Shown here: positions 1-8,240 of the stretch, in pieces | How positions within the stretch are numbered: the stretch's first letter is position 1 | Layout of the letters: every line of letters starts with the position of its first letter | Assembly (NCBI GenBank): GCA_024275415.1 | Contig: JAJRZD010000090.1 | Span: forward strand, 1-8,240 | Direction of reading: 5' to 3' | Source of the DNA: an archaeon | Lineage (GTDB): Archaea > Asgardarchaeota > Thorarchaeia > Thorarchaeales > Thorarchaeaceae | DNA length: 8,240 nucleotides | Made by a program: the position numbers and the translations under genes | The notes under the pieces: model-generated | The model's input: only the letters and a program-made list of their open reading frames with translations | Told to the model about the DNA's origin: nothing | Databases searched by the model: none

Positions 1-104
1 AAACCAGTTGGAGGATGGCAATTCGAGGGCATCTCCCCATAACGCATTTTGTGAGAACGTTCATAGGGCAAGGCTTATGTCGTATCTATTAACAATGGTT
101 ATCT

Positions 105-1085
105 ATGGAATATGTACAACTGGGAGCGTCTGGCTTGCGTATCTCCAGATTTGTTCTGGGTACCATGCAGATGGGCTGGATCATTGATGAGAAAACGAGT
201 CACAGAGTGCTTGATGCAGCCCTTGAAGCAGGGATAATGACTATCGATACGGCAGACATCTATAGCAAGTGGGGCGAGGGATCACACTCTGGTAAATCTG
301 AGGAGATTATAGGCAGATGGCTTAGCGGTCGCGGAACGCGAGAGGAGATAGTGTTGGCGACAAAAGTAAGAGGGGACATGAGTGAACGACCGAATGATGT
401 TGGACTTTCTCGGAAGCATATCATCGCGTCGATAGCAAAGAGTTGTGACAGGTTGCAAACTGAATTCATAGATCTTTACTGGAGCCATTGGCCTGATGAG
501 GAAGTCAGTCAAGAAGAAACGCTCAGGGCATTCAACAAACTTGTTGATGACGGAATAGTACATTACATCGGCGCATCGAATCATACGGCTGCCGAACTGG
601 TCGAATCATTGTGGATGAGTGATAGATACGGGCTGGGACGATATGTTGCAATCCAGATACCATATAGTCTTGCAAGGCGAAGGGACTATGAGAAGCATCT
701 CCTACCAGTTGTGAAAAAGTACAAGTTTGGCGTGACGAGTTATAGTCCACTTGGAGGGGGATTTCTTACTGGGAAATATACGGAGGACAAGCTTCCAGAC
801 TCGAAGAGAGCAGAAACGACCAAGGCAAGGTATTTCAAGAATCGGAACTTCAAGATTGTCGATGTTCTAAAGGAAGTGGCGTCGCGAAATGATTGCACTC
901 TCCCACAAGCAGCACTGGCATGGGTCCTTTCGAAAGAAACAATCACAGCACCGATAATCGGAGTGAATTCCGTGGAGCAGCTTGAGCAGAATCTACTTGC
1001 ACTGGAACTAAATCTGCCAGATGATGACCTGAAGATGCTTGACGAGGTATCGGATTGGGAGGATATGGACTTCATCGCTCGATAG
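105..1085 (+). CDS. Aldo/keto reductase (NAD(P)H-dependent; YajO/Tas/Kv-beta-like AKR), 326 aa
   Basis: AKR motifs in order: LGTMQMG, IDTADIYS (catalytic Asp/Tyr), LATKV (Lys), IDLYWSHWPD (His), IGASN, YSPLGGGFLTGKY, PIIGVNSVEQLEQNL. Confidence 0.96.
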   Translation: MEYVQLGASGLRISRFVLGTMQMGWIIDEKTSHRVLDAALEAGIMTIDTADIYSKWGEGSHSGKSEEIIGRWLSGRGTREEIVLATKVRGDMSERPNDVGLSRKHIIASIAKSCDRLQTEFIDLYWSHWPDEEVSQEETLRAFNKLVDDGIVHYIGASNHTAAELVESLWMSDRYGLGRYVAIQIPYSLARRRDYEKHLLPVVKKYKFGVTSYSPLGGGFLTGKYTEDKLPDSKRAETTKARYFKNRNFKIVDVLKEVASRNDCTLPQAALAWVLSKETITAPIIGVNSVEQLEQNLLALELNLPDDDLKMLDEVSDWEDMDFIAR

Positions 1086-1118
1086 ACACTGTTTTCGAAA
1101 ATTCGAACAGTTTGTCTA
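1083..1118 (+). terminator. Stem-loop directly after the AKR stop codon (possible terminator or processing hairpin)
   Basis: TAGACA(1083-1088)+CTGTT(1089-1093) pair with AACAG(1106-1110)+TGTCTA(1113-1118), with a 2-nt bulge and a 12-nt loop. No strong U-tract follows. Confidence 0.4.
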
Positions 1119-1183
1119 ATCAAGAAAGCTTCTTTAATCTCTCGCAGGGTGTATGGTACAGACATACTGACAGGGGACGCAAT

Positions 1184-1876
1184 ATGCGCACGGTGCTGAA
1201 GCTTGGTGGGTCACTCCTTTACGATGCTGCTGACGAAGTGATGATTGATCGTATCAAAGAGTATGCGGATACGATTGCAGACCTTACAAAACACGGCCAT
1301 CAGTTTGCTATCGTTGTGGGGGGAGGAAGACCTGCAAGGAAGTTCATTGCTGCAGCTAGGGAGCTGGGAGCAAGTGAGGCACAGTGTGATTGGCTCGGGA
1401 TTAAGATTGCACGCCATAATGCCGAGCTATTGTCCGCAGCGCTAGGGAACGTTGCGTATCCGAGAATCGCAGAAACACTGGATGAGCTCGAAATCGCTTC
1501 ATGCACAGGAAGGGTCGTCCTGATGGGAGGCCTGACTCCTGGGCAGTCCACAAATGCCGTTGCTGCATTGGCTGCGGAATCGATTCACGCAGAATTGCTT
1601 CTCAATGCAACCAATGTGGACGGTGTCTACGATCGTGATCCTAAGGAGTCCGGTGCGAAACGGTTCGATTCAATACACATCTCGGATCTCAAGGAGGTTC
1701 TTTCAGGAGGGGGCACTAAAGCGGGCGAGTATAAGCTCTTTGATCCAGTTGCACTCAGGGTGGTCGAACGTTCCAAGCTCAAAACCGTCATATTCGATGG
1801 AAGGAAACCCGATAACATTCGGAAATTGATGGACGGGGAACAGATTGGGACAATAATCACACATGAGATGTCTTGA
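1184..1876 (+). CDS. pyrH: Uridylate (UMP) kinase, archaeal type, 230 aa
   Basis: Motifs VLKLGGS, IVVGGG, MGGLTPGQSTNAVAALAAE, ATNVDGVYDRDPK, LFDPVALRVVERS. Start moved from 1055 to ATG 1184 because the family begins at the KLGGS strand and a TTTAAT TATA-like element lies at 1133-1138. Confidence 0.96.
   Translation: MRTVLKLGGSLLYDAADEVMIDRIKEYADTIADLTKHGHQFAIVVGGGRPARKFIAAARELGASEAQCDWLGIKIARHNAELLSAALGNVAYPRIAETLDELEIASCTGRVVLMGGLTPGQSTNAVAALAAESIHAELLLNATNVDGVYDRDPKESGAKRFDSIHISDLKEVLSGGGTKAGEYKLFDPVALRVVERSKLKTVIFDGRKPDNIRKLMDGEQIGTIITHEMS
1804..1830 (+). repeat. Direct repeat copy 1 (inside the pyrH 3' end) of a 27-bp sequence repeated at 3303-3329
   Basis: GAAACCCGATAACATTCGGAAATTGAT vs GAAACCTGATAACATTCGGAAATTGAT: 26/27 identical, last 20 nt exact. 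Confidence 0.92.
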
Positions 1877-1893
1877 CGACGGGGGTTGCTTGA

Positions 1894-2196
1894 ATGGAAG
1901 AATTGCTAGAACAGATTTTCTCATCGCGTGCACAAACAAGAGTCATACAACACTTTCTTGACAGACCAAAAGAGTTCTTCAACTTGAGCAGGATAGCAAA
2001 AGAAACCAAGCTTGCTCATTCAACTATCCATAGGGTGATGCAACCTCTTGTCGACATGAGATTGATAAAAGAAATCAAAGTGGGACAGCAGATCAGGTTG
2101 TTCATCCTAGAAACCGAGGATGACAAGTCAAAAGTCCTTGCCGAGTTCTACGAGAAAATCAAACCTCTTCTAAGGGAGATGCGAGCCCATCAATAG
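1894..2196 (+). CDS. Small winged helix-turn-helix protein (ArsR-like; resembles archaeal stand-alone or MNT-associated wHTH), 100 aa
   Basis: IFSSRAQTRVIQHF-x-NLSRIAKETKLAHSTIHRVMQPLVDMRLIKEIKVGQQIRLF fits the wHTH helix/wing pattern. Starts 17 nt after the pyrH stop, behind a G-rich SD-like run. Confidence 0.8.
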   Translation: MEELLEQIFSSRAQTRVIQHFLDRPKEFFNLSRIAKETKLAHSTIHRVMQPLVDMRLIKEIKVGQQIRLFILETEDDKSKVLAEFYEKIKPLLREMRAHQ

Positions 2197-2202
2197 CGAC
2201 CA

Positions 2203-2991
2203 CTAATCATCTTGGAAAAACTCAACCAGCAGTCGGTTCAGACGCTCGGGCATCTGAACACCTGGACTATGACCACAATCTGGAAGTGTAACCAGTTTTG
2301 AGTTTGGGATTAGACCGGCTGCCTCTCTGGCCAGAGAAACATCGAAAATCCGGTCCTTTTCGCCATGAATAATCAGAGTTGGGACATTGATTTCATGTAA
2401 ACGTTCCTCAGCATTGAACATCGATAAGCCTAGTCCTGCAGCTAAAACGCCTTCTGCATTGAGAAGGTTCTCCTTGTTCATCAAATGGTCTATGACCTCC
2501 TTGTTCTGGTCGATGAAATCCTCCGGGTAGCAGCTCTTTATTGACGCCCAGAAATATGCCTCATCGCCGCCTTCAACTTGAGCTTCCCTCCAACCATAGA
2601 CCTCATCGACTACCTCCTCTGTGATCTTTGGCCCAGTGGATATCAGAACCAGCTTCTTGACCCGCTCAGAGAAGTCAAGAACGAATTGCTGTGCTATGAT
2701 ACCGCCCATAGAGGTGCCAGCTACCGAAACCTCATCAATCCCTATGTGATCAAGAAAGGCATTCAAATCGCGGGCGAATATTTCTGCCGTGACTACATCC
2801 ATCCCAGGTCCGGTGGAATGGCCGTGACCACGTTGGTCAAGCAAGATGACCTTGAAGTGTTCAGAGAGAGAACCTTCCTGAAACTCCCAGCCGCTCATAT
2901 CACTTCCCAGTCCATGAATAAGTAACACAGAGTCCCCCTCACCCAGAATTTTGTATTTGAGAGTGATGTCATCCAGCGCGACTTCGTTCAT
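2203..2991 (-). CDS. Alpha/beta-fold hydrolase (PcaD/MhpC-like esterase or enol-lactonase), about 262 aa
   Basis: HGLG oxyanion loop, DQRGHGHS, nucleophile elbow GTSMGG, acid in IIHGEKD, catalytic His in DCGH. Start placed at ATG 2991 (MNEV...), because a TTTAAG TATA-like box on the minus strand at about 3028-3033 overlaps the longer 3027 start. Confidence 0.93.
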   Translation of the reverse strand: MNEVALDDITLKYKILGEGDSVLLIHGLGSDMSGWEFQEGSLSEHFKVILLDQRGHGHSTGPGMDVVTAEIFARDLNAFLDHIGIDEVSVAGTSMGGIIAQQFVLDFSERVKKLVLISTGPKITEEVVDEVYGWREAQVEGGDEAYFWASIKSCYPEDFIDQNKEVIDHLMNKENLLNAEGVLAAGLGLSMFNAEERLHEINVPTLIIHGEKDRIFDVSLAREAAGLIPNSKLVTLPDCGHSPGVQMPERLNRLLVEFFQDD

Positions 2992-3071
2992 GTTCAAACA
3001 CCAAAAAACGACATGATTCCGTACCAACTTAAAGATACTCGGGACGTAAACGATAGACGGGCAACAGAGCC

Positions 3072-3086
3072 AAAACGGCTATATTG
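3072..3086 (+). promoter_or_regulatory. Putative BRE/TATA promoter of the tRNA
   Basis: AAAACGG-CTATATTG about 30-44 nt upstream of tRNA G1. A similar AAACGG...CTATATTT element precedes the 3542 gene. Confidence 0.4.
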
Positions 3087-3153
3087 GATTTGAATAGAAA
3101 TCAGATAGTAAAAGTGCCGAGATAGCCAAGCGGTCAACGGCGGTGGACTCAAG

Positions 3154-3191
3154 ATCGCGTATCAACTACATCGCTAGACCTGCGAGGAGGT
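3154..3191 (+). other. tRNA intron 1, canonical 37/38 position, 38 nt, relaxed BHB
   Basis: Central helix C32-U33-C34-A35 with GGAG (3 Watson-Crick pairs plus an A.G mismatch). Bulges A36-G37-A and G-U-A38. Inner helix TCGC(3155-3158)/GCGA(3182-3185). Confidence 0.88.
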
Positions 3192-3221
3192 ATCCACTCT
3201 CGTAGGAGTTCATGGGTTCGA

Positions 3222-3251
3222 ACAGCTATGCATTTCGCATAACTGGAGCAA
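3222..3251 (+). other. tRNA intron 2, non-canonical 58/59 (T-loop) position, 30 nt
   Basis: Central helix G53-U54-U55-C56 with GAGC(3246-3249). Three-nt bulges GAA(3220-3222) and AAA(3250-3252). Inner hairpin CAG-C-TATGC/GCATA-A-CTG. Removal restores T-loop TTCGAAT. Confidence 0.85.
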
Positions 3252-3272
3252 ATCCCATTCTCGGCACCAACC

Positions 3273-3281
3273 TCTTTTTCT
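3273..3281 (+). terminator. Oligo-T tract after the tRNA (archaeal-type terminator)
   Basis: TCTTTTTCT begins 4 nt after the CCA end. Confidence 0.55.
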
Positions 3282-3302
3282 AAAGCGTAAATGCAAGAGT
3301 AC

Positions 3303-3329
3303 GAAACCTGATAACATTCGGAAATTGAT
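3303..3329 (+). repeat. Direct repeat copy 2: isolated pyrH 3' fragment downstream of the tRNA
   Basis: Matches 1804-1830 at 26/27 nt. The flanks diverge at once on both sides. Confidence 0.92.
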
Positions 3330-3541
3330 CTACATCACACGCGCATTAGAGTGGCAGATACCGGATATGTGTGGAAAGTCCAACCGGAGGTCATAAAATC
3401 GATGGTGGTCGAGGTGTTGGAGTTCTGACACGCAATCATTCGTGCTGATTTCAAACAGAAACCACAAGTTTACTTTTCACACAACGCCGCAGATACCAGA
3501 GAGATAATAAACGGATACTATATTTCAAAGAGAGAGATACG

Positions 3542-3760
3542 ATGAACAAAAGAGCAGTTTCAGGTATTGTACTTTCAATTGTCATCTTCACAATCTGGAT
3601 AGTGATTGACATAGTCTTCTTCCCTTCGATTATAGGATCATTAGGATATCCAGTCTTCGAGATTGTAGCCTATGGCTCATGGTTTATGATAATGTTGATA
3701 CTATTGGCCATACTGTCGGTGACAAGAGCCATCCCTACTCGGTTCTTATCTGAGCGATGA
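3542..3760 (+). CDS. Small hypothetical membrane protein (2 predicted TM helices), 72 aa
   Basis: Basic N-terminus (MNKR) and two long hydrophobic stretches. TATA-like CTATATTT lies about 20-25 nt upstream of the ATG. Confidence 0.72.
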   Translation: MNKRAVSGIVLSIVIFTIWIVIDIVFFPSIIGSLGYPVFEIVAYGSWFMIMLILLAILSVTRAIPTRFLSER

Positions 3761-3877
3761 CATGACAGAATCCTGTGATCAATCATGTTCTTGGCATTGC
3801 AATGTGAGATGACCCATCATACGCGTGGTAAGGAACTATTTATATCGGAGTTGCACAATAGCACAGACTGAGAGATA

Positions 3878-4399
3878 TTGCCGTTCACACCATTCCACTT
3901 CGGTCCTGCATTGCTTACCGGAGTTCTGCTTTTCCCATTCATTGATCTTGTAGCAATCATGGTTTCCAGTGTGATTCTTGACATCGAACCATTCCTTGTG
4001 TTGTTCCTCAGACTACAGGCGCCACTACATGGACTCTCACACACCTATCTTGTCGCAACAATTGTTGCCATCCTTACTGCTGGTGTCCTTTGGCTATTAC
4101 GAACGCCAATCACTGACATCGCGTCCATGTTTGGTGTGACACAGGAACCGAGCAAACAGGGCATTTTTCTCGCCTGTCTTTTTGGAACCTATTCGCATGT
4201 CCTCATGGACTCGTTCATCTACGCCGAGATGAATCCTTTCTTCCCCATCGTAGGAAATCCATTTCTTGGGCTTGTTGCAGTTGCAGTGATCTATCAGTTC
4301 TGTTTGTACAGTGGCATCGTCGGGTTCCTGCTCTATTTCATCAGGTTCTACATCATAGGGAAAAGGCCCGGTTCAGATGTCGTGGATCCATTCCAATAA
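3878..4399 (+). CDS. Membrane-bound metal-dependent hydrolase-like protein (YdjM/DUF457-like), 173 aa, TTG start
   Basis: N-terminal MPFTPFHFGP, D in VILDIEP, HGLSHT and SHVLMD His/Asp motifs, several TM segments. An in-frame stop at 3869 forces the TTG start. TTTATA box at about 3839-3844. Confidence 0.8.
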   Translation: MPFTPFHFGPALLTGVLLFPFIDLVAIMVSSVILDIEPFLVLFLRLQAPLHGLSHTYLVATIVAILTAGVLWLLRTPITDIASMFGVTQEPSKQGIFLACLFGTYSHVLMDSFIYAEMNPFFPIVGNPFLGLVAVAVIYQFCLYSGIVGFLLYFIRFYIIGKRPGSDVVDPFQ

Positions 4400-4467
4400 T
4401 GAACGTACTCTATTCGAAAGGATTTCGGACTCTCACACTATCAACCATTTCTTGCACACCTAGTAAT

Positions 4468-4515
4468 ACTTATAAGTGTATGTCATACTATACTATGTAA
4501 TGCATAGTGCAGTAT
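4468..4515 (+). promoter_or_regulatory. padR promoter: TATA box followed by a 31-bp imperfect palindrome (putative PadR operator)
   Basis: ACTTATAAGT at 4468-4477, then ATACT-AT-ACTATG-TAATG-CATAGT-GC-AGTAT at 4485-4515. 11 of 13 arm positions are complementary about axis 4500, where the transcription start is expected. Confidence 0.72.
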
Positions 4516-4540
4516 ATCACATGATGAGGTGTATTACAAG

Positions 4541-4588
4541 ATGAAAACTATTCGAGAAAACTACAATTTTACAGGTGACGGGTCATGA
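4541..4588 (+). other. Possible 15-aa leader mini-ORF (MKTIRENYNFTGDGS) coupled to padR by an ATGA overlap
   Basis: SD-like GAGGTG at 4526-4531. Its stop TGA (4586-4588) overlaps the padR ATG (4585-4587). Confidence 0.3.
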
Positions 4589-4953
4589 CACCGAAGTCAA
4601 GCAAGGCTCTTGAAGAATTCGAACGTTGGAGCAAGGAAGTGAAGCGGGGTGCAGCCTCGCTGGCAATCCTAGCTGTGCTTGATGAGCGGGAAGCGTATGG
4701 CTACGAAATTGTGCAGCAGCTGAGCTTCAAGGTATCATTTCTACAGCTTGAGCAGGGGACAGTGTACCCATTGCTTCGAAGACTAGAACAGCGCGGGCTC
4801 TTGAACAGTAGATGGGATCAAGCAGATCCTGCAAAGCCCAAGAAATACTACCATCTCACACAGGATGGGAAGAATGCCTTGGGCATGATGATGGAAACAT
4901 GGTCTGTACTATCAGAGGAGATGAAAAAACTAAGCAAAGGAGTTGAATACTAG
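4585..4953 (+). CDS. PadR-family transcriptional regulator (short subfamily-2 type), 122 aa
   Basis: KRGAASLAILAVL, AYGYEIVQQL, GTVYPLLRRLEQRGLL, KKYYHLTQDGK. SD AGGTGA at 4573-4578. Confidence 0.95.
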   Translation: MTPKSSKALEEFERWSKEVKRGAASLAILAVLDEREAYGYEIVQQLSFKVSFLQLEQGTVYPLLRRLEQRGLLNSRWDQADPAKPKKYYHLTQDGKNALGMMMETWSVLSEEMKKLSKGVEY

Positions 4954-6036
4954 ATGACTGACAAACCTATCGATTTGATTGAGAAATACTTGGAACGAGT
5001 GCGGGTATATCTGCCGTTGGGAAGCGAGGAAATCCTTACAGAAATCAGGACACACCTCATTGAAGAAGCTGAGAATCTTGGACAGGGACAGGTTACCCAT
5101 GGTTCTGCAATGCTAGCAGTTGAACGATTTGGCGATCCGAAAGATGCAGCTAATGAGTGGGCGGGAACTGGGAAAAAGGTCGGCCCAGTGCCTGCAGAAT
5201 ATGCTATACCACTGGTCAAGATAACACTGACACTGATTGCACTGGGAGCCGTATTCATTGTGGGTGCATCTATCGTGAATTATGCGGCGCCAGAGATATG
5301 GGGGATAATTAACTTTCCATTGAGCATCGGAATAATGGTAGTGATATCGCTCATCTATGCATTCATGATTATTGGAGGCCTGTCTTACATAGATAGCAGA
5401 GGAAAACCTCCTACTGAGATGACAACATTAGAAAGTGTGCTTGGTGTTGCAAGTGGTGCGTTCAAGCCGAAACCAAGAGTGGATGCCGCAGGAGGCTTCT
5501 TCTTCGGGTTGGTATTTGCGATAGTGATTGCATCCCCATTTGTTCGAAATGCTCTAACGGCTGAAGCTCTCCTTTTCGTCAACGTCTTTGTCGGTCTTAT
5601 GGTGGTAGAAGCATTTGTGAACTTGATGTTCTATCTGTTCGGTGAGAATAATGTGAACCTCTTGTTGCAGGCAATAATGAGTGGCGCATGGATTGTGCTG
5701 TCCATGTTCCTGATCAATCTGGCGTTCCCGTTAAATGGCTTCTACAAGTACTCAAGCTCTGTAGGTTGGACTTTCATGACCTTTGAAGAACTGTTTCAAA
5801 CGTTCCCCGAACTTGGAACCTACTTGCCTCTGAACTTGGTTTGGGTCTTCATAGTCTTCGTGATTGTCATAACCAATCTCTGGAATGCATTGGTTGCATC
5901 CATGAAGATCCCCATGTACTTGCAGGCTGGAAAAGGTTGGTGGTGGAAAGGAGGATGGGGCGAGAAGAGATGGAAGCGATACCGAAGCCCAGACAGGAAG
6001 AAATCTAGAGAAAGAAACATTGCAAGTAATTACTAG
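4954..6036 (+). CDS. Multi-pass membrane protein with N-terminal HAAS / permease-prefix-like helical domain (PadR partner), 360 aa
   Basis: IEKYLERVRVYL...EIRTHLIEEAE...AVERFGDPKDAANE matches the HAAS-type pattern. About 6 hydrophobic helices. ATG abuts the padR stop (TAGATG), with SD AGGAG at 4938-4942. Confidence 0.82.
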   Translation: MTDKPIDLIEKYLERVRVYLPLGSEEILTEIRTHLIEEAENLGQGQVTHGSAMLAVERFGDPKDAANEWAGTGKKVGPVPAEYAIPLVKITLTLIALGAVFIVGASIVNYAAPEIWGIINFPLSIGIMVVISLIYAFMIIGGLSYIDSRGKPPTEMTTLESVLGVASGAFKPKPRVDAAGGFFFGLVFAIVIASPFVRNALTAEALLFVNVFVGLMVVEAFVNLMFYLFGENNVNLLLQAIMSGAWIVLSMFLINLAFPLNGFYKYSSSVGWTFMTFEELFQTFPELGTYLPLNLVWVFIVFVIVITNLWNALVASMKIPMYLQAGKGWWWKGGWGEKRWKRYRSPDRKKSRERNIASNY

Positions 6037-6043
6037 ATGATAC

Positions 6044-6074
6044 AGGAGCGGATACCGCTCCTTGCATTCTTTTT
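6044..6074 (+). terminator. Hairpin + U-tract terminator of the padR operon
   Basis: AGGAGCGG-ATA-CCGCTCCT (perfect 8-bp stem) followed by TGCATTCTTTTT, starting 8 nt after the stop. Confidence 0.72.
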
Positions 6075-6220
6075 AATTATCACGACCTGCCCGGATGACA
6101 CTTGTATTGGTGGCTGAAAACTGTAAATGAAGAGTAATGAAGCTTCATAAAACGTCTAGAGTTATTTTACGGATTATGAAAGCCTTCTTGGGCCGGAGTT
6201 CAACAATCTTCTTAACGCTT

Positions 6221-6232
6221 GTTATATATAAC
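6221..6232 (+). promoter_or_regulatory. Palindromic TATA box of the surface-protein gene
   Basis: GTTATATATAAC (perfect 12-bp palindrome) ends 28 nt before ATG 6260. SD AGGTGA at 6250-6255. Confidence 0.62.
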
Positions 6233-6259
6233 TTGACGGAGAGCATCATAGGTGATTCA

Positions 6260-7321
6260 ATGCAGAAGCGTGCTATGATCAACAAAGCGCTCCTTGTGAT
6301 GTTGCTATTCTTACTGGTGTCGTCGATGGCGACTGTCAACGCTCAAACTACGGGCGATGACGACGATGACAATGAAGGCGATGATACGACAACAACCGAG
6401 GACGATAGTGGAAACGACGATGAAGACGACGACCCGAACGAACGACAAGTAGAAGTCGAAGTGACAGCGACGAGTGCACTGATAAAGTCAAAGCTGGAAT
6501 CAGGTGCGAACGAACATGTCTTCAAAGTGGAAGTCCAAGTTGGATTGAATGGGCTCGAGTTCAAGGTTTCCTATGAAGAGGAAAATGCAACGACAGAAAC
6601 TGAACGCGAGTTCGAAGTTCGGTTCTCCAAGCTTGTCGAGTTCGCTGATTCCAATGGTGATGGCGTCTATGATAATGAAGTTGATTCTGCAATCCAGACG
6701 ATAGATCTTTCAAGTTTTGAACCAATTCAATATACGGTCAAGAATGGAACCAACGGTCAGTTACACATCTTTGATGTTTCAACGACTGATGGGGTGTTCC
6801 TCTCAAGGTTGTATGCGAGTGGACAGTTCACAGATGTTAACGGCTCGGTTGTCGCTCCAAATGAGGTCAAGATCGATGTGATAATTCGTGACTTCAATTT
6901 TACAGAGAGTGATTCTTATCTTGCGCTGAAAGTCAAGCTCGAATCCTCAACCGAAACCGAGTTCGAGCATGAAACCGAAGACGAGCAGGAAGGGAGAGCT
7001 GAGAACGAAGCAGGAGTCGAAGTGATGACAAGTGACTACCCAGGCTTCTTCTCGTGGAAAGAAACGGCAAAGATTGATGGTGTGACCTATCCGGTGAATG
7101 CTAGCATTGACGAAATCAGTGCGAATGAACAGGAGATTTACCTGAACTATCGTCAGGGAAGTGAAATCATCCATGACCCCAAGCTTGGCTTCGAAAATGT
7201 CCTGATAGACCCATCTGCACTGCCAATCTTGAACCTCCTAGGCGGTAACAATTTCCTCCTCATCGCAGTCGCGGCTGTTGTCATCGTAGGATTGGTGGTA
7301 GTGGTAAAGAGAAGGACATGA
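6260..7321 (+). CDS. Type I membrane (cell-surface) acidic glycoprotein, 353 aa: signal peptide, Asp/Thr-rich linker, beta-rich domain, C-terminal TM anchor
   Basis: MQKRAMINK + hydrophobic core + NA/QT-like cleavage region. Tract GDDDDDNEGDDTTTTEDDSGNDDEDDD. DxNxDG motif. Five N-x-S/T sequons. C-terminal TM followed by KRRT. Start moved from 6137 to 6260 on SD and TATA evidence. Confidence 0.88.
   Translation: MQKRAMINKALLVMLLFLLVSSMATVNAQTTGDDDDDNEGDDTTTTEDDSGNDDEDDDPNERQVEVEVTATSALIKSKLESGANEHVFKVEVQVGLNGLEFKVSYEEENATTETEREFEVRFSKLVEFADSNGDGVYDNEVDSAIQTIDLSSFEPIQYTVKNGTNGQLHIFDVSTTDGVFLSRLYASGQFTDVNGSVVAPNEVKIDVIIRDFNFTESDSYLALKVKLESSTETEFEHETEDEQEGRAENEAGVEVMTSDYPGFFSWKETAKIDGVTYPVNASIDEISANEQEIYLNYRQGSEIIHDPKLGFENVLIDPSALPILNLLGGNNFLLIAVAAVVIVGLVVVVKRRT
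6348..6443 (+). repeat. Low-complexity GAY/GAR/ACN-rich tract encoding the Asp/Thr-rich linker
   Basis: Runs of GAC/GAT codons (GACGATGACGACGATGAC..., GACGATGAAGACGACGAC). Confidence 0.7.
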
Positions 7322-7334
7322 GCAATCGGTTTCT

Positions 7335-7373
7335 AGTACTTGGGAGCCCTCGCTCCCAAGTGCTTCTTTTTTT
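7335..7373 (+). terminator. Strong hairpin + T7 intrinsic-type terminator between convergent genes
   Basis: ACTTGGGAGC-CCTC-GCTCCCAAGT (perfect 10-bp stem, extendable to 13 bp with one G.U pair) followed by TCTTTTTTT. Confidence 0.8.
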
Positions 7374-7380
7374 CAACGGA

Positions 7381-8240
7381 TTATCCAAGAAGGTTGTTGT
7401 ACAGTCGTTCAAGATTGTCTGCTTTTTCATAGAACCCGTACTTCCGCCATCCAGCAGCGCTGACCTGTAGAATCTTCTTTGCCTGCTCAAGATATTTTGG
7501 ATCCCTCAGACGAGCCCACCCTTTCGATAGAACTCCTATTAATGAGGAGCCTGTCACAGCCACCTCGTAGTCATACTTTTCAGGATCCTGTACAGCCACT
7601 CTGTTCAACGCATTTACAATCTTGATGACTTGTTGCAACTGTGCGTCATCCAGCATGTCAGCTGCAAATGAAGCATGATAAGTTGTGGACATTATGTCGT
7701 CCCTACAGACTATGCCATTGGATATGAACCATTCCTGCACCTCTAAGGACTTGAGTACGCACTTTGAGAAAATCGAATCCCTTGTCGAGCCGGATAACAG
7801 ACTGTAAGAAACTGAGGCAAGTGATGTGAGAATGTTGCCAGCATTTGTCGCATAGGCACTGAGAGATGACTCGCGATAGCGTTCAATCGCATCAAGGTCT
7901 ATTGATTTCATGGCGAGATAATGCAAGAGAACAGCCTCTTTCCGAAACAGACCTGTGCGGGTCAGTACTGTGCCTAGTGCATTGAGAATGACATGGATCG
8001 AGAAGCGAATCGCACTTTTTGCCCATTCGCGCTCGGAAACGCGGATGATGTCCTGAAGAAAGGTTCCAACTCGTGACAGGTGAGCCTTGCGTTCATTTCC
8101 GGTCGTAAGATAATAGTATTCAGCATGTGCCACACCCATGCTCTGAAAGACGCTATCGATGGTATGTGCAAAGAGGGGTAATTCGTCCAGTAGCAAGCGG
8201 CGGAAATATGTCCAATACAGGTCAATGACCTCTGCAAGAA
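7381..8240 (-). CDS. 3' portion of a helical-repeat (TPR-like) protein, 5' end outside the window
   Basis: The frame stays open beyond TTG 8196 to the window edge (...LAEVIDLYWTYFRRLLLDEL...). Amphipathic helices with TPR-like segments (AYATNAGNILTSLA, YLEQAKKILQVSAAGWRKYGFYEKADNLE). No catalytic motif recognised. Confidence 0.7.
   Translation of the reverse strand, partial: LAEVIDLYWTYFRRLLLDELPLFAHTIDSVFQSMGVAHAEYYYLTTGNERKAHLSRVGTFLQDIIRVSEREWAKSAIRFSIHVILNALGTVLTRTGLFRKEAVLLHYLAMKSIDLDAIERYRESSLSAYATNAGNILTSLASVSYSLLSGSTRDSIFSKCVLKSLEVQEWFISNGIVCRDDIMSTTYHASFAADMLDDAQLQQVIKIVNALNRVAVQDPEKYDYEVAVTGSSLIGVLSKGWARLRDPKYLEQAKKILQVSAAGWRKYGFYEKADNLERLYNNLLG

Follow-up and report, generated by a model that had tools for sequence, protein, structure and literature searches.

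How a leucine tRNA could be produced from a gene whose T-loop is interrupted as well as its anticodon loop is the question raised by an 8,240-nt stretch of archaeal DNA, which was analysed whole and is referred to here as the window. The window is the entire contig C72 of an assembly of 3.53 Mb in 127 contigs (92.9% complete), and a reading made from the sequence alone had placed in it a tRNA-Leu(CAA) gene split by two introns, the second at T-loop position 58/59. Our analysis revealed that positions 3116-3269 of the forward strand are a real tRNA-Leu gene of an Asgard (Thorarchaeota) archaeon with two protein-spliced introns, the coordinates and sequence agreeing with those given in that reading. 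The gene occupies part of a 514-nt interval bounded by an alpha/beta hydrolase gene (2203-3027, reverse strand) and a small open reading frame (3542-3760), and has the following parts.

3070-3085, forward strand: BRE/TATA-like promoter element, CCAAAACGGC followed by TATATT, 31-46 nt upstream of tRNA position 1
3116-3153, forward strand: 5' exon, tRNA positions 1-37 (acceptor 5' strand, D-arm, anticodon stem 5' strand), ending in C32 U33 C34 A35 A36 G37
3154-3191, forward strand: intron 1, 38 nt, at canonical position 37/38 (Rfam, ARAGORN, BHB)
3192-3221, forward strand: middle exon, positions 38-58 (anticodon stem 3' strand, long variable arm, T-stem 5' strand), ending in U54 U55 C56 G57 A58
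3222-3251, forward strand: intron 2, 30 nt, at T-loop position 58/59 (Rfam, ARAGORN, BHB, conservation)
3252-3269, forward strand: 3' exon, positions 59-76 (A59 U60, T-stem 3' strand, acceptor 3' strand, A73)
3267-3269, forward strand: encoded CCA, within the 3' exon
3273-3280, forward strand: oligo-T tract (TCTTTTTC) directly 3' of the CCA, likely an archaeal transcription stop

Excision of 3154-3191 and 3222-3251 left an 86-nt class II molecule that ARAGORN called as tRNA-Leu(CAA): the acceptor stem pairs 7/7, the T-loop reads UUCGAAU, and A73 precedes the encoded CCA. The cloverleaf also showed the variable arm of a class II tRNA-Leu (~13 nt with a 3-bp stem). Additionally, the Rfam model RF00005 matched 3116-3266 at 33.3 bits (cut-off 29, E 5e-4) with all 71 model positions covered, and its two inserts, one of 41 positions in the anticodon loop and one of 31 in the T-loop, coincided exactly with both introns as originally placed; by ARAGORN and Rfam alike, removal of the inserts restores a canonical tRNA. 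In the unspliced window ARAGORN found no tRNA at all, as the sequence-only reading had anticipated of standard annotation, and the gene became detectable only once the T-loop insert was excised, when it was called as Leu(CAA) with a 38-nt anticodon-loop intron. The tRNA overlooked in this way, which also barely passes Rfam, is the only Leu(CAA) of the assembly, the UUG-reading tRNA with C34. Because a common finder does not see it, automated annotation would report a missing isoacceptor.

The product alone leaves the junctions ambiguous, since ATC is repeated at intron 1, where a shift of 0 to +3 gives the same product, and an A run flanks intron 2, where a shift of -1 to +1 does so. We scored all product-equivalent registers for a BHB in which each 3-nt bulge is cut behind its second base and a 4-bp helix separates the bulges, and the motif formed in the 37/38 register of intron 1 and the 58/59 register of intron 2 only; in the 59/60 register, the central helix of intron 2 falls to just 2/4 pairs. 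The two motifs consist of the following elements.

3148-3150 with 3187-3189, forward strand: central helix of the intron 1 BHB, 3 bp plus the mismatch 3151.3186 (A.G)
3152-3154 and 3190-3192, forward strand: bulges of the intron 1 BHB
3155-3159 with 3181-3185, forward strand: intron helix of intron 1, 5 bp
3214-3215 with 3253-3254, forward strand: exon helix of the intron 2 BHB, 2 bp (G52.U60, G51-C61)
3216-3219 with 3246-3249, forward strand: central helix of the intron 2 BHB, 4/4 pairs (G53-C, U54.G, U55-A, C56-G)
3220-3222 and 3250-3252, forward strand: bulges of the intron 2 BHB (G57 A58 / A and A A / A59, the slash marking the predicted cut)
3223-3225 with 3243-3245 and 3227-3231 with 3237-3241, forward strand: hairpin of intron 2, 3 bp, a mismatch and 5 bp, with a 5-nt loop

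In intron 1, C32, U33 and C34 pair with the intron while A35 opposes a G, giving 3/4 central pairs, and the exon helix is the anticodon stem. In intron 2, the exon helix of the strict motif is slipped by one register relative to the mature T-stem. The register scoring agrees in this respect with the earlier proposal that a clean 3-4-3 BHB at 58/59 needs G53 paired with the intron and a slipped exon helix. Both introns have 3-nt bulges on either side of the 4-bp helix position, with flanking helices.

The same proposal held that the precursor could have no normal T-arm before splicing, which proved correct for the T-loop, interrupted as it is, and not necessarily for the T-stem, which is kept in the predicted minimum-energy fold. 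In nearest-neighbour models of the T-arm, the conformer with the 5-bp T-stem and the intron hairpin was the minimum (-14.1 kcal/mol), followed by the 5-bp T-stem with three central pairs (-11.9 kcal/mol), four native T-stem pairs with the full central helix and a 5-nt 3' bulge (-11.6 kcal/mol) and the strict slipped BHB (-7.6 kcal/mol, 6.5 above the T-stem-keeping fold). The whole-precursor minimum-energy fold (-51.6 kcal/mol, z = -2.66) likewise retained the 5-bp T-stem and the intron hairpin. Formation of the 4-bp central helix requires at minimum that G53-C61 opens. T-arm modification may reasonably be supposed to follow splicing.

These energies bear on which form would be cut. In one account, the native T-stem pairs 49-52/62-65 stay in place, just G53-C61 opens so that G53 can enter the central helix, the slipped G52.U60/G51-C61 helix does not form and the 3' site lies in a 5-nt bulge, making a relaxed HBh' substrate in place of a strict 3-4-3 BHB; we regard this as a distinct possibility without holding it to be probable. 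The native-T-stem conformer lies 4 kcal/mol below the slipped strict BHB (-11.6 vs -7.6), the T-stem survives in the fold of the whole precursor, the exon helix is absent or almost so for the 53/54 introns of the host and the 56/57 alleles of its relatives, and the catalytic endonuclease subunit of the host has the loop lysine tied to relaxed-motif cleavage (PMC5829648). Against it, the strict 3-4-3 geometry is available and the energy models omit the enzyme. The pairs G52.U60 and G51-C61 of the slipped helix are invariant in all ten 58/59 alleles described below, which does not discriminate between the two forms, as these are invariant tRNA positions anyway.

A survey of Leu(CAA) introns in 86 genomes of the family provided the comparison against which the registers could be judged. 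Many genomes have Leu(CAA) with the canonical intron only, and T-arm introns were found at four positions.

Position 58/59: 10 genomes in four genera; central helix GUUC / GRRC; exon helix of two slipped pairs; carried by the present genome, G078, G072, G085, G056, G070, G067, G023, G020 and a degenerate second copy in G001
Position 59/60: 8 genomes (7 full genes and a 3' fragment in G024); central helix UUCR / YGAA, or AGAA with one mismatch; exon helix the intact T-stem (4/5 pairs in G050)
Position 56/57: 2 genomes; central helix GGGU / GYCU; exon helix of 1 bp
Position 53/54: 2 genomes of the same genus

The T-loop introns of Leu(CAA) in the family are all 28-30 nt long and alike in construction. 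Whatever the class, the last four intron bases ahead of the AA bulge are complementary, counting G.U pairs, to the last four exon bases ahead of the 5' bulge, except for single mismatches in the AGAA alleles and in G020, whose 58/59 allele has the intron strand GTAC and one U.U mismatch. This position-matched change of the central-helix strand is the best evidence, at the level of sequence, that the registers are correct. Among the ten 58/59 alleles, 95.6% of cells pair, compared with 24-41% in slid-partner controls, and five pairs, each of them in the intron helix, have two-sided changes. Covariation is not to be expected in the central and exon helices, whose exon strands consist of invariant tRNA positions.

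The same comparison bears on whether the 30-nt T-loop insert might be retained in the mature tRNA as an expansion, a reading to which we give almost no credence. A retained insert would break the universally conserved 7-nt T-loop, the position-matched central strand and the AA bulge are conserved, with a hairpin stem that varies by compensatory change, and the host has the full splicing machinery.

Taken together, the alleles form a series in which one orthologous gene has four intron positions within eight T-arm bases, each with a matched splicing helix, providing material for testing intron gain, shift and loss as well as the minimal exon-side needs of the enzyme. This family-wide allele comparison is a more useful by-product than the single gene. 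The hairpins of the 56/57, 58/59 and 59/60 introns showed no clear likeness beyond what the motif imposes (the 58/59 intron of the window and the 56/57 intron of G013 share about 15/30 identities by eye), so common descent by sliding is unsupported. Two members of one genus, G053 (L081) with a 59/60 intron and G075 (L084) with a 56/57 intron, have unrelated T-loop introns next to a near-identical 5' exon and canonical intron, a contrast that points to fast turnover or to replacement of the 3' half alone. That alleles slide by 1-2 nt as the intron 3' end changes, that elements inserting into this tRNA gene swap whole 3' halves and that the Asgard endonuclease has no need of an exon helix might all be true jointly, though we consider this combination doubtful.

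Two relatives contain duplicated Leu(CAA) genes. In G001, which belongs to the same genus as the host, the copies lie 2.3 kb apart (C305, L095, 2110-2216 and 4471-4615). The first is intact, has the conserved promoter and lacks a T-loop intron, and its 38-nt 37/38 intron resembles intron 1 of the window; the second has the 58/59 intron, but its acceptor stem pairs at 5/7 positions, its D-arm is shortened and its TATA decayed. The intervening 2.25 kb contains a 476-aa frame without a Pfam match, and it looks as if an insertion brought in a fresh intron-less 3' half, displacing the previous one. In G024 (C13:4400-13000, L098; also L058, L064), an intact Leu(CAA) without a T-loop intron is accompanied, 8.2 kb away, by a 5'-truncated fragment (positions 19-76) with canonical and 59/60 introns, with a TnpB-like gene and a 1472-aa frame in between. 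A Pfam search found no integrase between the duplicated copies of either genome.

Could the gene in the window itself be a decaying or untranscribed copy, with the working tRNA-Leu(CAA) elsewhere? When the exons, the mature sequence and both introns were compared by BLAST with the entire assembly, no second Leu(CAA) gene was found, so that the intron-less copy whose presence would have spoken against the earlier reading is absent from the assembled part of the genome. As the assembly, in its 127 contigs, is 92.9% complete, a further gene could lie unassembled, and in both G001 and G024 a displaced degenerate or 5'-truncated copy with a T-loop intron accompanies an intact copy without one. However, all stems of the spliced tRNA are intact, eight other genomes have intact 58/59 alleles with 7/7 acceptor stems, and the promoter motif is intact, unlike that of the degenerate G001 copy. 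The CCAAAACGGC-TATATT motif occurs at an equal upstream distance in Leu(CAA) orthologues across the family and is decayed solely in that degenerate copy, a conservation that suggests BRE/TATA promoter function; T-rich tracts also lie 3' of most Leu(CAA) orthologues. A search of sequencing runs for this sequence matched one DNA run, with a 0.13 share of words, and no RNA run. The gene is also in its ancestral syntenic position: the upstream neighbours, an AA-kinase-family gene, a small HTH gene and sometimes the hydrolase gene, lie in conserved order beside tRNA-Leu(CAA) in many family members, and the AA-kinase/HTH order recurs in other families of the phylum, so the locus is ancestral. We accordingly regard decay, with a working gene in the unassembled part, as very improbable.

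Neither intron has another copy in the assembly by BLAST, and within-genome transposition of these two introns was rejected for this reason. Separately, the locus contains a 27-nt direct repeat (26/27 identical) at 1804-1830 and 3303-3329 of the window, the former within the 3'-terminal part of the AA-kinase-family gene and the latter 34 nt beyond the tRNA CCA. The two copies flank a 1.5-kb block containing the HTH gene, the hydrolase gene and tRNA-Leu(CAA), and the pair could have been left behind by a tandem duplication or by site-specific recombination. No match to the 27-mer, allowing up to 5 mismatches, occurred in the three related loci checked.

Splicing of both introns would demand a suitable endonuclease, and the sequence-only reading had expected one of relaxed specificity in a host that it took to be possibly Asgard-like. 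The host genome has two genes matching PF01974 (101.6 and 70.1 bits), both with Pfam N- and C-terminal endonuclease domains, together with RtcB (581.7 bits), so that splicing endonuclease and ligase are both encoded. The 190-aa alpha paralogue best matches the Aeropyrum pernix catalytic subunit 3p1z_B (E 1e-43), retains Tyr, His and Lys and has in its N-terminal part the loop insert with the conserved lysine: IRKPKSPEF aligns ungapped to VEKPRGADF of A. pernix, placing K45 at the K44 position of the CSL. The second paralogue (213 aa) has Thr at the catalytic His position when aligned to 1a79 and therefore resembles a structural beta subunit. The genome thus holds the two subunit genes of an (alpha-beta)2 enzyme, one with the complete Tyr-His-Lys triad and one without it. 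Nearly all of the 24 closest relatives of the alpha subunit in reference genomes, at 67-79% identity, are labelled Candidatus Thorarchaeota, confirming the Asgard host, and the pair of paralogues with the loop lysine in alpha is what the expectation of relaxed specificity called for.

The CSL (L1) loop and its lysine (A. pernix K44) have been described as the source of broad substrate specificity, and the (alpha-beta)2 type of EndA with the L1 insert has been ascribed to Asgard archaea, a Thorarchaeota genome among them (Kaneta 2018, PMC5829648). With the TACK/Asgard (alpha-beta)2 enzymes (3p1z, 3ajv) the host shares the Tyr-His-Lys alpha subunit, the loop lysine and the non-catalytic paralogue, and nothing material appears to set its enzyme apart. 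On the sequence level, the match of alpha and beta to solved subunits is unambiguous; by likeness to solved structures, the predicted heterotetramer with relaxed-motif cleavage would be a textbook pair. As observations on the genome, the His-less paralogue is encoded at C117:29289-29930 (reverse strand), ~1.3 kb from a tRNA cluster (~27.1-28.0 kb) in which at least three tRNA genes contain introns, and ARAGORN calls a tRNA-SeC(UCA) at C69:8832-8922 (reverse strand), on the contig that also has the EndA alpha gene.

We consider it highly likely that the window holds a functional, single-copy Thorarchaeota tRNA-Leu(CAA) gene that would be transcribed from the BRE/TATA element, with two introns cut by the alpha and beta EndA subunits and exons joined by RtcB. 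The gene anatomy, the motifs, their conservation, the enzyme genes, the conserved promoter and the synteny are direct observations, and the pathway they suggest would run as follows. The conserved promoter would give a precursor of about 160 nt, from which the two-subunit EndA of the host, with its catalytic alpha subunit bearing the L1/CSL loop and its His-less structural beta subunit, would excise both introns, after which RtcB would ligate the exons. Intron 1 would behave as an ordinary 37/38 intron with a slightly relaxed BHB. In intron 2, the 3' end (GAGC, then AA) would pair with G53-C56 to form the 4-bp central helix, the body would serve as the intron hairpin and each cut would follow the second base of its 3-nt bulge. 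On the exon side the helix would be minimal, consisting of two slipped pairs or of four native T-stem pairs with a widened 3' bulge, and for that reason the substrate would effectively be a relaxed motif of the HBh' type, within the range of a broad-specificity EndA. We infer the timing of T-loop modification, the actual cleavage sites and the order of intron removal. Points that weigh against this explanation are the 2-bp exon helix with its unfavourable energy relative to the T-stem-keeping fold, the invariance that bars covariation in the central and exon helices, the A.G mismatch of intron 1, the incompleteness of the assembly and the degenerate 58/59 copy in G001.

Non-canonical and multiple BHB tRNA introns were reportedly described from Crenarchaeota, especially Thermoproteales, by Marck and Grosjean in 2003 and Sugahara in 2007 and 2008. 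Thermoproteales introns are similar to those of the window in being removed by protein splicing outside 37/38, often beside a canonical intron, from strict or relaxed (hBH, HBh') motifs in (alpha-beta)2 hosts. They differ in that the present host is an Asgard archaeon and in that intron transposition has been proposed for Thermoproteales, whereas the present genome, with no near-identical intron copies, shows no sign of it. Non-canonical or multiple BHB introns of Crenarchaeota and some DPANN, including those at 53/54, 56/57 and 59/60, have been linked to (alpha-beta)2 and epsilon2 EndA (PMC4090602); position 58/59 is not named in that review, whose position list ends in "etc." In Asgard archaea, 92-95% of the tRNA genes in three genomes bear introns (Valentin-Alvarado et al. 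2024, PMC11291895). According to a 2026 preprint on 90 Asgard genomes, introns are concentrated at 37/38 and in the T-arm, T-arm inserts lie mostly in canonical BHB motifs, tRNAscan-SE misses are frequent, introns were gained repeatedly and in a lineage-specific manner, and two EndA paralogues occur in 44/60 genomes. The published Asgard studies centre on Atabeyarchaeia and Jordiarchaeia/Freyarchaeia, whereas the present host belongs to Thorarchaeota ("Thor" is absent from the main text of the 2026 preprint), and in their available parts they do not describe this gene or the side-by-side 56/57, 58/59 and 59/60 alleles.

The kind of gene is already known, since non-canonical and multiple tRNA introns and (alpha-beta)2 EndA have been published for Asgard archaea, and the sole particular feature of this one is the 58/59 register with a minimal exon helix, common to at least nine other genomes. 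It adds a well-documented case of non-canonical Asgard tRNA introns occurring with a broad-specificity endonuclease. The rarity implied by the sequence-only reading did not hold, as T-arm introns are common in the host genome and the family and have already been described for Asgard archaea.

We scanned the host genome for T-arm introns, requiring a BHB, a consensus T-arm, a 7/7 acceptor stem and an encoded CCA, and validated the matches by ARAGORN after intron removal; the resulting census is partial, and the same scan without the BHB filter gave about 1200 chance matches, which were discarded. By the filtered scan, Phe(GAA), Asp(GUC), Lys(UUU), Ile(GAU) and one unnamed gene carry 59/60 introns, 29-31 nt long, whereas the intron lies at 53/54 in Val(CAC), Gly(CCC) and Thr(CGU) and at 51/52 in Ser(GGA), leaving Leu(CAA) as the sole 58/59 case in this partial census. 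Intron 2, the T-loop introns of other tRNA genes of the host and those of Leu(CAA) in relatives have a stereotyped build of 28-31 nt, with one bulge base, a 5-nt-loop hairpin, a 4-nt central strand and a 2-nt bulge; in those of 30 nt, the hairpin takes up 23 nt with a 9-bp stem. The 59/60 introns use the native T-stem as their exon helix, whereas the 58/59 register, shifted by one base, cannot use it intact.

The forward-strand stretch C82:8872-9093 of the host resembles a gene and finishes with a T-arm whose 31-nt 59/60 intron lies in a perfect BHB; its acceptor stem pairs 7/7 and CCA is present. ARAGORN assigned it no identity even after the 59/60 intron was excised, and it is probably a tRNA with further non-canonical introns. 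The whole-genome ARAGORN run misread several tRNA genes with T-arm introns. At C117:27095-27306 (reverse strand), it called a tRNA-Gly(GCC) with a 42-nt intron, and removal of a 30-nt 59/60 intron turned this into a tRNA-Lys(UUU) with a 27-nt canonical intron; the Gly(GCC) call is a misannotation caused by the T-loop intron.

Follow-up and report, generated by a model that had tools for sequence, protein, structure and literature searches.

A GLMP-like surface protein of Thorarchaeota and its archaeal family, with relatives joined to winged-helix membrane proteins

Introduction

GLMP has hitherto been described only from eukaryotic lysosomes. It is a type I membrane protein with a beta-supersandwich luminal domain, multiple N-glycosylation sequons, one C-terminal transmembrane (TM) helix and a short tail. 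Contact with MFSD1, a dipeptide uniporter of the MFS, is made by the TM helix and a luminal loop of GLMP (PMC11252000), and GLMP is thought to shield this partner through its glycans (PMC6819133, PMC11252000). The corresponding Pfam family, NCU-G1 (PF15065), is a profile built from eukaryotic sequences, with a curated gathering cut-off of 27 bits. In our literature search, we found no paper that pairs GLMP or NCU-G1 with archaea or Asgard; a herpesvirus paper in which GLMP is mentioned had no bearing on the matter.

Other described systems resemble parts of the protein studied here. Galactose-mutarotase-like supersandwiches are found in the C-terminal domain of GH38, the N-domains of GH63, GH65 and GH97, PL lyases, aldose 1-epimerase and the P1 domain of YidC, that is, in enzymes or in the YidC insertase. 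The coral skeletal proteins SAARP/CARP4 place an Asp-rich disordered segment beside a beta-rich domain, and CARP4/SAARP1 is predicted to form a 5+7-stranded Ig/FN3-like beta sandwich with D/E-rich disorder on its flanks (preprint 10.64898/2026.03.24.713908). Membrane-tethered winged-helix (wHTH) regulators include ToxR and CadC of bacteria, with DNA binding at the N-terminus and sensing at the C-terminus, and the archaeal HVO_0163-type wHTH proteins. In addition, PadR and HAAS-domain proteins form two-gene sensing modules. Here we describe P0001, a 353-residue protein of Thorarchaeota, and compare it and its relatives with these systems.

Results

The gene and its surroundings

The window is the whole stretch of DNA that was analysed, 8,240 nucleotides long, and P0001 is encoded on its forward strand at 6260..7321, stop codon included. 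The nearest homologues of P0001 are labelled Thorarchaeota, in agreement with the origin of the window. The open reading frame itself is longer (6137-7321, +), with 41 further codons open upstream of this start, up to an ATG at 6137 (6137-6259). ATG 6260 was chosen because it lines up with the N-termini in an alignment of 24 relatives. A TATA-like box, TTATATATAA, at 6222..6231 (+), ~30-38 nt upstream of ATG 6260, is a second argument for 6260 over 6137; the gene may therefore be called too long by automated gene prediction. The box is a candidate for the gene's own archaeal promoter. A Shine-Dalgarno-like AGGTGA is located at 6250..6255 (+), 5 nt 5' of the ATG, and a hairpin (19-nt stem-loop) with a T-run at 6044..6074 (+), 3' of the upstream gene, is a putative terminator that would part the P0001 gene from the preceding operon. 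Together, the TATA-like box, the AGGTGA and the hairpin with its T-run suggest that the P0001 gene is a separate transcription unit.

The preceding operon consists of a PadR gene at 4585-4953 (+; PF03551, 1.9e-22) and, abutting it, a gene for a HAAS-domain multi-pass membrane protein at 4954-6036 (+; PF22564, 27.1 bits). This module adjoins the P0001 gene upstream on the same strand. A coupling of the two was considered and rejected: only 3 of the 78 family loci compared (see below) retain the adjacency, and module and gene are separated by the terminator-like hairpin. No k-mer of 9 or longer and no dyad is common to the padR promoter and the region upstream of P0001, hence no shared operator element. 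The adjacency is probably coincidental. The Thorarchaeota orthologues of P0001 have no conserved neighbour.

The window also carries an aldo/keto reductase gene (105-1085), a gene of the amino-acid-kinase family (UMP-kinase-like, 1184-1876) and an alpha/beta hydrolase gene (2203-3027); among these three, only the aldo/keto reductase cluster recurs, at several Thorarchaeota loci. A convergent open reading frame at 7381-8238 (-), at least 285 codons long, runs off the window, and its only Pfam match, a weak one, is to the D-glucuronyl C5-epimerase C-terminal domain (E 0.036).

Protein anatomy

A preliminary description of this DNA had listed a signal peptide, an Asp/Thr linker, a beta-rich domain, a TM helix and a basic tail, and all of these are seen in the sequence and in an AlphaFold2 model that was built without templates on 25 relatives. 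Residues 1-29 (6260..6346, +) resemble a Sec-type signal peptide, with a basic n-region, a hydrophobic core and VNA/Q; the model has a helix at residues 3-21, and the pattern is kept in an alignment of ~25 P0001 relatives (A1). Next is an Asp/Thr-rich linker at residues 30-59 (6347..6436, +), predicted to be disordered from its composition (14 Asp and 6 Thr in the 31 residues 30-60) and from pLDDT values below 50 for residues 22-57. The beta-supersandwich ectodomain spans residues 60-316 (6437..7207, +). It is followed by a juxtamembrane linker, residues 317-331 (7208..7252, +), which is variable in A1 and has pLDDT below 50 for residues 316-332. The TM helix, residues 332-349 (7253..7306, +), was assigned from a hydrophobic run, a model helix at 332-352 and a structural alignment to GLMP (8R8Q_B), and the cytoplasmic tail consists of the four residues KRRT (7307..7318, +); basic tails are likewise kept in A1. 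P0001 has no Cys. Sequence and model thus give a type I topology: a signal peptide, one C-terminal TM helix and a short cytosolic tail.

The five sequons are exactly those listed before: N109 (NAT), N162 (NGT), N194 (NGS), N213 (NFT) and N280 (NAS). Their number is not above chance, as composition-matched shuffles yield 2.9 +/- 1.5 (P = 0.15). Among 25 aligned relatives, N194 and N280 are each conserved in 15 and N213 in 10. The ectodomain is probably N-glycosylated, judging from these sites.

Fold and relation to GLMP

In the AlphaFold2 model, 22 beta strands, all within residues 63-311, form a beta supersandwich as in 6NYQ, with pLDDT of 85-97 over residues 60-240 and 260-315. Foldseek against the PDB placed the luminal domain of GLMP first (6NYQ_C, E 1e-8) and GLMP from the MFSD1 complex second (8R8Q_B, E 2.8e-7). 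The alignment to 8R8Q_B spans residues 61..353 of the model, TM helix included, at 15% identity. Sandwiches of GH38, GH63, GH65 and mutarotase follow, from E 3e-4 onward, and in two structural searches GLMP stands 5 to 7 Z units over every other fold. The matches to galactose-mutarotase-like supersandwiches are therefore clearly weaker than those to GLMP; in addition, P0001 has no attached enzyme domain.

The sequence link to GLMP runs through the relatives of P0001. A Pfam search of P0001 itself gave nothing at E <= 1. NCU-G1, however, is the sole Pfam family to recur across the globular regions of its relatives, always at profile positions ~51-205. Below-threshold matches were obtained for 5/25 sequences of A1, for 9 of the 22 non-Asgard members (A3; best match 3.1e-6) and for 2 of the 45 Asgard members of the HDPKxG group (A4), which is named for a motif described below. 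A scan of 400 Asgard genomes with the Pfam model of NCU-G1 found collinear matches in open reading frames of 320-450 aa, one of which exceeds the cut-off (L001; 28.4 bits when the genome was scanned, 28.7 for the protein). This L001 frame matches P0001 with a BLASTP E of 2e-31, and the other NCU-G1-matching frames do so at 7e-39 to 2e-56. Outside Asgard, one family member from 201 Thermoplasmatota genomes reaches 26.9 bits, or 27.4 when in-frame neighbours are included. Since NCU-G1 matches were obtained for relatives and not for P0001, its sequence link to NCU-G1 is transitive rather than direct. The link is also one-directional: when PDB sequences were searched at E <= 10, by phmmer with P0001 and by hmmsearch with three archaeal family profiles, GLMP was absent from the matches, which were solely low-complexity acidic ones. 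An ESM Atlas search, whole or restricted to named entries, returned unnamed archaeal clusters or nothing. Pfam matches of relatives to HCMV UL116 and New_glue were taken as falling on the Thr/Asp-rich low-complexity linker.

The resemblance to GLMP might be convergent or hold only at the level of the superfamily, so that P0001 would be no closer to GLMP than to the sandwiches of glycoside hydrolases, lyases and YidC. The identity of just 15%, the lack of a Pfam match for P0001 and the archaeal profiles that miss GLMP among PDB sequences agree with such a reading. The wide structural margin and the identical membrane topology argue against it, as do the collinear recurrence of NCU-G1 and no other Pfam family and the two archaeal relatives at the cut-off, and we consider convergence improbable. 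Instead, the margin in fold, the shared topology and the one-directional profile link together make us highly confident that the P0001 ectodomain is homologous to the luminal domain of GLMP. The preliminary description had proposed a prokaryotic relative of this domain that shares its type I topology; the top structural matches and the recurrence of NCU-G1 bear this out, with GLMP the best match by a wide margin.

A second likeness proposed there, to coral SAARP/CARP4 proteins, fares differently. In such a reading, P0001 would be an acidic protein that binds mineral or cations. The Asp-rich N-terminal stretch of P0001 beside its beta-rich domain recalls the coral proteins, with which it was compared by description only, and the disordered flanks of the predicted CARP4/SAARP1 sandwich fit this picture. 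The acidic segment, however, is no family feature: it differs in length and sequence between relatives and is missing or very short in many of them, including paralogues in the same genome and several Heimdall members. In addition, the 5+7-stranded sandwich is far smaller than the 22-strand domain of P0001. We therefore give this relationship hardly any credence.

Conserved motifs

The preliminary description had also pointed to five ordered blocks that recall GLMP, namely RQVEVEV, FSKLVEFADSN, APNEVKIDVII, SYLALKV and GFFSWKETA. All five are present in P0001, and they coincide with columns that are invariant in the family (R62, E127, D130, P200, K204, I209, L221, L223 and W266, the last within GFFSW). 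Other invariant or near-invariant columns are D273 and HDPKxG at residues 305-310. The HDPKxG motif (7172..7189, +) is the signature of the family and lies in the ectodomain's final beta hairpin; its columns are kept in 23 (H), 24 (D), 24 (P), 25 (K) and 25 (G) of the 25 sequences. With its full-length similarity and with R62, E127, D130, K204, W266, D273 and HDPKxG, P0001 belongs to an unnamed archaeal HDPKxG supersandwich family.

A further conserved element in A1 is a loop at residues 127-142 (6638..6685, +), of the form E-[YF]-x-D-x-[ND]-x-[DN]-G-x-Y-...-D. E127 and D130 are found in 25/25 sequences, D/N134 in 24/25, N/D132, G135 and Y137 in 22/25 each, and D142 in 21/25. The loop resembles a Ca2+ loop of the DxDxDG type, and Ca2+ binding by it is putative. 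Weak Pfam matches to EF-hand occur in non-Asgard members of the family.

Weak Pfam matches to Gram_pos_anchor fall on the TM helix and basic tail. A reading of HDPKxG, TM helix and tail as a sorting signal (LPXTG or archaeosortase-like) was rejected because HDPKxG lies inside the folded domain, ~20 variable residues away from the TM helix, and because fused forms of the protein extend past the helix. One relative (P0097) is named 'LPXTG-motif cell wall-anchored protein' by JGI. To our knowledge, archaea lack sortase-anchored walls, and the name is therefore probably a mis-annotation from the TM helix and basic tail.

Distribution of the family

The family is large. A homologue search with P0001 gave 122 matches down to 1e-26, and phmmer against 1.84 billion representatives found 740 clusters at E <= 1e-3, of which 385 remain at E <= 1e-10. 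The family profile matches 258 of 400 Asgard genomes, covering 62 of 85 genera, often with several copies per genome that are often in tandem; the P0001 genome has ~6 family loci. A scan of 185,579 species genomes with the HDPKxG pattern yielded the 78 loci used for neighbourhood comparison, all of them archaeal. On the Asgard side they come from Thor-, Heimdall-, Hod-, Hermod- and Promethearchaeota, and the others from Bathyarchaeia, Hadarchaeota, Thermoplasmata, Methanomassiliicoccales and Thermoproteota. A family match is present in 40 of the 201 Thermoplasmatota genomes.

This distribution bears on whether the protein is a eukaryote signature, as had been suggested conditionally. Members in Thermoplasmatota, Bathyarchaeia and Hadarchaeota weaken that reading, and the fit to NCU-G1 is at least as good outside Asgard as in the Asgard HDPKxG group. 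The relationship between the P0001 family and GLMP is not weakened by the wider archaeal spread.

Two irregularities were seen among the loci. One paralogue in the P0001 genome (contig 6, 2081-3058; L093) was matched as two pieces with an internal TAA and is perhaps a pseudogene or has a frameshift. L050, labelled Heimdallarchaeota, and L059, labelled Thorarchaeota, carry tandem family genes that are near-identical (tree branches 0.03-0.07) and lie in the same gene order, and the taxonomic label or bin of one of them is probably wrong.

Fused forms and conserved gene pairs

In 10 of 264 fetched relatives, the TM helix is followed by tandem wHTH domains, HTH_HVO_0163_N plus HTH_24/ArsR/MarR; a Harpocratesius protein (L071:6001-7509) is one such fused form. 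In addition, 22 of the 78 loci have a gene for a wHTH(DUF7347/HTH_20)-Yip1 protein on the same strand, 41-220 bp from the family member. These loci belong to Heimdall, Hod and Bathyarchaeia and show two gene orders. The best Heimdall matches of P0001 (42-47% identity) fall inside such cassettes, and at L031 the wHTH-Yip1 gene is directly followed by the matched copy. P0001 itself has no adjacent wHTH-Yip1 gene and no cytoplasmic DNA-binding domain, ending in KRRT four residues past the TM helix. The single wHTH-Yip1 gene of its genome lies on contig 93 (5005-5796) and is directly followed by two tandem family paralogues; the whole cassette covers 5005-8176 (L094, L099), and both paralogues are without the acidic linker. 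The fusions, the linkage at the 22 loci and this cassette are three independent ties between the module and membrane-bound winged-helix proteins.

A tree from a quick maximum-likelihood search, rooted at its midpoint and supported by SH-aLRT values only, places the Thorarchaeota clade of P0001, the cassette-linked Heimdall and Bathyarchaeia copies and the fused forms within one clade of 98% support. All fused forms make up a single clade. The node that unites the P0001 clade with the cassette-linked forms has a support of 90, not 95. The other paralogues of the P0001 genome, including the cassette pair, fall in a second, divergent subfamily.

A different conserved cassette is seen in Thermoplasmata. 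At L065, L072, L074, L075, L079-L082, L086 and L088, a pair of family genes flanks a gene for a 91-aa membrane protein with a weak DUF7471 match (E 0.008), and such pairs are often preceded by a gene whose secreted product (178 or 387 aa) belongs to no Pfam family.

Discussion

Our comparison relates P0001 to GLMP in fold and topology and sets it apart in several other respects. P0001 is archaeal and would reside at the cell surface, not in a lysosome, and it lies below Pfam detection. On the archaeal side, there are the Asp/Thr-rich N-terminal linker (in P0001), the Ca-loop-like motif and HDPKxG. The archaeal family is a multigene one with tandem paralogues, and relatives of P0001 are joined to wHTH membrane regulators by fusion or linkage, with no MFS partner seen.

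A shared fold with GLMP is by itself no demonstration of function, and the fused and linked forms within the P0001 subfamily are what make a sensing or partner subunit the likeliest role. We favour, with moderate confidence, the view that P0001 is a secreted, TM-anchored, GLMP-homologous surface protein that may act as an extracytoplasmic sensing or partner subunit. P0001 would be secreted and held at the cell surface by its single C-terminal helix, probably N-glycosylated, and would expose a galactose-mutarotase-like beta supersandwich with a Ca2+-loop-like motif beyond a flexible Asp/Thr-rich stretch. In its subfamily, the ectodomain and TM helix occur as a module in two linked forms. In one form, the helix continues into two predicted cytoplasmic winged-helix DNA-binding domains; in the other, the module is encoded beside a polytopic wHTH-Yip1 membrane protein. 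The TM helix and the membrane-proximal part would then pair with a membrane partner that is polytopic or binds DNA, comparable to the contact between GLMP and MFSD1. For the stand-alone P0001 copy, the assignment of such a role is more tentative, falling somewhat short of an even chance, because the gene appears to have its own promoter and no adjacent partner. As a stand-alone paralogue, P0001 is also less instructive than the copies found in cassettes.

Like ToxR, CadC and the archaeal HVO_0163-type proteins, the fused relatives combine an ectodomain, a single TM helix and a cytoplasmic wHTH region. Unlike in ToxR and CadC, the order of the domains is reversed. From their domain composition, the fused relatives are predicted to bind DNA and would, like one-component regulators, sense on the outside of the cell and act on DNA within it.

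P0001 could instead be a passive surface coat, that is, a glycosylated, Ca2+-binding acidic protein of the envelope or glycocalyx that shields the membrane, much as lysosomal glycoproteins do, with neither signalling nor a dedicated partner. A stand-alone gene with its TATA-like box and upstream terminator would suit a coat protein, as would orthologues without a conserved neighbour, the several paralogues per genome, the acidic linker and conserved sequons, and the glycan shielding of a partner proposed for GLMP (PMC6819133, PMC11252000). Such a coat does not account for the wHTH fusions and the conserved wHTH-Yip1 linkage within the P0001 subfamily. Moreover, the near-invariant surface motifs HDPKxG, GFFSW and the Ca-loop-like element suggest a specific interaction site. 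We regard a mere coat as unlikely, though still deserving consideration.

The example of GLMP also raises the idea that P0001 stabilizes an archaeal MFS protein or another solute carrier as an accessory subunit, as GLMP does for MFSD1. The homology and identical topology speak for this, and so does the way in which GLMP contacts its transporter through the TM helix and luminal loop (PMC11252000). An MFS partner, which the preliminary description had raised, was not seen among the conserved neighbours in the 78 loci, nor was a transporter of any other kind, a weak test since partners need not be linked. The conserved partners that do occur are wHTH membrane proteins, and a transporter subunit thus seems very unlikely.

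That a large family in archaea shares its fold and topology points to a prokaryotic ancestry for GLMP. One could imagine that eukaryotic GLMP arose from ancient archaeal surface modules, composed of an ectodomain and a TM helix, that docked onto polytopic membrane partners by way of this helix and the membrane-proximal hairpin. In archaea, these modules would have provided the input of a kinase-free route from the outside to DNA, and eukaryotes would have re-used them as an accessory subunit for a lysosomal transporter. We offer this scenario as speculation that is more doubtful than the role proposed for P0001. The members in Thermoplasmatota, Bathyarchaeia and Hadarchaeota argue against labelling the family an Asgard eukaryotic signature protein. 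For GLMP, the archaeal relatives offer a tractable route to what the supersandwich domain binds. For the archaea themselves, the recurrent fusion and linkage to membrane winged-helix proteins points to an undescribed coupling between the cell surface and transcription.
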